Origin: an uncultured Acidimicrobiales bacterium
GTDB taxonomy: Bacteria > Actinomycetota > Acidimicrobiia > Acidimicrobiales > SHLQ01
Assembly (NCBI GenBank): GCA_938084885.1
Contig: CALKGG010000001.1
Coordinates: 679-64,678, forward strand
DNA length: 64,000 nucleotides
Reading direction: 5' to 3'
The first letter of the stretch is position 1; each line of letters opens with the position of its first letter. Made by a program: the position numbers and the translations under genes. The notes beneath the pieces were generated by a model. The model made no database searches. It was not told where the DNA came from and saw nothing but the letters and a program-made list of their open reading frames with translations. Shown here piece after piece: positions 1 to 64,000 of this stretch.

Positions 1-1086
1 CAACGCCGAATCGACCCCGTCGCGCATGATGTCGAGTACGTTCTCGACGCCAGCCTGACCGTTCGCTGCAAGGCCCCACAGCGCGGCGCGTCCGAGCATC
101 ACTGCTCGGGCACCAAATGCCAAGGCCTTCACAACGTCGCTTCCCCGCCGAATTCCGCCATCGAGTACCACGTCGATGTCCCTACCAACGGCTTCGGCGA
201 TTGCTGGCAGCGCTCGAATCGTGGCCGGCGTTCCATCGATGTTGTTGCCGCCATGGTTCGACACCGAGATGGCGTCCATGCCGGCATCGACCGCACGCAG
301 CGCATCGTCGACTCGCATGACCCCCTTGATCATCATGGGGCCACCCCATTCCTCGCGAAGCCACGCAAGGTCCGACCACGATGGAGGCGGAGTCATCATC
401 CACTCGCCGTAGGCCTCGAAAAACGTGGGGATGTGGTCGGGGGAAACTGCCATGTTGGGCACCGTGAGATCCGGAAGCTGGCCAGCGCGCAACCAGTCGA
501 TCAACCAACGCGGGCGCACCAGCGTCTCGGGAGCATGTTTGAGCATCGTGCGAAGGTCGATCTTTTCGGGAATCGTTGGGCTGCCCCAGTCGCGGCTATG
601 GACGAAGGACCAGTCGAGGGTCACGATCGCTCCAACAGCGCCAGCGCTTCGAGCTCGATCCATCCGGATCGTCATGTCGTCGCGGCTTCCCGACCAATAC
701 AGTTGAATGAACGTCTTTGGATTCGCTGCCACGACCTCGTTAATGGGCTTGCTCCCAAACGAGCTCAAGCCCATTGCGGTTCCTCGGGCGGCAGCTGCGG
801 CCGCAGAGGCAACCTCAGCCAGCGGATGGACAGCTTGGACGCCGGTTGGCGAGATGAGCACAGGAATGTCGAGGTGTTGGCCCATCACCTCAACCGAGAG
901 GTCGCGGTGCGCCGACAGATCGGCGATTCGGGGAGCGAACTGCAGCTCGCTGAACGCGTCGCAATTGTCGGCGCGCGTCTGGCCACGCTCGGTCCCGGCA
1001 TGGAGTGCAGCGTGCACCGACTTGGGAAGGCGTTTCGCCGAACGTTGCTCGGCAACGGCAATCGATTCGAACCAGGTAGTACTCAT
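1..1086 (-). CDS. mftD: Mycofactocin-system FMN-dependent dehydrogenase MftD (alpha-hydroxyacid oxidase fold); 3' end lies beyond the left window edge
   Basis: Absent from the ORF track because it runs off the edge. My minus-strand translation from the ATG at 1086-1084 reads MSTTWFESIAVAEQRSAKRLP...GMDAISVSNHGGNNIDGTPATI...VVLDGGIRRGSDVVKALAFGARAVMLGRAALWGL with no stop down to position 1. The start overlaps the mftF stop (ATGA). It sits in the mft operon. Confidence 0.85.
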   Translation of the reverse strand, partial: MSTTWFESIAVAEQRSAKRLPKSVHAALHAGTERGQTRADNCDAFSELQFAPRIADLSAHRDLSVEVMGQHLDIPVLISPTGVQAVHPLAEVASAAAAAARGTAMGLSSFGSKPINEVVAANPKTFIQLYWSGSRDDMTIRMDRARSAGAVGAIVTLDWSFVHSRDWGSPTIPEKIDLRTMLKHAPETLVRPRWLIDWLRAGQLPDLTVPNMAVSPDHIPTFFEAYGEWMMTPPPSWSDLAWLREEWGGPMMIKGVMRVDDALRAVDAGMDAISVSNHGGNNIDGTPATIRALPAIAEAVGRDIDVVLDGGIRRGSDVVKALAFGARAVMLGRAALWGLAANGQAGVENVLDIMRDGVDSAL

Positions 1087-2492
1087 GGTCGTCCTTTCGG
1101 TTTCTTCAATGAGCCAGTGGGCTCGGCTGAAGCATTTTGGGATGGTGCTGGTTTCCAGCGGCGGGGGAGTACCGGGGTGAGATCTCGATGGTCAACGACC
1201 GACCTCCACACCCCAGATCCGTAGGCCACCTCGCTCAACCAATGTCGTACGGGATGTTGTTGGTCGTGCGTCAACGGAGCGGTGACGACGAGACCGAGCG
1301 TTGTCCATCGGCGCGAAGAAAAGCAGATCGACAGCAGCGCGAGCGGTGCGAAAAACTGTGTCACATAGGTGCTGAGAGCGAGCCAGGTTTGTTGGATCGA
1401 CCGTAACGCGAAGCTGGTTCGTACGTCGCGAGATGCGCCGGTCGGTGCAAGGCTGGAATGGGTCCTTGCGACCGTCATGGCGAGCGCTGCGAGGAAGAGT
1501 CGAGGCCACCTCGCCCAGGCAAAGAGACACGTAGCAACCGGAAAGGGCAATCCAACAAAGTGCACGATCTTCCCGGGGTGTCGTGCCGACAAGGGGGCCG
1601 CCGACGTGCCGTACGAGGCGCGCCGTGCCATGACCGCAGAGATCTCGGCCGGTTCGTGGTGTTCGACCGTGACTGTTGGATCGTAGCGAACAACCCACCC
1701 AGCGTCGACGAGTCGCCACACCAGGTCGACATCCTCGCCAACTCGGAGGTCCTCGTCAAAGACGCTGTTCTTGGACGCAATTGTTTCGAGAGCCTGACGT
1801 CGCACGAGGAGTGCCGCGGTTGGCACATGGCCAATACGGGTCAGCGGTGCGACTCGTCCGGGACGGTCGCCAAGATCAACCACGCCCGAACCGCCGTGCG
1901 CTGCCTCTACCCGCGGCGCAACAGCGCCGACCAACGGGTCGTCGAAGTGTGCGCCCAGCGAATCAACCCAGTCGCCGGTGACGACACAATCGCTATCGAT
2001 AAAGGCCACGAACTCCGAATCGACATGGTCGAGTCCGCTGTTGCGTGCAGCTGCGGGACCGCCGTTGCGCGGACGATGAATGACCTCTGCTCCGTGCGCA
2101 GCGCAGATATCTGCAATCGCAGAAGCATCGGCAGAACCGTCGTCGACGACAATGATTCGGTGTTGCGAACCCAGCGCATCGAGGCACCGGCGCAGCTCGT
2201 TCTGACGGCCGAACACTGGGATGATGACGGTGACATCTCGTTGGGTCGGAGTCCCTTGTGGGCGGGGGTGAGCCATGCCATAGCCAATGAGTGTTTGTGC
2301 GAGCACACGCGCCGATGGTGACAGTGGACGCTCGCCGCTTCGAATCTGGCACCATGCCTCAACGCCGGTCGAGGTAAGGCGCAGCACGCGGAACGGCGAC
2401 CCTCCAAGCAACGTGTGCTCACCAGCCTCGATCGTGTCGGCGTCGACCTCGATGTCGAACATGTCGGGAAGCGTTGTGGTGGTTGCGCTCAT
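1083..2492 (-). CDS. mftF: Mycofactocin-system glycosyltransferase MftF (GT2 family)
   Basis: 469-aa ORF. The GT2 core reads VTVIIPVFGRQNELRRCLDAL...VVDDGSADA...RNGGPAAARNSG...FIDSDC. Membrane-like C-terminal half. Translationally coupled to both neighbours inside the mft operon. Confidence 0.85.
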   Translation of the reverse strand: MSATTTTLPDMFDIEVDADTIEAGEHTLLGGSPFRVLRLTSTGVEAWCQIRSGERPLSPSARVLAQTLIGYGMAHPRPQGTPTQRDVTVIIPVFGRQNELRRCLDALGSQHRIIVVDDGSADASAIADICAAHGAEVIHRPRNGGPAAARNSGLDHVDSEFVAFIDSDCVVTGDWVDSLGAHFDDPLVGAVAPRVEAAHGGSGVVDLGDRPGRVAPLTRIGHVPTAALLVRRQALETIASKNSVFDEDLRVGEDVDLVWRLVDAGWVVRYDPTVTVEHHEPAEISAVMARRASYGTSAAPLSARHPGKIVHFVGLPFPVATCLFAWARWPRLFLAALAMTVARTHSSLAPTGASRDVRTSFALRSIQQTWLALSTYVTQFFAPLALLSICFSSRRWTTLGLVVTAPLTHDQQHPVRHWLSEVAYGSGVWRSVVDHRDLTPVLPRRWKPAPSQNASAEPTGSLKKPKGRP

Positions 2493-3292
2493 AGCGTCAT
2501 CCCGGCGTCGACGGGGACCACTGCACCGGTCATTGCACTGTGCGAATCACTCGCCAGAACAGTAATCATGTCGGCGATCTCTTCGGGCTCGATGAGTCGG
2601 CGCAGTGGTTGTTGGTCGGCAAATTCCGAAACGCCTCCGAGGTCGTAGAGCCGGGCACTCTCGAGAAGGATTGGGGTATTGGTCGACCCGGGGCTGACGG
2701 CGTTGGCCGTGATGCCGGTGTGTGCGAGTTCAACTGCAAGTGCTCGGATCAGGCCTTCGACCCCGGCTTTGGCGGCGCAATAGGCGGCGATCATCGGCAG
2801 GCCGCGCTGTGCGCCGGCCGAGCTAACCGCAACGAATCGTCCGGTGCGCGGAACCGGCCGTCGGAGCATGGACGGGATCGCGGCCCGAGCAAGGGCCAAC
2901 GTGCCGCCCAGGTTCACCTCGATCATGGCGTGTTCGGAGGCAACGGGGACTTCCCATTGTGGGGCTCCGCCGGCGATGGCTCCGGCGGCGGCGATTGCAA
3001 CGTCGACTCCGCCAAAGGTCCGTTCAGCCTCTGCTATTGCACGGTCGAGTGCCGCGGGATTGCGAACGTCGGCAACGAACGCCGCGACGTTGCCGGCGCC
3101 CGGTTGTGCTGCGGCGGTGGTGACCACGGCGTTGAGTTCGTCGAGTGTTCCGAGCGGGTAGGGCAATGCTGGGTCGTTCGCTGCAATATCGATTGCCATG
3201 ACCGCCCAGCCCTCGGCCGCGAGTCGGTGAACTGTCGCCGCGCCGATACCGCGCGCGGCTCCGGTCACCACGGCGACCCGCGGTGTGCTCAC
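2489..3292 (-). CDS. Short-chain dehydrogenase/reductase embedded in the mft operon (mycofactocin-coupled SDR type)
   Basis: TGAARGIGAA Rossmann motif and YCAAKAG (YxxxK) catalytic motif. 4-nt overlaps with mftE and mftF. Confidence 0.85.
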   Translation of the reverse strand: MSTPRVAVVTGAARGIGAATVHRLAAEGWAVMAIDIAANDPALPYPLGTLDELNAVVTTAAAQPGAGNVAAFVADVRNPAALDRAIAEAERTFGGVDVAIAAAGAIAGGAPQWEVPVASEHAMIEVNLGGTLALARAAIPSMLRRPVPRTGRFVAVSSAGAQRGLPMIAAYCAAKAGVEGLIRALAVELAHTGITANAVSPGSTNTPILLESARLYDLGGVSEFADQQPLRRLIEPEEIADMITVLASDSHSAMTGAVVPVDAGMTL

Positions 3293-3975
3293 TGCCCGGT
3301 TCCTTCGAGGATCGGGTCGATGAGCTCGAGGAGCTGCGCAGTCAACAACTCAAGAATCCGTTCGCCTGCCTCGACGTTTGCCGCGGTTGGATCGCCGAGA
3401 ATGCCGTTGGGACTGACAGCGCGCACCCCATTGCGTCGGAGATCATCTGCGAGTGCTCCGATCGGCGCAGTATTGCCGACGGTTGCGAGTTCGGGGGCGA
3501 CGTGACCGGGGTCGATAGCGAGCAGCATCGATGTCTCGACGAAGCCAGCATGTGCGTCGCCGTCGACCCTGGGGAAAAACGAAACGACACTGCGCGACTC
3601 AGCAGTGAGTGTCGACGTTGCCCGCGTAATGGCGGCGGCGTTCCCGCCGTGCCCGCACACGAACACCAGATGATCAAAGGAGTTCGAAGCTGAGCGGCCG
3701 AGTTCGATGAGAACCGTGGCCAGTGCATCGGTGCCGATCGACAGCGTCCCGGGGAAGTCTGCGTGCTCGCCGCTCGCGCCGTATGGCAACGCTGGGGCAA
3801 TGGTGACGCCATTGCGTGCTCGGCCGAGTCGACCGCAAAGCTCGATTGCAATGTCGGTGTCGGTCGAGAGCGGAAGGTGTGGGCCGTGTTGTTCGGTCGA
3901 GCCCAGTGGAACGACGAGGATCGTGGCCTTCAAGGTCTCGGCGTCGGGCCAACGAAGCGAGGCGAGCGTAGCCAT
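3289..3975 (-). CDS. mftE: Mycofactocin precursor peptide peptidase MftE (creatininase/amidohydrolase fold)
   Basis: ILVVPLGSTEQHGPHLPLSTDTDIA and FVCGHGGN motifs. The longest ORF (to 4044) would overlap mftC by 65 nt. I prefer the ATG at 3975 (MATLASLRWPD), 4 nt after the mftC stop; the start at 4023 is also possible. Confidence 0.8.
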   Translation of the reverse strand: MATLASLRWPDAETLKATILVVPLGSTEQHGPHLPLSTDTDIAIELCGRLGRARNGVTIAPALPYGASGEHADFPGTLSIGTDALATVLIELGRSASNSFDHLVFVCGHGGNAAAITRATSTLTAESRSVVSFFPRVDGDAHAGFVETSMLLAIDPGHVAPELATVGNTAPIGALADDLRRNGVRAVSPNGILGDPTAANVEAGERILELLTAQLLELIDPILEGTGQ

Positions 3976-3979
3976 CACA

Positions 3980-5233
3980 TCAGGCGTGCGCGTCTCGGGC
4001 GAAGCCAGCGAGCGGGCTTTCATCACAGGATCGTGACGGTGCAACGCGAGGTTCGGCTACTGCAGCGAGTGGAGGCTTGGCCGTGATCGACACCGGGGTG
4101 TAGGTCATGGCAGCCGCCGGTCGTGAGTGATCGAGCGACGGCCGCGGAGTCGTGGTCGAGTCGACGTTGCCGAGTAGGTCCTCTGCGTTTCCCTTGACAC
4201 ACTCGGGGTCGGGTCCATCGAGCGGTAGTCCAGTGAAGAACTTTGCCGCCATGCATCCGCCCCGGCAGCTGTCATAGGCCGAACACGATTCGCACGCGCC
4301 CCCGCTTTGGGGTTCGCGCAGCGACGTGAAGAGGTCGGACTCTTGCCAAACAGCGCGGAAGCCGCCGGCGTCCAGCACGTTGCCGGCAAGAAACTCGTCG
4401 TGGATCGTAAATGGACATGCGTAGACGTCGCCGATGGGATCGATCAGGCACACGACCCGTCCGGCGCCGCACAAGTTGAGGCCAGGCAATGCCTCGCCAT
4501 ACGCGTTGAGGTGAAAGAACGAGTCGCCGGTGAGGACCCGTTCGCCGTTGGCGACGAGCCAGTCGTACAGCTCGCGCTGTTGGTTGGCGGTTGGGTGGAG
4601 CTGGTCCCAGACGTCAGCTCCGCGTCCAGCGGGGCGAAGCCGTGTGATTCGTAGCTGCGCCGAATACTTCTGTGCCAACGCATCGAATGCGTCGAGTTGA
4701 TCGACGTTCTCTCGGGTCATGACCACCGAGATCTTGAACCCCTCGAATCCGGCCTCGGCCAGGTTCTCCATTGCGGTGATCGCCGTGTCGAACGAGCCGG
4801 GCCCGCGCACGGCGTCGTTAATCTCGCGAGTGGCGCCGTCGAGAGAGATCTGGACATCGATGTAGTCGCTTTCGGCGAGCTGCTTGGCGCGTTCGGCGTT
4901 GAGGTTGCTGCCGTTGGTCGAGAATTTCACGCCGACGCCGTTGTTGACGGCGTAGTCCACGATCTCCCAGAAGTCCGAGCGAATTGTGGGTTCTCCGCCG
5001 CCGATGTTCACGTAGAAGACGCCCATCGAGGCAAGCGTGTCGATCACGCCCTTGCACTGCTCGGTGGTGAGCTCACGAGGGTCGCGGCGCCCCGAACTCG
5101 ACAGGCAGTGAACGCACGCAAGATTGCACGAGTAGGTCAGCTCCCACGTCATGCAGATCGGGGCGTCGAGACCTTGCTCGAAATGATCGATGAGTGTGGG
5201 CGTTGTGTGGCGTTCGTCGGTAGATGTCGTCAT
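3980..5233 (-). CDS. mftC: Mycofactocin radical SAM maturase MftC
   Basis: CNLACVHC (CxxxCxxC) radical-SAM motif, a C-terminal SPASM-like Cys-rich region (CGAGRVVC...CPF...CESCSAYDSCRGGC), and its position directly after mftB. Confidence 0.95.
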   Translation of the reverse strand: MTTSTDERHTTPTLIDHFEQGLDAPICMTWELTYSCNLACVHCLSSSGRRDPRELTTEQCKGVIDTLASMGVFYVNIGGGEPTIRSDFWEIVDYAVNNGVGVKFSTNGSNLNAERAKQLAESDYIDVQISLDGATREINDAVRGPGSFDTAITAMENLAEAGFEGFKISVVMTRENVDQLDAFDALAQKYSAQLRITRLRPAGRGADVWDQLHPTANQQRELYDWLVANGERVLTGDSFFHLNAYGEALPGLNLCGAGRVVCLIDPIGDVYACPFTIHDEFLAGNVLDAGGFRAVWQESDLFTSLREPQSGGACESCSAYDSCRGGCMAAKFFTGLPLDGPDPECVKGNAEDLLGNVDSTTTPRPSLDHSRPAAAMTYTPVSITAKPPLAAVAEPRVAPSRSCDESPLAGFARDAHA

Positions 5234-5571
5234 GGGGTGTGGTCTTCTCGTTGGCGTTGGACGATCATGTTTGTGGTTGCCAGGGTCGATAGTGCTCGGC
5301 CGTGGGCGGGGTGGGCGGCTTCTGGAATTCCGGCGTTACTGAGCGCGAGTCGAGCTGTGGGACTCGCGGCCAGAAGCTCGAGGGCGGTACGCAGTTCGGG
5401 CGACTTCACAAACGACAGTCGTCGGTCGCCGTAGTGGTAGAGCAACGCGCCGAAGCGCTCAGGGCGAACCTGGACGTGTTCGTGGAGGTCCCAGCCCGTA
5501 TCGAAGGGAAAGGTCTCTGGTTGCTCGTGATTTGTGGATTCGTTGGCACTCGTCGTGCGTACAGCGGTCAT
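5230..5571 (-). CDS. mftB: Mycofactocin biosynthesis chaperone MftB (RRE-type peptide-binding protein)
   Basis: 113 aa containing VQVRPERFGALLYHYGDRRLSFVKSPEL. ATGA overlap with mftC. Lies 3 nt downstream of mftA. Confidence 0.85.
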   Translation of the reverse strand: MTAVRTTSANESTNHEQPETFPFDTGWDLHEHVQVRPERFGALLYHYGDRRLSFVKSPELRTALELLAASPTARLALSNAGIPEAAHPAHGRALSTLATTNMIVQRQREDHTP

Positions 5572-5574
5572 GGC

Positions 5575-5751
5575 CTAGTAGACGCCGCACATTCCGTCGA
5601 TCGAGACGTCTTCGACGAGCTCGGTCTCGGTCACGACGGTGCTACCCGCGGTGTCAGCGTCGCCGTCGGTTGTGGTCATGCTCGCCGAGTTGTGCTCGTC
5701 GGCATTGTCTTCGGTCGTCGAGTCTTGGTTGGTGTGATCGTTGGTGGTCAT
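5575..5751 (-). CDS. mftA: Mycofactocin precursor peptide MftA
   Basis: The ORF ends ...ELVEDVSIDGMCGVY, the hallmark IDGxCGVY C-terminus. AAGGAG lies 9 nt upstream of the ATG at 5751 (MTTNDHT..., 58 aa). The longest ORF starts at 5772. Confidence 0.9.
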   Translation of the reverse strand: MTTNDHTNQDSTTEDNADEHNSASMTTTDGDADTAGSTVVTETELVEDVSIDGMCGVY

Positions 5752-5776
5752 GGTCGTGTGCTCCTTGTGCATTCTC

Positions 5777-5816
5777 GATGGCGCCGTCCCTGCTGAAAGC
5801 GACGGTGGTCGCCATC
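5777..5816. promoter_or_regulatory. Imperfect inverted repeat in the mftA/mftR divergent intergenic region (candidate MftR operator or mftA 5'-UTR hairpin)
   Basis: GATGGCGCCGTC-N12-GACGGTGGTCGCCATC. The outer 7 bp and inner 3 bp of the arms are complementary. Located 26-65 nt upstream of the preferred mftA start. Confidence 0.35.
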
Positions 5817-5920
5817 AGGTGCGCTCGTCGGTGTTCGATGTAGGGTTCGCTCATGTCGAGACGGCCTGAGAACACAATAACGTCGTGGTGTGACATAAAT
5901 CAACCAGTCGACGTTCTGCG

Positions 5921-6556
5921 ATGCCTACGATGAGCGAACCGGTCGGCAAAAAGCCCGGAGAATCACGCCCCGCAACACGTGGTCGCCCACCGAGCACAAC
6001 GCCACGAGAACTCGAACTTATTGCGTTGAACCTCTTTGCCCAGAACGGGTTCGAAGAAACAACGGTCGACGACATTGCCGCGGCGGCGAACGTCACGAGC
6101 CGGACCTTCTTCCGATACTTCCCGAGCAAGGCCGACGTCTTGTGGCAAGGCTTTGACGATGAGATTGCGGCGATGCGCAATGCGCTCGAGTCGATCGATT
6201 CCGACGTTGGTCTCTTCGACGGCATCACGACGGCGGTGCTAACAGTCAATGACTACGGCCCGAACGACCTGCCCGAGCTTCGGACTCGCTTGCACCTCCT
6301 ATCGAACGAACCGGCCCTCCAAGCCCACGCGGCGCTGCGCTACGACGCATGGGCGCGGGCGATCAGTCATTTCGTGGGGCAGCGGACTAGTCAACCTGCA
6401 ACAGCGCTCTATCCGTTGGTCCTTGGCCGCGCCGTACTCGCCGCGTGTCAGGGTGCCTTCGACGTGTGGGCCGACGACGCTCAACGGGCGCAGTCCAATG
6501 GGCTCGTCACCCATCTCGACGCAGCGCTTCGCCTATTGCGGGCTGGTTTCGACTAG
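5921..6556 (+). CDS. mftR: TetR-family regulator divergent from mftA (MftR type)
   Basis: N-terminal HTH FAQNGFEETTVDDIAAAANVTSRTFFRYFPSK. Divergent to the mft operon. Confidence 0.8.
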   Translation: MPTMSEPVGKKPGESRPATRGRPPSTTPRELELIALNLFAQNGFEETTVDDIAAAANVTSRTFFRYFPSKADVLWQGFDDEIAAMRNALESIDSDVGLFDGITTAVLTVNDYGPNDLPELRTRLHLLSNEPALQAHAALRYDAWARAISHFVGQRTSQPATALYPLVLGRAVLAACQGAFDVWADDAQRAQSNGLVTHLDAALRLLRAGFD

Positions 6557-6560
6557 AGAT

Positions 6561-7013
6561 TTACTGCTCGTTCCTCGCGGGAATGTCCGTTGAAACGTTC
6601 CCGACGACGGCGGTGGCGGTGGCCCGGAAGACCGCAGCATCATGCTGATTTGTGGTTGTGATCTCGAGGTCGATCTCGGCGTGATCGACAGCTCGGTACG
6701 CCACGACCTCTGCGGTTGCGGTGAGAGTGTCGCCCGGCCATACCTGACTGAGAAATCGACCCCCGTAGGTTCGCAAGGATCCAGCGCCGAGCCAGTCGGT
6801 CAACATTCGTGAGGTGAGTGCCATCGTGAGCATGCCGTGGGCAAAGACCGATGGATAGCCGGCGACCTCGATGGCATAGACCTCGTCGGTATGAATGGGG
6901 CTGAAGTCGCCGCTCGCTCCCGCGTACATAACGATTTGGCTGCGGGTCAGGTTCTCGACGAGAACCTCGGTGTGGCTGTCGCCGATCGACCAGTCGGTGG
7001 TGTCTGCGCTCAC
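6561..7013 (-). CDS. MaoC-like (R)-specific enoyl-CoA hydratase, hotdog fold
   Basis: 150 aa with YAGASGDFSPIHTDEVYA...GYPSVFAHGMLT, a MaoC dehydratase signature. Confidence 0.85.
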   Translation of the reverse strand: MSADTTDWSIGDSHTEVLVENLTRSQIVMYAGASGDFSPIHTDEVYAIEVAGYPSVFAHGMLTMALTSRMLTDWLGAGSLRTYGGRFLSQVWPGDTLTATAEVVAYRAVDHAEIDLEITTTNQHDAAVFRATATAVVGNVSTDIPARNEQ

Positions 7014-7015
7014 GA

Positions 7016-7561
7016 TTACCTCTCGGCCTCGTCTGATTGGACTGCTTGTTCGGTGCGAACGCCGACCTCGCGAATCGTGAGGACTTTTTCGCCGTCACTG
7101 TCTCGATACGTGTGAATGCGTTCAGAGAAGCGCAGTGTTCCCGCTCGTCGGCTCTGCTTCTCCCACGATTTGCCCGCGGTAGTTTCGATCGAGAGGGTTT
7201 GGCCAGCGGTCATGGGTTGGTGGTATTCGAAATGCTGCTCGGCGTGCATTTCGGTTCCCCCCGACGCAATGACGGGCGGCGTTCCGCTCGGTGTTGCTCC
7301 CGAGCCAATCCACGGTTCCCCATGCACGGGTCGACCGGGGTAGGTCTCATCGAAGTGAGCCGATGCTTGGGCAAAGGTGGGTGGAGCCAGCACGTTGTCG
7401 AACCCCGCAGCCTCCGCGTGCTCGCGAGTTCGGTGCACTGGATTGGTGTCACCAATTGCTTGGGAGAAGAGGTGGATGTGGCCCGCCTCGACCGTAAATG
7501 TCTTCGTCGTCATGATCGAATCTGCCTCGCTGTTGTCTCTTCTGGTCGATTCTTCGGGCAC
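7016..7561 (-). CDS. MaoC/FAS1-like dehydratase N-terminal-type hotdog subunit (partner of the 6561-7013 product)
   Basis: 181 aa with AGHIHLFSQAIGDTNPVH. Its stop lies 2 nt upstream of the downstream MaoC gene's start, an arrangement like the HadAB/ChsH1-ChsH2 heteromeric hydratases. Confidence 0.75.
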   Translation of the reverse strand: MPEESTRRDNSEADSIMTTKTFTVEAGHIHLFSQAIGDTNPVHRTREHAEAAGFDNVLAPPTFAQASAHFDETYPGRPVHGEPWIGSGATPSGTPPVIASGGTEMHAEQHFEYHQPMTAGQTLSIETTAGKSWEKQSRRAGTLRFSERIHTYRDSDGEKVLTIREVGVRTEQAVQSDEAER

Positions 7562-7615
7562 GACCAGATGCGTCTGTCATCAGTTGCGTCTGCCATAAAG
7601 TAGTTCGGCCTGATA

Positions 7616-7627
7616 ATATTCGAATAT
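7616..7627. promoter_or_regulatory. Perfect 12-nt AT-rich palindrome ATATTCGAATAT overlapping the start codon of the acyl-CoA dehydrogenase gene
   Basis: Read directly: ...TGATAATATTCGAATATGAACG..., with the ATG at 7626. Confidence 0.4.
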
Positions 7628-8855
7628 GAACGAAAAGGACAATGCTGCTCTGAAAGAGAACGCCGCCACCGAAAGCCCGGACGCGGAGATGGTACGTGCG
7701 GCCGTCGAGGCCCTCCTCACCGACTACCCGGTCGATTCAACCACAACCGTCGAGTTCCTCGGCGCGCAGTTCGATCGAGGCCTGGCATGGGTGCACTTCG
7801 ACAATGGTCACGGCGGCCTCGGCGTCAACCCAAAGCTGCAACGCATCGTCACCGAAGCCGTGCGCGCCGCGGGCGGACCGTTCTGCATGCCGATCAATCC
7901 AATCGGCTACGGAATGTGTGGGCCAACAATTCACGCATGGGGAACCACCGAACAAAAAGACGCCTACCTCCGTCCGCTATTCACATGCGAGGAGATCTGG
8001 TGCCAGCTCTTTTCTGAACCTGGTGCTGGCTCCGACGTTGCCGGCCTATCCATGCGCGCCGTCGAGGATGGCGACGAATGGGTCGTCAACGGACAAAAGG
8101 TATGGACGACCTTGGGCCATGTCTCGCGTTATGGACTGCTGGTGACCCGCACCGATCCCAACGTTGTCAAACACGCCGGCCTGACCGCCTTTGTGGTTGA
8201 CATGGACCAGCCAACGGTCGACGTACGGCCGCTTCGCCAGATGACCGGCGAAGCAGAATTCAACGAGGTGTACTTCACCGACACCCGTGTCCCAGCAGAA
8301 AACATGTTGGGTGAACCCGGCGATGGGTGGCGCGTATCGGTCACGACACTGATGAACGAGCGGACGTCGCTCGGCGGCGGAACCCGGCGGCGTGGGTCAG
8401 GAACCATTGGCGATCTCCTGCAGGTCTGGTCAAAGCTGGCCGACTCCGAGCGCTCTCCAATCGCTCGAGATCGGGTGGCCAAGCTCTGGATCCGAGCTGA
8501 AGTGCACCGCCTGACCAACATGCGGGCAAGCCAAAACCGCAAGCTCGGCGAGCCCGGTCCCGAAGGTTCGATCGGCAAGCTTGAATCGGCGAACCTCAAC
8601 AAGGCAATCTACGAAGAGCTGATGACGCTGCTGGGTCCAGAGTCCATGCTGTACGGCAGCTACGAGATGACCCGCCCTGATACGGCAATGAGTGGAGGCC
8701 CGTGGCAGCAGCGCTTCTTGCGGTCACGAGCAAATTCGATCGAGGGCGGCACGACCGAGGTCATGTTGAACATCCTCGGCGAACGCGTGCTCGGTCTCCC
8801 CGGCGATGTGCGCGTGGACCGAAACATTCCGTGGTCCGAGGTGCCGCGTAACTAG
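7626..8855 (+). CDS. Acyl-CoA dehydrogenase
   Basis: 409 aa with WCQLFSEPGAGSDVAGL...DGDEWVVNGQKVWTT and a C-terminal IEGGTTEVMLNILGERVLGLP. Confidence 0.9.
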   Translation: MNEKDNAALKENAATESPDAEMVRAAVEALLTDYPVDSTTTVEFLGAQFDRGLAWVHFDNGHGGLGVNPKLQRIVTEAVRAAGGPFCMPINPIGYGMCGPTIHAWGTTEQKDAYLRPLFTCEEIWCQLFSEPGAGSDVAGLSMRAVEDGDEWVVNGQKVWTTLGHVSRYGLLVTRTDPNVVKHAGLTAFVVDMDQPTVDVRPLRQMTGEAEFNEVYFTDTRVPAENMLGEPGDGWRVSVTTLMNERTSLGGGTRRRGSGTIGDLLQVWSKLADSERSPIARDRVAKLWIRAEVHRLTNMRASQNRKLGEPGPEGSIGKLESANLNKAIYEELMTLLGPESMLYGSYEMTRPDTAMSGGPWQQRFLRSRANSIEGGTTEVMLNILGERVLGLPGDVRVDRNIPWSEVPRN

Positions 8856-8922
8856 CGGACCGCTGGCAACGCCCACGTTGGCACACCCAGGTGCGGGCCG
8901 GCCCGCCCGGCAGCGTCGGCGT

Positions 8923-10314
8923 CTACTTGACGGCCGCCGGCACTTCGAGGCCGGTTGCATGCAGTGCTGCGTTGCGAGCAGCCTGTAGGTCAAAGTGCTT
9001 TCGAGTGACGATTCGTTGTGCGTACAACCCGCCACCGCCCTGGACCTTTGTGACGGCTTTCCAGCCACCGAAGTTTCCAGCCGTAAGATCGCGAATGGCA
9101 TGAAACAGTCGGGCACGGTATTCGCCGTCTGATGTCGCTCCCGACATGTAGCGCCGTACGGTGTCGCCAATCTCGGGATTGTTCAGGTCGGCGAGGGTTG
9201 GCGCGGTGATCACCGAACCGCCAGCGATCTCTTGGACCTTCTGCACCATTGGATGCCAGTTCGATGCGCCAAAGTACTTTCCGGCGTTGGTGTAGAGCTC
9301 GTTGGGGAACATTGTTCCGTCTTCGCCCTGGCTTCCGTTGCTGAGTGCAGCGTCGAGCGATGCCCGCAACATGGTGGCGTGCATGATGAGGTCGGAGATT
9401 TTCTGGTTGATGTGGGACACCTTCAATAGCCCATTGGCTTCGGCGATGAGGTGCGCGAGCCCGACTAAGAGCTCGGCGTCGTCGACCATGTGCGTGAGTC
9501 CCGCAACGCGTTCCCAGAGGCCGAGTGAATGGGCAAAGATAGCCGCCATGGCGATCTCGCCATCGAGCATGAGGCGTTCGTTGGGTACGAAGACATCGTC
9601 AAAGATGACCATTGCTTCGGGGAAGCTGTCGGTCGAGGAGAACGGTGATTGTGGTTCTTCGCTCGGGGTGGGTGCGGTCGAGGTGTCGACGATGGTGACG
9701 CCGGGAGCGTTGACCGGCACGCAGCACGCAATGGCGTAGTCTTCCTCTCCGGGTTTCATGGCCTTGGTCGGGATGACCATAAGTTCGTGTGCGAGCGACG
9801 CTCCCGTGATGTGGAGCTTGGCCCCGCGAATCCACACTCCTTCGCTTGAACGCTTGACGACTCGGGTATAGGCATCGGGATCGCTTTGCTTGCCAGGTGC
9901 CAGACTTCGATCGCCTTTGGCGTCGGTGATGCATTGGGCAAAGCGAACATCGCGTTCGCGAAAGTCGGCGAGCATCGATCGAATCCGCTCGGGGAACTCG
10001 CTTCCCGGTGATGCTTCTTCGATTCGCGATGCCGCGGTGGTCATCGCCATCATGGACGCGTAGGTGAGAAGAGTCATGATGCCGAGCGGGCGGATTGCTT
10101 CGTTTGCTTCTCGAAGATCGTCGAGTGATCGCGGGGCAACGGTGAACGGGCTGCCATTGGGGTAGAGCTCGCCAATGCGGTCGTAGCTGCCGGCGACGAG
10201 GGAGGCGCACGGCCCAATCACGGGGTGATCGCGGACGTCGTCGACGTGTGCGCCGTCGAAGTACACGTTGCGTCCGTCATCGAGCGATGTGCGGTACTGA
10301 TTCGAAGTCATCAT
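8923..10314 (-). CDS. HpaB-family flavoenzyme (4-hydroxyphenylacetate 3-hydroxylase / 4-hydroxybutyryl-CoA dehydratase family)
   Basis: 463 aa. N-terminus YRTSLDDGRNVYFDGAHVDDVRDHPVIGP and overall length match this family. The subfamily cannot be resolved by eye. Confidence 0.75.
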   Translation of the reverse strand: MMTSNQYRTSLDDGRNVYFDGAHVDDVRDHPVIGPCASLVAGSYDRIGELYPNGSPFTVAPRSLDDLREANEAIRPLGIMTLLTYASMMAMTTAASRIEEASPGSEFPERIRSMLADFRERDVRFAQCITDAKGDRSLAPGKQSDPDAYTRVVKRSSEGVWIRGAKLHITGASLAHELMVIPTKAMKPGEEDYAIACCVPVNAPGVTIVDTSTAPTPSEEPQSPFSSTDSFPEAMVIFDDVFVPNERLMLDGEIAMAAIFAHSLGLWERVAGLTHMVDDAELLVGLAHLIAEANGLLKVSHINQKISDLIMHATMLRASLDAALSNGSQGEDGTMFPNELYTNAGKYFGASNWHPMVQKVQEIAGGSVITAPTLADLNNPEIGDTVRRYMSGATSDGEYRARLFHAIRDLTAGNFGGWKAVTKVQGGGGLYAQRIVTRKHFDLQAARNAALHATGLEVPAAVK

Positions 10315-10331
10315 GAGACGTTTGCGCCCTT

Positions 10332-10345
10332 CTAGCGAATGCTCT
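10332..10345. promoter_or_regulatory. Operator-like site A of the CTAGCGAnCGCTAG family
   Basis: CTAGCGAATGCTCT, 18 nt upstream of the HpaB-family gene start (10314, minus strand). Confidence 0.45.
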
Positions 10346-10410
10346 ACTACATGTGTATCGGTTGGAACTGAGTCGCGCCAGCGCTCAGTTTCCGGGACTT
10401 AGGAAGAAAC

Positions 10411-10424
10411 CTAGCGCTCGATAG
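10411..10424. promoter_or_regulatory. Operator-like site B of the CTAGCGAnCGCTAG family
   Basis: CTAGCGCTCGATAG in the divergent region between the HpaB-family gene and the SBP operon. Confidence 0.45.
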
Positions 10425-10601
10425 CATTCGATCCTCCTCGAATTCCTCCGAGCGCCTCTTCAGTGCAAGAAGTTGCCGCCGAGTTGCCGCGGTGACTGGT
10501 AGTTCGATTATGAATTATACTAGTGTGAAAGATTACCGGTACGAGTGTGCCGGTCAACATGGATTCCGAAGAGCCAAACGGCTCTGAACGGGGGGAAAAT
10601 T

Positions 10602-11963
10602 GTGAAGAAGTCAACACGTACATGGCGAATGCTGTTCGCCTGGTTGGTTGCGTTCTCGCTCATTGCCGCAGCATGCGGCTCGAGTGACGACACCGCTACC
10701 GACGACACCGCTACCGACGATGACGTCGAAGCTGTTGTTGAAGACGACACCAGCGAAGACGAAGAAGTCATGGAAGACGACGAGCCTGTCGAAGATGACG
10801 AAGTCGTAGAAGATGACGAGCCCGCCGATACCGGCGATGCAATCTTCGGCGAGCCAAACCCAGCCGAAGGCGATCCCTTCGTTGTTGGCTTCCCTGTCGA
10901 CACCGGCGGTGAAGCACTCGACAACATCGAGGCACAGATCGCTGCCGAGGCAACGGGCGAATACATCAACGAGTTCCTCGGTGGTATCGAGGGTCGTCCG
11001 CTCGAGATCCAGTTCTGCTCGACTCGTCAGTCGGTCGGATCAGCAACAGATTGTGCCAACGAGTTCATCCAAAACGGTGTGTCAGCAGTCGTCGTCGGTG
11101 CAACGCCGTTCGGTGAGATTATCGCTGGCGCCATGGCCGAAGCTGGCATTCCGTACATTGCCAACGTCGCTGCATCCAACGCCGAACTCGGAGGCCCAAG
11201 CGCGGCAATCTTGACCGGCGATGTGTTTGCAACATGGGGAGCCCCAGCGGCGTACCTTGGAGAGAACGGCCTGTCGAACTTCGCTGTCCTCGCTATTGAC
11301 GTTCCGTCGGTGAAACAAGGCGCAGAGCTGTTGTTCATCCCGGCATACGAGGCTGCGGGATTCAACGCCTCGCTTGCACTTGTTCCGCCGGGCACCGCAG
11401 ACATGTCGGCCAACGTTGCGGCGATCTCCGACGTTGATGCCTGGCTTGTTATTGGCGATGCTGCGTTCTGCACATCGGCACTTCAGGCAGTGAAGGCACA
11501 GTCCCCGGACACGCCGATCTACCTCACCTTCCAGTGTGTCTCGGCTGATGCTGCTGACGCTGTTGGCGGCTTTGAGGGCGTTCGCGTTGTCCAAGGAACA
11601 CGCTTGGACGATGCCGATCCCGAGACGGCGCTCTTCGATGCTGTGCTCGAGCGGTACGTCGACGAGGACCTCGACGGACTTGGCCGTGGCTTCATGAGTG
11701 ACGCATTCGTTGCCACGCTGGCGTTCGACCGCCTCATGGAAGGTTACACCGGTGATGGTTCAGCCGAGTCGGTACTCGCACAGGTCAAGGGTGCGTCGGC
11801 AATCCTTCCACTGAGCGGTGGTACCGAGCTCAACTGTGATGAGCCAGCTCTCCCATTCGCTCCGAGCGTTTGCTCGGCTGGTGCATGGTTGACCGAACTC
11901 GATTTTAATGGTGCACCCACCGAATTCGAGTCGGTGAACACCCTCGGAATCTTCGGTGGCTGA
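10602..11963 (+). CDS. ABC transporter substrate-binding lipoprotein (Liv/branched-chain-amino-acid-type family) with an acidic low-complexity linker
   Basis: GTG at 10602 preceded by GGGGGGAAAAT. Signal peptide plus lipobox (LIAAACGSS), then a D/E/T-rich linker and a periplasmic-binding-protein-type body. Confidence 0.85.
   Translation: MKKSTRTWRMLFAWLVAFSLIAAACGSSDDTATDDTATDDDVEAVVEDDTSEDEEVMEDDEPVEDDEVVEDDEPADTGDAIFGEPNPAEGDPFVVGFPVDTGGEALDNIEAQIAAEATGEYINEFLGGIEGRPLEIQFCSTRQSVGSATDCANEFIQNGVSAVVVGATPFGEIIAGAMAEAGIPYIANVAASNAELGGPSAAILTGDVFATWGAPAAYLGENGLSNFAVLAIDVPSVKQGAELLFIPAYEAAGFNASLALVPPGTADMSANVAAISDVDAWLVIGDAAFCTSALQAVKAQSPDTPIYLTFQCVSADAADAVGGFEGVRVVQGTRLDDADPETALFDAVLERYVDEDLDGLGRGFMSDAFVATLAFDRLMEGYTGDGSAESVLAQVKGASAILPLSGGTELNCDEPALPFAPSVCSAGAWLTELDFNGAPTEFESVNTLGIFGG
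10686..10715 (+). repeat. Perfect in-frame 15-nt tandem duplication (GACGACACCGCTACC x2) encoding DDTAT-DDTAT in the SBP linker
   Basis: Read directly from the sequence; lies inside the SBP coding frame. Confidence 0.9.
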
Positions 11964-13515
11964 GCGGACGGTCGCCGGGGCGAACAACGCCCCGGCGACT
12001 GGCCGGCCCACCGCTGGCGACCCGAGCCAAGACGCGGAATCAAGCAACCGGGTCGCTCAGCGCACAGTATGGACAGCAACGACGGCCGCCGAGCTTCGAG
12101 CGGCCTTTGACGCAGCGAGCGCTGCGTACCAAAACGAACGTTTCCCAACTCGGCAAACCCGTGACGACCGGTTGCGTCGGTTGGACGAGATGATTTCGTC
12201 GCACGGCATCGAACTTGCTGAGGCATTGGTTGAGGACTACGGGAATCGATCACTGCTCCAGACGATTGCGGCCGAGGCAATTACGGCGAGTGGCCAAATT
12301 CGCCACACTCGCAAACACCTCAAGAAGTGGATGAAACAACGGCGCAAGTTCGCTGGATCCAGCTTCCACGCAATCGGGGGATCTGCCGTCTTGCAGCCCC
12401 AGCCGCTAGGTGTGGTCGGTATCATCTCGCCCTGGAACTTTCCGGTCGCGCTGACAATGGCACCGCTCGCATCGGCGCTTGCGGCGGGCAACCGGGCGTT
12501 GTGCAAGGTCTCCGAACTGACCCCGCATACCGCCGCGGTGCTCGAGCGCATCACCAGCGAGTGGTTTTCGGCCGACGAGGTCACCATGATTCTCGGTGGA
12601 CCTGAGGTCGCAAAGGAGTTTACGAAGCTTCCGTTCAACCACCTCTTCTTCACCGGTTCGACCGCCGTAGGTCGACAAGTCATGTTGGCTGCGGCAGAAA
12701 ATCTCACACCGGTGACGCTCGAACTCGGCGGGAAGTCGCCATTTGTTGTCGCCGACGACGGAAACGTTTCCGCTGCCGCAACGACGTTGATCTCGGGCAA
12801 GATCTTCAACGCAGGTCAGTATTGTGTTGCCCCCGACCGGGTCTATGTCGCGAATAGTCGTGCAGACGAGTTCCTCGACGCGTGCCGTGCCGAAGTAGCA
12901 AAACGCAGCGAACACATCGACACCACGTCGATTATCAACGAGCACCACTACGAGCGGGTTATTGGTCTGCGCAACGACGCAATCGAGCGAGGGGCCAAGG
13001 AGATTGTCCTCTCCGACGAAACGAGCGTTGGCGCCGACAACGAGCCATCGTCGTCGCGGACAATCGCCCCCGTTGCGCTCGTCGGCGTTGATGATTCGAT
13101 GGCCATTTCGCACGAGGAAGTGTTCGGGCCGATCTTCACCCTGGAGCGTTTTGATCATATCGATGAAGTGATCGCTGATCTGAACGCCGGGCCAGAGCCG
13201 CTCGCTGCCTACTACTTCGGGGCAAGGAATGGAACCTTCAAGAAGTTCGTCACCCAAACAGCGGCGGGGGGCGTTGTTATCAACGACATCATGATCCACG
13301 TCGGCCTCGAGAACCTGCCGTTCGGTGGGGTAGGGCAGAGCGGGATGGGGGCGTACCACGGCCAGGCTGGCTTCGACACCTTCAGCCATCTCAAGCCAAT
13401 CGTGAAAGTCCATTCACCAATTACCCCTCGGACCACAACGCCGCCGAAGCCTGAGCTCGTGGAATCGCTTATGCGACGAACACTTCATCATCGCTCCGGC
13501 AAGAAAAAGCACTAA
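11956..13515 (+). CDS. NAD(P)-dependent aldehyde dehydrogenase (coniferyl-aldehyde-dehydrogenase-like)
   Basis: ELGGKSP and FNAGQYCVAPDR (catalytic Cys) motifs. The GTG at 11956 is the only in-frame start before the conserved core and overlaps the SBP stop. Confidence 0.9.
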   Translation: MAERTVAGANNAPATGRPTAGDPSQDAESSNRVAQRTVWTATTAAELRAAFDAASAAYQNERFPTRQTRDDRLRRLDEMISSHGIELAEALVEDYGNRSLLQTIAAEAITASGQIRHTRKHLKKWMKQRRKFAGSSFHAIGGSAVLQPQPLGVVGIISPWNFPVALTMAPLASALAAGNRALCKVSELTPHTAAVLERITSEWFSADEVTMILGGPEVAKEFTKLPFNHLFFTGSTAVGRQVMLAAAENLTPVTLELGGKSPFVVADDGNVSAAATTLISGKIFNAGQYCVAPDRVYVANSRADEFLDACRAEVAKRSEHIDTTSIINEHHYERVIGLRNDAIERGAKEIVLSDETSVGADNEPSSSRTIAPVALVGVDDSMAISHEEVFGPIFTLERFDHIDEVIADLNAGPEPLAAYYFGARNGTFKKFVTQTAAGGVVINDIMIHVGLENLPFGGVGQSGMGAYHGQAGFDTFSHLKPIVKVHSPITPRTTTPPKPELVESLMRRTLHHRSGKKKH

Positions 13516-13582
13516 CCAAAGAAACAAGCAAGCAACAACAACGTTGCGAGCCCACCGGCTTACAACGCAAAGGGAGGAAAAT

Positions 13583-14749
13583 ATGAAGTGTCGAGCTGCA
13601 GTTGTCCACGGCCGCGGTCAAGACTGGGTTATCGAGGAGATCGAGGTCGACGGCCCCAAAGCCGGCGAAGTCTTGGTCGAATGGAGCCATGCAGGCTTGT
13701 GCCACAGTGATGAGCACCTGATCACTGGAGAGTTCGATCCGCCACCTGAGGTCAAGGCCATCATGGGCATCGAAACCATCTATCCCATCATTGGTGGCCA
13801 CGAAGGGTCAGGGACCGTTGTTGAGGTCGGCGCAGGGGTGACGTCGGTTGCTCCAGGCGATCACATCGCTGCAGCCTTTGTACCGCCGTGCAACATGTGC
13901 CGTTACTGCCAAACCGGCAACCATGCGCTGTGCGATCAGGGTGCCGGCACCTTCCTCCCCGGCATGATCACCGATGGCACGAGCCGTCACTCGCTAAATG
14001 GCGAACCCATGCTGCTCATGGCAAAGCTCGGAACCTTCTCCGAGTTCAGCTGTGTTGCCGAATCGCAGGTGATCAAGGTCAAAGAAGAGTATCCACTGCC
14101 CTCGGTCGCCCTGGTTTCGTGCGGCGTTGCGACCGGTTGGGGATCGGCGATCAACCGTGCCGAGGTCAGCCCCGGCGACACGGTCGTGGTTGTTGGTATC
14201 GGTGGCGTTGGTGTCAATGCACTCCAAGGCGCCGCAGCGTCGGGAGCAAAGAACGTCATTGCGATCGACCCGGTCGAGTTCAAACAGGTTGAGGCGTTGA
14301 AGTTCGGCGCGACGCATAGCTTTGCGTCGATGGCCGAGGCATTGCAGCCAATCGCCGAGATGACGATGGGCCAAATGGCAGATTCGGTCATCATGACCCC
14401 TGGCGTGCTTACCGGAGACCTCATGGGGCTCGGGACCAAGCTCGCCGGCAAGGCAGGAATCATCGTCGTGACCGCGGTGGCGCCAATGGACCAGAACGAA
14501 GCGGCGATCAACTTGTCGGAGATCACGCTGTGGGCCAAGGAGATCCGTGGAACGATCTTTGGATCGATGAGCCCGCACAACGACGTTCCCCGACTCTTGT
14601 CGCTCTACGAAGCCGGACAGATCAAGATCGACGAGCTTGTCACCGGTACGTACGGCCTCGAAGACATCAACGTTGGCTATCAGGCAATGCGTGACGGTGC
14701 GAACATCCGAGGCGTGATCAAGCACAACCCAGCCCAGTCGCTGATTTAG
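13583..14749 (+). CDS. Zn-dependent alcohol dehydrogenase, NDMA-dependent ADH-like subfamily
   Basis: ATG at 13583 preceded by GGGAGGAAAAT. GLCHSDEH, GGHEGSGTV and CRYCQTGNHALC (structural Zn) motifs, GIGGVGVNA Rossmann motif. Confidence 0.9.
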   Translation: MKCRAAVVHGRGQDWVIEEIEVDGPKAGEVLVEWSHAGLCHSDEHLITGEFDPPPEVKAIMGIETIYPIIGGHEGSGTVVEVGAGVTSVAPGDHIAAAFVPPCNMCRYCQTGNHALCDQGAGTFLPGMITDGTSRHSLNGEPMLLMAKLGTFSEFSCVAESQVIKVKEEYPLPSVALVSCGVATGWGSAINRAEVSPGDTVVVVGIGGVGVNALQGAAASGAKNVIAIDPVEFKQVEALKFGATHSFASMAEALQPIAEMTMGQMADSVIMTPGVLTGDLMGLGTKLAGKAGIIVVTAVAPMDQNEAAINLSEITLWAKEIRGTIFGSMSPHNDVPRLLSLYEAGQIKIDELVTGTYGLEDINVGYQAMRDGANIRGVIKHNPAQSLI

Positions 14750-14771
14750 GCAGAACAATCCGATCTGGCTG

Positions 14772-14798
14772 CTGCGTCGACCCATGCTGTCGACGCAG
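14772..14798. terminator. Bidirectional stem-loop between convergent genes
   Basis: CTGCGTCGAC-CCATGCT-GTCGACGCAG, a perfect 10-bp stem with a 7-nt loop, between the ADH stop (14749) and the CoA-transferase stop (14820). Confidence 0.6.
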
Positions 14799-14819
14799 TA
14801 GTCAGCGGGTCTTTTCGTT

Positions 14820-16025
14820 CTATTGCGCTGTTGCGACGATCCCTCGATCGACTAACGAGCCAATCTCGCTGGTACTGAGGCCGAGTTCGCCAAGCAGCAT
14901 TTCGGTATCGGCCCCGAGGCTGGGCGCAGGAACAGGTTCGACAGCGAGGAACCCGTCAAAGGCGACTGGTGAACCCGGAGACAGGTACGTGCCAACGCCT
15001 GGTTGCTCGACGGTCCGGAACATTTCGTTGTCGGTGGAACACCGAGGATCGTTTTCGACGAGCTCGAGGAATCCTTGATAGCGGCCCCAGCAGACGCCGT
15101 GCTCATCGAAGCGGGCCGCAACGTCGGCGAGCGGGCGTGCCCGCGTCCAGGTGTTGATCAGCGCCTTGATCTCTTCGCGTGCGGCGAACCTGGCACCTTC
15201 ATCGGCGAAGTCGAGTCCTTGAGCAACGGCGACTGCCTCGACCTCGGCCTGGGTTTCGGTGGCCTCAAGAAGGGAGCGCCACTGCTTGTTGCTAATGCCA
15301 ACGGCATAGATTTGTTCGCCGTCGGCGGTTGAGAACATCGCCCCAAATGCGCCGTAGAGGTCATTGCCGAAGCGCTGACGTTCCGTGCCGAGCACTTGGG
15401 CTTCCGCAACGTGGCCGAGCGCCGATACGGCAGCGAGGGCAACATCGAAGAGTGCAAGAGACATCTTTGCCCCCTCGCCAGTTCGGGTTCGGCGCCGATC
15501 GGCAGCCAGCATCGCCAGCGCAGCGGTTTGTCCGCAGATGAGGTCCCATGCTGCGAGAACGTTATTCACCGGCTGGTCATGGTTGGTTGGGCCTGTCACG
15601 TTGGGAAACCCAACCGCTGCATTGACCGTGTAGTCGAGTGCTGTTGAGCCGTCGCGATTGCCGGTCACGGCCAGCATGTTGAGGTCGGCTCGCTTCTCGG
15701 CCAAGCCGTCATAGGACATCCATCCCCGCGCTGGAAAGTTCGTGAGAAAGTTACCAGCCTGAGCAATGAGCTCGGTGAGAAGTTCGCGGGCTTCGGGGGA
15801 TCGGAGGTCTGCGGCGATTGAGCGCTTGTTCTTGTTGAGTCCGGCCCAGTACAACGAGTTGCCGTCGTTCGTCAGTGGCCAACGACGGAAGTCGATTCCT
15901 CCGCCGATTTGATCGAACCGGATAACTTCGGCGCCGAGTTGGGCAAGGGTCATGCCTCCGCTCGGTGCCGCGACAAATGCCGATCCTTCAATGACTCGCA
16001 TTCCCTCAAGTGGAGGAACCATCAT
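14820..16025 (-). CDS. Family III CoA-transferase (CaiB/BaiF type)
   Basis: MMVPPLEGMRVIEGSAFVAAPSGGMTLAQLGAEVIRFD, the typical N-terminus. Start chosen at 16025, where ATGA overlaps the cupin gene's stop. The longest ORF extends to 16100. Confidence 0.9.
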   Translation of the reverse strand: MMVPPLEGMRVIEGSAFVAAPSGGMTLAQLGAEVIRFDQIGGGIDFRRWPLTNDGNSLYWAGLNKNKRSIAADLRSPEARELLTELIAQAGNFLTNFPARGWMSYDGLAEKRADLNMLAVTGNRDGSTALDYTVNAAVGFPNVTGPTNHDQPVNNVLAAWDLICGQTAALAMLAADRRRTRTGEGAKMSLALFDVALAAVSALGHVAEAQVLGTERQRFGNDLYGAFGAMFSTADGEQIYAVGISNKQWRSLLEATETQAEVEAVAVAQGLDFADEGARFAAREEIKALINTWTRARPLADVAARFDEHGVCWGRYQGFLELVENDPRCSTDNEMFRTVEQPGVGTYLSPGSPVAFDGFLAVEPVPAPSLGADTEMLLGELGLSTSEIGSLVDRGIVATAQ

Positions 16026-16447
16026 GATGGACTCCGTTCTGTTTGACGGTCGGACTGTTCGGCGCCAGGTTGCGCTATCGCAATCGATGCAAACACGCAT
16101 TCGCGGCCCTCGGCGGCTGCTGTTTGATGGCCTTGACCGCTGGTGTCGGTGACGAGGAGTACGTCGCCGCTTCGAAAGCGTCGAGTGTCCCCGTCGCCAG
16201 TTGTGACTTCCATGACGCCGTTCAACATGATGATGAACTGTCGTCGTGGAGCGGGGTGCCAGTCCATCTCGAAGCCAGCGGGGAACTCGCTAAAGACCAT
16301 GCGTTCGGGTTTGAGGTCGGTGGTTGCCACATATGGCGGGACCTCGGCGGGGACGTCTCCGGGAGCGAACTCGAACTCGACCTCTGCAAAGCGACTCGAC
16401 CCGTCTGGGGTGGATTCGATCATCGGATAGACAACGGTTGATGACAT
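16022..16447 (-). CDS. Cupin-domain protein
   Basis: 141 aa with a beta-rich core WHPAPRRQFIIMLNGVMEVTTGDGDTRRFRSGDVLLVTD. Coupled to the CoA-transferase gene. Confidence 0.7.
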   Translation of the reverse strand: MSSTVVYPMIESTPDGSSRFAEVEFEFAPGDVPAEVPPYVATTDLKPERMVFSEFPAGFEMDWHPAPRRQFIIMLNGVMEVTTGDGDTRRFRSGDVLLVTDTSGQGHQTAAAEGRECVFASIAIAQPGAEQSDRQTERSPS

Positions 16448-16464
16448 ACGGTTCCTTGCAAAAG

Positions 16465-16478
16465 CTAGCGAGCACTAG
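16465..16478. promoter_or_regulatory. Operator-like site C of the CTAGCGAnCGCTAG family
   Basis: CTAGCGAGCACTAG followed by ATCGGA, in the divergent region between the cupin operon and the ferredoxin operon. Confidence 0.5.
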
Positions 16479-16574
16479 ATCGGATTTTAGTGTATGCTGT
16501 GTGCGAACCGTCGAGGCGCCACAAGGGCGAAACCGAGAGCGAATCGACGAACTCGTGTCACAGGAGAGTTGTCC

Positions 16575-16913
16575 ATGACCATACGTCTCACCGTCCAACC
16601 AGCTGGCATCGAGATCGACGTGGAACCCGGTGAGTCCCTCTTGGAGGCAGCCGAGCGCGCCGGGTATTCGTGGCCAAGTGTCTGCGGTCGACAGGGGGTC
16701 TGTTCGACATGCTCAGTCCTGGTGCTCTCGGCCAACGAAGCGTTACCCGCAGCGTCCTCTTCCGAGCGCGAGACACTCCAGATGTTGCCAGCGTTCCGCG
16801 ACGACGATGACTCCCTGCGTCTTGGCTGTCAGATCCGGCCGTCGGCCGATCTCGCTGTGCGAAAGCTCGGTGTTCGCCCCATCGAGGTCGCCGGGTGCGA
16901 AAGTGATGGGTAG
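16575..16913 (+). CDS. [2Fe-2S] ferredoxin (plant/vertebrate-type fold)
   Basis: ATG at 16575 after AGGAGAG. Cys ligand pattern CGRQGVCSTCSV...LGCQI. Confidence 0.85.
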   Translation: MTIRLTVQPAGIEIDVEPGESLLEAAERAGYSWPSVCGRQGVCSTCSVLVLSANEALPAASSSERETLQMLPAFRDDDDSLRLGCQIRPSADLAVRKLGVRPIEVAGCESDG

Positions 16914-17640
16914 TCAAGCTTCGGCGACGAACATTGTCCTCACGGTGGAGACGTCGGTCGCCCGGATCACCCTGGCACGACCCCAAAGTCGCAACGCCCT
17001 GACCGATCAGGTCATCGAAGAACTCCTCGTGGCGCTCGAGCGCGTGGAGAACGCGCCAACGATTCGAGTCGTGATCATCGAGGGCGAAGGCCCCACGTTC
17101 TGTGCTGGTGGCGACACCAAGGTCGAAACGCAGCTCACCTCGGTGTCTCGTGCAGAACGCCTGGAGATGGCCGAGCGGTACAGTCGAGTGTTTTCTCGGC
17201 TCGAAGGCCTTCCCCAAACCACGATCGCGCGGGTGCGGGGAGCAGCGATCGGCGGTGGCGCCTTGTTGGCCCTCACCTGCGACCTTCGCGTCTGCGATGA
17301 TTCTGCCTTGTTTCGCTTCCCTGAGGTGCCGATGGGGCAGTACCTGATGGCCGCGGGCACTGCTCGACTCGTGCGTGAAATCGGTGCGCCGCGGGCACGC
17401 GACCTGCTGCTCACCGGCCGGCCGCTCGACGCCCAGTCGGCACTCGACTGGGGGCTCGTCACCCGTGTGGTCGATGACGAAAATGCACTCGACGACGAAA
17501 TTGCACAGCTTTGTCAGACCATCGCCGCAATCCCGGGCGACACGGCGCGCCTCACGCTCGAGTCGATTCGGTCGTGTGCACCACTTCGGTCGTCGAGTTG
17601 GGCCGACGACTACCTCGCCACGCTGCCGATCGACGACTAG
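16906..17640 (+). CDS. Enoyl-CoA hydratase/isomerase (crotonase) family protein
   Basis: ARITLARPQSRNALT...VVIIEGEGPTFCAGGD. Start at 16906 overlaps the ferredoxin stop. The N-terminal 90 aa of the track ORF (from 16630) is an out-of-frame shadow of the ferredoxin gene. Confidence 0.85.
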   Translation: MGSQASATNIVLTVETSVARITLARPQSRNALTDQVIEELLVALERVENAPTIRVVIIEGEGPTFCAGGDTKVETQLTSVSRAERLEMAERYSRVFSRLEGLPQTTIARVRGAAIGGGALLALTCDLRVCDDSALFRFPEVPMGQYLMAAGTARLVREIGAPRARDLLLTGRPLDAQSALDWGLVTRVVDDENALDDEIAQLCQTIAAIPGDTARLTLESIRSCAPLRSSSWADDYLATLPIDD

Positions 17641-17693
17641 CCCGCCGACGACTCGCCCACGGCCCCGCTGCTGTGTCGATCAGCGATGTCGAG

Positions 17694-18107
17694 CTACTTC
17701 TTGCCCATGAAGGTCCGAACGGCGTGGTTCGTGTCGGTGAATTCGCTCACCGTGGCAATGGCGCCGTCGCGGCACGCAAACACCCAGCAGTAACGATTTG
17801 TGTATTCGCCTCCGGCGTTGAGGTCGGCGGTGAGGGTCAGAACAACGACGCCAACGGCGCCCTCAACGATCAAGAGCTCGATGTCGCGAGACAGCGAATC
17901 GAGGTCGAGGAATTTCGCAGCGGCCGCACCCGAGAGCGCAGTCGCCACATCCTCGCGTCCTTCTGACGGGCGCCCGATCGACCTCGGAGGCAGGAAGCGG
18001 GCGTCGTCGACCAAGGTGGCGGCGATTGCGTCGACGTCGCGGGCATTCCATGCCTCGATGAATCCCTGAAGAAGTCCTCGGGTCTGGTCTGTGCTCATCT
18101 CGCTCAT
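17694..18107 (-). CDS. SnoaL/NTF2-like fold protein
   Basis: GLLQGFIEAWNARDVDAIAATLVDDARF, a typical NTF2-like N-terminus. About 137 aa from the ATG at 18107; the upstream part of the track ORF is not credible. Confidence 0.65.
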   Translation of the reverse strand: MSEMSTDQTRGLLQGFIEAWNARDVDAIAATLVDDARFLPPRSIGRPSEGREDVATALSGAAAAKFLDLDSLSRDIELLIVEGAVGVVVLTLTADLNAGGEYTNRYCWVFACRDGAIATVSEFTDTNHAVRTFMGKK

Positions 18108-18159
18108 CGTGTGTTCCAATGTCTCATGACCGCAAACGCGGTCCAACTTTCGAGAAAGT

Positions 18160-18173
18160 CTAACGAGCGCTAG
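18160..18173. promoter_or_regulatory. Operator-like site D of the CTAGCGAnCGCTAG family
   Basis: CTAACGAGCGCTAG between the divergent SnoaL-like gene and the acyl-CoA synthetase operon. Confidence 0.45.
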
Positions 18174-18243
18174 GCTAATTTGTCCACCGGGTATCGATAG
18201 GTCGTGACATGGCGAAGAAATCTCGAGAAGGGGCAGCGACACG

Positions 18244-19857
18244 ATGGGACTCATAACGTCAGAAGTGCCGCCGGACTGCTCTGCGGACCTGGTGGTCACC
18301 TCGCTCGGCGAGCACTTCACGAACACTGCCGCTGCGCATCCCACGCGGGAGTTCCTCATCTTCACCAACGCCGAGGGAGTCACCGAACGTTTGACCTACG
18401 GACACATGGTCGAGCGAGCAACTGCTGCTGCCCAGGCGTTGTTGTCTGAATTCGAGGTTGGTGAGCGGGTCGCGATTTGGGCTCCGAACAACGTTGAATG
18501 GGTGACCTTTCAGCTCGGGGCGGCGCTCGCTGGCATCACGATCGTCACGATCAACCCCGCACTTGTCGCCGCGGAAGTCCACCACATCCTCTCTCAATCC
18601 AGAGCAGCGGGCATCGTGCACGACGGCGAGTGGCGCGGTAATCCAATGGCTGACATCGTTGCCGAACTCGCACCAACATTGCCCGATCTGCGCACCGTGG
18701 TCCACCTTGGTGAGTGGGACCAATTCGTCTCGAAGGTCCGGCCGCTGCAACGCCTGCCGATCGTCGAGCCCGAGTCGCCAATGATGATTCAGTACACCTC
18801 CGGAACAACAGGGCAGCCCAAGGGTGTCGTGCTGTCCCACCATGGTTGTGTCAACAACGCTCGAATGATGGTCCACCGATTCGACCTCCCCGAAGCCAGT
18901 CGTTGGCTCGGTGTCCTCCCGCTCTTCCACGTGGGCGGAAGCGTCATCAACGTGATCGGCACGATGAGCGTCGGTGGAACCCTGATTCTCCAAGACAAGT
19001 TCGACGCCGCCGAGGCCGTGCGGGTGATGGAAGCAGAGTCGGTGAACTACGTCGCCGCGGTCCCAACAATGCTTCTGGCAATGTTGGAAGTGCAACGCGA
19101 GGTCGAGCGCGACCTGTCGTTCCTGTGCGCGGTGATGGGCGGCGGAGCGACGGTTCCCCCCGAGATGGTCCGCTCTATCGAGTCGGGTCTCGGTGTCCCA
19201 TTTGGCACGATGTATGGCAGCACCGAAACGAGCGCCATGGTCACCAACTCTCGGCTCGACGATTCGGTCGAGGACAAATCGTCCAACGCCGGGCCACCAA
19301 TCCCCCAGGTCGGACTACGGATTACCGACCCCCAGACGGGGGAGGTTGTCGATGTCGACACCGTTGGCAGTATCGAGGTGCGAAGCTTCGGGGTGATGAT
19401 GGAATACTTCGACATGCCCGTCGAAACAGCGGCTGCGATCGACGATGATGGGTGGTTCACCACCGGAGATCTCGGCTCGGTCGATTCTCGAGGGTACCTA
19501 ACTGTTCGGGGCCGTCTCAAAGAGATGATCATCCGCGGCGGCGAAAACATTTACCCCGCCGAGATCGAAAAGGTGCTGCACGATCACCCGGCGATTGCAA
19601 TGGTGGCGGTGGTTGGAGTTCCCGACGAGCGTCTCGGCGAAGAGATCGCTGCGTTCGTCCAAGTTCGCCCCGGCCACGAATGCACCGCAAACGAACTGGA
19701 CACGTTCGCTCGATCACGACTCGCCAGGTTCAAAGTGCCGCGGAAGTGGCACATTGTTGACGAGTTTCCGTTGACGCCATCGGGCAAAGTGCAAAAGCAC
19801 CTGCTCGACGAGGGTAGTGGTCGGGCATTGCTGCCTATCGAGGAGGAGCGCACATGA
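18244..19857 (+). CDS. AMP-dependent acyl-CoA synthetase/ligase
   Basis: YTSGTTGQPKG AMP-binding motif and C-terminal GKVQK. Confidence 0.9.
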   Translation: MGLITSEVPPDCSADLVVTSLGEHFTNTAAAHPTREFLIFTNAEGVTERLTYGHMVERATAAAQALLSEFEVGERVAIWAPNNVEWVTFQLGAALAGITIVTINPALVAAEVHHILSQSRAAGIVHDGEWRGNPMADIVAELAPTLPDLRTVVHLGEWDQFVSKVRPLQRLPIVEPESPMMIQYTSGTTGQPKGVVLSHHGCVNNARMMVHRFDLPEASRWLGVLPLFHVGGSVINVIGTMSVGGTLILQDKFDAAEAVRVMEAESVNYVAAVPTMLLAMLEVQREVERDLSFLCAVMGGGATVPPEMVRSIESGLGVPFGTMYGSTETSAMVTNSRLDDSVEDKSSNAGPPIPQVGLRITDPQTGEVVDVDTVGSIEVRSFGVMMEYFDMPVETAAAIDDDGWFTTGDLGSVDSRGYLTVRGRLKEMIIRGGENIYPAEIEKVLHDHPAIAMVAVVGVPDERLGEEIAAFVQVRPGHECTANELDTFARSRLARFKVPRKWHIVDEFPLTPSGKVQKHLLDEGSGRALLPIEEERT

Positions 19858-21878
19858 GCCTGAACCCGAGCCCGAGCAGTGACTTCGCGCACGTCGACTC
19901 GTCGTTGATGATCGGCACCGTCGAGGTCAAGAACCGAATCGTTCGTTGTTCGCACGGCACCGGCATGGTGGAATATGGTCGACTCACAGACGAGCTCATT
20001 GCCTACCACGCTCAACGTGCTCGCGGGGGAGTGGGGTTGACCATCCTCGAGGCGGCAGGCGTCCACGAGTCGTGGACGGGCGAAATCGATTTGTCGACCG
20101 ATACGGTCATCGACGACTTCAGGGCACTGGTCGCGGAAACATCGCCTCACGGCATGCGCGTCTTCCAACAGCTCTGGCTTGGACCGGGTCCGAATGGCAT
20201 TTGGTTCAACGGCGCCGAATCGCCTCTGTCGGCTTCGGCGGTGCCCGTGCCGATTTCGGGATACATGCCAACGCCGCTCACGCTCGATCAGATCGATGAG
20301 ATGGTCGACGCCATGGTCGCGGCGGCGCTGCGTTGTGTTGCCGGTGGCATCGACGGGGTCGAGATTCACTCGGGACATGGCTATTTGCTCGGGTCGTTTC
20401 TGTCGCCTGTCACCAACCGTCGAAACGACGCGTACGGCGGGTCAGAGGCCGGTCGCACTGCGTTCTTGCGGCGCATCTTGTCGGAGGTTCGCCTCGCTGT
20501 TGGGCCCGACTATCCAGTCGGTGTTCGGGTGAGTGCTGACGAAGGCGTCGATGGAGGTCTTCGTGCCGCCGACGTTGCGCGGATCGTGTCGTCGTTTTGC
20601 GACGACGGGCTCATCGACTTTGTCGATATCAGTAACGGGACCCAGTTCAAGATCGATCAGATCTTCGCGTCGGCGATTGCTCCGCACATGTACGAGATGC
20701 CGTCGTCGGCGATCGTCGCCAATGCGTCAACCGTTCCGGCGATCGTCACGGGACGGTTCTTGACGCTCGACGAAGCCGAACAGGTCCTCGCTGCTGGTGA
20801 TGCCGATCTGGTGTCGATGGTGCGTGCAACCATTGCGGACCCAGACCTTGTCAAGAAGTCCTTGCGCGGCGAAGTGTCTTCGGTCCGTCCGTGCATTGCG
20901 TGCAATCAGGGGTGTCTCGGCGGGGTCCGTGGTCCAATGCGGCATTTGTATTGCGCCGTCAACGCTGGTGCTGGCCGCGAACTCCAGCTGGGCGACACGA
21001 ACATCTCCAGTGCCGACACGCCCCGGCGTATTGCTGTGGTCGGCGGAGGGCCCGCCGGGCTCGAAGCCGCCCGCGTTGCTGGGACTGCGGGCCACCACGT
21101 CGTGCTGTACGAGCGCTCTGGCGAGCTTGGTGGACAACTCCGGTTGACCAGGCGTAGCCCGCAGCGTTCCGACACCGCAGCGGTCGTCAATTACTGGGTG
21201 TCCGAGCTCGACCGACTTGGGGTCGACGTGCGACTTGGCGTCGACGTCGGTGCCGACGGCGAAGGTGTCGACCCGTGTGATGAGGTCATCGTGGCGGTTG
21301 GTTCGGTGCCGCGCCTCGATGGCAGGCAGCTTTGGAACCCAGATGCTGTCATCGAGGGCTGGGGTTCGCTCCCGGTGTCTTCGAGCTGGGATGTGCTCGA
21401 CGGCGCAAGCCGCGAAGGTTCGTCGGTGCTTCTCTACGACGAGGGCGGCCACTATGAGGCAATCGACGTTGCGGGGCGGCTTGTCGAGGACGGCGTCAAC
21501 GTCGCGTTCGTGACCCCCTTCTTTGTCTTTGGCACGCGGGTCGAGGCAACCGAGAAGGGGTGGGAAGACCGGATTCGTCCGCATTATCGACATCTCATCG
21601 CGTCGGCGAACTTCACGTTGCACGCAAATAGTCAGATCTCCGCGGTCGCGTCTGGATCCGCGACGATTCAGAGCCTCGATGGTGGGCCACACCACACGCT
21701 CGTCGTCGACGAGTTGGTGATGGTCACTGCCAATCTGCCAGCGGTGGTTCCGGCATTTGGCGACACGGCGAGCGTGGTTGTTGGTGATGCTGCTGGCGTT
21801 CGCACGCTTGAATCGGCCGTTTGGGAGAGTCACAAACATGCCGCCGCCATGGGGTCTGCGACCCGACGGACGCAATAG
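19854..21878 (+). CDS. OYE-like NADH:flavin oxidoreductase fused to an FAD/NAD(P)-binding domain (2,4-dienoyl-CoA reductase FadH-like)
   Basis: N-terminal TIM-barrel OYE region (HSGHGYLLGSFLSP), a CIACNQGC...C 4Fe-4S-like motif, then VVGGGPAGLEAA Rossmann. ATGA overlap with the upstream synthetase. Confidence 0.9.
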   Translation: MSLNPSPSSDFAHVDSSLMIGTVEVKNRIVRCSHGTGMVEYGRLTDELIAYHAQRARGGVGLTILEAAGVHESWTGEIDLSTDTVIDDFRALVAETSPHGMRVFQQLWLGPGPNGIWFNGAESPLSASAVPVPISGYMPTPLTLDQIDEMVDAMVAAALRCVAGGIDGVEIHSGHGYLLGSFLSPVTNRRNDAYGGSEAGRTAFLRRILSEVRLAVGPDYPVGVRVSADEGVDGGLRAADVARIVSSFCDDGLIDFVDISNGTQFKIDQIFASAIAPHMYEMPSSAIVANASTVPAIVTGRFLTLDEAEQVLAAGDADLVSMVRATIADPDLVKKSLRGEVSSVRPCIACNQGCLGGVRGPMRHLYCAVNAGAGRELQLGDTNISSADTPRRIAVVGGGPAGLEAARVAGTAGHHVVLYERSGELGGQLRLTRRSPQRSDTAAVVNYWVSELDRLGVDVRLGVDVGADGEGVDPCDEVIVAVGSVPRLDGRQLWNPDAVIEGWGSLPVSSSWDVLDGASREGSSVLLYDEGGHYEAIDVAGRLVEDGVNVAFVTPFFVFGTRVEATEKGWEDRIRPHYRHLIASANFTLHANSQISAVASGSATIQSLDGGPHHTLVVDELVMVTANLPAVVPAFGDTASVVVGDAAGVRTLESAVWESHKHAAAMGSATRRTQ

Positions 21879-21895
21879 TTCGAATTCGAAATTTG

Positions 21896-21937
21896 ACGAT
21901 CGTTCGAAATAGAAATACGATCATTCGAAATAGAAAT
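21896..21937. repeat. Tandem 21-nt direct repeat (ACGATCGTTCGAAATAGAAAT / ACGATCATTCGAAATAGAAAT) upstream of the Rieske oxygenase operon; candidate operator array
   Basis: 20/21 identity read directly. A third partial copy (ATTCGAAATTTGA) and the palindrome TTCGAATTCGAA lie just upstream at 21879-21896. Confidence 0.7.
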
Positions 21938-21995
21938 TCTGTGAGGTAGCGGCGGAGTCGCCGTTGCATGCCCGTCGACCAAGGAGGTGCGAACG

Positions 21996-22205
21996 ATGCC
22001 TGCGTCGCCGCATCCGTACATGAACTCCACCTACGAGATCCAACGAGATGGCCGAGTGCTCGTTCGCGATAACGATGCCGGCACGAGCGGCATCTTTGAC
22101 GAACTCGGTCGCTGGTGCGAAGGCGAGCTTCGTTTCGCCGACATTCAGTTTGTGCGGTGGGTCGCCGAGACCGAAGAGCCTGATCCTGACCCTGAGGGGG
22201 AGTAA
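21996..22205 (+). CDS. Small hypothetical protein (69 aa) translationally coupled to the Rieske oxygenase
   Basis: AAGGAGG lies 8 nt upstream of the ATG at 21996. Its TAA stop overlaps the ATG of the next gene (TAATG). I recognised no family. Confidence 0.55.
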   Translation: MPASPHPYMNSTYEIQRDGRVLVRDNDAGTSGIFDELGRWCEGELRFADIQFVRWVAETEEPDPDPEGE

Positions 22206-23602
22206 TGACCGACCTGCAAGACCGAGATGGCGTGTCCGATGTGCCCGTCGAGATGCCCCGGTCCGCCGGGCGCAGCGTGCACGAAGTGCTCTCACACGAG
22301 AACACGTATCAAAACGTGCCGTCGTCGCTATTGATTGAATCACCCGAGCTCATCGAGCCGGGTGTGGTCGATATCGAGCGATACACCTCATATGACTTCC
22401 ACCGCCGCGAAGTCGAACACCTATGGCGCAAGACCTGGCAGATGGCGTGTCGCCTCGAGCACATTCCAAACGTCGGCGACCACGTGGTCTACCGCATTGT
22501 TGATGACTCCATTGTTGTTGTTCGAATCAGCGACGATGAGATTCGCGCCTATCACAACACCTGCTTGCATCGCGGCACCGAACTTCGTCCAGAAGATGGC
22601 AACGTGCCGTTCTTCCGGTGCCCGTTCCATGCGTGGACGTGGAACCTCGATGGCACGCTGATCTCGGCGACGAGCGACTGGGATCTTCCCGACTTTGACC
22701 CGGACAACTTCTGTCTGCCGCAGGCCAAGGTGGCCGTGTGGGGCGGGTTTGTATTCATCAACATGGACAAGGACAGTCCATCATTTGAGGAGTACGCCGA
22801 AAACTTCCCCGAGCTCATGGCCGAGTTTCCGCTCGAGCATCGACGTATTCGCACGCACGTGGCGGGTGTGATCGACGCGAACTGGAAGGTCACCCTCGAG
22901 GCGTTCATCGAGGTGTACCACGTGTTTGCGACGCACCCGCAGATCGCTCCGTACCAGGCCGATGAAGCAACCCAGTACGACGTCTGGGGTGATCACGTCA
23001 ATCGCAAGATCACCAATGGCGGCATCATGTCGCCCCATATCAGCACCTCAAATGACGACGAGACCATCGTTCGCATGATGTTCGCCGACTTCTTTAGCAT
23101 CGAAGACACCGACTCGATTTCGGTGCCCGAGGGGAAGTCTGCTCGCGACATCATCGCAGCGAAGTTGCGTGAGCAGGTTTCCGAGCGGACCGGAGTTCCG
23201 CTCGATCATGTAAGCAATACCGAGATGATGGACGGCATTGAGTTCTTCCTCTTTCCGAACTTTGCGCCGTGGGTCGGTTACGCCTTGCCCATGGTGTACC
23301 GGGTGCGTCCAAACGGCGACAATCCAGATAGCTCGATCTTTGAGGTCATGTTGTTGTCTCCGGTCGAGGACCCAGACGATACAACGCCTCCGCCCGAGGT
23401 GCAGTGGATCGACGGGGACTGGCGTGTGGTCGAGGAGCTCGGCGTGTTGGGTCCTGCGTACAACCAAGACATGGGGAACCTGCCGCGTGTGCAGCGTGGC
23501 CTGAAGGCGTCGGGGAACGGCAAGGTGCAGTTCTTGCGTTACCAGGAGATGCGGTTGCGTCATTTCCACCGGACGTTGATGAAGTATCTCGACGTCGACT
23601 GA
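22205..23602 (+). CDS. Rieske [2Fe-2S] non-heme-iron oxygenase, alpha-subunit type
   Basis: CLHRGTEL...CPFHAWTW Rieske motif; EAFIEVYHVFATHP matches the mononuclear-iron region. Confidence 0.9.
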   Translation: MTDLQDRDGVSDVPVEMPRSAGRSVHEVLSHENTYQNVPSSLLIESPELIEPGVVDIERYTSYDFHRREVEHLWRKTWQMACRLEHIPNVGDHVVYRIVDDSIVVVRISDDEIRAYHNTCLHRGTELRPEDGNVPFFRCPFHAWTWNLDGTLISATSDWDLPDFDPDNFCLPQAKVAVWGGFVFINMDKDSPSFEEYAENFPELMAEFPLEHRRIRTHVAGVIDANWKVTLEAFIEVYHVFATHPQIAPYQADEATQYDVWGDHVNRKITNGGIMSPHISTSNDDETIVRMMFADFFSIEDTDSISVPEGKSARDIIAAKLREQVSERTGVPLDHVSNTEMMDGIEFFLFPNFAPWVGYALPMVYRVRPNGDNPDSSIFEVMLLSPVEDPDDTTPPPEVQWIDGDWRVVEELGVLGPAYNQDMGNLPRVQRGLKASGNGKVQFLRYQEMRLRHFHRTLMKYLDVD

Positions 23603-23657
23603 CCGTGGGGTGACCGTCGGCGCCGTCCGGATTGACAGTGTTGGCAATGTCAGATAT

Positions 23658-23671
23658 ATTTCTATTTCGAA
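23658..23671. promoter_or_regulatory. Inverted copy of the 14-mer TTCGAAATAGAAAT upstream of the ferredoxin-P450 operon
   Basis: ATTTCTATTTCGAA is the exact reverse complement of the core of both 21-nt repeat units at 21896-21937. Confidence 0.6.
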
Positions 23672-23717
23672 AAGTGCAGAACTGAACAGGTTGTCCCAAC
23701 GGGGTTGACCAGTACGG

Positions 23718-23942
23718 GTGCACGTGAGCGAGGGGGAGACGTTGCCAACGATTCGAGTCGATTCTGACCAGTGTCAGGGGCACGCAATGTGCGTCACACA
23801 GGCGCCACTGCTCGTCGACGTTGACGAACTCGGGTTCGCCTTCGTCCTCGGTGACGGGGAACTGCGTACACCCGAGCATCTCGAGCAGGCCGAGCGCGCT
23901 GTTGCCTGCTGCCCCGAACAAGCAATACAAGTGGAGGACTGA
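23718..23942 (+). CDS. Small single-cluster ferredoxin (3Fe-4S/4Fe-4S type), P450 redox partner
   Basis: CQGHAMC...CCPEQAI motif. Its stop lies 2 nt before the P450 start. The exact start is uncertain (GTG 23718/23724). Confidence 0.8.
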   Translation: MHVSEGETLPTIRVDSDQCQGHAMCVTQAPLLVDVDELGFAFVLGDGELRTPEHLEQAERAVACCPEQAIQVED

Positions 23943-23944
23943 CC

Positions 23945-25108
23945 ATGACCGATACACCGTTTGACCATCTCGAAATTGCCCTACAGGCCGACGCCAGCGA
24001 CCGGTTGTCGGCCGAACGGGACAAATGCCCGGTCCAACACTCCACGGCCCATGATGGCTTCTGGGCCTTCCTTGGCTACGAACACGTCGGCGACGCTGCT
24101 CGCAGCCCCGAAACGTACTCGTCGGCATCTGGCGTGACGATTCCCGCACACGTCTTTCCAATGGCGCTGCCACCAATCGAGGCCGATCCACCGCTGCACA
24201 TGCAGGTGCGCGGCCCGCTGCTTCCGCGCTTGGCGCCCGGCGTCATGAACGATCTCGAAGACGACCTTCGCGCCATGGTCACCTCGCTCATCGACGAATT
24301 CATCGCGTCCGGATCAGCAGACCTCGCAAAGGACTTGAGTATCCCGTTCCCCGGCATGTCCATTGGCAAGTTCATGAACGTACCCGACGACGACATCGCC
24401 ATGCTCCGCGAGATGACAGCGCACCTTATGCAGAATTCGTCCGACGGCGCAATGGTCATGCAAGCCATGGGCTTTTTCCAAAAGCTCTACGAAGACCGAC
24501 TTGCAAACCCCGCCGAGGACCTACCGACCGCGATCCTCAACTTGGAGATCGATGGCGAACAAATCGGCAACGAGCAGTACCTCGCCATAATGGCCATGGT
24601 GATGATGGCCGGCCTCGATACCACCGCGAACGCTGCGGGAACGATGTTCGAGCTGATAGCAGCTAACCCCGAGGTCCGTCAGGCCCTCGTCGACGATCCT
24701 TCAAAGATCCCACAAGCAGTCGAAGAGTTCCTCCGCTACGCCACGCCGCTTCACGCGAGCGGGCGCACCGCAACCGCCGACGTTGAGGTCGAGGGCTGCC
24801 CCGTGGGCGCAGGCGACAAGGTCCTACTCAACTGGCTGGCAGCAAACCATGACCCGGCCGAGTTTGATGATCCGGACACATTGAACATCGAACGATTCCC
24901 GAATCGTCACTTCGCCTTTGGTACCGGACCACATCGCTGCCTTGGCATTCACCTCGCTCGCCTGCAGCTCAAACTCCTCGCCGAAGAAGTCTTGAAGCGC
25001 TTGCCCGACTACCAAGTCGATGAAGCAGCGGTCGAACGCTACGTCGGAGTTACCAGGGGCCTGTCGGCGTTGCCGGTCACCTTCACTCCCGGCGCTGTTG
25101 CCTCGTGA
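23945..25108 (+). CDS. Cytochrome P450
   Basis: FGTGPHRCLG heme-thiolate motif, EEFLRY (ExxR) and AGLDTT I-helix motif. Confidence 0.9.
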   Translation: MTDTPFDHLEIALQADASDRLSAERDKCPVQHSTAHDGFWAFLGYEHVGDAARSPETYSSASGVTIPAHVFPMALPPIEADPPLHMQVRGPLLPRLAPGVMNDLEDDLRAMVTSLIDEFIASGSADLAKDLSIPFPGMSIGKFMNVPDDDIAMLREMTAHLMQNSSDGAMVMQAMGFFQKLYEDRLANPAEDLPTAILNLEIDGEQIGNEQYLAIMAMVMMAGLDTTANAAGTMFELIAANPEVRQALVDDPSKIPQAVEEFLRYATPLHASGRTATADVEVEGCPVGAGDKVLLNWLAANHDPAEFDDPDTLNIERFPNRHFAFGTGPHRCLGIHLARLQLKLLAEEVLKRLPDYQVDEAAVERYVGVTRGLSALPVTFTPGAVAS

Positions 25109-26349
25109 CAGACAACCCAACATCCAACGCGGTCGAATCTCCAGAACGTGCTGCATTCCGAGCAGAGGTTCGCGCCTGGCTCGAAGCAAAAGCTGACCTT
25201 GCCGAGGTCGAAGACTCACAGGGCTCGTTGCTTTCGAGCCCGACCGAAGATGACCTGCCCGAAGCACGCCGACTACAACACGCGCTCAGTGCAGCTGGCC
25301 TCGCTGGTATCAGCTGGCCCGCAGAGTACGGCGGTCGTGGCCTGTCGGTAATCGAGGAGCTGATCTTCAGCGAAGAGTCAGCATCGTTTCACCTTCCTGT
25401 CGACATCTTTGTCATCGGTACGCATCTTGTTGGCCCGACGTTGATCAGCCACGGCACACCCGAACAGCAAGACCGATTCCTCCCGAAAATCCTCGATGGC
25501 AGCGACGTGTGGTGCCAGCTGTTCTCCGAACCCGAGGCGGGTTCGGACTTGGCCAGCCTGCGGACCACCGCAGTCAAAGATGGCGATGAATGGACGCTGA
25601 ACGGGCAAAAAGTTTGGACGTCTGGGGCGCTAACGTCGAACTGGGGCATACTCCCTGCACGCACCGACCCGTCGGTTCCAAAGCATCGCGGTATCTCCTA
25701 CTTCGCCGTCGAGATGGACAGTCCAGGAGTCACCGTCCGTCCACTCAAGCAGATGAGCGGACACGAACACTTCTGCGAGGTCTTCCTCGACGACGTCAAG
25801 GTTCCGGACCATCAGCTCATTGGTGGAGTGAACAACGGATGGGCCGTGACTCGCACAACGTTGCAAAACGAACGCCACATGACCGGAGCCTCCCACGGTG
25901 CGGTCAACTTTGATTCACTCCTCGCGCTGGCCAAGGCAAACCACGCCGAGGGCGACGAACTTGACTCGGCGCTGCGCGAGCGATTGATAAAGACCTACAT
26001 CCAAGGTGAGATCCTTCGAATCATCGGGCTTCGAACCACAACGGCGCTGTTGCAAGGCAAAGAACCTGGGCCAGAGTCGTCGGTGGCCAAACTCGCCGTC
26101 GCCACGATGGTGCGCGACGCTGCTGATCTTGCGCTCGAACTCATGGGCCCGCCAGCGGTTGCCCAAGACGTCGGCGCCGAAATCGATGGGTGGGTCGACT
26201 TTTTCTTGATGGCGCCAGCACTACGAATTGCCGGCGGAACCGACGAGATCCAACGAAATATTCTCGCCGAGCGTGTGCTCGGTCTTCCCCGCGAAGATGA
26301 CCCCACCCGGTCGGTGGCGTTCAACGCCCGGTCGGCAACGAACACCTGA
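25105..26349 (+). CDS. Acyl-CoA dehydrogenase
   Basis: WCQLFSEPEAGSDLASL...DGDEWTLNGQKVWTS and C-terminal IAGGTDEIQRNILAERVLGLP. GTGA overlap with the P450 stop. Paralogue of the 7626-8855 product. Confidence 0.9.
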   Translation: MTDNPTSNAVESPERAAFRAEVRAWLEAKADLAEVEDSQGSLLSSPTEDDLPEARRLQHALSAAGLAGISWPAEYGGRGLSVIEELIFSEESASFHLPVDIFVIGTHLVGPTLISHGTPEQQDRFLPKILDGSDVWCQLFSEPEAGSDLASLRTTAVKDGDEWTLNGQKVWTSGALTSNWGILPARTDPSVPKHRGISYFAVEMDSPGVTVRPLKQMSGHEHFCEVFLDDVKVPDHQLIGGVNNGWAVTRTTLQNERHMTGASHGAVNFDSLLALAKANHAEGDELDSALRERLIKTYIQGEILRIIGLRTTTALLQGKEPGPESSVAKLAVATMVRDAADLALELMGPPAVAQDVGAEIDGWVDFFLMAPALRIAGGTDEIQRNILAERVLGLPREDDPTRSVAFNARSATNT

Positions 26350-26357
26350 GAGCAGAC

Positions 26358-26786
26358 ATGGAAACGACCGAACCGGCGCAGCGATCGAAGTCGCCCGCGC
26401 AATACTCCTTCGACGATGACGGGGCGGTGTCGATCCACGGGTCCCAAAGCGACTCGCTCGGCACGCTGTATTGGCCACCGCGTTTGCGGTGCCCGAGAAG
26501 CGGTGGAACGGTGAGCCCGGCGCTGCTGTCGACCACGGCGACGCTGTATTCGTGGAGCTATGTGGCCATGCCATGGCGAGGCGATGTGCCCCCCAACGGC
26601 GAGGCCGATGGTTACGGCGTTGGTTTGGTCGATCTCGATGACGGCGGGCCGCGGATGTCCGTCGTGTTGATGGGTGCTGCCGAGTCATTTGTGATTGGTG
26701 AGACGTTCGAGGCGCGAGAGCTGCCCTTTACGACCATCGATGGCAACCCCCAGTCGATTCTCGCCTTCGAACGGAGCGCCTCATGA
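26358..26786 (+). CDS. DUF35-type OB-fold/zinc-ribbon protein (thiolase-fold partner)
   Basis: 142 aa. Family call (DUF35-type) rests on length, the adjacency and ATGA coupling to the thiolase-fold gene, and overall composition. Note that RLRCPRSG carries a single Cys, so a full zinc ribbon is not evident. Confidence 0.7.
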   Translation: METTEPAQRSKSPAQYSFDDDGAVSIHGSQSDSLGTLYWPPRLRCPRSGGTVSPALLSTTATLYSWSYVAMPWRGDVPPNGEADGYGVGLVDLDDGGPRMSVVLMGAAESFVIGETFEARELPFTTIDGNPQSILAFERSAS

Positions 26787-27937
26787 GCTTTTCCAATGAC
26801 GTCTTCGTCCTCGGTGTTGGTATGAGCCGCTTCGGTGGCCCAGCCCAACAACTCGACGAACGGATCATCGCTGCCTCGCTCGAAGCCATCGAGGACGCTG
26901 GAGTTCCCTACGCCGATGTCGAGTCGCTGTATTTGGGAACATCGCTCGCGGCATCTACCTATGGGCCGCCGGTCGTGAAAGACCTTGGTCTGACCGGCCT
27001 TCCGGTCACGCGCATCGAGAATGCGTCGGCCACGGGCGGAGCCACCTTCTATGAGGCAGTCCAGGCAGTGGGAAGCGGACGGCTCGATCTGGCAATGGGC
27101 ATTGCCTTTGACGACCCGAGTACGAGCGCGGTCCCCGACTTCAATGACGTCGAGGGCATTAGCCCGGTCCTCGACCCGTTCGTTCCACCTATGGCGTTCT
27201 TTTCGATGTGGGCCGTGCGACGAATGCACGAAGCTGGCACGACCGCAGAAACGCTGGCGATGATTGCGGCGAAAAATTGGAACAATGCTCGCCTCAATCC
27301 AAACGCCGAACGTCAGGCAACCGAGGAGATCACGGTCGAGCGTGTCCTTGGTTCGCGGATGTTGGCCTACCCGCACACCGCACGAATGGCAGCACCCCAA
27401 GGGGCAGGCGCCGCTGCGGTGATCGTCGGTTCACGGCGCGCACTCGAGCGGTACGGTCTGGCAGGACGAGTACGCGTCACCGCGGCCCAAGCACACTCGG
27501 AACGCTACGCCGACGGACATTTGTTCACCGGTGCCATCATTGGACCACCCGAGATGATTCAGCGTGCGGCGTTCTCCGCCTACGAACAAGCCGGGATCGA
27601 ACCCACCGACCTTGGCGTCATTGCGTTCCATGATGCGTACGCAATCGAAGAGCTCTTGTACTACGAGTCGGTCGGTCTCTGCGCCCCCGGCGACGGCGAC
27701 GGGCTCGTTCACGATGGCGAAACGCAACTCACCGGCCGGTTCCCAACGTCGACCGACGGCGGCTTTATTGGTCGCGGGCATCCGTCGGGGCCGACCGGGC
27801 TCGCCCAAATCTGGGAGCTGACCCACCAACTTCGTGGCACGGCGGGGGATCGACAAGTGTCGAACCCCCGAAACGGCTTAGCCCACATCGTGGGCGGCGG
27901 GTCGGTGTGTTACGCCCACATTCTTCAATCGGTTTGA
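26783..27937 (+). CDS. Thiolase-fold protein of the SCP-x/nsLTP (Ltp) type, with Ser in place of the nucleophilic Cys
   Basis: VFVLGVGMSRFG N-terminus. IENASATGG sits where thiolases have xNxCxSG. GRGHPSGPTGLAQ and GLAHIVGGG at the C-terminus. Confidence 0.85.
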   Translation: MSFSNDVFVLGVGMSRFGGPAQQLDERIIAASLEAIEDAGVPYADVESLYLGTSLAASTYGPPVVKDLGLTGLPVTRIENASATGGATFYEAVQAVGSGRLDLAMGIAFDDPSTSAVPDFNDVEGISPVLDPFVPPMAFFSMWAVRRMHEAGTTAETLAMIAAKNWNNARLNPNAERQATEEITVERVLGSRMLAYPHTARMAAPQGAGAAAVIVGSRRALERYGLAGRVRVTAAQAHSERYADGHLFTGAIIGPPEMIQRAAFSAYEQAGIEPTDLGVIAFHDAYAIEELLYYESVGLCAPGDGDGLVHDGETQLTGRFPTSTDGGFIGRGHPSGPTGLAQIWELTHQLRGTAGDRQVSNPRNGLAHIVGGGSVCYAHILQSV

Positions 27938-27956
27938 CAAAGAAAGTGAGAATCAC

Positions 27957-28859
27957 GTGAGCATCGACTTTAGTGATCAGGTCGCCATCGTTACCGGCGC
28001 AGGAACCGGCCTCGGCCGCAGCCACGCCATCGAGCTCGCCGCTCGTGGCGCAGCGGTGGTCGTAAACGACTTGCACAACCCCGAGGCCGACGGGCCATCG
28101 AGCGCCCAGGGCGTCGTCGATGAGATCAACAGCCTCGGCGGAGTTGCCGTTGCGAACCACGATTCGGTCTCAACGCCCGAAGGGGGAGCGGCCATCGTCG
28201 AAACCGCTGTCAGCGAGTTTGGTCGCATCGATGTAGTGGTAAACAACGCTGGCATCGTGCGCGATGGCTCGTTCGCGAAACTTCCCATCGAGTCGATTCA
28301 TTCGGTTCTCGACGTGCATCTGCGAGCAGCGTTTTATGTGACCCAACCGGCCTTTGTAAAGATGAAAGAGCAGAGTTACGGGCGCATTGTCTTTACGACG
28401 TCGGGCGCCGGGCTCTTTGGGAACTTTGGTCAGGCCAACTACGCAGCGGCAAAGACCGGACTTGTTGGACTTGCCAACGTCCTCGCAATCGAAGGCGCGC
28501 GGTATGGGATTCACGCGAACTCGATCGCGCCCGCAGCGCGCACCCAGATGAACGAAGGGCTCCTCGGCGATCTCACCGATGCCCTCGACCCCGAGCTCGT
28601 CACCTCGATGGTGGTGTTCTTGGCGTCGCGTGACTGTGCTGCTACCGGCGAGGTCTATTCGGCAATGGGCGGTCGATACGCTCGGGTATTCACTGGCTTG
28701 ACCAAGGGATGGTTTGCCGGCTTTGACAATCGTCCGACCGCCGACGATGTGTTTGCTCATATCGACGACATCAACGCAGAAGCGGGATATCGCGTGCCAA
28801 CCGACGTGACCACTGAAGTGGACGAGTTGAACGCCTATCTCAAGGACGCAACGAGCTAA
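27957..28859 (+). CDS. SDR, 3-hydroxyacyl-CoA dehydrogenase-like (MFE-2 N-terminal type)
   Basis: VTGAGTGLGRS and YAAAKTG motifs; VVVNDL...GG.A and NNAGI signature. Confidence 0.9.
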   Translation: MSIDFSDQVAIVTGAGTGLGRSHAIELAARGAAVVVNDLHNPEADGPSSAQGVVDEINSLGGVAVANHDSVSTPEGGAAIVETAVSEFGRIDVVVNNAGIVRDGSFAKLPIESIHSVLDVHLRAAFYVTQPAFVKMKEQSYGRIVFTTSGAGLFGNFGQANYAAAKTGLVGLANVLAIEGARYGIHANSIAPAARTQMNEGLLGDLTDALDPELVTSMVVFLASRDCAATGEVYSAMGGRYARVFTGLTKGWFAGFDNRPTADDVFAHIDDINAEAGYRVPTDVTTEVDELNAYLKDATS

Positions 28860-28876
28860 CGATCCCGGCCGTCGCC

Positions 28877-30475
28877 CTATTGCTGGGTTGCGAGGTCGTT
28901 CGCAAGCGCACCGAGACGCGTGTAGTCGAGCTTGCCGTTCGGTGCCCGGTCCAGGCTCTCGACGGGAAAGAGAAGGCGGGGAATCTTGTATCCAGCGATC
29001 GAGGCTCGACACGATTCGCGGACCGATTCCTCATCGAGGGTGACACCGGGACCGAGTTGCACCAGACCAGTAACAACCTGGCCAAAGCGCTCGTCGGGAG
29101 TGCCAACGACCGCTGCGTCAACAATGTCGGGGTGGGCCTTGAGCGCAGTCTCGACCTCGTCGGGGTAGACCTTCTCGCCGCCGGTGTTGATCGTGCCCGA
29201 TCCGCGTCCAAGAAACTCGATCGTGCCCTCGGTAGACAGTGTGGCGTAGTCGCCTGCAACGGCGAACCGCTCGCCGTCGACGGTGAGAAAGGTCGACGCA
29301 GTCTTTTCGGGGTCGTTGTGATAACCCAAGGGAATTCGGCCACCGACCGCAAGGCGCCCAACCTCGTCAGTTCCGGGGGTGACGTCGCGGCCGTCGTCGG
29401 TCAATAGGCGGGTGTTCGGTCCGAGTTGGAAGCGGCCGGTTTCGCCGTCGCCTGCCGATCGGGACACCGATGATGCAGCGCCGAGGGCTTCCGATGATCC
29501 GAGTGCATCGATAACGATCAGGTCGGGGGACAACGCGTGCAACCTAGCTTTGACGTCATTGCTCAAGGTCGCCCCCGACGAGACGATGACGCGTAGTGAC
29601 GCAAGGTTCCAGCGCTCGGGGTCCTCATCGATTGCTGCCAACAGTGGACGGGTTTGTGCATCGCCGATCAATACCAAGCTCGCAACGGCGTTTGCGTCGA
29701 CTGCGTCGAGAAGCTGGCGGGCATCGAATCGGCCGGGGGGAAGGAGCACAACGGTCCCGCCGATCGACAGGGCGCTCATTGCCGAGCCGGCCCCGGTGCC
29801 GTGCATGAGTGGACACGCCGGAAGCACGATGGGCCCCGGAGTTTCGGTTTTCGACGCCACGATATCGAGGTCGGTGGTGTCGCCGTATGGTCGTAGCGAG
29901 GTGTTGTTCAGTGCCCCGAACCAGTCGTCTTGACGCCACAGCACCCCTTTGGGGTTGCCGGTGGTGCCTCCGGTGTAGAGCATGTAGATGTCGTCCCCAG
30001 ACCGATCCCAGGCGGGCGAGACTGCAGCTGGCGTACGGTGATTTGTTCCCGCGTGATTCGTCACGGCGAGGTACTGATCGGGAATGCGCAACCACCATTT
30101 CACGCCGGGCACGCGGCCTCGCACGGCGGCGACGGTGTCTTCGAATGCTTCGTCATAGATGACGCCGACGGCGCCGCTGTCGTTCCAGAGGTGGACGAGC
30201 TCATCGCCGACGTAGCGATAGTTGGTGTTGACCGGGACCAGTCCAGCTTTGAAGATCGCGAACATCGACTCGAGGTAGGCGGAGCCGTTGTACAGGTACT
30301 GGGCAACGCGATCTTGTTGGCCGACACCGTGGTCGATCATCCAGGTCGCAAGCAACGAGGCGCGCTCGTCGAAGGTTTGCCACGAGACCACCTCGTCACC
30401 TTGCACGATGGCTGGTCGGTCGGGATGGTTGTGCGCGATGACTTCCCAGACATCAGCAAAATTCCAGCTACTCAC
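28877..30475 (-). CDS. AMP-dependent acyl-CoA synthetase/ligase
   Basis: YTGGTTGNPKG motif and C-terminal NGKLDY. Confidence 0.9.
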   Translation of the reverse strand: MSSWNFADVWEVIAHNHPDRPAIVQGDEVVSWQTFDERASLLATWMIDHGVGQQDRVAQYLYNGSAYLESMFAIFKAGLVPVNTNYRYVGDELVHLWNDSGAVGVIYDEAFEDTVAAVRGRVPGVKWWLRIPDQYLAVTNHAGTNHRTPAAVSPAWDRSGDDIYMLYTGGTTGNPKGVLWRQDDWFGALNNTSLRPYGDTTDLDIVASKTETPGPIVLPACPLMHGTGAGSAMSALSIGGTVVLLPPGRFDARQLLDAVDANAVASLVLIGDAQTRPLLAAIDEDPERWNLASLRVIVSSGATLSNDVKARLHALSPDLIVIDALGSSEALGAASSVSRSAGDGETGRFQLGPNTRLLTDDGRDVTPGTDEVGRLAVGGRIPLGYHNDPEKTASTFLTVDGERFAVAGDYATLSTEGTIEFLGRGSGTINTGGEKVYPDEVETALKAHPDIVDAAVVGTPDERFGQVVTGLVQLGPGVTLDEESVRESCRASIAGYKIPRLLFPVESLDRAPNGKLDYTRLGALANDLATQQ

Positions 30476-30486
30476 AAGACGAAACC

Positions 30487-30500
30487 CTATCGAACGCTAG
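30487..30500. promoter_or_regulatory. Operator-like site E of the CTAGCGAnCGCTAG family
   Basis: CTATCGAACGCTAG followed by ATCGGA. Lies 12 nt upstream of the acyl-CoA synthetase start and immediately downstream of the TetR gene. Confidence 0.55.
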
Positions 30501-30529
30501 ATCGGAAGTCTAGCTTGATGTTGGAAGCG

Positions 30530-31213
30530 TCAGTTCTCAGTGAATCCTGAAAGTTGATTCTCGGGGGCCTCGGTGGAGAGTCCAGACATCAACAACCTGC
30601 TGAAATCGTCGGCGTACTCGTGTGGGCGCCGACGGGACCCCGGTCGTACGCAGATGGCGTACCAGTGGAGGGTCCCCATGATCGAGATGCGCGCGCTCGG
30701 AAGTGCAATGTCTCGAAAGATACCGCGTTTTTGGCCATCGAGAAGGATGTTGTCGAGTGCGGCATCGAGTCGATCCCGGCCGTCCTGCATCAGCTCGCTT
30801 GCCTCATCGGGGAGTGCATGGCGTTCACGGAAGAACGCCACCATTCGACTGTGGTACCGCTCGATGGTGTCGGTTTGGATTTCGATGAACCGCCGAAGCT
30901 TGTCGCGTGGGTCGCGGTCGGAGTTTGCGAGCTCTTCGAGGGGCTCGAGCAGTACGTCGATCACCGATTGGTGCAATAACACCAAGATATTCACCTTGTT
31001 TCCAACGTGATAGTAGAGCGTTGGTTGCGACACGTTGGCGGCGTCTGCGAGATCGCGAACAGTCGTGGCATGAAACCCGTTGGTCACAAAGAAGTCGGCG
31101 GCAATGTCGAGGATCTCCTCGCGTCGGGCATTGGACTTGTCGGTCCTTGCCGACGCAGCGGTGGTTTCGGTTGGTTCCCCAACTGTCGCCCCGTCATGTG
31201 GATCTTGTGCCAT
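30530..31213 (-). CDS. TetR-family transcriptional regulator
   Basis: HTH FFVTNGFHATTVRDLADAANVSQPTLYYHVGNK. GAGGAG lies 5 nt upstream of the ATG at 31213. The longest ORF starts at 31297. Confidence 0.85.
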   Translation of the reverse strand: MAQDPHDGATVGEPTETTAASARTDKSNARREEILDIAADFFVTNGFHATTVRDLADAANVSQPTLYYHVGNKVNILVLLHQSVIDVLLEPLEELANSDRDPRDKLRRFIEIQTDTIERYHSRMVAFFRERHALPDEASELMQDGRDRLDAALDNILLDGQKRGIFRDIALPSARISIMGTLHWYAICVRPGSRRRPHEYADDFSRLLMSGLSTEAPENQLSGFTEN

Positions 31214-31245
31214 GTGACTCCTCAGAGGTGGCGGTGACGCACAAT

Positions 31246-31259
31246 CTAGCGCACGGTCG
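31246..31259. promoter_or_regulatory. Weaker operator-like site F (half-site TCTAGCG)
   Basis: ATCTAGCGCACGGTCGATCA in the TetR/E1-alpha divergent region. Only the left half matches the family well. Confidence 0.3.
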
Positions 31260-31311
31260 ATCAGTTTGTTTGATCCGTGGGTTGTGTGCCTAGCCAATGA
31301 GGGTCTACTGT

Positions 31312-31325
31312 GTAGCGAACGCTAG
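31312..31325. promoter_or_regulatory. Operator-like site G of the CTAGCGAnCGCTAG family
   Basis: GTAGCGAACGCTAG followed by ATCGGA. It shares the 16-mer CGAACGCTAGATCGGA exactly with site E. Confidence 0.6.
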
Positions 31326-31410
31326 ATCGGACGCATTCGACTGACGTGTTCCGACACGCACGTCGATGAGGGGAAGGTAGTGCCCAGTGCACGAAGCAGG
31401 ACATGACGCC

Positions 31411-32403
31411 ATGACGAATACGGTGCCAGACCGACCGGCGCTCGAGTGGATGTACTCGACGATGCTCTTGGCGAAGATGGCCGACGAGCGGGCTGCTCTC
31501 GAAGCGCGCAAGGGCCTGTTGCAAGCCGCCCTCTACCCCGTGCGAGGACTCGAAGCAGTCTGCGCCGCAATGGGTGTTGCAATGACCGACCAGGACCAGA
31601 TGGTGTCGAGCTATCGCAACCTCGGCGACGCGTTGTCGCGCCGCATTCCGCTACGCACCATCATTGCCGAGGCCTATGGTCGCATGGGTGGCACCTCGAA
31701 GGGTAAGGGTGGGACCATGCACCTGACCGACACCGAGCGAGGCCTGGTCGCAACGACCGGAATCGTCGGTGCTGGCATGCCGATCGCCGTCGGACTCGGC
31801 CTCGCAGCCCAGCTCGACAAGTCGAACCGCGCCGTCGTGGTGACCTTCGGTGATGGAGCGACCTCGATTGGATCGGCTCACGAGTCGTTCAACCTCGCGG
31901 CGCTGTGGAAGCTCCCGGTGGTGTTCGTCTGTCAGAACAACCAGTGGGGTGAGCACACGCCGTTGGCCGGATATGCAGCCAACCCGAACTTGGCCGAGCG
32001 CACGGCTGCGTACGGCATGGCCGCCGAGGCGGTCGATGGCTTTGACCCAATGGCGACCTTGCACACTATTGGTCGAGCGCTCGACCGAGCCCGTGCAGGA
32101 GACGGACCAAGCTTCGTTGAGTGCCGCTCGTACCGGCTCACTGGCCACTCCGGATTGTCGGACTACTCCTATGTTCCCAAAGAGGAACTCGCCGCAGCGT
32201 TGGAGCGAGACCCCGCCCCGACGTTTCGCACGTGGCTCGAGCAGAACGGCCATGTCGACAGCGCAACGCTTCAGAACATCGAACATGCCGCTGAGGCAAC
32301 GGTCGATGAAGCGTTCGCCTTTGCCCAAGAAAGCCCGCATCCGTCCCAAGATGAACTCTTGTTGGACGTGTACGCATCACCCGAAGGAGTGCCTACCCGA
32401 TGA
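31411..32403 (+). CDS. TPP-dependent 2-oxoacid/acetoin dehydrogenase E1 component, alpha subunit
   Basis: GDGATSIGSAHESFNLAALWKLPVVFVCQNNQW, the TPP-binding GDG...NN motif. Start taken at MTNTVPDRP. Confidence 0.9.
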   Translation: MTNTVPDRPALEWMYSTMLLAKMADERAALEARKGLLQAALYPVRGLEAVCAAMGVAMTDQDQMVSSYRNLGDALSRRIPLRTIIAEAYGRMGGTSKGKGGTMHLTDTERGLVATTGIVGAGMPIAVGLGLAAQLDKSNRAVVVTFGDGATSIGSAHESFNLAALWKLPVVFVCQNNQWGEHTPLAGYAANPNLAERTAAYGMAAEAVDGFDPMATLHTIGRALDRARAGDGPSFVECRSYRLTGHSGLSDYSYVPKEELAAALERDPAPTFRTWLEQNGHVDSATLQNIEHAAEATVDEAFAFAQESPHPSQDELLLDVYASPEGVPTR

Positions 32404-33428
32404 CCACCCTCGAATCGTCAACAGACACGACGCAGATGACGATCGTTGCGGCGATCCAATCAGCGCTCGACGTCGCCCTTGGCCTCGACGAACGCGTCCT
32501 CATCCTTGGCGAGGACATCGCGGATCCAATCGGCGGGGTGATGAAAGCAACGAAGGGCCTATCGACCAAGCACGGACTCGACCGTGTGCGGGCAACGCCG
32601 ATCGTTGAACAAACCATTGTCGGGACCGCGGTGGGGGCTGCGCTCGGTGGTTACCGTCCGGTGGCTGAAATCATGTTCATGGATTTCCTCTGCCAAGCAA
32701 TGGACCAGATCATCAACCATGCAGCAAAGTCCCGCTACATGTCGGGAGGTCACTCGCCCGCACCAATCGTGGTCCGTGCAATGATCGGCGACTCCAAGTT
32801 TGGCGCCCAGCACTCCCAGGCGCTCGAGAGTTGGTTCATGCATACCCCGGGGTTGAAGGTTGTTATGCCATCGAACCCCTACGACACCAAAGGCCTGCTG
32901 CTTTCGGCGATCTTTGACGATGATCCGGTCATCTTCATCGAGAACATGGGGATGTCGTATTCAATCAAGGGCGAAGTGCCAACGGGCGACTACCGGGTGC
33001 CACTCGGTGAAGCCTCTGTGCTTCGAGAGGGCTCCGATATCACGCTCATTACCTATGGAGCCGAAGTCCACCCTTCGATGGCCGCTGCCCAGTCGCTCGA
33101 GGGCGAAATCGACGTCGAAGTGATCGATCTTCGAAGCCTGGTGCCACTCGACATCTCGACCTGTGTTGCGTCGGCGTCTCGCACGAAGCGAGCCATCATC
33201 GTGCACGGATCGACCGAGTTCTGTGGCCCGGGCGCAGAGGTGGCAACGCAACTCAATGATCAACTGTTCGGAACACTCGATGTCCCTGTGGCGCGACTGG
33301 GCGCAACATATTCGCCCGTGCCGTTCTCACAACAGCTGCATTCGATTCCGACCGAAGCGTCGATCGTCGCAGCGATTCGTTCGCTACGACAGCGCGACAC
33401 CGTGGGCCAAAGCCCAATGAACGTCTGA
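32400..33428 (+). CDS. 2-oxoacid/acetoin dehydrogenase E1 component, beta subunit
   Basis: ILGEDIADPIGGVMKATKGL...PIVEQTIVGTAVGAALGGYRP. ATGA overlap with the alpha subunit. Confidence 0.9.
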   Translation: MTTLESSTDTTQMTIVAAIQSALDVALGLDERVLILGEDIADPIGGVMKATKGLSTKHGLDRVRATPIVEQTIVGTAVGAALGGYRPVAEIMFMDFLCQAMDQIINHAAKSRYMSGGHSPAPIVVRAMIGDSKFGAQHSQALESWFMHTPGLKVVMPSNPYDTKGLLLSAIFDDDPVIFIENMGMSYSIKGEVPTGDYRVPLGEASVLREGSDITLITYGAEVHPSMAAAQSLEGEIDVEVIDLRSLVPLDISTCVASASRTKRAIIVHGSTEFCGPGAEVATQLNDQLFGTLDVPVARLGATYSPVPFSQQLHSIPTEASIVAAIRSLRQRDTVGQSPMNV

Positions 33429-33451
33429 TTTAGCGCACGCCGGGGGGTACT

Positions 33452-36172
33452 GTGCAACACGTCCAATTTTTGCTTCTCGGACTCGGGAACGGCGCCGTAT
33501 TTGCGGCGCTGGGCCTTGGTCTCGTGGTCACGTTCCGAAGTTCGGGAGTGCTCAACTTTGCGGTTGGCGCCCAGGCGCTGCTCGCCGCGTATATCTACGC
33601 GTTCTTGCGCGACGGCAGGTTGTTCAACCCAATACCGGGGTTTCCTGAGTTCATCGACATCGGCGGTGACCCGGGACTTGTCGTGTCGATGATCGGCGCT
33701 GTTGCCGCGTCGGTGGTTCTGAGCTTGCTCTTTTTCCTCCTCATCTTTCGACCGCTCCGCCATGCTCCTCCGGTGGCGGCAGCGGTCGCATCTCTTGGCC
33801 TGATGGTCACCCTCCAAGCCGTGATGGCCCAACGAGTCGGCACTCGACCCGTTAATGTCGACGCCATCTTCCCGCGAGACATCTGGCAGGTGAACGGGGC
33901 GCCGATCCAGCTCGACCGGGTGTGGTTCGCCGGCACCGTCGTGTTGCTTGCCTTTGCCTTGGGTGCAGTATTCCAATACACCTCATTTGGATTGCGTACT
34001 CGGGCCGCGGCGGCCAACGAGAAGGGTGCGGTTGTGACCGGGCTCGCTCCAGACCGGATTGCGGCAGCGAACTGGGCGTTGACCGGCGGGGTCGTGGGGC
34101 TTGCGGGAGTGCTGATTGCGCCGATTGCCACCCTCGTTCCCGTTGCGTACACGTTGTTCGTTATTCCGGCAATGGCGGCGGCCCTCGTCGGGCAGTTCCG
34201 TGCTCTTGGGCCGACGGCTCTTGGCGGTATTGCCCTTGGCATGTTGCAGTCCGAGATGACCTTCGTGCAGGTCAGGTACGACTCGTTGCCCAACTGGATC
34301 GTGCCAACCAGCGGGCTCCCCGAGATGTTGCCGCTGGTCCTGATCCTGCTGATGCTGGTTGTCCGGTCACGGCCAATCACCTCTCGAGGCGTCGAACTAC
34401 GCGAGTCGCTCAGCGCTGCACCTCGACCGAACCACGTGTGGCTCCCGGCAGCGGCGGCCTTGGTTCTTGGAACCATCGCGATTCTGTTGCTGTCATCGCC
34501 ATGGCGCCTGGCACTGATCACCTCGATGGCTGCGGCGATCATTGCGCTCAGCATGGTGTTGATTACCGGCTACGGCGGACAGATCTCGCTCGCCCAGTTC
34601 ACCCTCGGTGGTGCTGCTGGATTCCTGCTAAGCAACTTGTCCGACGATCTTGGCATCCCGTTCCCGTTTGCGCCGTTGCTCGCCGCGCTCGGGGCTGCGG
34701 TGCTTGGCGTGTTGATTGGATTGCCGGCGCTGCGGGTGCGCGGGTTGAGCCTCGGCGTCGTGACCCTTGCACTATCGGTTGCGATCGAAGCCGTGTGGTT
34801 CCGAAATAGCGATTTCAACGGTGGCAGTAGTGGCGCCGTGGTGACCGACCCATCACTGTTCGGCATCGATCTGGGCGTCGGCTCGGGCTTGGCCTTTCCG
34901 AGCGAGGCGTTTGCGATTCTCTGTCTCGTGGTGCTTGTGGCGACCGCTGTTGGCGTTGCGCAGATTCGTCGATCTCGGTTTGGTTCAGCACTTATGGCTG
35001 TGCGTGTCAACGAGCGGTCTGCTGCTGCTGCCGGCATTGATGTTGTTCGCACCAAGCTTGCGATCTTTGCGATTGGTTCGTTCGTTGCGGGTCTCGGCGG
35101 CGCGCTCATTTCCTATCGCCAGGGAGTCGCCAGCTTTGACCTGTTTCCAACGCTGCTTGGACTGGGCCTATTTGCCACCGTGTATTTGTCTGGAATCACG
35201 TCGGTGAGTGGAGGCATTCTCGCCGGTTTTCTCGCAATCAACGGCGTCGTGTTTAAGGCGACCGACGAGCTGATCGGACTTGGAGCGTGGTACAACGCCA
35301 TTACGGGCGTGCTGCTCATCGTGACGATTATCTCCTATCCCGATGGCCTGGTTGGGCCGATCCACGAATTCCGGCGGTCGTCGCGCGGTGCTGGTACCAG
35401 CGATGAAACGTCCGGCCTCGAACCAGTAGGCGAAGTTCCTCGGCCTGACCGTGGTGCTCGCGATCGCGAGACGGTGATGACGCTCGATTCGTTGACGGTC
35501 AAGTACGGCAATGTTGTGGCCAACAGCAATGTCACCTTCGATCTCGAAGCGGGCTCGATCACCGGGCTCATTGGCCCGAACGGTGCGGGTAAGTCGACGC
35601 TGCTCGATGCCCTCACCGGGTTTGCTCCCTACACGGGCACGGTCAGTGCGCTGGGCCAAGGGTTCGATACCTTGCAGCCGCATCAACGGACGCGCAGCGG
35701 TGTTGCTCGAACGTTCCAGTCGGCGCAGCTGTGTGAGGAGTTGACGGTCACCGAGAACGTGGAGATTGGCCGCCTCGGCGATTCGTCGGACGCGACGGCC
35801 AATGCCATTGCAGCGACTGGTCTCGGCGAGCTCGTCGATCGCCCGGTCAGCGATTTGAGTCAGGGGCAACGTCAGCTCGTGGCGCTGGCGAGGGCGTTGG
35901 CGAGTAAGCCAGCGATTCTTCTGCTCGACGAACCTGCCGGAGGTCTCGACTCGACCGAGAGCAAGATCTTGGGTGATCGATTGCGCCATATTTGCCAAGA
36001 CGGCGTTGCCATTCTCTTGATCGATCACGACATGGGCTTGATCATGGACGTGTCTGACCACGTCGTCGTGCTCGACTTTGGTGAGGTCATTGCTTCTGGC
36101 CCACCTGAGAAGGTTCGTCACGACGCGCTGGTCGCGGAGGCGTATCTCGGCCGTTCGGGAGCTGCGTCATGA
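33452..36172 (+). CDS. Fused Liv-type ABC transporter: LivH-like permease + LivM-like permease + LivG-like ATPase in one 906-aa ORF
   Basis: A single uninterrupted frame. The N-terminus is LivH-like (LLGLGNGAVFAALGLGLVVTF), the middle LivM-like (LITGYGGQISLAQFTLGGAAGF), and the C-terminus an ABC ATPase (GPNGAGKST, LSQGQRQ, LLLDEPAGGLD). Confidence 0.85.
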   Translation: MQHVQFLLLGLGNGAVFAALGLGLVVTFRSSGVLNFAVGAQALLAAYIYAFLRDGRLFNPIPGFPEFIDIGGDPGLVVSMIGAVAASVVLSLLFFLLIFRPLRHAPPVAAAVASLGLMVTLQAVMAQRVGTRPVNVDAIFPRDIWQVNGAPIQLDRVWFAGTVVLLAFALGAVFQYTSFGLRTRAAAANEKGAVVTGLAPDRIAAANWALTGGVVGLAGVLIAPIATLVPVAYTLFVIPAMAAALVGQFRALGPTALGGIALGMLQSEMTFVQVRYDSLPNWIVPTSGLPEMLPLVLILLMLVVRSRPITSRGVELRESLSAAPRPNHVWLPAAAALVLGTIAILLLSSPWRLALITSMAAAIIALSMVLITGYGGQISLAQFTLGGAAGFLLSNLSDDLGIPFPFAPLLAALGAAVLGVLIGLPALRVRGLSLGVVTLALSVAIEAVWFRNSDFNGGSSGAVVTDPSLFGIDLGVGSGLAFPSEAFAILCLVVLVATAVGVAQIRRSRFGSALMAVRVNERSAAAAGIDVVRTKLAIFAIGSFVAGLGGALISYRQGVASFDLFPTLLGLGLFATVYLSGITSVSGGILAGFLAINGVVFKATDELIGLGAWYNAITGVLLIVTIISYPDGLVGPIHEFRRSSRGAGTSDETSGLEPVGEVPRPDRGARDRETVMTLDSLTVKYGNVVANSNVTFDLEAGSITGLIGPNGAGKSTLLDALTGFAPYTGTVSALGQGFDTLQPHQRTRSGVARTFQSAQLCEELTVTENVEIGRLGDSSDATANAIAATGLGELVDRPVSDLSQGQRQLVALARALASKPAILLLDEPAGGLDSTESKILGDRLRHICQDGVAILLIDHDMGLIMDVSDHVVVLDFGEVIASGPPEKVRHDALVAEAYLGRSGAAS

Positions 36173-36867
36173 CGAGTCGTTTGGTCATTGATTCGCTCTC
36201 GAGTGGATACGGAAAGGTTCGGGTCGTGCGTGATATCAGCGCCGACCTCGATGCAGGCGAGGTGCTTGCGATACTCGGACCGAATGGTGCGGGCAAGACC
36301 ACGACGCTGCTGACGATTGCGGGAATGCTCGCTCGCCATACGGGCACCGTGAGTATCGATGGTCAGGAGATGGCGTCGGGCGATGCGGTCGAGGCAAACC
36401 GCAATGGCGTGGTGCTGGTCCCCGACGATCGGGCGCTGTTCCAGCCGTTGTCGGTCGAGGAACACCTCCAACTTGCGTGTCAGAAGGCAAAGCGGAATCC
36501 GCGGGAACTCTTAGATGTGTTTCCTGCACTTGAGAAGCGTTGGGACGTTGCTGCCGGAAACCTTTCGGGCGGCGAACAGCAGATGCTGGCTGTGGCCCGG
36601 GGCCTGGCGCAAGATCCGCGAGTGCTTTTGATCGATGAGATGAGCATGGGGCTTGCGCCGATCATTGTCGAGGACTTGTTGCCGGTCGTGAGGCGCGCCG
36701 CCGCCGACCATGGTGCGGCCGTGGTGCTTGTCGAACAGCATGTGTCCTTGGCGCTGGAGGTTGCCGACAAGGCGCTTGTGATGGCGCACGGCGAGGTCGT
36801 GCTGGCCTCGACCGCCGAAGAGTTGCGCAATGACGACAGCGCGCTCGATGCGGCGTATCTCGGATGA
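36169..36867 (+). CDS. Liv-type ABC transporter ATP-binding protein (LivF-like)
   Basis: GPNGAGKTT, LSGGEQQML and LLIDEMSMGLAP motifs. ATGA overlap with the fused gene. Confidence 0.9.
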   Translation: MTSRLVIDSLSSGYGKVRVVRDISADLDAGEVLAILGPNGAGKTTTLLTIAGMLARHTGTVSIDGQEMASGDAVEANRNGVVLVPDDRALFQPLSVEEHLQLACQKAKRNPRELLDVFPALEKRWDVAAGNLSGGEQQMLAVARGLAQDPRVLLIDEMSMGLAPIIVEDLLPVVRRAAADHGAAVVLVEQHVSLALEVADKALVMAHGEVVLASTAEELRNDDSALDAAYLG

Positions 36868-36882
36868 AGTGGACCGATAAAT

Positions 36883-36896
36883 CTAGCGCTTGATCG
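36883..36896. promoter_or_regulatory. Operator-like site H (variant CTAGCGCTTGATCG, close to site B)
   Basis: Located 15 nt after the livF-like stop, upstream of the BVMO gene. Confidence 0.4.
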
Positions 36897-36958
36897 AGGT
36901 TGAGCTAGAGCAAGAAGCAATGGAGACAACAAACAATCAAGCGTTGACTTCACAAAAG

Positions 36959-36972
36959 CTAGCGAACGCTAG
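36959..36972. promoter_or_regulatory. Operator-like site I, consensus copy CTAGCGAACGCTAG
   Basis: Nearly perfect palindrome (only the central AA breaks symmetry), 10 nt downstream of a TTGACT -35-like hexamer. It lies inside the 5' extension of the track ORF, which argues that extension is not coding. Confidence 0.6.
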
Positions 36973-37033
36973 ATACACGCTCTACACTAAGAATGGGCGG
37001 AACGTTGAAGCATTCGCAGTGGACGAACAAGCA

Positions 37034-38722
37034 ATGGACGACGAAGCAGTAGGTGAGATGGCCGTGAGTGAACAAGCACTACAAGACCTGCCGAGCAACA
37101 ACAATGATCGGTCGACGCCCGATCATGAAGCGCTGGTGATCGGCGCTGGGGTTGCAGGGATCTATCAGATCAAGCGGCTCACCGACCTGGGGGTCGATGC
37201 CGTGCTCATCGAAGCCGATGAGGACCTTGGTGGGACGTGGTTTCGAAATCGCTATCCGGGGGCGCGCTTTGATTCGGAGAGTTACACCTACGGCTACTCC
37301 TTCTCGAAGGAACTGCTCAACGAATGGAGTTGGAGCGAGCGCTTCTCGGGTCAGCCCGAAAATCTCCGCTACCTGAACTTTGTTGCCGACAAGTTCGATT
37401 TGCGCCAGTACATGCGATTCAACTGCCGCGTGTCGTCGATGCGGTTTGATGATGAGGCGTGCTTCTGGCGTCTCACGCTCACTGACGGTCGCGAGCTGAG
37501 TGCCCGATTTGTCGTGTCCGGCCTCGGATTGCTCTCCATGCCAACACCGCCACGGTTTGATGGGATGGATTCGTTCGAGGGCGAGTCATGGCATACGTAC
37601 TACTGGCCCACAGAACCCGTCGACCTGTCAACCAAACGCGTCGCGGTCATCGGCACCGGCGCGACCGGCATCCAGGTCATTGCCGAGATTGCCGACAAGG
37701 TTGGACATCTCACGGTGATGCAACGTCGCCCCAACTGGAGCGCTCCGCTCAACAATGCGCCGATCAGCCCCGAAGAAATGGACGACATCCGGTCGCGATA
37801 TGACGACATCTACGCTGCGTGTGCTCGAACGCCCGGCGGCTTCGAACATGAGCCAGACCGTCGGGGGTTCTGGAATGTGTCACGTGAAGAACGTTTGGCG
37901 CTCTGGGACGATCTTTACGACCAGCCCGGATTTGGCATTTGGTTGCGGAACTTCGCCGAGATCTTTACCGACGAGGAGGCGGGCGCGGAGTTCTCCGAGT
38001 ACATCGCCGATCGGATTCGTGCGAGAGTCGATGACCCTGCAATCGCCGAGAAACTCATTCCCAAAGACCACCTGTTCGGTATGCAGCGGGTTCCCCTGGA
38101 GACCAACTATTTCGAGGTTTACAACCAGCCCAATGTCGAGCTCGTCGACCTGTCGGAGACGCCGATTGAGCGCATTACTCCGGCGGGCATCCAGACCACA
38201 GATGCCGAGCTCGAGTTCGACGTCATTGTGTACGCGACCGGTTTCGATGCAATCACCGGTGCCTACGATCGAATCGATATTCAGGGGACTGGCGGCCAGC
38301 AGCTGGGGGAGAAGTGGTCGGACGGCCCGTCGACCTACATGGGGCTCATGGTGCATGGCTTTCCAAACCTGTTCATGATTGCGGGGCCGCAAGGTGCGTC
38401 GGCATCGAGCAACTTTCCACGGAGCATCGAGCAGGCCGTGAACTGGATCTCGGACCTGCTCGAACATGTCCGTCTGGCCAACGGGTCACGGGTTGAAGCG
38501 AGCAAGGATGCCGAGGTCGAGTGGACCGCGCACGTCGCGTCGATGTATCCACGCTTCCTGATTGGTCGGGGCAAGGGCTGGATCACTGGCTACAACTCGA
38601 ACGTCGAAGGTCGAGTCGAAGGTGTTATCCGCTACGGGGTCTACAACGGCGGTGCTCCGAAGTATCACAAGCGGCTAAAGGAAATCGAGGCCCAAGGCTA
38701 CTCGGGAGTGTCGATCCAATAA
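37034..38722 (+). CDS. Baeyer-Villiger (type I flavin-dependent) monooxygenase
   Basis: BVMO fingerprint FEGESWHTYYWP (FxGxxxHxxxWP) and two Rossmann motifs (VIGAGVAGIY, VIGTGATGIQ). Start uncertain (37019/37034/37058); the track start at 36890 is rejected because operator site I and the -35-like hexamer (both upstream of every alternative start) lie inside that extension. Confidence 0.85.
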   Translation: MDDEAVGEMAVSEQALQDLPSNNNDRSTPDHEALVIGAGVAGIYQIKRLTDLGVDAVLIEADEDLGGTWFRNRYPGARFDSESYTYGYSFSKELLNEWSWSERFSGQPENLRYLNFVADKFDLRQYMRFNCRVSSMRFDDEACFWRLTLTDGRELSARFVVSGLGLLSMPTPPRFDGMDSFEGESWHTYYWPTEPVDLSTKRVAVIGTGATGIQVIAEIADKVGHLTVMQRRPNWSAPLNNAPISPEEMDDIRSRYDDIYAACARTPGGFEHEPDRRGFWNVSREERLALWDDLYDQPGFGIWLRNFAEIFTDEEAGAEFSEYIADRIRARVDDPAIAEKLIPKDHLFGMQRVPLETNYFEVYNQPNVELVDLSETPIERITPAGIQTTDAELEFDVIVYATGFDAITGAYDRIDIQGTGGQQLGEKWSDGPSTYMGLMVHGFPNLFMIAGPQGASASSNFPRSIEQAVNWISDLLEHVRLANGSRVEASKDAEVEWTAHVASMYPRFLIGRGKGWITGYNSNVEGRVEGVIRYGVYNGGAPKYHKRLKEIEAQGYSGVSIQ

Positions 38723-38749
38723 GTGGTCGGCCGCACGGCATAAATCTAC

Positions 38750-38768
38750 TTCGAAATCGAATAATTCG
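38750..38768. promoter_or_regulatory. AT-rich operator/promoter-like element TTCGAAATCGAATAATTCG
   Basis: Shares TTCGAAAT with the 21.9-kb repeats and contains the perfect palindrome CGAATAATTCG. TTGACATATAAT follows at 38772-38783. Confidence 0.4.
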
Positions 38769-38828
38769 GCATTGACATATAATCTCGAATGCGCGCATAC
38801 TTGGGACAGCGATACAAGGGGGAAGAAC

Positions 38829-40001
38829 ATGGCCGTCATCGATACTCCAACAGTGCTCAGCCGGCCGGTGGCTGCATCTGAGCCAAAGAAGATCGTTCCG
38901 ATCAAATGGTGGGCTGGCTTCGGTGTCATCGCAATCGCTATCCAGGCGTACGCCTTCTTCGACTGGATTTTTCTGAGTGGCAACTTCAATGCCACCGACC
39001 CCGGCCCCGACCCAATTCCAACCAATATTTCCGTAGGGATCTGGGCATTTCAGGCAATCGGCCTCACATGTGGCATCGTCGGGCTCTACTACTTCTTTAT
39101 CCGGCCATGGCGCAAGAAGATCCCGCTCGGTCTCGATAGTTACATGGTTGCGGGTCTGTACCTCGTGTTCTGGCAGGACCCGATCCTCAACTACTTCCAG
39201 AACTGGGCGACCTACAACGCTGGCGTCTACGACTTCGGCAGCTGGGCGTCGAGCATTCCGGGATGGTTGGCACCCAACTCGCACAACATGTCCGCTCCGC
39301 TCTTCTTCCTGCTTCCGGTCTACGGAATTATCGCGTTCACGTTCTCAAGCCTCGTTGCCCTCACGATGAAGCGTGCCCGTGCTCGATACCCGGAGATGGG
39401 CAATTTGGGCATCGTGTCGATTGGATTCGCGGTCTGTTCGGTCATTGTGTTTATCGTCGAGACGATCTTCCTTCGTTTCGGTCTCTACGCCTATCCAGGA
39501 GCGATTCGTTCGCTTTCACTGTGGAGCGGCAAGTACTACCAGTACCCGTTGTATGAGTGGATGACCTTCACGGCTGCATGGACGGCCTGGGGAAGCATGA
39601 TCTATTTCCGAAATGACAAAGGCGAGTCGATGGCCGAACGCGGTCTCGAAGAGCTTCGAACCAAAACCGACAAGAAACTCAACTGGCTTCGATTCCTCGC
39701 CGTGACCGGCATGATCAACGTTGCATTCTTCATGGTCTACAACCTGCCTCTCCAGCCGTTTGCCTTGCACGCCGACCCATGGCCAGACGAGATTCTCGAG
39801 TCCCGTTCGTACATGCTGAACGAGATGTGTGGTCCAGGCACCGACTTTGCGTGCTCGGGGCCCAACATTCCTGTTCCTCGCGAAGGCGGTTGGTACGTGG
39901 ATCTCGAAGGCAACCTCGTGAAGCCCGAGACAGCACTCGTCGAAGGCGCCGATGAAGCAGCGACAGGAGTGCTCGTCGAAGACGACGAAGCAAGCGAGTA
40001 G
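38829..40001 (+). CDS. Polytopic membrane protein, possibly AveC (spirocyclase)-family-like
   Basis: AAGGGGGAAG precedes the ATG at 38829. At least 6 hydrophobic segments, aromatic-rich (WFxDP-type) loops and an acidic C-terminal tail. The family assignment is from memory of the family's overall look and is tentative. Confidence 0.55.
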   Translation: MAVIDTPTVLSRPVAASEPKKIVPIKWWAGFGVIAIAIQAYAFFDWIFLSGNFNATDPGPDPIPTNISVGIWAFQAIGLTCGIVGLYYFFIRPWRKKIPLGLDSYMVAGLYLVFWQDPILNYFQNWATYNAGVYDFGSWASSIPGWLAPNSHNMSAPLFFLLPVYGIIAFTFSSLVALTMKRARARYPEMGNLGIVSIGFAVCSVIVFIVETIFLRFGLYAYPGAIRSLSLWSGKYYQYPLYEWMTFTAAWTAWGSMIYFRNDKGESMAERGLEELRTKTDKKLNWLRFLAVTGMINVAFFMVYNLPLQPFALHADPWPDEILESRSYMLNEMCGPGTDFACSGPNIPVPREGGWYVDLEGNLVKPETALVEGADEAATGVLVEDDEASE

Positions 40002-40043
40002 CGGGCAACGACTGTCGCCGCTGCGGCAACGGCGAGCGAAGAA

Positions 40044-41615
40044 TCAGCGACTATGTTCGTTGCGTAGCTTGCGTTTCAGTACCTTGCCCGTCGCAGAAAG
40101 TGGAAGGGGTTCGGTCGAGATTGTCCAGCTCCGCGGGACCTTGTAGCCCGCAATGCGGCGTCGAACATGGCGATCGAGCAACTCCTCGGTGACGAGTGCT
40201 GGATCGGCGGTGACCACGGCGTGCACACGTTCGCCCCACACCGGATCTTCGAGCCCGACAACCGCGGCAGCATCGACCTCCGGTAGCGATGTTATTGCCG
40301 ACTCGACCTCGAGTGAGTAGACGTTTTCGCCTCCGCTGACGATCATGTCCTTGACCCGATCGGCAAGGTAGAGGTACCCCTCGTCATCGAGGTACCCGGC
40401 GTCGCCGGTGCGGTACCATCCGTCGATCAGCGCAGCGGCGGTTGTTTCTGGCTGGTTCCAGTACTCGGTCATAAGCGAATCGCACGAGAGCCAGATCTCG
40501 CCAACGTCTCCTCGGGGCGTTCGCTCGCCAGTGGCAGGAGAGCGAAGCTCGAGGTCGATACCGGTGGCGGGGCGGCCGACCGAACCGAGTTTCGTTCCGC
40601 CCTCACGGTGATCGGCTCGGGTCAGCGCTGTCGCCACTCCGCACGCCTCGGTCATGCCGTATGCCTGGTGGAGCCCTACATGGGGGGCAACAGCGGAGAG
40701 TTTTTCAAGTACTGGTGGTGGCATTGGTGCACCGCCGTAGACGATCAGCTGCAATGTGGAGAAGGTGTCGGGGTTGAACTGTGGGTCGTCGAGGAGCATG
40801 GTGAGCATTGTTGGGACGGCCCCGATCGCGGTGATTTGTTCGCTCGCGATCGTTGCGTTCACCGCTGCCGGTTCGAAGCTGGGCATGATCACCGTCTTGC
40901 CGCCTTGTGGCAGGTAGAACGACCACGATGACGATGCGCCGATGTGGAACATTGGCATGAACGACAGGTAGCTCTGCGTCGAGCCGAGGTCGACTGTTGG
41001 TTGCATGCGTAGTGCCGTCAGGGTTATTGCCCGTTGGCACAGTACGACACCTTTTCCACGGCCGGTGGTGCCGCCGGTGTAGAGAAGTACAGCTGGATCG
41101 GTCGGGTTTGGTTCGGGTGGAAGCTCGCACGACTGCTGCTCGTCGATGAGGGTGGACAGGCAGTGGTCGTGGGGGACGGTCGCGTCCGAGCCGTCAGTGT
41201 CGTCGAGAAGAACGGTATGGAGTTCGGGAAGTTGTGGACGCAGCTCGTCGATGAGACGAGCATGGGTGTCGTCGACGACGATCGCGTTCGATCCGGCATC
41301 GCGCAAGATGTCGATGATCTCGGCGGGTGCGAGCCGAGTGTTGATGGGGTTGATCATCGCGGCTCCAGCCAGCGATGCTCGCCACAGCTCGACATACACG
41401 TGGCTCGCGCCGGTAAGTACCGCAACGTTCCCTACGGGTTGGTTGTTTGCGGGACGAAGGTCGAGGTTGGTGAGAACAGCAGCCAGGCGAGCAACCCGGT
41501 CGAGGTGTTCGCTATAGCTAAATCGCCGTTGGCGATCGAGGTCGACAATGGCTTCGTCGGCGCCGTACATGGTGGCCCGGCGCAGGAGTCGACCAAAGTT
41601 CAACTCGCTGCTCAT
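40044..41615 (-). CDS. AMP-dependent acyl-CoA synthetase/ligase
   Basis: YTGGTTGRGKG motif and C-terminal TGKVLKRKLR. Confidence 0.9.
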   Translation of the reverse strand: MSSELNFGRLLRRATMYGADEAIVDLDRQRRFSYSEHLDRVARLAAVLTNLDLRPANNQPVGNVAVLTGASHVYVELWRASLAGAAMINPINTRLAPAEIIDILRDAGSNAIVVDDTHARLIDELRPQLPELHTVLLDDTDGSDATVPHDHCLSTLIDEQQSCELPPEPNPTDPAVLLYTGGTTGRGKGVVLCQRAITLTALRMQPTVDLGSTQSYLSFMPMFHIGASSSWSFYLPQGGKTVIMPSFEPAAVNATIASEQITAIGAVPTMLTMLLDDPQFNPDTFSTLQLIVYGGAPMPPPVLEKLSAVAPHVGLHQAYGMTEACGVATALTRADHREGGTKLGSVGRPATGIDLELRSPATGERTPRGDVGEIWLSCDSLMTEYWNQPETTAAALIDGWYRTGDAGYLDDEGYLYLADRVKDMIVSGGENVYSLEVESAITSLPEVDAAAVVGLEDPVWGERVHAVVTADPALVTEELLDRHVRRRIAGYKVPRSWTISTEPLPLSATGKVLKRKLRNEHSR

Positions 41616-42415
41616 CGAGGAAGTTGGCCATCGTCAACCTTGATGACCGTGCCGGTTACCGCGTCAGATGCCGGAGAACACAAAAACAGAAGCGTCGAGT
41701 CGAGCTGTGCGGGGTCGCACATGCGTTTGCGGGGCAGCTTGTGGCTAAAGTCGCCGACTCGGTCAACCATGCCGTCCATCATCTCGCTGTGGAAGGCCCC
41801 AGGTGAGATGGCGTTCACGTTGATGTGCTGCCGGGCCCACTCGACAGCGAGTACCTCGGTCATGCGGACGACGGCGCTCTTGGTGACCGAGTACAGGGCG
41901 GCGCCTCCACCGGCGTAGTGGTGCCCAGTCATGCTTGCAATGTTGACGATGCGACCAGGCGTTTCGGCGTCTATCAGTCGTCGAGCGACTTCGCACGAAA
42001 GCAGGAATGGGCCTCGGAGGTTTGTGGAGAGTACTCGGTCGATCAGGTCGGTCGGGAGTTTCTCGGCCCGTTGCGCGTCGGGGATTCCTGCGTTGTTGAC
42101 GAGAATCGTCACCGGCCCGGCGGCAGCTTCGGCGGCGTCGACGGCATCGATGATCGACTGTTCATTGGTCATATCGAGCTTCACGCCGTGCGCTGTGGCC
42201 CCGTCGGCTGTGATCTGGTCGACGACTTCGCTGAGAAGGTTCTCTCGACGTCCGGTCACAATCACGGTCGCCCCCGCAGCTGCAAGCGTTCGGGCGAAAC
42301 GTCTGCCAAGGCCAGCGGTCGATCCGGTTACGAGCGCGACGTGGCCGTGCAGGTCGTTGGAGGAATGGGGGAGTGGATAGGTCTGCGGTGCAGCCTTGTC
42401 GTCGTGTGTGGCCAT
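41612..42415 (-). CDS. SDR-family oxidoreductase
   Basis: VTGSTAGLGRR, NNAGI and YSVTKSA motifs. ATGA overlap with the downstream synthetase. Confidence 0.9.
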   Translation of the reverse strand: MATHDDKAAPQTYPLPHSSNDLHGHVALVTGSTAGLGRRFARTLAAAGATVIVTGRRENLLSEVVDQITADGATAHGVKLDMTNEQSIIDAVDAAEAAAGPVTILVNNAGIPDAQRAEKLPTDLIDRVLSTNLRGPFLLSCEVARRLIDAETPGRIVNIASMTGHHYAGGGAALYSVTKSAVVRMTEVLAVEWARQHINVNAISPGAFHSEMMDGMVDRVGDFSHKLPRKRMCDPAQLDSTLLFLCSPASDAVTGTVIKVDDGQLPR

Positions 42416-42563
42416 GGTTTGGGTCCCTCGCTGTGCGGTTTAGGTCCTTTCGCGTGGCCGAAATTGCCATCTACCAAGGAAGGACTTGTCGGATGCAGAC
42501 TTTTCGTCGAAGATATGACAGTCTAGAACAATACTAATTCGAAAGGTTCTTGGAGGACAAAGT

Positions 42564-43613
42564 ATGAAACCGATGAAGGGTTGGCCCTACAAGAATTTCC
42601 CAACGAGTTGGTTTGTCGTCGGCTTTTCTTGGGATCTCCAGCCTGGCGACGTGCAGGATCTCGAGTTCTGCGGCGAGGAACTGGTCATGTATCGCACCGA
42701 AGAAGGCGAAGTGCGCGTCATCGATGCGCACTGCCCGCACCTCGGAGCCCACTTTGCGCACGGTGGTTGTGTCAAAGGCGAAACGCTTCAATGCCCATGG
42801 CATGGCTGGCGCTGGGACGGCGAAGGAAAGAACGTGGAAATCCCGTTCAAAGACTCGCCGAACATCACCGCACGTCTGCGCACCTGGCACGTGCGAGAGA
42901 AAGACCACGTGATCTTGGTGTGGCACGACGCTGAGGGCCGCGAGCCCCAGTGGGAATACCCTGGCGTCCCCGAATTCTCTGACCCCGACAACTTCCACCA
43001 GCCAACCGATCACCCCGACGCTGCCATTTGTTACGGCGAACTTCGAGTCAACCCGCAGCTTCCAATCGAAAATGTCGCCGACCCAATGCACTTTGCGTTC
43101 GTTCACGGTGCCGATCGGCCCGCCGAGTCAGGCGAACTCGAGTTGAAAGACGAGTATTTGCGGTCGGTCTTTCGCCTGCACCTCGGTGGCGGACACGAGT
43201 CCACATGGCTCACACCCGAGGGTGAAATGTGGGGCACCGTCGAAGGCGAGCACTGGGGCCTTGGCCTTGGAGTTGCCCGCCTGGAAGTCGCCGGGATGAC
43301 CGTGGCCCAAATGGTGTCGACCACCCCAATCGATCACGTTCGTTCGATTGCGCGCACCTGGATAGCGATCCGCAAGGACGGCGACGGCGACGGCGTAAGC
43401 GACGGCGCGGCGATGTTGATGCGCGAGCAGGTCAAGCAGGTGCGTCGAGACTTCGCAATCTGGGAGAACCAAAAGTACGTCGACAAGCCGCTGTTCGTCT
43501 TTCCCGAGGAACGGAACTTCTATGAGCTTCGACGCTGGTTCCGCAGCTTCTACCCCGACGGCGATGGACCTGTTGACGAGCAGCCAGTCGCCGTCAGTTC
43601 GAGCAGTAGCTAA
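42564..43613 (+). CDS. Rieske non-heme-iron oxygenase, KshA-like (3-ketosteroid-9-alpha-monooxygenase oxygenase-type architecture)
   Basis: CPHLGAHF...CPWHGWRW Rieske motif. ENVADPMHFAFVHG matches the NxxDxxHxxxxH iron motif. 349 aa with no beta subunit. GGAGG RBS. Confidence 0.85.
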   Translation: MKPMKGWPYKNFPTSWFVVGFSWDLQPGDVQDLEFCGEELVMYRTEEGEVRVIDAHCPHLGAHFAHGGCVKGETLQCPWHGWRWDGEGKNVEIPFKDSPNITARLRTWHVREKDHVILVWHDAEGREPQWEYPGVPEFSDPDNFHQPTDHPDAAICYGELRVNPQLPIENVADPMHFAFVHGADRPAESGELELKDEYLRSVFRLHLGGGHESTWLTPEGEMWGTVEGEHWGLGLGVARLEVAGMTVAQMVSTTPIDHVRSIARTWIAIRKDGDGDGVSDGAAMLMREQVKQVRRDFAIWENQKYVDKPLFVFPEERNFYELRRWFRSFYPDGDGPVDEQPVAVSSSSS

Positions 43614-43657
43614 TCAACACAATCGCGCAAGGTGCGAGTGAAAAAAGGAGAGATTGA

Positions 43658-45253
43658 GTGAGTGAGCTTCCACCAAATGTGTCCGAGGCGCTGAAACGAA
43701 GAGTCGACGTCGATGGCGACGCCCCTTTTGTTCGGCTGGGCGGCGATTGGGTCTCCACTCGAGAACTCGACGCCAAGGCAAACGATGTCGCGGGCGCACT
43801 CGCTGGACTTGGCGTGTCGAAAGGCGACCGGGTTGCCCTGTTGTTGCCAAATCGCTTCGAGATCATCGAAGCGGTCTTTGGCTGTGCACGTGCAGGCATC
43901 GTCGAGGTGCCGCTCAACGCATGGTTGAAGGGCGAGTTCTTGCGCTACCAGCTGGCCAACAGTCGAGCATCGGTGTTGATCACCGACGCCGCCGGCCTCG
44001 CCTCGGCTGCACCGCTCCTCGGTGAAACCGAAGTGCAGCACGTGATCTGTGTCGATGACGTCGAGGCGCCAGACGGACTCGTCATCCTCGACTACCACGA
44101 GCTCGTAGCCGAAAAGAAGCCGGCACCAGAGGTCACCATCGAAACCTCCGACCTGATGACGATCATCTACACGTCAGGTACGACTGGTCTTCCCAAGGGA
44201 TGCATGCTTTCCCACGGCTACTACCTGGCGGGACCATCCGGCCAGATCGAGCGCGGCTGGGTCACCCCCGGAGATCGGATCTTCACGTCGTGGCCACTGT
44301 TCCATACGAGCGGTCAGGTCATTGCGCTCATGGTGGCGTTGCTCACCCCAGGTGGCTCGGTCGTGTTCACCGAAGAGTTCTCTGCGTCCCAATACATCGA
44401 CCAGGCACGCGACGCTGAGGCGACCGTGCTCGCGGGCGTTGGGTTCATGGGTAATGCCATCCTTGCCCAGCCGCCAAAGGACAACGACACGGACAACAAG
44501 TTCCGACTCGCCATTTGGATTCCGATGCGACCATCTGACCAAGAAGAGTTCGAGCGTCGCTTTGACACCTCCGTCGTGGCCGAATCGTACGGTCAGACCG
44601 AGGCGTTTCCGGTCACGATGGCGAACCTTGACTCGGACCGTCAGCGGGCCACGATCGGCACGCCATCGCCGAGCTTCGAGGTTCGGATCGTCGACGATCA
44701 CGATATCGATGTCGAACCGGGTCAACCCGGTGAGATCATTGTTCGGCCAAAGCGTCCTTTCGTGATGTTCTCGGGATATTGGGACAACGCCGAAGCAACA
44801 GTGGCCGCGTCACGCAACTTGTGGCATCACACTGGAGATATGGCAAAGCAGAACGATGCTGGTCAGTTGCTATTCGTCGACCGTAAGAAGGACGCACTTC
44901 GTCGTCGAGGTGAGAACATCTCGTCGATGGAGCTCGAGGCCGCAATCATGGCGCTCGATGGTGTGGCGGCGGTCGCGGTCTGTGCGGTTCCCGCCGACAT
45001 GGGCGAAGACGACGTCAAGGCTGTGTTGGTTCAAGAGGAAGGCGCCCAGCTTGAACCCGAGGCTGTCTTTGCGTTCTTTGAGGACAACCTGCCGTATTTC
45101 GCCGTACCACGGTACGTGCATCTTCGTGACGAGCTTCCCGCGAACGCTTTGGGTCGCATCATGAAGCACATGCTTCGCGACGAGGGAGTCACCGACGAAA
45201 TGTGGGACTTTACCGCCATGGGTCTTGCGGTATCGGGAGAGAAGCGTCGTTAG
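43658..45253 (+). CDS. AMP-dependent acyl-CoA synthetase/ligase
   Basis: YTSGTTGLPKG motif. AAAGGAGAG RBS before the GTG at 43658. Confidence 0.9.
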   Translation: MSELPPNVSEALKRRVDVDGDAPFVRLGGDWVSTRELDAKANDVAGALAGLGVSKGDRVALLLPNRFEIIEAVFGCARAGIVEVPLNAWLKGEFLRYQLANSRASVLITDAAGLASAAPLLGETEVQHVICVDDVEAPDGLVILDYHELVAEKKPAPEVTIETSDLMTIIYTSGTTGLPKGCMLSHGYYLAGPSGQIERGWVTPGDRIFTSWPLFHTSGQVIALMVALLTPGGSVVFTEEFSASQYIDQARDAEATVLAGVGFMGNAILAQPPKDNDTDNKFRLAIWIPMRPSDQEEFERRFDTSVVAESYGQTEAFPVTMANLDSDRQRATIGTPSPSFEVRIVDDHDIDVEPGQPGEIIVRPKRPFVMFSGYWDNAEATVAASRNLWHHTGDMAKQNDAGQLLFVDRKKDALRRRGENISSMELEAAIMALDGVAAVAVCAVPADMGEDDVKAVLVQEEGAQLEPEAVFAFFEDNLPYFAVPRYVHLRDELPANALGRIMKHMLRDEGVTDEMWDFTAMGLAVSGEKRR

Positions 45254-45351
45254 GAAACATGGTTTGTTGGGGTGGTGTGAGGCGGGTTCACGCCACTCCA
45301 ACAGTCAGCCTCGCGCGATAGGCGTTGGGCGTTAGCCGAGAGGACCGGCCA

Positions 45352-45846
45352 ATGTCGGAGACTGAAAGTCATGATCTCGACCGTCTCGCGCGTGTTGCGT
45401 CGCACTTCGAGGGAGCCGACGAGCTGCCCTGGATGCTCGCTGCCGGCGCGATCAGTCAGGTGTACAAACACATGTCGGCTACGGCGCTCGCGGTGCTGAG
45501 CGACTTTGATCTCACGATGCCTCGGTTTGAGGTGCTGGCGCTGCTGGATCAGAACGGCGGCAACATGTCGATCAGCGAACTCAAGCGGGCCACGCTGATT
45601 CACCCGCCGATGATGACCTACACCATGGACTGGCTCGGCAAGCGTGGGTTTGCTGAACGCGTGCACGATCGGGTCGACCGTCGGTCGATCATTTTGCACA
45701 TCACCGACCATGGTCGAGAGACAGTCGCTGAGGTTCATCAAGCCCTCACAGACGTGCACTATGGCTTGTCGTGGGCAGACCGCGAAGAGGCGCAATCGGC
45801 AACTGACGCCATGATTGCGCTATTGGCCGAACGTCCATCAACATAG
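45352..45846 (+). CDS. MarR-family transcriptional regulator
   Basis: FDLTMPRFEVLALL...ISELKRATLIHPPMMTYTMDWLGKRGFAERVHDRVDRRSIILHIT, a winged-helix MarR core. Paralogue of the 51253-51768 product. Confidence 0.8.
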   Translation: MSETESHDLDRLARVASHFEGADELPWMLAAGAISQVYKHMSATALAVLSDFDLTMPRFEVLALLDQNGGNMSISELKRATLIHPPMMTYTMDWLGKRGFAERVHDRVDRRSIILHITDHGRETVAEVHQALTDVHYGLSWADREEAQSATDAMIALLAERPST

Positions 45847-45888
45847 GTTCAGAGTCGCTCGAGCGATCGCCGGTCGACGCAGCGACAG

Positions 45889-46401
45889 TCAGTCAGTGTT
45901 GGTTTCGATGGTCGGTGTCGAGAACGATCGGTAGCTGGCAGCGACCCGTTGGAGGAACTCTGAGATCGTGCGTTGTTCGTTTGCGTCGAGCTCGGTGCCT
46001 ATCTGGGAGAGCTCGTCGAGCAACGGTTCGAGGGAGCGGAACATTGCGTGGGTCCCGGCTTCGGTGACTACCAACAGGCGACGTCTCCGGTCGGCGATGT
46101 CGGGGATTCGTTCAACGAAGCCAGCTTCGACGAGGCGGTCGACGAGCGCGGTGGCCGAGGGGGGAGAGATGTCGAGACGCTTGGCCAGATCGGTCGGGCT
46201 GAGGCCAGGGTCTTCGATGAGTAGCTCGACGGCTCGAACATCATTTCCGCCCACACCGAGTTCTGCGCACAGGCGTTTTGCGATGTCGCTATATGCCGAT
46301 TCGACCATGCGGAGCGCAGAGAGGACGCTGAGAAACTCTCCGTGCTCGGCCGAGCGGGAAGTCGACGCTGGGGTTGCAGCTCGCGGGTCGTCGGCGCTCA
46401 T
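45889..46401 (-). CDS. MarR-family transcriptional regulator
   Basis: LSPTDLAKRLDISPPSATALVDRLVEAGFVERIPDIADRRRRLLVVT. Confidence 0.85.
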   Translation of the reverse strand: MSADDPRAATPASTSRSAEHGEFLSVLSALRMVESAYSDIAKRLCAELGVGGNDVRAVELLIEDPGLSPTDLAKRLDISPPSATALVDRLVEAGFVERIPDIADRRRRLLVVTEAGTHAMFRSLEPLLDELSQIGTELDANEQRTISEFLQRVAASYRSFSTPTIETNTD

Positions 46402-46466
46402 CTTGGCAACCTACCGCGCGGTGTGCGCGTTTGGGTGCTTGTACCAGCTCTATAGTTTCAGATTGA

Positions 46467-46488
46467 ATAGTTAGTTAACGTGAACTAT
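46467..46488. promoter_or_regulatory. Inverted repeat ATAGTT-N10-AACTAT (with a third ATAGTT at 46452-46457) between the divergent MarR and LLM oxidoreductase genes
   Basis: Read directly. It overlaps the GTG at 46480, which argues for the ATG at 46498 as the true start of the oxidoreductase. Confidence 0.4.
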
Positions 46489-46497
46489 GTTGACGTC

Positions 46498-47388
46498 ATG
46501 GCAGAACATCAACAGCGATTTGCTGGTACTGGAGTGTGGGCGCACACCGATCTTCTCTCGGCGACTGCCGCGGCCGAAGTCGCCCAGCGAATCGAGGCAC
46601 TCGGATACTCGAGGCTCTGGATTTCCGACGGCATTGGTCGAGACCCTTTCGCACACCTGGCGTGGCTTGCGTCGCAAACCACCGACTTGCAGTTCGCCAC
46701 GGGCATCGCCAACATCTTCCACCGTCATCCCGGGCCCATGAAACAGGCTTCGAACACGTTGGGCGAGCAGTCGAACAACCGCTTCGCACTTGGGTTGGGT
46801 GTCAGCCACGGTCCGCTCGTCGAGGGCATTCGCGGCCTCGATTATTCAAAGCCGCTCACACAGATGCGCAACTACCTGGCTGCCATGAAGATGCAGATGT
46901 TCCTCGGCATCGAGCCGAGCGAGCCCGTGCCGCTACTGATTGCTGCGCTCGGCCCAAAGATGCTCGAGCTTGCAGGTGCAGAGGCAAACGGCGCCTTCCC
47001 GTACTGGACCACACCAACCCACACCGCCCAGGCCCGCGAAATCCTCGGACCCGACGCAGTGCTGTGCGTCGAGCAGAAAGTCATCCTCACGACGAACGCC
47101 GAGCTGGCACGTTCGACCGCCAACACCGCGCTCGATCTGTATGCCTCGTTCCCGAACTATCGCAACAACTGGCTCCGCCTCGGCTACACGAATGACGATA
47201 TCGATGGCCGGTCGGCGCGCTTCATCGACGACGTGGTTGTTTGGGGTAACGAAGACCAGCTGCACGCCGGAGTGCAAGCGCACTACGACGCCGGCGCCGA
47301 TCATGTCTGCGTGCAACCGCTCTCTGTCGAACGCGGCGACGAGGAACATGGCATCGATTGGCGGGCGCTCGAAGCGCTCGCTCCGTAG
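46498..47388 (+). CDS. Luciferase-like monooxygenase (LLM) class, probably F420-dependent oxidoreductase
   Basis: GVWAHTD...AQRIEALGYSRLWISD...FALGLGVSHGPLVE, typical of the LLM/F420 oxidoreductase subfamily. Confidence 0.8.
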   Translation: MAEHQQRFAGTGVWAHTDLLSATAAAEVAQRIEALGYSRLWISDGIGRDPFAHLAWLASQTTDLQFATGIANIFHRHPGPMKQASNTLGEQSNNRFALGLGVSHGPLVEGIRGLDYSKPLTQMRNYLAAMKMQMFLGIEPSEPVPLLIAALGPKMLELAGAEANGAFPYWTTPTHTAQAREILGPDAVLCVEQKVILTTNAELARSTANTALDLYASFPNYRNNWLRLGYTNDDIDGRSARFIDDVVVWGNEDQLHAGVQAHYDAGADHVCVQPLSVERGDEEHGIDWRALEALAP

Positions 47389-47435
47389 CGCAAACCAAAT
47401 CACACCGAATAGGGCATCAACACCGAGGAAGACCA

Positions 47436-48269
47436 ATGAAAACACTCAACGGAAAACGGGCAGTCATTACCGGAGGAGCCGTGGGCATCGGCGAGGGCAT
47501 CGCCCGATCGCTTGCCGAACGCGGCGCCGATGTCGCGATCTGCGATATCCAACATGAAAAGGCGACCAACGCGGCGAGCTCGATCGCCGAGGACACTGGT
47601 CAGGCCTGTCACTTCATTCCCGCAGATGTGCGTGACGCCGATCAGGTGAAGGCGTTCATCGATAGCGCGGCCGAATCGTTGGGCGGGATCGACATCCTCG
47701 TCGCAAACGCCGGGGTCTGGCGCAATACCGACGCCCGTGAAGACTCATATGACAAAGCCGTCGATGACTACTCCCACGTCGTCGACGTGAACCTCCGTGG
47801 CTTGTTCCTCACGGGGCGAGCAGCGATTCCCTATTTGATCGACGGGGGTGGCGACATCGTCCACATCGCGACCGACCACATCTGCCCGCCGCCTGGTTCG
47901 CCGACCGGCGGTGGCACAACAATGGATCTCTACGACGCATCGAAGTGGGCCATCAACGGTCTCACCCAAAACTGGGCTCGCCGCCTCGGCGAGGACGGCG
48001 TTCGTGTGAACGCAGTCTGTATGGATGCGGTTGACTCTGAGATGACCCGCGGTGCGCTGGCTGAGCTGTTCGATGAAGAGGCGTTCGAGCAGCTGGTGAG
48101 TTCCGAGCTCGTAAACATGTGGCTAAAGCCGCCAGACATCGGCGAGGTCGTCGCTGCGATCCTCGAAGAAGGCCCGGACGGGCGGACCGGCGAGAACGTC
48201 GGTGTGTGGATCGGGCATCCACGGACGCTTCCCGAAGCAACGCCGCTCGAAGAGTCCCGCTTTCCATAA
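47436..48269 (+). CDS. SDR-family oxidoreductase
   Basis: ITGGAVGIGEG, ANAGV and YDASKWA motifs. GAGGAAG RBS before the ATG at 47436. Confidence 0.85.
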   Translation: MKTLNGKRAVITGGAVGIGEGIARSLAERGADVAICDIQHEKATNAASSIAEDTGQACHFIPADVRDADQVKAFIDSAAESLGGIDILVANAGVWRNTDAREDSYDKAVDDYSHVVDVNLRGLFLTGRAAIPYLIDGGGDIVHIATDHICPPPGSPTGGGTTMDLYDASKWAINGLTQNWARRLGEDGVRVNAVCMDAVDSEMTRGALAELFDEEAFEQLVSSELVNMWLKPPDIGEVVAAILEEGPDGRTGENVGVWIGHPRTLPEATPLEESRFP

Positions 48270-48278
48270 GCCGCTCCT

Positions 48279-48310
48279 CACCGCATTACCAGTTGACACC
48301 GCATTACCAG
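48279..48310. repeat. Two exact 14-nt direct repeats CACCGCATTACCAG (period 18) with TTGACA between them, upstream of the 91-aa ORF
   Basis: Read directly: CACCGCATTACCAG-TTGA-CACCGCATTACCAG. Confidence 0.6.
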
Positions 48311-48344
48311 AACGCGCGCACCTCTACTTTGAAAGGAAAAATAT

Positions 48345-48620
48345 ATGAATGTCGTCGGCGATTGGACCGTGACTATCAAGACTCCCATGGGGCCCCAGGA
48401 GGGGACGCTCACTCTCGATGACGAGGGCACTGGATCGTTTACCAGCGTGATGGGGGAGGCCGTTGTCAAGGAGTACTCGGTCGACGGAGACACCCTGACC
48501 TACTCGGCTGCTATGGGTCCGATCGGCTTCGAATTCGAGGGTGTCGTGAACGGCGACACCTTCGAGGGGAAAGCCACGACACCAATGGGCAAGCTCGGGG
48601 TCACGGCGGTTCGCGCCTAG
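48345..48620 (+). CDS. Small hypothetical beta-rich protein (91 aa) with internal PMG-containing repeats
   Basis: GAAAGGAAAAATAT RBS region. Repeats TPMGPQEGTLTL / AAMGPIGFEFEG / TPMGKLGVTAV. High GC3 in frame. Confidence 0.6.
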   Translation: MNVVGDWTVTIKTPMGPQEGTLTLDDEGTGSFTSVMGEAVVKEYSVDGDTLTYSAAMGPIGFEFEGVVNGDTFEGKATTPMGKLGVTAVRA

Positions 48621-48627
48621 GCGTTGC

Positions 48628-50232
48628 CTATGGTGTTGCCGAGGGCAGGCCTTTTGCGAGGAGCTGACGGGCGATGAGTTTGAGGCTCAACGTCTCGTCG
48701 GCACCTTCGAATATCGATAGCACACGGGCGTCGACGAAGAGGCGGCTGATCGGGTATTCCTCGGCATACCCGTATCCGCCGTGGATTTGCAGTGCTTCAC
48801 GAGTGACCCACTCGGCAGCGAGGCAACTGTAGGCCTTCGCCATTGCGGCTTCCATCGACCCGCCCGATGGTCCGGCCATAAGGGCGGCCACTCGGAACGA
48901 GTACTGTCGACAGATCTGCACGATGCTCGCCATCCGGGCCAGCTTCACTTGGGTGAGTTGGAAGTCGCCGATTGGGCTACCGAACACGCGTCGTTCTGCG
49001 GCGTAGGTATGTGCCTCGTCATAGGCGGCTTGCATAACCCCAACAGCCCTTGCCGCGGTCTGGAGTCGACCGTTTTCGAATCCGGCCATTTGTAGGTAAA
49101 AGCCGCGTCCGAGGCCATCGTCTTCGCCGATCAAGTTCTCGGCGGGGACCAGCCAGTTGTCGAAAGAGACTTCGAAACTGTGCATGCCGCGGTAGCCAAG
49201 CGTTGGGATTGCCTTGCCCTCGATGCGCCCGCCGCCTGGTTGGGTGTGCGCGAACTCGTGGCCGGAGTCTGTGGGTTTCTCGGCGATAAGCAGGCTGAGG
49301 CCGCGGTGTCCTGCGGAGCGATCGGGGTTGGTCCGTGCGAGCACCATCAAGACGTTGGCGCGTCCAGCGAAGGTGCACCAGGTCTTTACGCCGTTGAGCA
49401 GATAGCCGTTGTCGGTCGCGACGGCGGTGACGCTCAGCTGGGCGACATCGGAACCCACATCGGGTTCGGTGACCGCAACGGCGCACACCGTCTCGCCAGT
49501 CGAGATGCTCGGAAGCCACTTCTGCTTCTGTGCTTCTGTTCCGCCAGCTTCGAGGGCCCGTGCAAGGATCTCGGGGCGGGTGATGAGCGAACCGCCTGCG
49601 CCGAGGCTCGAACGGGAGAGTCGTTCGGTGGCAACGACCATTGCGAGGTGGTCATCGGCAGTGCCTTCAGCAAAACCGCCGTAGTCGGCGCTGATCGACA
49701 GGCCAAAGGATCCAAGTGCGGCGACTCCGGCAATGATCTCCTCGGGGATATCGGCGTCGTGTCGGTGGATGTGCTCGGCGACCGGAGTGATCTTGTCGAC
49801 GGCGAATCGTTCGAAGGTGTCGGCTACGAGGGAAAGGTCATCTGCGAGCAGCTCTTGGCCAGTCAGTGAGGCAGCCTCGGCAACATAGGTTGGGTTGGTG
49901 GCTGCTTCGACGAACGGGCGCGCCGAGTCGAGTTCGGTGGGCGTTGTTCCCCACAGTGTGGGTTGGGTCCAGATCGTGGAGGCAAGATTCCCGACGGCAT
50001 GTCCAACGAAGATCATTGCGAGCCGCTCTTCATCGGCTCCGTTGTTGGCGTATGTGAGGGCGACTTCGCTCATTGAGACCGCAGCAGCAGCGTGGGCGAG
50101 ATCGTAGAGGAAGCTTTGCTGGTGTTCGATCTCGGGGTTGGTCTGCGCGTGGGCGAGGGCCGTTTCCACGACCTTCCTGGCAGCAGCGACAGCTGCTGTT
50201 GCTGCGTCGAGACTTGGTGCCATGTTGGTCAT
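48628..50232 (-). CDS. Acyl-CoA dehydrogenase with an N-terminal helical extension
   Basis: AVAVTEPDVGSDVAQL and YAEEYPISRLFVDARVLSIFEGADE. AGGAG lies 6 nt before the ATG at 50232. Confidence 0.9.
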   Translation of the reverse strand: MTNMAPSLDAATAAVAAARKVVETALAHAQTNPEIEHQQSFLYDLAHAAAAVSMSEVALTYANNGADEERLAMIFVGHAVGNLASTIWTQPTLWGTTPTELDSARPFVEAATNPTYVAEAASLTGQELLADDLSLVADTFERFAVDKITPVAEHIHRHDADIPEEIIAGVAALGSFGLSISADYGGFAEGTADDHLAMVVATERLSRSSLGAGGSLITRPEILARALEAGGTEAQKQKWLPSISTGETVCAVAVTEPDVGSDVAQLSVTAVATDNGYLLNGVKTWCTFAGRANVLMVLARTNPDRSAGHRGLSLLIAEKPTDSGHEFAHTQPGGGRIEGKAIPTLGYRGMHSFEVSFDNWLVPAENLIGEDDGLGRGFYLQMAGFENGRLQTAARAVGVMQAAYDEAHTYAAERRVFGSPIGDFQLTQVKLARMASIVQICRQYSFRVAALMAGPSGGSMEAAMAKAYSCLAAEWVTREALQIHGGYGYAEEYPISRLFVDARVLSIFEGADETLSLKLIARQLLAKGLPSATP

Positions 50233-50292
50233 GTGTGGCTCCTGGCGGTGTGCGATGGTTAATGATCCTAAACCACGAGCCGTGGGCAAGTG

Positions 50293-50307
50293 ATTCTAAA
50301 TTAGAAT
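50293..50307. promoter_or_regulatory. Perfect 15-nt palindrome ATTCTAAATTAGAAT in the divergent promoter region
   Basis: Read directly, between the acyl-CoA dehydrogenase (minus, start 50232) and the thioesterase-like gene (plus). GATTCGAAC follows at 50313-50321. Confidence 0.45.
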
Positions 50308-50362
50308 ATACTGATTCGAACTAATACGAGATGTCGTGTGGCATCTGTGTAAGAAAGTCTGG

Positions 50363-51202
50363 GTGCCCGTGGGTGCATTGTTCACAGTCGATGGCGACGG
50401 GTTTGTTCCGAGCGACTTCACCCGTGGGCCGTGGCGAGCAGATGCCCAACATGGGGGCCCGTCCGCAGCACTGCTGGTCCGTGCCATCGAGGAGCTTGTT
50501 GGTGACCGCGAGCTGGTATCGCAGTTCGAGATTGAGCTCACCAAGCCGGTGCCGTTGCAGCGGCTCACCGTCGAGGCCGAACGCGTCGATGTCAGTGCTC
50601 GAGTCTCGCGTGTTCGGGCGGGGTTGTATGCCGATGGCGAGGCGGTTGCATCGGCAACGGCGCTCGTCCTTGCAATGTCCGAGCTCGGTCCACCCGATTG
50701 GGTCCGTGAGGAGGTTGTGGCCGCGCTGGCACCAGCGGAGGTCATCGAATCTGGTGGGCCACGATATGCCAGCCGTGGGCTGACCACATTCCATCGCAAT
50801 GCTGTGCAGCATGAGTTGCGTCGGGGAAGCTTCAAGGACGCAGGTCCGGCCCTCGATTGGATTCGACTTCGGCTGCCGGTCGTCGATGGCGAACGAACCT
50901 CGCCGCTCCAGAGGCTCGCAGCGCTTGCCGACTTTGGTTCGGGCATCAGCTCGGTATACGCGGTCGGGTCGCCGTCGGGTTTGATCAACACGAACCTCGT
51001 TGTTGCAATCCACCGGGCACCGATCGGTGAGTGGATTTCGCTCGATGCAACCTCGTACTTGGGTGAGGGTGGCACTGGTCTTGCCGTCACTGCTATTGGC
51101 GACGTGCGAGGTGGCATTGGTGTCGCTACCCAATGCCTTCTCGGCCATCAAGGCCGATCCTCCGATGTTCCGGCCAAAACAGAAGGATCTCCGTCGGCAT
51201 AA
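50363..51202 (+). CDS. Thioesterase-like superfamily protein (TesB-like double hotdog)
   Basis: LFTVDGDGFVPSDFTRGPWRADAQHGGPSAALLVRA, a typical N-terminus of this family. Start uncertain (50336/50363/50369, all GTG). Confidence 0.6.
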   Translation: MPVGALFTVDGDGFVPSDFTRGPWRADAQHGGPSAALLVRAIEELVGDRELVSQFEIELTKPVPLQRLTVEAERVDVSARVSRVRAGLYADGEAVASATALVLAMSELGPPDWVREEVVAALAPAEVIESGGPRYASRGLTTFHRNAVQHELRRGSFKDAGPALDWIRLRLPVVDGERTSPLQRLAALADFGSGISSVYAVGSPSGLINTNLVVAIHRAPIGEWISLDATSYLGEGGTGLAVTAIGDVRGGIGVATQCLLGHQGRSSDVPAKTEGSPSA

Positions 51203-51252
51203 AGGCACAGCAATGCACCGGAGCCGCGACCCAACCACGGTAGGGTCGAACG

Positions 51253-51768
51253 ATGGAAAAACAGGGTATGGACGTGAACTCCATGGTCGAGGACGGGCCT
51301 GAGCGGCTGGCACACGTCGTATCGCACTTTAGAGACTCCGATGAGTTTCCGTGGGTTCTGGCAGCGGGCGCCATTGGGCATTTGTATAAGCACCTATCGG
51401 GTCACGCGAACAACGTGCTCGTGCAGTTCGACCTCACGATGCCGCGGTTCGAGGTGCTGGCGCTCCTTCACCACGAGCCGGGGTTCCGGTCGGTGGCCGA
51501 CCTCAAGCGGGCAACGCTGATCCACCCGCCGACGATGACATACACGCTCGATTGGCTCGAGGAGCGTGGGCTCGTTGAGCGCGAACATGACACGGTCGAT
51601 CGCCGGTCGATCATCGTGCATATCACCAAGAAGGGCAGTGAGTTGGCGGCAAAAACTCACGCGGCGCTACGGGACGTCAACTATGGGCTTCCACTGGCCG
51701 GCGGTGATGACGCAATGATGGCCGCTGAGGCCTTGATCAAGTTGCTTGGTCCATCTGAAGGCGACTGA
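51253..51768 (+). CDS. MarR-family transcriptional regulator
   Basis: FDLTMPRFEVLALL...VADLKRATLIHPPTMTYTLDWLEERGLVEREHDTVDRRSIIVHIT. Confidence 0.8.
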   Translation: MEKQGMDVNSMVEDGPERLAHVVSHFRDSDEFPWVLAAGAIGHLYKHLSGHANNVLVQFDLTMPRFEVLALLHHEPGFRSVADLKRATLIHPPTMTYTLDWLEERGLVEREHDTVDRRSIIVHITKKGSELAAKTHAALRDVNYGLPLAGGDDAMMAAEALIKLLGPSEGD

Positions 51769-51894
51769 CTGCGCACCGGTGACCGAGTGGGCTCTTAAAA
51801 CTGCGTGATTGTGCCGTTCGTGCCGGGCTGCATGAGATTGCATCATTGAACTATTCGATGTAGAACTAGTTGATGCCTGGTATGCATCAACGCT

Positions 51895-51911
51895 CTCCCG
51901 TTCAACGGGAG
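51895..51911 (+). promoter_or_regulatory. Hairpin CTCCCG-TTCAA-CGGGAG whose 3' arm is the Shine-Dalgarno of the NorD-like gene
   Basis: Perfect 6-bp stem. GGGAG lies 7 nt upstream of the TTG start at 51918. A second 8-bp inverted repeat, GTTGATGC-N7-GCATCAAC, lies at 51869-51891. Confidence 0.4.
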
Positions 51912-51917
51912 CGGTAA

Positions 51918-53648
51918 TTGTCCGATCGTGCAGTGACGCAGCTGGAGTCGTCGACGGGTGAGTACCAGCGGTTTGCGCTTTTGGCGAATGCGATTGCTGG
52001 ACGCAAGGTTGGCGTGTTGAGTACCGATGAGCAACTCGCGTATGCCGATGGTGACTCGATCTTTTTGCCCCGCGGCCTTGGTGATCGTGCGCTGGCGCCG
52101 TTGGTGGCCCAGGCCGCGCTGACCGGACTTGGGAGCCTCGACCCTTCACTTGCAATTCAGCTTGTTGGGGAAGCTTCGGCGTCGAGACGTTATGTGACGC
52201 TCGAGATTTTGCGGGCCATGCGTGAGAAGTCCGTGCCAATTCCGCGACGTGTGCTTGCCCATATGCCGGAGTGGTCTGGTGAGTCGACCGCGTCGGCGGC
52301 TCAATCACTCGAGGGTGCGTTTGCGTGGCGTGACGTTCCGTTGTGCCCGGAAGATGTGGGCACGGTACGGGGCCGAAGAGTGCTGGCGCGTGAGGGCGGC
52401 GTTGGGATGACTGCGCGGTTGACCAAGAAGCAACTGGATGCACCGCCGAGGCCCGATGATGCTGAAGATATTGATGACGACGAGGATTCGGCCGAGTCGA
52501 AGATCTTGAGCTTGTTTAGCTCGCCGAGCAAGAACGAGAACCCGTTGCTCAAGATGTTGCGCAAGCAGATGGGTACGGGAAAGCGGCCAAAGGATGCTAA
52601 CGATGGGACGGGTGCGCAGCTTCCGGTGAGCGGAGCAAAGGCTGTGGCGAAGGTGTCCGAAGACGCAATGCTGTTGGTTGCTCCTCCGGGGATGGACCTT
52701 GGTGTACCGGGTCATCAGATTGGCGACCGGTTGTATCCGGAGTGGGATGACCACAAGGGCATGTATCGACAGCAGCACTGTGCAGTGGGGGAGTTTCAAC
52801 CGGCCGAAAAGCACAGCGACGAACGCTTTACTGCAGCGTCGGATCCTCGCCTTGTTCGTGAGATTGCGTCGCTCGGGCTTGCGCTCGAGCGTCATCGTCG
52901 GTTGCGTGATGGCGATGGGCTCGACATTTCGGCGTTGGTCGACTTTGGCGTGTCGAAGGCAATGGGGTCGACCCCTGATGAGCATGTGTATCAGGCCCGC
53001 TTCAAGACGGATCGTGATCTCGGTGTCGTGGTGTTGGTGGATGCGTCTGGGTCGACCGCGCAGCGGTCTGAAGGCCGATCGGTGTGGGATCAGCACCGCC
53101 AGCTCGCGGCGAATCTGATTGGTTCGCTCGAACGGGCGGGTGATCGGGTGTCTGCCTACGGCTTCAACTCACAGGGTCGTAGCCACGTTCGCTTTCTGCA
53201 GATAAAAGAGTTTGATCATCGCTTTGATGCTTCGGCGCAGCGGCGGCTTGCATCGTTGCAGCCCGCGGGTTTTACTCGGCTTGGTGCGGCGATTCGTCAC
53301 TCGGTGCACGTGGTGCAGAACGCTGGCACGACGAACAAACTGATCATCGTCGTCTCCGACGGCTTTGCCTACGACGACGGCTACGAGGGGCAGTACGCGG
53401 AGAAGGATACGCGGCGGGCGTTGAGCGAAGCGTTGCGAAGCGGCGTTGCGTGTGTGTGCGTCAGCGTTGCGTCCGATACTCGCCAGCAGGTGCTCGACCG
53501 GTTGTGGGGGAACACGCCGCACGTGCAGTTAGCGGACCCGACCGGTTTGAGTGCTCATATCGTCCCGATGATTCGTACCGCGCTGAAGAGCGCAGAGAAC
53601 GCCGCCCAAGAACACCAGAACTCCGTCCGAAAGGTCCAGCCAGCATGA
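51918..53648 (+). CDS. NorD/CbbO-like von Willebrand factor A (VWA) domain protein
   Basis: YPEWDDHKGMYRQQHCAV (NorD-type motif) and a C-terminal VWA with MIDAS VVLVDASGST...IVVSDG. Confidence 0.8.
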   Translation: MSDRAVTQLESSTGEYQRFALLANAIAGRKVGVLSTDEQLAYADGDSIFLPRGLGDRALAPLVAQAALTGLGSLDPSLAIQLVGEASASRRYVTLEILRAMREKSVPIPRRVLAHMPEWSGESTASAAQSLEGAFAWRDVPLCPEDVGTVRGRRVLAREGGVGMTARLTKKQLDAPPRPDDAEDIDDDEDSAESKILSLFSSPSKNENPLLKMLRKQMGTGKRPKDANDGTGAQLPVSGAKAVAKVSEDAMLLVAPPGMDLGVPGHQIGDRLYPEWDDHKGMYRQQHCAVGEFQPAEKHSDERFTAASDPRLVREIASLGLALERHRRLRDGDGLDISALVDFGVSKAMGSTPDEHVYQARFKTDRDLGVVVLVDASGSTAQRSEGRSVWDQHRQLAANLIGSLERAGDRVSAYGFNSQGRSHVRFLQIKEFDHRFDASAQRRLASLQPAGFTRLGAAIRHSVHVVQNAGTTNKLIIVVSDGFAYDDGYEGQYAEKDTRRALSEALRSGVACVCVSVASDTRQQVLDRLWGNTPHVQLADPTGLSAHIVPMIRTALKSAENAAQEHQNSVRKVQPA

Positions 53649-54436
53649 CGTCTTCCGAAGCGCCCTTTTACCTGCCCGTGGGTAACGAGGTCGAGATATT
53701 TACCGCAGCATTTACGGGTGGTCTGGCCATCATGTTGAAGGGGCCGACGGGTACGGGCAAGACTCGTTTCGTCGAGCACATGGCGCACACGTTGGGTGTG
53801 GGGGTTAACACGGTGTCGTGTCATGAGGACATTACCTCGGGTGATCTTCTGGGCCGTTTTGTGCTGAAGGGCGGTGAGACGATCTGGACCGATGGACCCA
53901 TGACGCGATCGGCCCGTGAAGGCTCGATCTGTTATCTCGATGAAATCGTCGAAGCGCGGCAGGACTCGATCGTGGCGATTCATTCGTTGGCTGATCATCG
54001 CCGCGAACTGTCGCTCGAACGTTTAGGGGGCGAGCGTCTGGTGGCCGCTGATGGCTTTGGCTTGGTCGTGTCGTTTAACCCCGGATATCAGAGTGTGCTG
54101 AAGGATCTGAAGATGTCGACTCGGCAGCGTATGGTTGCCATTGACTTCTCGTTCCCCGAGGCCGATATCGAGATGCAGATCGTGAAGCACGAATCGGGAG
54201 CACCCGATGATGTCGTGTCGGACCTCGTCACGTTGGGTCAAGCAGTGCGGCGTTTGGACTCGAACCTGCGGGAGGTGTCGTCGACGCGAACATTGGTGGC
54301 TGCAGCGGTGCTCGTCGCCAACGGCCTCGACCCGCGAGAAGCTGCAATGGCTGCGATTGCGGGGCCACTGAGTGATGACCCGTCGCTGATCGATGGGCTT
54401 CGCAGCATGGTTGAGACCTATGTCAGCGCCGACTGA
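53645..54436 (+). CDS. CbbQ/NirQ/NorQ/GpvN-family AAA+ (MoxR-class) ATPase
   Basis: LKGPTGTGKT Walker A and ICYLDEIVEA Walker B. ATGA overlap with the NorD-like stop. About 263 aa. Confidence 0.9.
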   Translation: MTSSEAPFYLPVGNEVEIFTAAFTGGLAIMLKGPTGTGKTRFVEHMAHTLGVGVNTVSCHEDITSGDLLGRFVLKGGETIWTDGPMTRSAREGSICYLDEIVEARQDSIVAIHSLADHRRELSLERLGGERLVAADGFGLVVSFNPGYQSVLKDLKMSTRQRMVAIDFSFPEADIEMQIVKHESGAPDDVVSDLVTLGQAVRRLDSNLREVSSTRTLVAAAVLVANGLDPREAAMAAIAGPLSDDPSLIDGLRSMVETYVSAD

Positions 54437-54502
54437 TCGTCGCGTGTTCGAGGGCCTGTGTTGGTCGTGTTGTTGTAAATCACCGAGCGAAAGTGTGTGG
54501 CG

Positions 54503-55306
54503 ATGACTGAAGATCTGTGTCTGTATAGCGTCGAAGATGGCGTTGCGACGCTGGCCTTCAACCGGCCCGATTCCATGAATGGAATGACCGGCAATATGGA
54601 GGTGGCGTACTTTGAACGGCTGCGTGAAGCCCAGCGCGATGACGATGTGCGAGTCATTGTTGTGACCGGAACTGGGCGAGCGTTCTGTGCCGGCGCAGAT
54701 CTTGCGAACCGGCCGGGGCCCGACGATCAGCCGCTGCCAAACACGATGTTGGCTCGCACTCTGCCGCTCGACATTCGAAAGCCGATGATTGCGGCGATCA
54801 ACGGGGCGTGCGCCGGCGTTGGTTTGGCGTATGCGTTGCAATGCGATCTGCGCTTCGCTGTGACGTCGGCGAAGTTCACGACCGCGTTTTCTCGACGCGG
54901 CCTTATTGGTGAGTATGGAATGGCATGGTTATTGCATGCGGTTGCTGGTCGTGAGGTTGCGCTCGATCTGTTGTTGTCCGCCCGTGTTGTGACGGGTGCC
55001 GAAGCCGCCGAGCTCGGACTTGTGTCGGCGGTGTTCGATGCGGATGATCTGATGGACCATGTTCGGTCCTATGCCGGTGATCTCGCGGCGAATGTGTCGC
55101 CTGCGTCGATGGCGACGATCAAATACCAGGTCAATACCGAACCGGCTATGACTGCTCACCAGGCGACCGAGCATGCCGAAGCGCTGATGCGTGAATCGCT
55201 CGTTGGGGCTGATGTGCGTGAGGGAGTGTCGAGCTTTTTGAAGAAGCGACCCGTCGACTTTGCGCCGTTGGGTGAGGGAACGAGCTTCGAGTGGATGGAT
55301 GCCTAG
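54503..55306 (+). CDS. Enoyl-CoA hydratase/isomerase (crotonase) family protein
   Basis: VATLAFNRPDSMNGMT...VIVVTGTGRAFCAGADL. Confidence 0.9.
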   Translation: MTEDLCLYSVEDGVATLAFNRPDSMNGMTGNMEVAYFERLREAQRDDDVRVIVVTGTGRAFCAGADLANRPGPDDQPLPNTMLARTLPLDIRKPMIAAINGACAGVGLAYALQCDLRFAVTSAKFTTAFSRRGLIGEYGMAWLLHAVAGREVALDLLLSARVVTGAEAAELGLVSAVFDADDLMDHVRSYAGDLAANVSPASMATIKYQVNTEPAMTAHQATEHAEALMRESLVGADVREGVSSFLKKRPVDFAPLGEGTSFEWMDA

Positions 55307-55420
55307 TCCGCGTTGGCGTCTGTGGGGTTGGTTGTCGACGCTTGGGGGACATGGTGGCGCGGTGGCTGCGTGCAGCGGTGGCGGAGTGGCCGAATCTGTT
55401 TGGGCAGGTCTGGTCGACCC

Positions 55421-56830
55421 CTAGTCGGGGATTTCGGTGCCGTCTGGGCGGATGGTATGCCAGGAGCCGTCGGGGGTTCGGTAGATAGTGAACCCACGCT
55501 GTTTGTACCGGTTGTGTTTGCCGCAAAGCGGAGCCCCGTTGCCGGGGTTGGTTCTTCCGTCTCTCGAGTGTTCGAGCAGGTGGTCGGCCTGACAGTCGCT
55601 GCTTGGAATGGTGCAGCCCGGCCATACACACCGCGTGGCCTTTAGCTTGACGGCATGGCGGGCCATGCCGGTGAAGCACCGAGCTTTTCCTAAATCGACC
55701 TTTTCGCTTGCCGCGGTGACGACGACTCGGCGAATTTTCGACACGATGGCGTTGAGCATCATCTCGGTGGGTTCGAGCGGCGTGCCGTCGATTGTTTGAC
55801 AGATCATGGCATCGGGATCGATCCCATCAAAGAGCGTGGCCTCGGCGTCGTCGTTCCAGTCCGAAGACTCGCCGAAAGCAATGTCGTCGGCTGCGGAATT
55901 GCCGGTGACGTCGATGCCTGCGTCTTCGCCAAGCACCTTGGCCGCCAGCGTCTCGAATGTTGCCTGGTCCCACATGATGTTGTGGACGAAGTCTGCCGGG
56001 ACGGCACTGTTGGGGTTGGCTGCGGCGTCGATGAAGATCTGCCACAAGGCGTCGGCGCGGCGTTGTTGGACGGTGCGGGGCAGGTGTTGGCTGGTTGCCT
56101 CGTCGCCGTGCTCGGCGCGTGCTTTCTCCCAGTCGGCGAGTGTTTCGGCCTTCACGTATTTGTTGAATACTTCGGCGATTTGTAGGCCTTGCTGGCATGC
56201 GAAGGATGCAACCATGTGCCAGGCCATGTCGTAGTCCTGATCGATTCGGGCATTTCGATCTTCGTGCGCCTTCTGGTTGGGTGGGGTGGGGCCGTCTTCG
56301 TCGGTGAGACGCTTCCACTGCTGCAATCGCGTGTCGAAGGTGTCGAAGTCGGCCTTGGCCTCGTTCAGAATGGCTGTTTGGCGATGGGGCATGGCGTCGC
56401 GTACGCGGGCGTTGGCGTGCACAGCTGCGATGGCTCGGAAGTGGTCGGTGCCGAGCGTTCCTTCGCTGTAGGCGTCGGCGACGTCGGGAAGAGTGCGAGA
56501 CATGGCTGCGCTTCGTTGGCGGGCAAGTGCTTCGCTGTTCGACAGGCGGGCGTGATGGCGAACCATGGCCTTGGCGCTGGTGTGGCCGTCGGCGAGGTGG
56601 AATCGGAGGTTGTCGATCGCGTCGAGCAGGTCGACGCAGGCAGCATCACTGACTCGACGAACCTGCTCGAGTTCGGTGATGCAGGTGATGGCGTCGCGGC
56701 TGTTGGCTGGGGCCACCCCGGCCTGGCGCAGCGCAACGTGACCGGCGGCAATCATGTCGAGTGCCGCTGCCATCTCCGGGTTTGAAACCTGCGAGCTCAT
56801 ACGAACAAGTGTACGACTGCCCTGTGACAC
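55421..56830 (-). CDS. DUF222-type HNH endonuclease (actinobacterial 13E12-repeat-like family)
   Basis: C-terminal CVWPGCTIPSSDCQADHLLEHSRDGRTNPGNGAPLCGKHNRYK, an HNH motif. The long helical N-terminal domain is typical of DUF222. Confidence 0.85.
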   Translation of the reverse strand: MSQGSRTLVRMSSQVSNPEMAAALDMIAAGHVALRQAGVAPANSRDAITCITELEQVRRVSDAACVDLLDAIDNLRFHLADGHTSAKAMVRHHARLSNSEALARQRSAAMSRTLPDVADAYSEGTLGTDHFRAIAAVHANARVRDAMPHRQTAILNEAKADFDTFDTRLQQWKRLTDEDGPTPPNQKAHEDRNARIDQDYDMAWHMVASFACQQGLQIAEVFNKYVKAETLADWEKARAEHGDEATSQHLPRTVQQRRADALWQIFIDAAANPNSAVPADFVHNIMWDQATFETLAAKVLGEDAGIDVTGNSAADDIAFGESSDWNDDAEATLFDGIDPDAMICQTIDGTPLEPTEMMLNAIVSKIRRVVVTAASEKVDLGKARCFTGMARHAVKLKATRCVWPGCTIPSSDCQADHLLEHSRDGRTNPGNGAPLCGKHNRYKQRGFTIYRTPDGSWHTIRPDGTEIPD

Positions 56831-57143
56831 TCGAATTGAGAGGGCGTTCGGGGGAACGCAAAGGACTCGTCAACTCAAACCCAGCAAGACTCGACGCCAG
56901 GTCTGTTGGATTTTGAGTTTGTGCTCGCCGCAAACCGTGGCAAGCATCGTCAACGTTCTCGAGTCGTACGTGCCCACTGCGCTATCGGCCCTCCGCTCTG
57001 ACGCGTCCATCGCCGGTCCACTAGCTGGTCAATAACCATTCATACCGACCCCATGTCGTTGTGCCCGGAGGTTCCGTTGCGGCCTGAGTCTCGGGGCTGA
57101 CATTTCCTACCCGAGTGCCGAGCATCGATCGCTCACCGGTTGC

Positions 57144-57174
57144 GACTTGAACTCGGAACCTGCGGATTAAGACG
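57144..57174 (-). other. tRNA-Lys(CUU)-like internal fragment (anticodon loop through T-loop), not an intact tRNA
   Basis: The minus strand reads CGTCTTAATCCGCAGGTTCCGAGTTCAAGTC, i.e. loop TCTTAA + TCCGC + variable AGGTT + T-stem CCGAG + T-loop TTCAAGT. The complementary 3' T-stem and acceptor are absent, and the 5' half does not pair. Confidence 0.3.
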
Positions 57175-57496
57175 ATCGATCGGCTGTACCGTCGCGCACC
57201 GTACTATGGCAAGAAGTGTTGATTTGTCAATGCCAATCGTGCGATCTGGGTCGCTAGCCGTACAGTTCCATACCAGCGAATACCGCTCGATCACGGATCT
57301 CTCGTGACATCACCGTGATAGTGGTGTCGGACCTAATCCTGGTTGGATCTGGGCCCGATCAGGATTCGCAGCCCACTGCTCGAGACTGTGCCTGGTGGCA
57401 TGACGCGGCGGGATTTTGCGCCCGAGCGGCGCCCGGGCCACTAAGAACAGTTTCATGACGGGTGCTGCGGCCGTGGTCAGTGTGGGATAATTGGCT

Positions 57497-58123
57497 ATGG
57501 CCAACCCTGACCCGCCGGAGCGTTCGCTGCAAGACATTACGGTTTACGAAGGCTTGGAAGCGGTCCGCAAACGTCACGAGATGTACGTGGGACCTACGCC
57601 AGCGCTCACTGACTTCGTCTTTGATGCGATGTGCCTTGCGCTTGCTGAGGGGCACTGTGGGACGTGTAGCGAGATTGCGGTTCGAGTCGATGGCACGACG
57701 TTCTCTGTCCTCGATAATGGCCTGGGTCTCTCGCTCGAGGTCGGACGGTTTGGCCGACCGTTCGCCGAAGCAGCGATGACGGTCTTGCATGCATGCCGTG
57801 ACCACAAGGAGCACGAGAAGCTGAAGCATGAGTTCTGTGGGATTGGACTCGCAGTCGTAAACGCACTTTCGAAGACTGCATCGGTCATGAGTTCGAATGG
57901 TGAACGGAGCTTCAAACAGACCTACATAACGGGCACGCCCCAAGGCGAGTTCGAGCAGCTGCCAGAATCGCAGCCCAGCGGCACCGTTCTCGCGTTCGAA
58001 ATTGATGAGGCCTATCTTGACGACCCGATATTCGATGCGGCACGACTGCGATCTCGTATCGAGGAGGCCGACGCTGACTTCAGTCGAGTGAGTATCACGA
58101 TCGACGAGGGCGGGGAGGGTTAG
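57497..58123 (+). CDS. Stand-alone GyrB-like GHKL (Bergerat) ATPase domain, apparently catalytically degenerate
   Basis: Colinear with the GyrB N-terminal domain: ITVYEGLEAVRKRHEMYVG; DNGLGLS (compare DNGRGIP); CGIGLAVVNALS (compare GGLHGVGxSVVNALS). It ends where the transducer domain would begin. The ExxxN motif position reads FDAMCLALAEG. Confidence 0.7.
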   Translation: MANPDPPERSLQDITVYEGLEAVRKRHEMYVGPTPALTDFVFDAMCLALAEGHCGTCSEIAVRVDGTTFSVLDNGLGLSLEVGRFGRPFAEAAMTVLHACRDHKEHEKLKHEFCGIGLAVVNALSKTASVMSSNGERSFKQTYITGTPQGEFEQLPESQPSGTVLAFEIDEAYLDDPIFDAARLRSRIEEADADFSRVSITIDEGGEG

Positions 58124-58497
58124 TGGGGTATGAAGCTGCTGCACAGCAGCAGATATTGCGCCTCTTCGTCTTGTTCGAGTCGCACGTCGATGACTCGAAG
58201 CTCCATTCCTCGAGCGCCGCGATCATCGCCGACCGGGCGAAATGGAGCCAGGCGAAGGGTCAGTTCACGAAGGTCCGGCAACGTCTGCTCAAGGTCGAAC
58301 AGAAAGGGTTGGATAGACGCGCCAGCTACCACCTCTCCTTTTTGGAGGAGTCGCTGAAGACGGTGTTCAACGAGACCGGGTCGAATGCGCCATTCGATTC
58401 GATATCACCGTTTTTCGTGGTGCCACTTGCGCTTCAACTCGCGTCAGAGATCGGTCTACCTTTATCCGACGTTCAAGACGCGTGTGATTACTCCTGA
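58123..58497 (+). CDS. Hypothetical helical protein (124 aa), coupled to the GyrB-like gene
   Basis: The GTG start overlaps the upstream TAG by 1 nt. In-frame GC3 is high for the first two-thirds. No family recognised. Confidence 0.5.
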   Translation: MGYEAAAQQQILRLFVLFESHVDDSKLHSSSAAIIADRAKWSQAKGQFTKVRQRLLKVEQKGLDRRASYHLSFLEESLKTVFNETGSNAPFDSISPFFVVPLALQLASEIGLPLSDVQDACDYS

Positions 58498-58633
58498 GGG
58501 CCGCTCGAGCTGTGCGACCGTTCGACCGTATTACGCACCCAGGCATGATTTCCCGGTAGACATCCGGTGGTCGTGGAGCCGCCGAGGCACGGCGGCGGAC
58601 GAGAGTCGGTCAGCCTCAGGCTAGAACTTATGC

Positions 58634-59560
58634 ATGGACCGAGAGAGCAGATTTCACCCCCTTGATGACGCCGGAGTCGGTGAACAGAAACTGCGGCAGT
58701 CTTGGTTGTTAGCGCCTGTGTCCGTTGGCGCAGGAATGCTTGCTGGGTATCTCTTTCTAGAAGATGAGCCCCTTGGCGGCTTACTCCTTGAGGTCGGCGC
58801 CGGATTGGTTCTCTTCGCCGTTCTCTTCTATTTCGAGCGAAGGTTTATCGTCAGCTACCTGGATCGGGCAATCGAGTCGTTGTCGGCTCCGCTCGATCCA
58901 GAAGATGTTGACACTGAGCAGATGCCGGGTGATTTCCGAGGCGACTTCGGTCCTCTCTTTATTGCTCAGGTCGTCCTACACCTGTTAGCCGCTGGTGACT
59001 ACGAGAAGGCGTTTTCGAGATTCTCCCAGTCGCTTCAGCTCGCGCGAGCTCAAGCGTGGCTGTTCAACAATCAGGCAGAACTAGGAATTATCGATAGCAA
59101 CCGTGAGTCCTTCATTGATCGACTCGTTGAACCAGACGTTACTGACCCGCTATGGAAAGAGTTCTCATCGTCGGAGGCTGCGCAGTACAAAGATGCATTC
59201 TCGTGGTTGGACATAGACCGTCTGGGTTGGTCTCAGCGCAGACGAATTATTGGACCGGGACACGAAGTCGTCATTGCCTTCACGCTCCCTGCTGAAAGCC
59301 CACACGGCCTCGTGATAACGGCCCCGCGTGCGGTCGAAAATGCGATCAAGCTGATTCTCGAGGCGGTTCACGAGGGCGGGATACTGACGTATCGAGTTGC
59401 AGGTGTTCAGGCCGAGTGTCCACCCAGTCCGGGTTGGCCTCCCACGCTGTGGGTCGTCGATGAGCCCGTCGCACAAGCAGTTCACCCCGGAATCACTGCT
59501 GTACCGATTCATATCCCAGATGAGGAGATCGCTGATGTAACGCCGTTGAGTGACCCGTAG
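58634..59560 (+). CDS. Hypothetical membrane-anchored protein (308 aa, two N-terminal TM helices)
   Basis: WLLAPVSVGAGMLAGYLFL and GGLLLEVGAGLVLFAVLFYF hydrophobic segments, then a soluble domain of about 230 aa. No family recognised. Confidence 0.6.
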   Translation: MDRESRFHPLDDAGVGEQKLRQSWLLAPVSVGAGMLAGYLFLEDEPLGGLLLEVGAGLVLFAVLFYFERRFIVSYLDRAIESLSAPLDPEDVDTEQMPGDFRGDFGPLFIAQVVLHLLAAGDYEKAFSRFSQSLQLARAQAWLFNNQAELGIIDSNRESFIDRLVEPDVTDPLWKEFSSSEAAQYKDAFSWLDIDRLGWSQRRRIIGPGHEVVIAFTLPAESPHGLVITAPRAVENAIKLILEAVHEGGILTYRVAGVQAECPPSPGWPPTLWVVDEPVAQAVHPGITAVPIHIPDEEIADVTPLSDP

Positions 59561-59590
59561 CCGGCCACAGCTCAAATTCTTGCAAAGAAG

Positions 59591-60637
59591 TCATAGCGCT
59601 GGCCGGGAGGGTTGAGGTGTCTCTGGAAATACCGCGATGGTCGCAGCGAAATCGACGGCCGCCCTTCGCAGCTCCTCAGCCGTTGCCCGCAGCAAGATCG
59701 ACTCCGCCTTTCGCCCAGTAAGACTGAACTCATGGGAAAGTCCGACGGTTAGATGTACCCGGCCGTTGATCCGCTTTGCCTCCGTGAACTGGATGCATGG
59801 CTCGATCAGCCATGGGGGATCTGGCGCTTGAGCATCCGGATCCCCAAATTCCAACCAGCTCGCGAGTTCGAACAGCCAGTGACAGATGAGTGGCGGTGTG
59901 TCGCACGTGAGGGCTTGCCAACGAAAGTCCCAGGCCTCTCCTGCGAGCGTCGCTGACCCTTCGACCATGTACCACGAGTCTCGCTTTCGGATGTCCTCAG
60001 CATCTGGGAACTGGTAACCGGCAATGGCAAGGCGAAGAGAGTCGCCGTCGACGGTTCCGAGCTTGAGGCCGTCACCGCCTTGTGGTGACGGGTTTGGGGA
60101 CCACGTGAATGAGTCCTGCATCCTGAGAAGTCGGAAATCCCAGATCTCGTGTGCAGGCACTGCGGGGTATTCCTCGGCGAGGTAGGTATCGAGCTCGGGT
60201 TGATCGAACGGGCCGAGCGAGGTCTTGTAGTCGTCGAAACAGTCTTGAACGTCACGCCAGCCATCGAACCGCCTCGTGGTCAGGCACATGCCGCTTTCGG
60301 TGTGAACGATTGTGATTTCGGTGTTGACCACTCGAGTAATTTCTCCTTCGCCGATTCGCTGGGGGTACAAGATCTCGAATGATGCCCCGAGTGTCGCATG
60401 GGCCCGAGGGAGATCTGTCAAGAACCACAGCTCGACTTCGGCAGTGCCGTCCGAGATTGACTCGCAGGATTTGATAACCGCCATAAAGTTCAACGGCTCT
60501 GAGTCTTCGCCGTCCAGAGACTTGAATCGGTAGACCCAACTTCGATTCTCGGCTGTTAGCCCGTCAGCCAGCTTCGGGTTGTCGACGAGAACCGTAGGGT
60601 CGAGTCGAAGAACAGCCGTGGTTTTGTGGCCCGACAT
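59591..60637 (-). CDS. Hypothetical two-domain protein (348 aa); the C-terminal half resembles WapI-type immunity-protein repeats
   Basis: LRLAIAGYQFPDAEDIRKRDSWYMVEGSATLAGEAWDFRWQALTCDTPPLICHWLFELASWLE...IEPCIQF resembles, from memory, the L.I.GY.FP...D.NWL...W....L...E...L..WL pattern of that family. Start coupled (TGATG) to the upstream HTH gene. Confidence 0.6.
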   Translation of the reverse strand: MSGHKTTAVLRLDPTVLVDNPKLADGLTAENRSWVYRFKSLDGEDSEPLNFMAVIKSCESISDGTAEVELWFLTDLPRAHATLGASFEILYPQRIGEGEITRVVNTEITIVHTESGMCLTTRRFDGWRDVQDCFDDYKTSLGPFDQPELDTYLAEEYPAVPAHEIWDFRLLRMQDSFTWSPNPSPQGGDGLKLGTVDGDSLRLAIAGYQFPDAEDIRKRDSWYMVEGSATLAGEAWDFRWQALTCDTPPLICHWLFELASWLEFGDPDAQAPDPPWLIEPCIQFTEAKRINGRVHLTVGLSHEFSLTGRKAESILLRATAEELRRAAVDFAATIAVFPETPQPSRPAL

Positions 60638-61539
60638 CAGCGGCCGCTCGAATCGTGTTGTCCGGCCGCTCGGTTATGCAAGATGGCATCGGCGCGGCTT
60701 TCGGCGGCAGTGGCCATTGCGACGAACCCTTCCCGAATTGCCGGGTCGTCGAGGTCGAAGATCTCTTCCCACGGCGTATCGGGTCCCAATCGGAGAACTC
60801 CGTAAGGAGAGGAAGCGGGGAACTCCTCGCCGAGCAAACGGAAGATCTTCTCACCGAGGAGTGTCTTCGATGCATTGGAGAAGGCGCTGCGAGGTGCGTC
60901 CGCCGCAAGAATCTGAGCGATCGGGGCGCCGCGGTACTTTTCGACCAGTTCCTCGAGGTCGTCAAACAAGCCCTTGATTTGCTCACGTTCTTCGACAACC
61001 AAGTCCACGAGTGTGCTCTCGCGGAACTTCTTGAAGTTCTCCCAAGAAGCATCAGGCGAAAACCCGAGGCCCTTCTTGGCGGTGTCGGAGACGCGTTCGG
61101 CGAAGCTCCCCCAAGTGTCGTCGTTGTCGGCGAGTGTGTTCAGCCGGTGCTCAAGGTCTCGGATCTGCCAGTCTTGAAAGCCGATCGTCAGAGCCCACAA
61201 ATCTGTTACAGGTCCGCCGTAGCCCTCGAGAGTGTCGGGCAGGCCGTGGGCCAGCTTGGGTGGCATGAAGAACCAGATGATCGGCCATTTGAAACCGAGG
61301 GAAAACGCCAGGATCTCCTGTGCTGTGAAGACGCGGCGCCGGTCGGACTCAACCGAGCGTTCAATTGCCGAGATGCTGGCCTTCTTGAGTTTCTGACCGA
61401 GGTACGGCTCGAGTTCTGAGGCGGTCTCGTCTTGGGTCCAGCCGCGCCATTCCCGTGCAACTCGAAAGTTGTATGCGACCACTTGATTCGCATCGAGCGT
61501 CTGCTCGCCGTGCTCGGTCTCTGGCTTACGTCGTGGCAT
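60637..61539 (-). CDS. XRE-family helix-turn-helix protein with a C-terminal domain of about 220 aa of unknown function
   Basis: NFRVAREWRGWTQDETASELEPYLGQKLKKASISAIERS, an HTH_3/XRE signature. Confidence 0.7.
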   Translation of the reverse strand: MPRRKPETEHGEQTLDANQVVAYNFRVAREWRGWTQDETASELEPYLGQKLKKASISAIERSVESDRRRVFTAQEILAFSLGFKWPIIWFFMPPKLAHGLPDTLEGYGGPVTDLWALTIGFQDWQIRDLEHRLNTLADNDDTWGSFAERVSDTAKKGLGFSPDASWENFKKFRESTLVDLVVEEREQIKGLFDDLEELVEKYRGAPIAQILAADAPRSAFSNASKTLLGEKIFRLLGEEFPASSPYGVLRLGPDTPWEEIFDLDDPAIREGFVAMATAAESRADAILHNRAAGQHDSSGR

Positions 61540-61595
61540 TGAGTCAATCTACCAGATCGCAGACTTGGTTGACAAAGTATGCAATTTCACGCGGG

Positions 61596-61607
61596 TGTGA
61601 TTTCACA
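61596..61607. promoter_or_regulatory. Palindrome TGTGATTTCACA upstream of the XRE gene (candidate autoregulatory operator)
   Basis: TGTGA-TT-TCACA read directly. A second ATTTCAC heptamer lies at 61584-61590. A TAGATT -10-like hexamer (minus strand) lies 6 nt before the ATG, suggesting a near-leaderless transcript. Confidence 0.3.
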
Positions 61608-61628
61608 TACTACAACCGTGTCTACGCC

Positions 61629-62165
61629 ATGTGGCGACTCGCGGCGCTCACCGGAATGCGCCGAGCAGAAGTGGTTGGTATGAAGTGGGAGTACTACAAC
61701 GACGTCGCGCAAACTGTCCGAGTAATTGAAACAATCACGACCTCGAACGGCGTTCCTGAGAACGTTCCGCCAAAGTCGAAGCGATCACGACGAGTCATCG
61801 ACCTCGACGACGAGACCGCCGATGCCGTACGAGCCCATCGGCAAACACAGAATGAGCTGCGAGAGTTCGTCGGCGACGGGTGGCAGGAACACGGATACAT
61901 GTTCACCACGCCACTCGGAACACCGCACCACCCCGACAACATCAGCAAGACGTTCACCAAGCTCGTGAAACAGGTCGACATCACCCGCATCAGCCTCCAC
62001 GGGCTACGCCACACCCACGCAACCCAACTACTCGCCGCAGGCGTGAACCCACGGGTAGTCAGTGAACGACTCGGACATGCCGACGTCGCCTTCACCTTGC
62101 AGACTTACGGCCACGTACTCCCAGGCCAACAACGCGCAGCCGCCGATGCTGCGGCTGGTTGTTGA
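61629..62165 (+). pseudogene. Tyrosine recombinase/phage integrase, catalytic domain only (N-terminal core-binding domain missing)
   Basis: ALTGMRRAEV (Arg), HGLRHTHAT (HxxR) and LGHADVAFTLQTYGHV (His/Tyr) are all present. Homology begins at about 61600, directly abutting the promoter of the divergent XRE gene. The in-frame upstream extension overlaps that gene and looks non-coding. Confidence 0.75.
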
Positions 62166-62188
62166 TGTAGCTGATCTTGATTTAGCTG

Positions 62189-63157
62189 TCAGTTAAGAGG
62201 TTCCAGATTCTGAGCGATCATTCTCTCGAACGCATCGATCTCGGTCGCCAGCAGGTCTCTGTCGACCATCGCTAGCCGAATCCGATCGATGACGTCTCGC
62301 TTTCGGTCTGCAGTCACTAGGTAGTGACGCGTATCGTCTTCCACATGATGTGGTACCGACAGAAAGGCCACGGGCGCCAGCTTTCGTTGGAGCCAGTCTT
62401 CCCAGTGGCCGACCGGAGGCTCCATCAGCTTCTTCTTCCACTCCGTGCTGCGAGCGCAGGTTGCTTGACCAACGAACTGGACTCCTCCAAGCCGCGTGTC
62501 CTCGGGCCACCAGTTGCTGATTGAGTCAGAGCCTTCCTCATTCGCGAAGACTCGATAGGGCGCCTCAGCCGGATAGGCATCTAGCCCGACTTCTGCGCAG
62601 CTGCTCTTCAAGGTGGCGGCGAACCCCCCTGCGCCACGAGCGTTCCTGCCCAGGCATGCGGTTGGCAAGCCCCGCGCGCTCAGCGCTGCTGCCACAACGT
62701 CCTCGAAGATATATGCGGGGGCCTCGGGGAATCCCTCGACGGAGGCCGCGTGACAAATGGTCAGAGCCAGCAAGGTCAAATAGGGGACCGGGAAGCTGCT
62801 GTCGCCGCGGAAGCTCACCACTACATTGTCCTTGCCAACCTCAAACGGATAGCGATCAGCCAACAAGTCGGCTCGTTCCCGCAGCACCTGTTCAATGTTG
62901 TTGGCGTACTCGGCCGCTATCGCTTGAGTGCTAGACAGGTCGGTGTCATCGCCGTCTGGCTCTGGCCCCCTGTCCTCAGGGTCGGAGTCTTGGATGCGGT
63001 CTCCAAGCTTGGCCAACCATCCCGTGGTGTCCACGATTTGGTCTGCGAGAGATTCCTTGCTGATGGTCACACCGCCGATTGCAAGAAGTTCGAGGTAGTC
63101 GGCAACCGCAGAACGTCGGTTGAAGGTTCCGTACCAGTCGAGATCAAAGCTAATCAT
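62189..63157 (-). CDS. Hypothetical protein (322 aa), coupled to the ParB/Srx-like gene
   Basis: 8-nt overlap with the upstream gene. Acidic disordered linker (DSDPEDRGPEPDGDDTD). No family recognised. The possible nuclease-like segment GSDSISNWW...VQFVGQATCARSTEWKKK is speculative. Confidence 0.6.
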   Translation of the reverse strand: MISFDLDWYGTFNRRSAVADYLELLAIGGVTISKESLADQIVDTTGWLAKLGDRIQDSDPEDRGPEPDGDDTDLSSTQAIAAEYANNIEQVLRERADLLADRYPFEVGKDNVVVSFRGDSSFPVPYLTLLALTICHAASVEGFPEAPAYIFEDVVAAALSARGLPTACLGRNARGAGGFAATLKSSCAEVGLDAYPAEAPYRVFANEEGSDSISNWWPEDTRLGGVQFVGQATCARSTEWKKKLMEPPVGHWEDWLQRKLAPVAFLSVPHHVEDDTRHYLVTADRKRDVIDRIRLAMVDRDLLATEIDAFERMIAQNLEPLN

Positions 63158-64000
63158 TGGTGTCGTCCGCTAAATCCCTCACGACGGCGCGGAGCGAGCG
63201 GGCGGTTCCAAATAGTTTCTCGCTCGGCGCCAATAGTGGCTCTGGATCGATGTCGACTGAGCTCGCATTCAGCTCATCCATGATCGCGGAGATGCTGTTG
63301 GCAGATGAGGTGATCCGGCTCGGAATACTCCTTCGGTCGACAATCTGTCTTGCGACGTCAAAGTCGCCGTGCTGCCGTAAGGCCGATCGAGCGCCCTCAT
63401 CCTGGAGTATCCGCCCATATGTGGTTATGTCTCGCGAGTCAGCCACGAGCGGTTTCCGGCTGCCAGGTTGCAGCGAGAGATCGCTAACGACTTCTCTGAG
63501 TCGCTCCTCGTTAAGGATCGAGACCGAAAGTTGGACCTCCTCGAAAGTCGTCGGTTTTCCGATCCCGACGTATTCGCGAATGTCTGAGCTATTCATGCAC
63601 CGAATCCAGACTCCGAATCGATCGTAGTGGAGGTATTCAGTCGAGAGGCCGAGTTCATCTCGGGCATGCTCAAGGACGTGAATCGCAAGGTACGAGTTTC
63701 GGATGCCTTGGGCATTTGAGCCGATTTGTTTCCCGACGGACCGGAAAGGACTCTCATCGCCAGCATTCGCCAAATCGTTGACCATCTGTTGCGTAAAGCG
63801 CGCCCGAGCCTCAGCACTCCATGTCTTCATACCCCCGATGTGGCGGTAGGCCAGGTAGGTATCGACCTCGACACGATCTTCGACAATGATGCACGGAATT
63901 CGGTCGAATCGAGAAAGATCAAGGTCGGAATCGTCGATTCCTGTGAAAGGGATCGTCCCGAGTTCGCCATGCAGGATCTTTAGCGTTGCGAGGCGTCGGT
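63150..64000 (-). CDS. ParB/Srx N-terminal-domain-like protein; 5' end lies beyond the right window edge
   Basis: My translation upstream of the track's Met continues without a stop to the window edge: RRLATLKILHGELG...IPCIIVEDRVEVDTYLAYRHIGGMKTWSAEARARF. This fits the GxRR helix and the downstream HxxGxxxW segment of ParB-like N-terminal domains. The catalytic/CTP-binding half is outside the window. Confidence 0.55.
   Translation of the reverse strand, partial: RRLATLKILHGELGTIPFTGIDDSDLDLSRFDRIPCIIVEDRVEVDTYLAYRHIGGMKTWSAEARARFTQQMVNDLANAGDESPFRSVGKQIGSNAQGIRNSYLAIHVLEHARDELGLSTEYLHYDRFGVWIRCMNSSDIREYVGIGKPTTFEEVQLSVSILNEERLREVVSDLSLQPGSRKPLVADSRDITTYGRILQDEGARSALRQHGDFDVARQIVDRRSIPSRITSSANSISAIMDELNASSVDIDPEPLLAPSEKLFGTARSLRAVVRDLADDTND

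Follow-up and report, generated by a model that had tools for sequence, protein, structure and literature searches.

On the plus strand of the window, by which we mean the whole stretch of 64,000 nucleotides that was analysed, three genes follow one another. Gene A (57497..58123) encodes a stand-alone 208-residue homologue of the GHKL domain, or 24-kDa subdomain, of GyrB that is apparently catalytically dead. Its TAG stop overlaps the GTG start (TAGTG) of gene B (58123..58497), which is translationally coupled to it and encodes a 124-residue, all-helical, lineage-specific partner. Gene C (58634..59560) encodes a 308-residue protein with two N-terminal hydrophobic helices, seen as hydropathy peaks at residues ~23–43 and 45–75. 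The overlap of the first two reading frames described in the initial annotation was found again, and the third has hydrophobic peaks where that annotation placed two N-terminal transmembrane helices. Convergent with these genes, on the minus strand, gene D (59591..60637, 348 residues) carries a C-terminal WapI-like immunity domain (Pfam PF24716 WapI, E 1.1e-13, residues 196–338), and its homologue on a Streptomyces plasmid adjoins barstar and NADAR genes. Its start is overlapped by the stop of gene E (60637..61539, minus strand, 300 residues), which has a weak N-terminal HTH match below the cut-off (Pfam HTH_31, E 0.024).

Further features mark the surroundings as an island. A 236-residue reading frame on the plus strand (61455..62165) holds the C-terminal catalytic domain of a tyrosine recombinase without the N-terminal domain (Phage_integrase, E 6.6e-24; matches to NCBIfam Xer/integron-integrase models below cut-off), a fragment that marks a mobile element. 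Upstream of gene A lies a repeat of ~165 bp (57144..57308) whose core resembles the T-arm and acceptor 3' strand of a tRNA on the minus strand. Four copies of the repeat occur in a related locus, L006, and its 28-bp core is found again at 91–97% identity in loci L001, L007, and L008; a tRNA scan, Rfam, and the fold signal were all negative for it. A DUF222/HNH endonuclease gene (55421..56830, minus strand; Pfam DUF222, E 3.7e-10) forms the left edge, and in locus L103 family member P0125 is directly followed by a distant homologue of it. The GC content of positions 57000–64000 is 57.8%, against 60.6% in the remaining window, so that the drop behind the earlier description of a low-GC island is modest; the island nature is nevertheless backed by the mobile-element content, namely the integrase fragment, PHROG-family matches, and the repeat that stems from the 3' end of a tRNA.

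The homology of gene A to GyrB was seen in sequence and structure searches. NCBIfam gyrB models match positions 13–209 with E 4e-27 to 6e-26, far under their full-length cut-offs (bit score 95 against 796), and GyrB 24/43-kDa fragments in the PDB match with E 3e-21. The AF2 model (pLDDT 92.8, pTM 0.87) is predicted to adopt the GHKL (Bergerat) fold of the N-terminal GyrB subdomain, and Foldseek superposes it on GyrB24 with TM 0.77–0.82, inhibitor-bound GyrB24 structures being the top matches. The earlier identification of a detached GyrB GHKL domain, ending at the transducer boundary, is borne out: the reading frame ends at residue 208, where the GHKL subdomain ends, and lacks the transducer domain (Q335/K337), Toprim, and the C-terminal tail. 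Gene A shares with the 24-kDa subdomain of GyrB and ParE the fold, the domain boundaries, the arm, the RKRPxMY segment, the DxGxG adenine motif, the VVNALS helix, Q143, Y145, and G164–T165. It differs from them in standing alone at ~200 residues, in replacing D45, N46, H38, K103, Y109, H116, and the Gly-Gly motifs, and in adding an invariant triad of cysteines.

The impression that the protein falls outside described families also held. Pfam HATPase_c (PF02518) reached 18.7 bits on gene A, under the gathering threshold of 26.4, and 19–24 bits on five of seven other family members, with no match in the remaining two. In NCBIfam only gyrB/parE models matched, all under cut-off, and on these searches no curated family appears to cover gene A. 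PADLOC-DB v2 at E ≤ 0.1 returned nothing for genes A–E, the integrase-fragment reading frame, or ORFs G and H, and a known defence system was rejected as the identity of gene A.

Gene A does not look like a recent fragment of gyrB. Identity to real GyrB proteins is at most 37% among the matches listed, and the nucleotide comparison with 80 real gyrB loci found matching patches of only 38–62 bp; as the window holds no second GyrB-like sequence and the host gyrB lies outside it, this comparison is with other gyrBs. The dN/dS ratio is 0.13–0.21 for six of the seven relatives compared, the seventh, the 98%-identical gene of L006, being too close to inform, and the ratios indicate purifying selection on gene A. 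We therefore rejected a recent gyrB pseudogene, the outcome that the initial annotation had named as a refutation.

Gene A belongs to an unannotated family of ~200-residue proteins that clustering at 50% identity divides into 45 groups or more, nearly all from metagenomes; in its longer members (P0126, P0132, and P0164) no informative fused domain was found. A scan of genome contigs with the family profile gave only real gyrB genes (≤37% identity) among the matches listed and says little on which species carry the family. A word-indexed search with a 53-sequence profile was flooded by GyrB and added four members (P0270–P0273), while a scan of metagenome DNA for the pattern ACRDHKEH gave six matches and one true member (L094). 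The same pattern had no match in IMG/VR, and tblastn against plasmids and phages found real gyrB or phage topoisomerase II only.

To describe the residue changes, we counted motifs in 53 family members and 80 real GyrBs using the numbering of E. coli GyrB. In motif I (ExxxN), the window protein carries E42→D at the general base, D45→C, and N46→L at the Mg ligand. D45, the second catalytic acid of GyrB (eLife 2026, PMC13614785), is Cys in 53/53 members, and N46 is Asn in none of the 53; both residues are kept in 80/80 real GyrBs. The ATP lid is altered as thoroughly, GGK...GGLHGVG having become CRD...HEFCGIG in the window protein (HAGGKF plus GGLHGVG reads HACRDH...HEFCGIG). Across the family, G101 is replaced by Cys in 52/53 members and G102 by Arg in 45/53, leaving Gly-Gly at 101–102 in 0/53; K103 has become D, E, or A, H116 is Cys in 52/53, Y109 is absent, and G113 and G114 are also replaced. 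The motif substitutions of the initial annotation are real in the alignment, and as the residues tested for Mg-ATP hydrolysis appear to be replaced family-wide, the protein is predicted to lack catalytic capacity.

Other parts of the domain have been retained. The N-terminal arm and the EAVRKRPxMY segment are kept, with R20 in 53/53 members, R22 in 52/53, Y26 in 48/53, and I10 in 43/53, as are D73 (44/53), T165 (42/53), G75, and G77. The cysteines of the window protein, C46, C100, and C114, correspond to E. coli D45, G101, and H116; C46 occurs in all 53 members and each of C100 and C114 in 52/53, placing one cysteine at the former water/phosphate site and one at each end of the lid. In the close clade, the lid follows the motif ACRDHKEHExLKHExCG with C100, R101, D102, E105, H106, K110, and C114 invariant.

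We surveyed the neighbourhoods of eight close loci, including the window, and inspected 13 loci overall. Gene B adjoins gene A in only three of the eight close loci (the window, L008, and L009/L010, at 86–91% identity) and is absent from all distant loci. It is confined to relatives of at least 80% identity, and in L006 a gene A of 98% identity is followed by a different gene in place of B. Gene B forms only five clusters among 5.8 billion proteins, is under purifying selection (dN/dS 0.08–0.16), has no match in Pfam, NCBIfam, PADLOC, or PHROGs, and gives a poor AF2 model (pLDDT 59). Gene C is a singleton cluster with no homologue in any other locus, its residues 122–221 resembling a stand-alone 157-residue hypothetical protein of a Streptomyces plasmid. 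The three-gene operon proposed earlier was therefore rejected as a conserved system, and A and B do not show the co-inheritance expected of a type II toxin–antitoxin pair. The family consists mostly of solo genes without a conserved partner.

Around gene A in the close loci lie conflict-island genes. An Imm35 gene is convergent with it in L001, L003, and L008, even at only 50% identity of gene A, and other neighbours include SUKH in L008, the WapI-like gene in the window, AbiE in L006 and L094, and PIN in L007 and L003; an integrase or tRNA lies nearby in the window, L003, and L094. Polymorphic-toxin immunity genes adjoin gene A in 4/8 close loci. Gene A stands as a solo cassette in mobile islands of conflict genes and often has polymorphic-toxin immunity genes next to it. 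This setting is limited to the close clade; the contexts of distant members are mixed, and several of these members lie amid housekeeping genes (L101 and L103). No recognisable toxin domain was found beside family members in the 13 inspected loci. Imm35 has been described as specific to the papain-like Tox-PL1 toxins of actinobacteria and as a probable peptidase inhibitor, and the survey describing it makes no mention of gyrase or GHKL (Zhang et al. 2012, PMC3482391). Compared with PDB sequences, the Imm35 neighbours showed no relation to either Cpi1 or StbI, and this sets Imm35 apart from the immunity family known to counter Cpe1.

The altered lid residues coincide with the site attacked by a recently described group of toxins. 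Cpe1 and StbD-CT cut GyrB and ParE between G101 and G102, and a G101S+G102S double mutant withstands them; in the crystal structure the peptidase is held by the GyrB arm (S2–K14), R22, and Y26, deletion of the arm raises the toxin needed for cleavage ~100 times, and natural immunity proteins block the toxin's substrate exosite (PMC12136450; bioRxiv 10.64898/2026.05.07.723447). We tentatively favour the reading that gene A encodes an uncleavable, non-enzymatic mimic of GyrB/ParE that acts on its own as an immunity decoy for toxins aimed at the ATP lid, the best-defined candidate attackers being papain-like/C39 cysteine-peptidase polymorphic toxins of the Cpe1/StbD-CT type. The protein would present the arm/R22/Y26 exosite surface, and perhaps the remodelled lid, to an incoming toxin, resist cleavage through Cys-Arg at 101–102 and AMPylation through the absence of Y109, and so titrate the toxin off topoisomerase IV as well as gyrase. 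Where GyrB has ATP, the lid would probably be stapled by the three invariant cysteines, through a bound metal or in some other way. This reading draws on the GyrB24 homology and fold, the family-wide substitutions with the loss of the scissile Gly-Gly, the retention of arm, R22, and Y26, the toxin-immunity neighbours, the purifying selection, and the lack of a conserved partner, as for orphan immunity genes. Among the roles suggested in the initial annotation, a decoy for proteins aimed at the 24-kDa domain of GyrB is the one that fits best.

Several observations weaken the decoy reading. No toxin gene lies beside any examined family member, distant members occur amid housekeeping genes, and Cpe1 and StbD-CT come from Gram-negative T6SS/CDI systems, whereas the window looks actinobacterial by its DUF222/HNH gene and 60% GC. 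Tox-PL1, the partner of Imm35, belongs to a different papain clade, and we are aware of no target reported for this toxin. K103 forms a salt bridge to the catalytic Asp of StbD-CT, and its charge reversal to D/E in 34/53 family members means that the lid of gene A cannot dock exactly like that of GyrB. A decoy does not require the Cys triad, which may point to a different function, for instance in metal or redox chemistry. The retention of the arm, R22, and Y26 is weak evidence, since structural demands also preserve them in all real GyrBs.

The cysteines are the starting point of the first alternative, a metal or redox protein unrelated to gyrase, in which a re-used GHKL scaffold would bind Zn or an Fe-S cluster or act as a redox switch through the triad and the His and acidic residues of the lid. 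The near-invariance of the triad at the old water/phosphate site and lid ends, together with the fixed lid residues of the close clade, favours it, yet the neighbourhoods show no recurring genes for redox or metal homeostasis, and the retained GyrB arm and RKRPxMY segment are left unexplained; we consider it unlikely. The protein could instead serve as a small-molecule sponge: with the adenine pocket kept (D73, G75, G77, T165) and the Mg-triphosphate site lost (N46, K103, glycine loop), the protein would sequester ATP-competitive GyrB inhibitors without competition from ATP and so confer resistance. Many GyrB inhibitors are made by actinobacteria, and the best structural matches are inhibitor-bound; however, R76 is gone in 49/53 members and R136, the key aminocoumarin contact, in 33/53 including the window protein, and on these losses the aminocoumarin form of the sponge, part of the role proposed earlier, was rejected. 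A biosynthetic cluster was found at 0/13 inspected loci, such information as the neighbours give points to protein-toxin immunity, TA, and Abi, and the sponge leaves the Cys triad unexplained, so that it is distinctly unlikely in general.

The remaining alternatives give gene A a partner. As a gyrase regulator or poison, it would heterodimerise through its arm with the N-gate of host GyrB or ParE and block strand passage, with B as antidote in a toxin–antitoxin-like pair; the kept arm and EAVRKRPxMY segment, the coupling of A and B under purifying selection, and the TA and Abi modules that commonly adjoin A agree with this. Gene A nevertheless cannot be a toxin that needs B, as it is found without B in 5/8 close loci and every distant locus. 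The isolated 24-kDa fragment of GyrB is not known to dimerise or hydrolyse ATP. N-gate dimerisation needs bound nucleotide and the arm contacts the ATP of the partner (bioRxiv 10.64898/2026.05.07.723447), while gene A has neither the Mg-triphosphate residues nor the transducer domain, and the dominant-negative heterodimer of the initial annotation is accordingly improbable. The conflict-island setting, the A–B coupling, and the membrane protein downstream in the window could also suggest a guard-type sensor, a GyrB look-alike serving as bait for a phage or toxin factor that attacks gyrase, whose binding or modification would activate B and/or C to give abortive infection. Against this, C is unique to the window, B is confined to a single subclade and swapped for another gene in the 98%-identical relative, PADLOC is empty, and most family members are solo; with no conserved partner of A to act as effector, the earlier suggestion of a sensor with a membrane effector is not supported and we regard it as very improbable.

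The decoy reading has partial parallels among known systems. Like the immunity proteins Cpi1 and StbI, gene A would occupy the substrate exosite of the toxin rather than plug its active site. The folds are unrelated, however, StbI being a small five-stranded beta-sheet and Cpi1 lacking structural homologues, and these proteins are encoded beside their own toxin in Gram-negatives, whereas gene A copies the substrate itself, with no toxin beside it. A parallel in genomic habit comes from orphan immunity genes (Imm35, SUKH/SMI1_KNR4, WapI-like, and barstar), which are likewise small, cytoplasmic, non-enzymatic solo cassettes in variable mobile islands. Protection of gyrase by mimicry or an extra target is known from the MfpA/Qnr pentapeptide DNA mimics, GyrI/SbmC, and the resistant gyrB of aminocoumarin producers. 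These protectors mimic DNA, have unrelated folds, or are active GyrB of full length; to our knowledge, a dead and truncated ATPase domain such as that of gene A is not among them. Our literature searches found no immunity protein derived from the toxin's own target.

It is possible, although we hold it with more doubt than the decoy function itself, that the family provides the first case in interbacterial warfare of immunity by substrate impersonation, in which a dead, uncleavable GyrB copy with a lid stapled by a Cys3-bound metal would soak up lid-directed peptidases and AMPylases. The repeated linkage to Imm35 would then imply that actinobacterial T7SS Tox-PL1 toxins also attack gyrase. If the decoy reading is true, it would add a new principle of immunity, a dead copy of the target instead of a bespoke inhibitor, extend the GyrB-lid-cleaving toxins, described in 2025–2026 from Gram-negatives only so far, to actinobacteria, and hint at what the toxins of the Tox-PL1/Imm35 family attack. 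Independently of its function, the family is a set of unannotated pseudo-enzymes that stem from an essential drug target; its invariant triad of cysteines, located in the former ATP site, is of interest both to GHKL evolution and to the design of protease-resistant or inhibitor-trapping GyrB domains.

All three plus-strand ORFs of the initial annotation were present, gene A (57497-58123, 208 aa), gene B (58123-58497, 124 aa) and gene C (58634-59560, 308 aa), with the GTG start of B overlapping the TAG stop of A (TAGTG) and two hydrophobic peaks near the N-terminus of C in the hydropathy profile. The island described as low in GC is so only slightly (57.8% vs. 60.6%). The reading of A as a dead, detached GyrB domain was borne out. 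NCBIfam gyrB models matched A over positions 13-209 (E 4e-27; 95 bits against a full-length cut-off of 796 bits), as did GyrB 24/43-kDa fragments from the PDB (E 3e-21); the Pfam HATPase_c threshold was not reached (18.7 vs. 26.4 bits) and PADLOC gave no match to A. An AF2 model computed from the 53-sequence family alignment was confident (pLDDT 92.8, pTM 0.87), and its best PDB structural matches were without exception GyrB/ParE ATPase fragments (TM 0.77-0.82). As annotated, A ends where the GHKL subdomain ends, and no other GyrB-like sequence was found within the window. One protein from the family search, P0127 (747 aa), is not related to the dead A family and has an atypical GyrB layout: the ATPase and transducer domains occur twice in tandem, the EVMDN motifs are intact and a Toprim domain is missing.

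A belongs to a gene family and is not gyrB debris. The closest real GyrB among the matches listed is at most 37% identical, and at the DNA level the resemblance to 80 real gyrB loci is limited to patches of 38-62 bp. Against seven relatives, barring the copy in locus L006 (98% identical and too close to inform), dN/dS of A was 0.13-0.21, which together with the short patches argues against a pseudogene fragment. A forms a tight clade of eight clusters (43-98% identity, ∼205 aa), after which the E-value steps from 2.5e-43 to 8e-21, the level at which real GyrB fragments set in. When 1.84 billion representatives were searched exhaustively with HMMER, many further ∼200-aa proteins ranked above true GyrBs (E 6e-73 to ∼1e-30); 44 of the 52 new representatives inspected carry the family hallmarks, the other 8 being real GyrB-like. 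Metagenomes or metagenome-assembled genomes are the source of every member seen, the few named ones are labelled hypothetical or "DNA gyrase subunit B," and searches of plasmids, phages and IMG/VR returned none. The family is undescribed, and we found no description of a dead or decoy GyrB ATPase domain in the literature searched.

The 53 family members were aligned together with 80 real GyrBs and the E. coli protein, whose numbering is used here. Among residues found in all 80 real GyrBs, D45 is Cys in 53/53 family members, N46 is L, I, V, H, M or A but never Asn, G101 is Cys in 52/53, G102 is Arg in 45/53 (with Gly-Gly in no member), K103 is D, E or A, Y109 is absent, G113 and G114 are lost, and H116 is Cys in 52/53. 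H38 (His in 79/80 real GyrBs) is lost, as is R76 (79/80) in 49/53 members, and R136 (68/80) is kept in 20/53, the window protein having Asn. Of the residues singled out by the initial annotation, N46 and the lid glycines are replaced; E42 is kept in 32/53 (Asp in the window protein) and D73 in 44/53. Also retained are I10 (43/53), R20 (53/53), R22 (52/53), P23 (45/53), Y26 (48/53), G75, G77, T96, N124, Q143, Y145, G164 and T165 (42/53). In GyrB, the D45 equivalent and E42 together hold the nucleophilic water (2026 study, PMC13614785). Because D45-type residues and the transducer-domain lysine are missing, the alignment indicates that A has lost ATP hydrolysis and very probably also Mg-ATP binding; the adenine pocket and N-terminal arm survive. 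The three invariant cysteines (the Cys triad) occupy the former water/phosphate position and both lid ends, a placement suggestive of a metal or disulphide staple.

The annotated three-gene operon with a 2-TM effector found no support, and A-B-C is not a conserved unit. Besides the window, only L008 and L009/L010 have B 3' of A and overlapping it by one base (86-91% identity; dN/dS 0.08-0.16), and B forms five clusters in all among 5.8 billion proteins. In L006, despite the 98% identity of A, a different 183-aa ORF comes after it. C and the 348-aa gene D are singletons, with no homologue of either, and hence no co-occurrence of C with A, in the related loci checked; the more distant family members stand alone, in neighbourhoods that are unrelated and in part housekeeping. 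Residues 122-221 of C share 31% identity with a free-standing 157-aa hypothetical protein (L106 4905-5378) on a Streptomyces albidoflavus linear plasmid, where its neighbours are small hypothetical genes, an HNH endonuclease and a TIGR02391-family gene; given this central resemblance, C may be a membrane-anchored form of a small cassette domain.

What recurs around A is not the trio but the content of conflict islands. In L001, L003 and L008, A faces a convergent Imm35 gene, a pairing that holds even at 50% A identity. L008 carries a SUKH/SMI1_KNR4 gene, AbiEii is present in L006 and L094, and PIN modules in L007 and L003; a tRNA-Arg adjoins an integrase in L003, L094 has a tRNA-Asn, and the window an integrase fragment. 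D contains a WapI-like immunity domain, whose stand-alone homologue on a Streptomyces plasmid (L107) adjoins barstar and NADAR genes. D is the second gene of a two-gene minus-strand unit with overlapping stop and start (59591-61539), the first encoding 300 aa with a weak Xre-type HTH; the WapI-like part is the C-terminal 140 aa of D, and its N-terminal 195 aa gave no match. Farther right, two overlapping minus-strand genes (62189-63830; 226 and 322 aa) match only PHROG families of unknown function (phrog_3694, E 3e-10; phrog_14650, E 2e-5) and, with a truncated tyrosine recombinase (61455-62165), point to a decayed prophage or integrative element at the right end of the window. On the other side, A is flanked by a DUF222/HNH endonuclease gene (55421-56830, minus strand), a distant homologue of which (L103 8641-9978; 22% identical across 360 aa) comes immediately 3' of P0125, a family member with 42% identity; as such genes are mobile, this may be coincidence or weak linkage.

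Upstream of A, a ∼165-bp repeat (57144-57308) recurs between gene cassettes of related metagenomic loci (L006 148-313, 4277-4493, 6002-6029 and 6479-6644; L001 5102-5130; L007 27-58; L008 1-27; L009 1642-1684). Read on the minus strand, the conserved core of 28 bp resembles the T-arm and acceptor 3' strand of a tRNA; after it come a TTGACA-containing palindrome and a promoter-like site. ARAGORN, Rfam and fold-signal analysis of the repeat were negative; its appearance is that of att-type remnants or of an element marking cassette boundaries.

The GyrB lid is a known toxin target. The papain-like/C39 polymorphic toxins Cpe1 (T6SS/CDI; PMC12136450) and StbD-CT (bioRxiv 10.64898/2026.05.07.723447) cleave GyrB and ParE exactly at G101|G102 in the lid motif LHAGGKF, stopping growth, and a G101S/G102S double mutant is resistant (bioRxiv 10.64898/2026.05.07.723447). 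In the peptidase-GyrB ATPase domain crystal structure, the lid is drawn ∼11 Å into the active site and the N-terminal arm (S2-K14) embraces the peptidase, with R22 and Y26 as prominent contacts; without the arm, GyrB cleavage takes a ∼100-fold higher toxin dose (same source). The cognate immunity proteins Cpi1 and StbI block the substrate exosite, not the active site (PMC12136450; bioRxiv 10.64898/2026.05.07.723447), and Y109 of the same lid is AMPylated by FicT toxins, according to work cited in PMC12136450. Zhang et al. (2012, PMC3482391) describe Imm35 as a likely peptidase inhibitor whose specificity is for papain-like Tox-PL1 toxins, most of them exported by the T7SS in actinobacteria; their survey mentions neither gyrase nor GHKL.

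In the A family, all residues targeted by Cpe1, StbD-CT and FicT are gone and the gripping surface is kept, so that among the roles initially proposed a decoy fits best. The best-supported reading, though a tentative one, makes A a solo immunity protein of the orphan type that acts by substrate impersonation: an uncleavable, unmodifiable mimic of the GyrB ATP domain that would titrate lid-directed toxins. Several observations caution against it. A toxin gene adjoined the A family in none of the loci inspected, and the residues retained are structurally conserved in real GyrBs too. The characterized GyrB-lid toxins come from Gram-negative bacteria, and Tox-PL1 is a different papain clade; we know of no reported Tox-PL1 target. 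Given the charge reversal at K103, the A lid cannot dock exactly as that of GyrB.

The decoy model also leaves the Cys triad without explanation, which may point to a metal or redox function on a re-used scaffold, a reading that we consider unlikely. That A is a sponge for ATP-competitive natural products seems quite unlikely, the aminocoumarin version being disfavoured by the losses at R76 and R136. A dominant-negative gyrase regulator with B as antidote is very unlikely, because A is found mostly without B and N-gate dimerization needs Mg-ATP, which A very probably does not bind. A guard-type sensor with B or C as effectors is the least probable, as a conserved partner is absent. The A family lies between a fold and an ecological niche that are both known, the niche being that of immunity islands.
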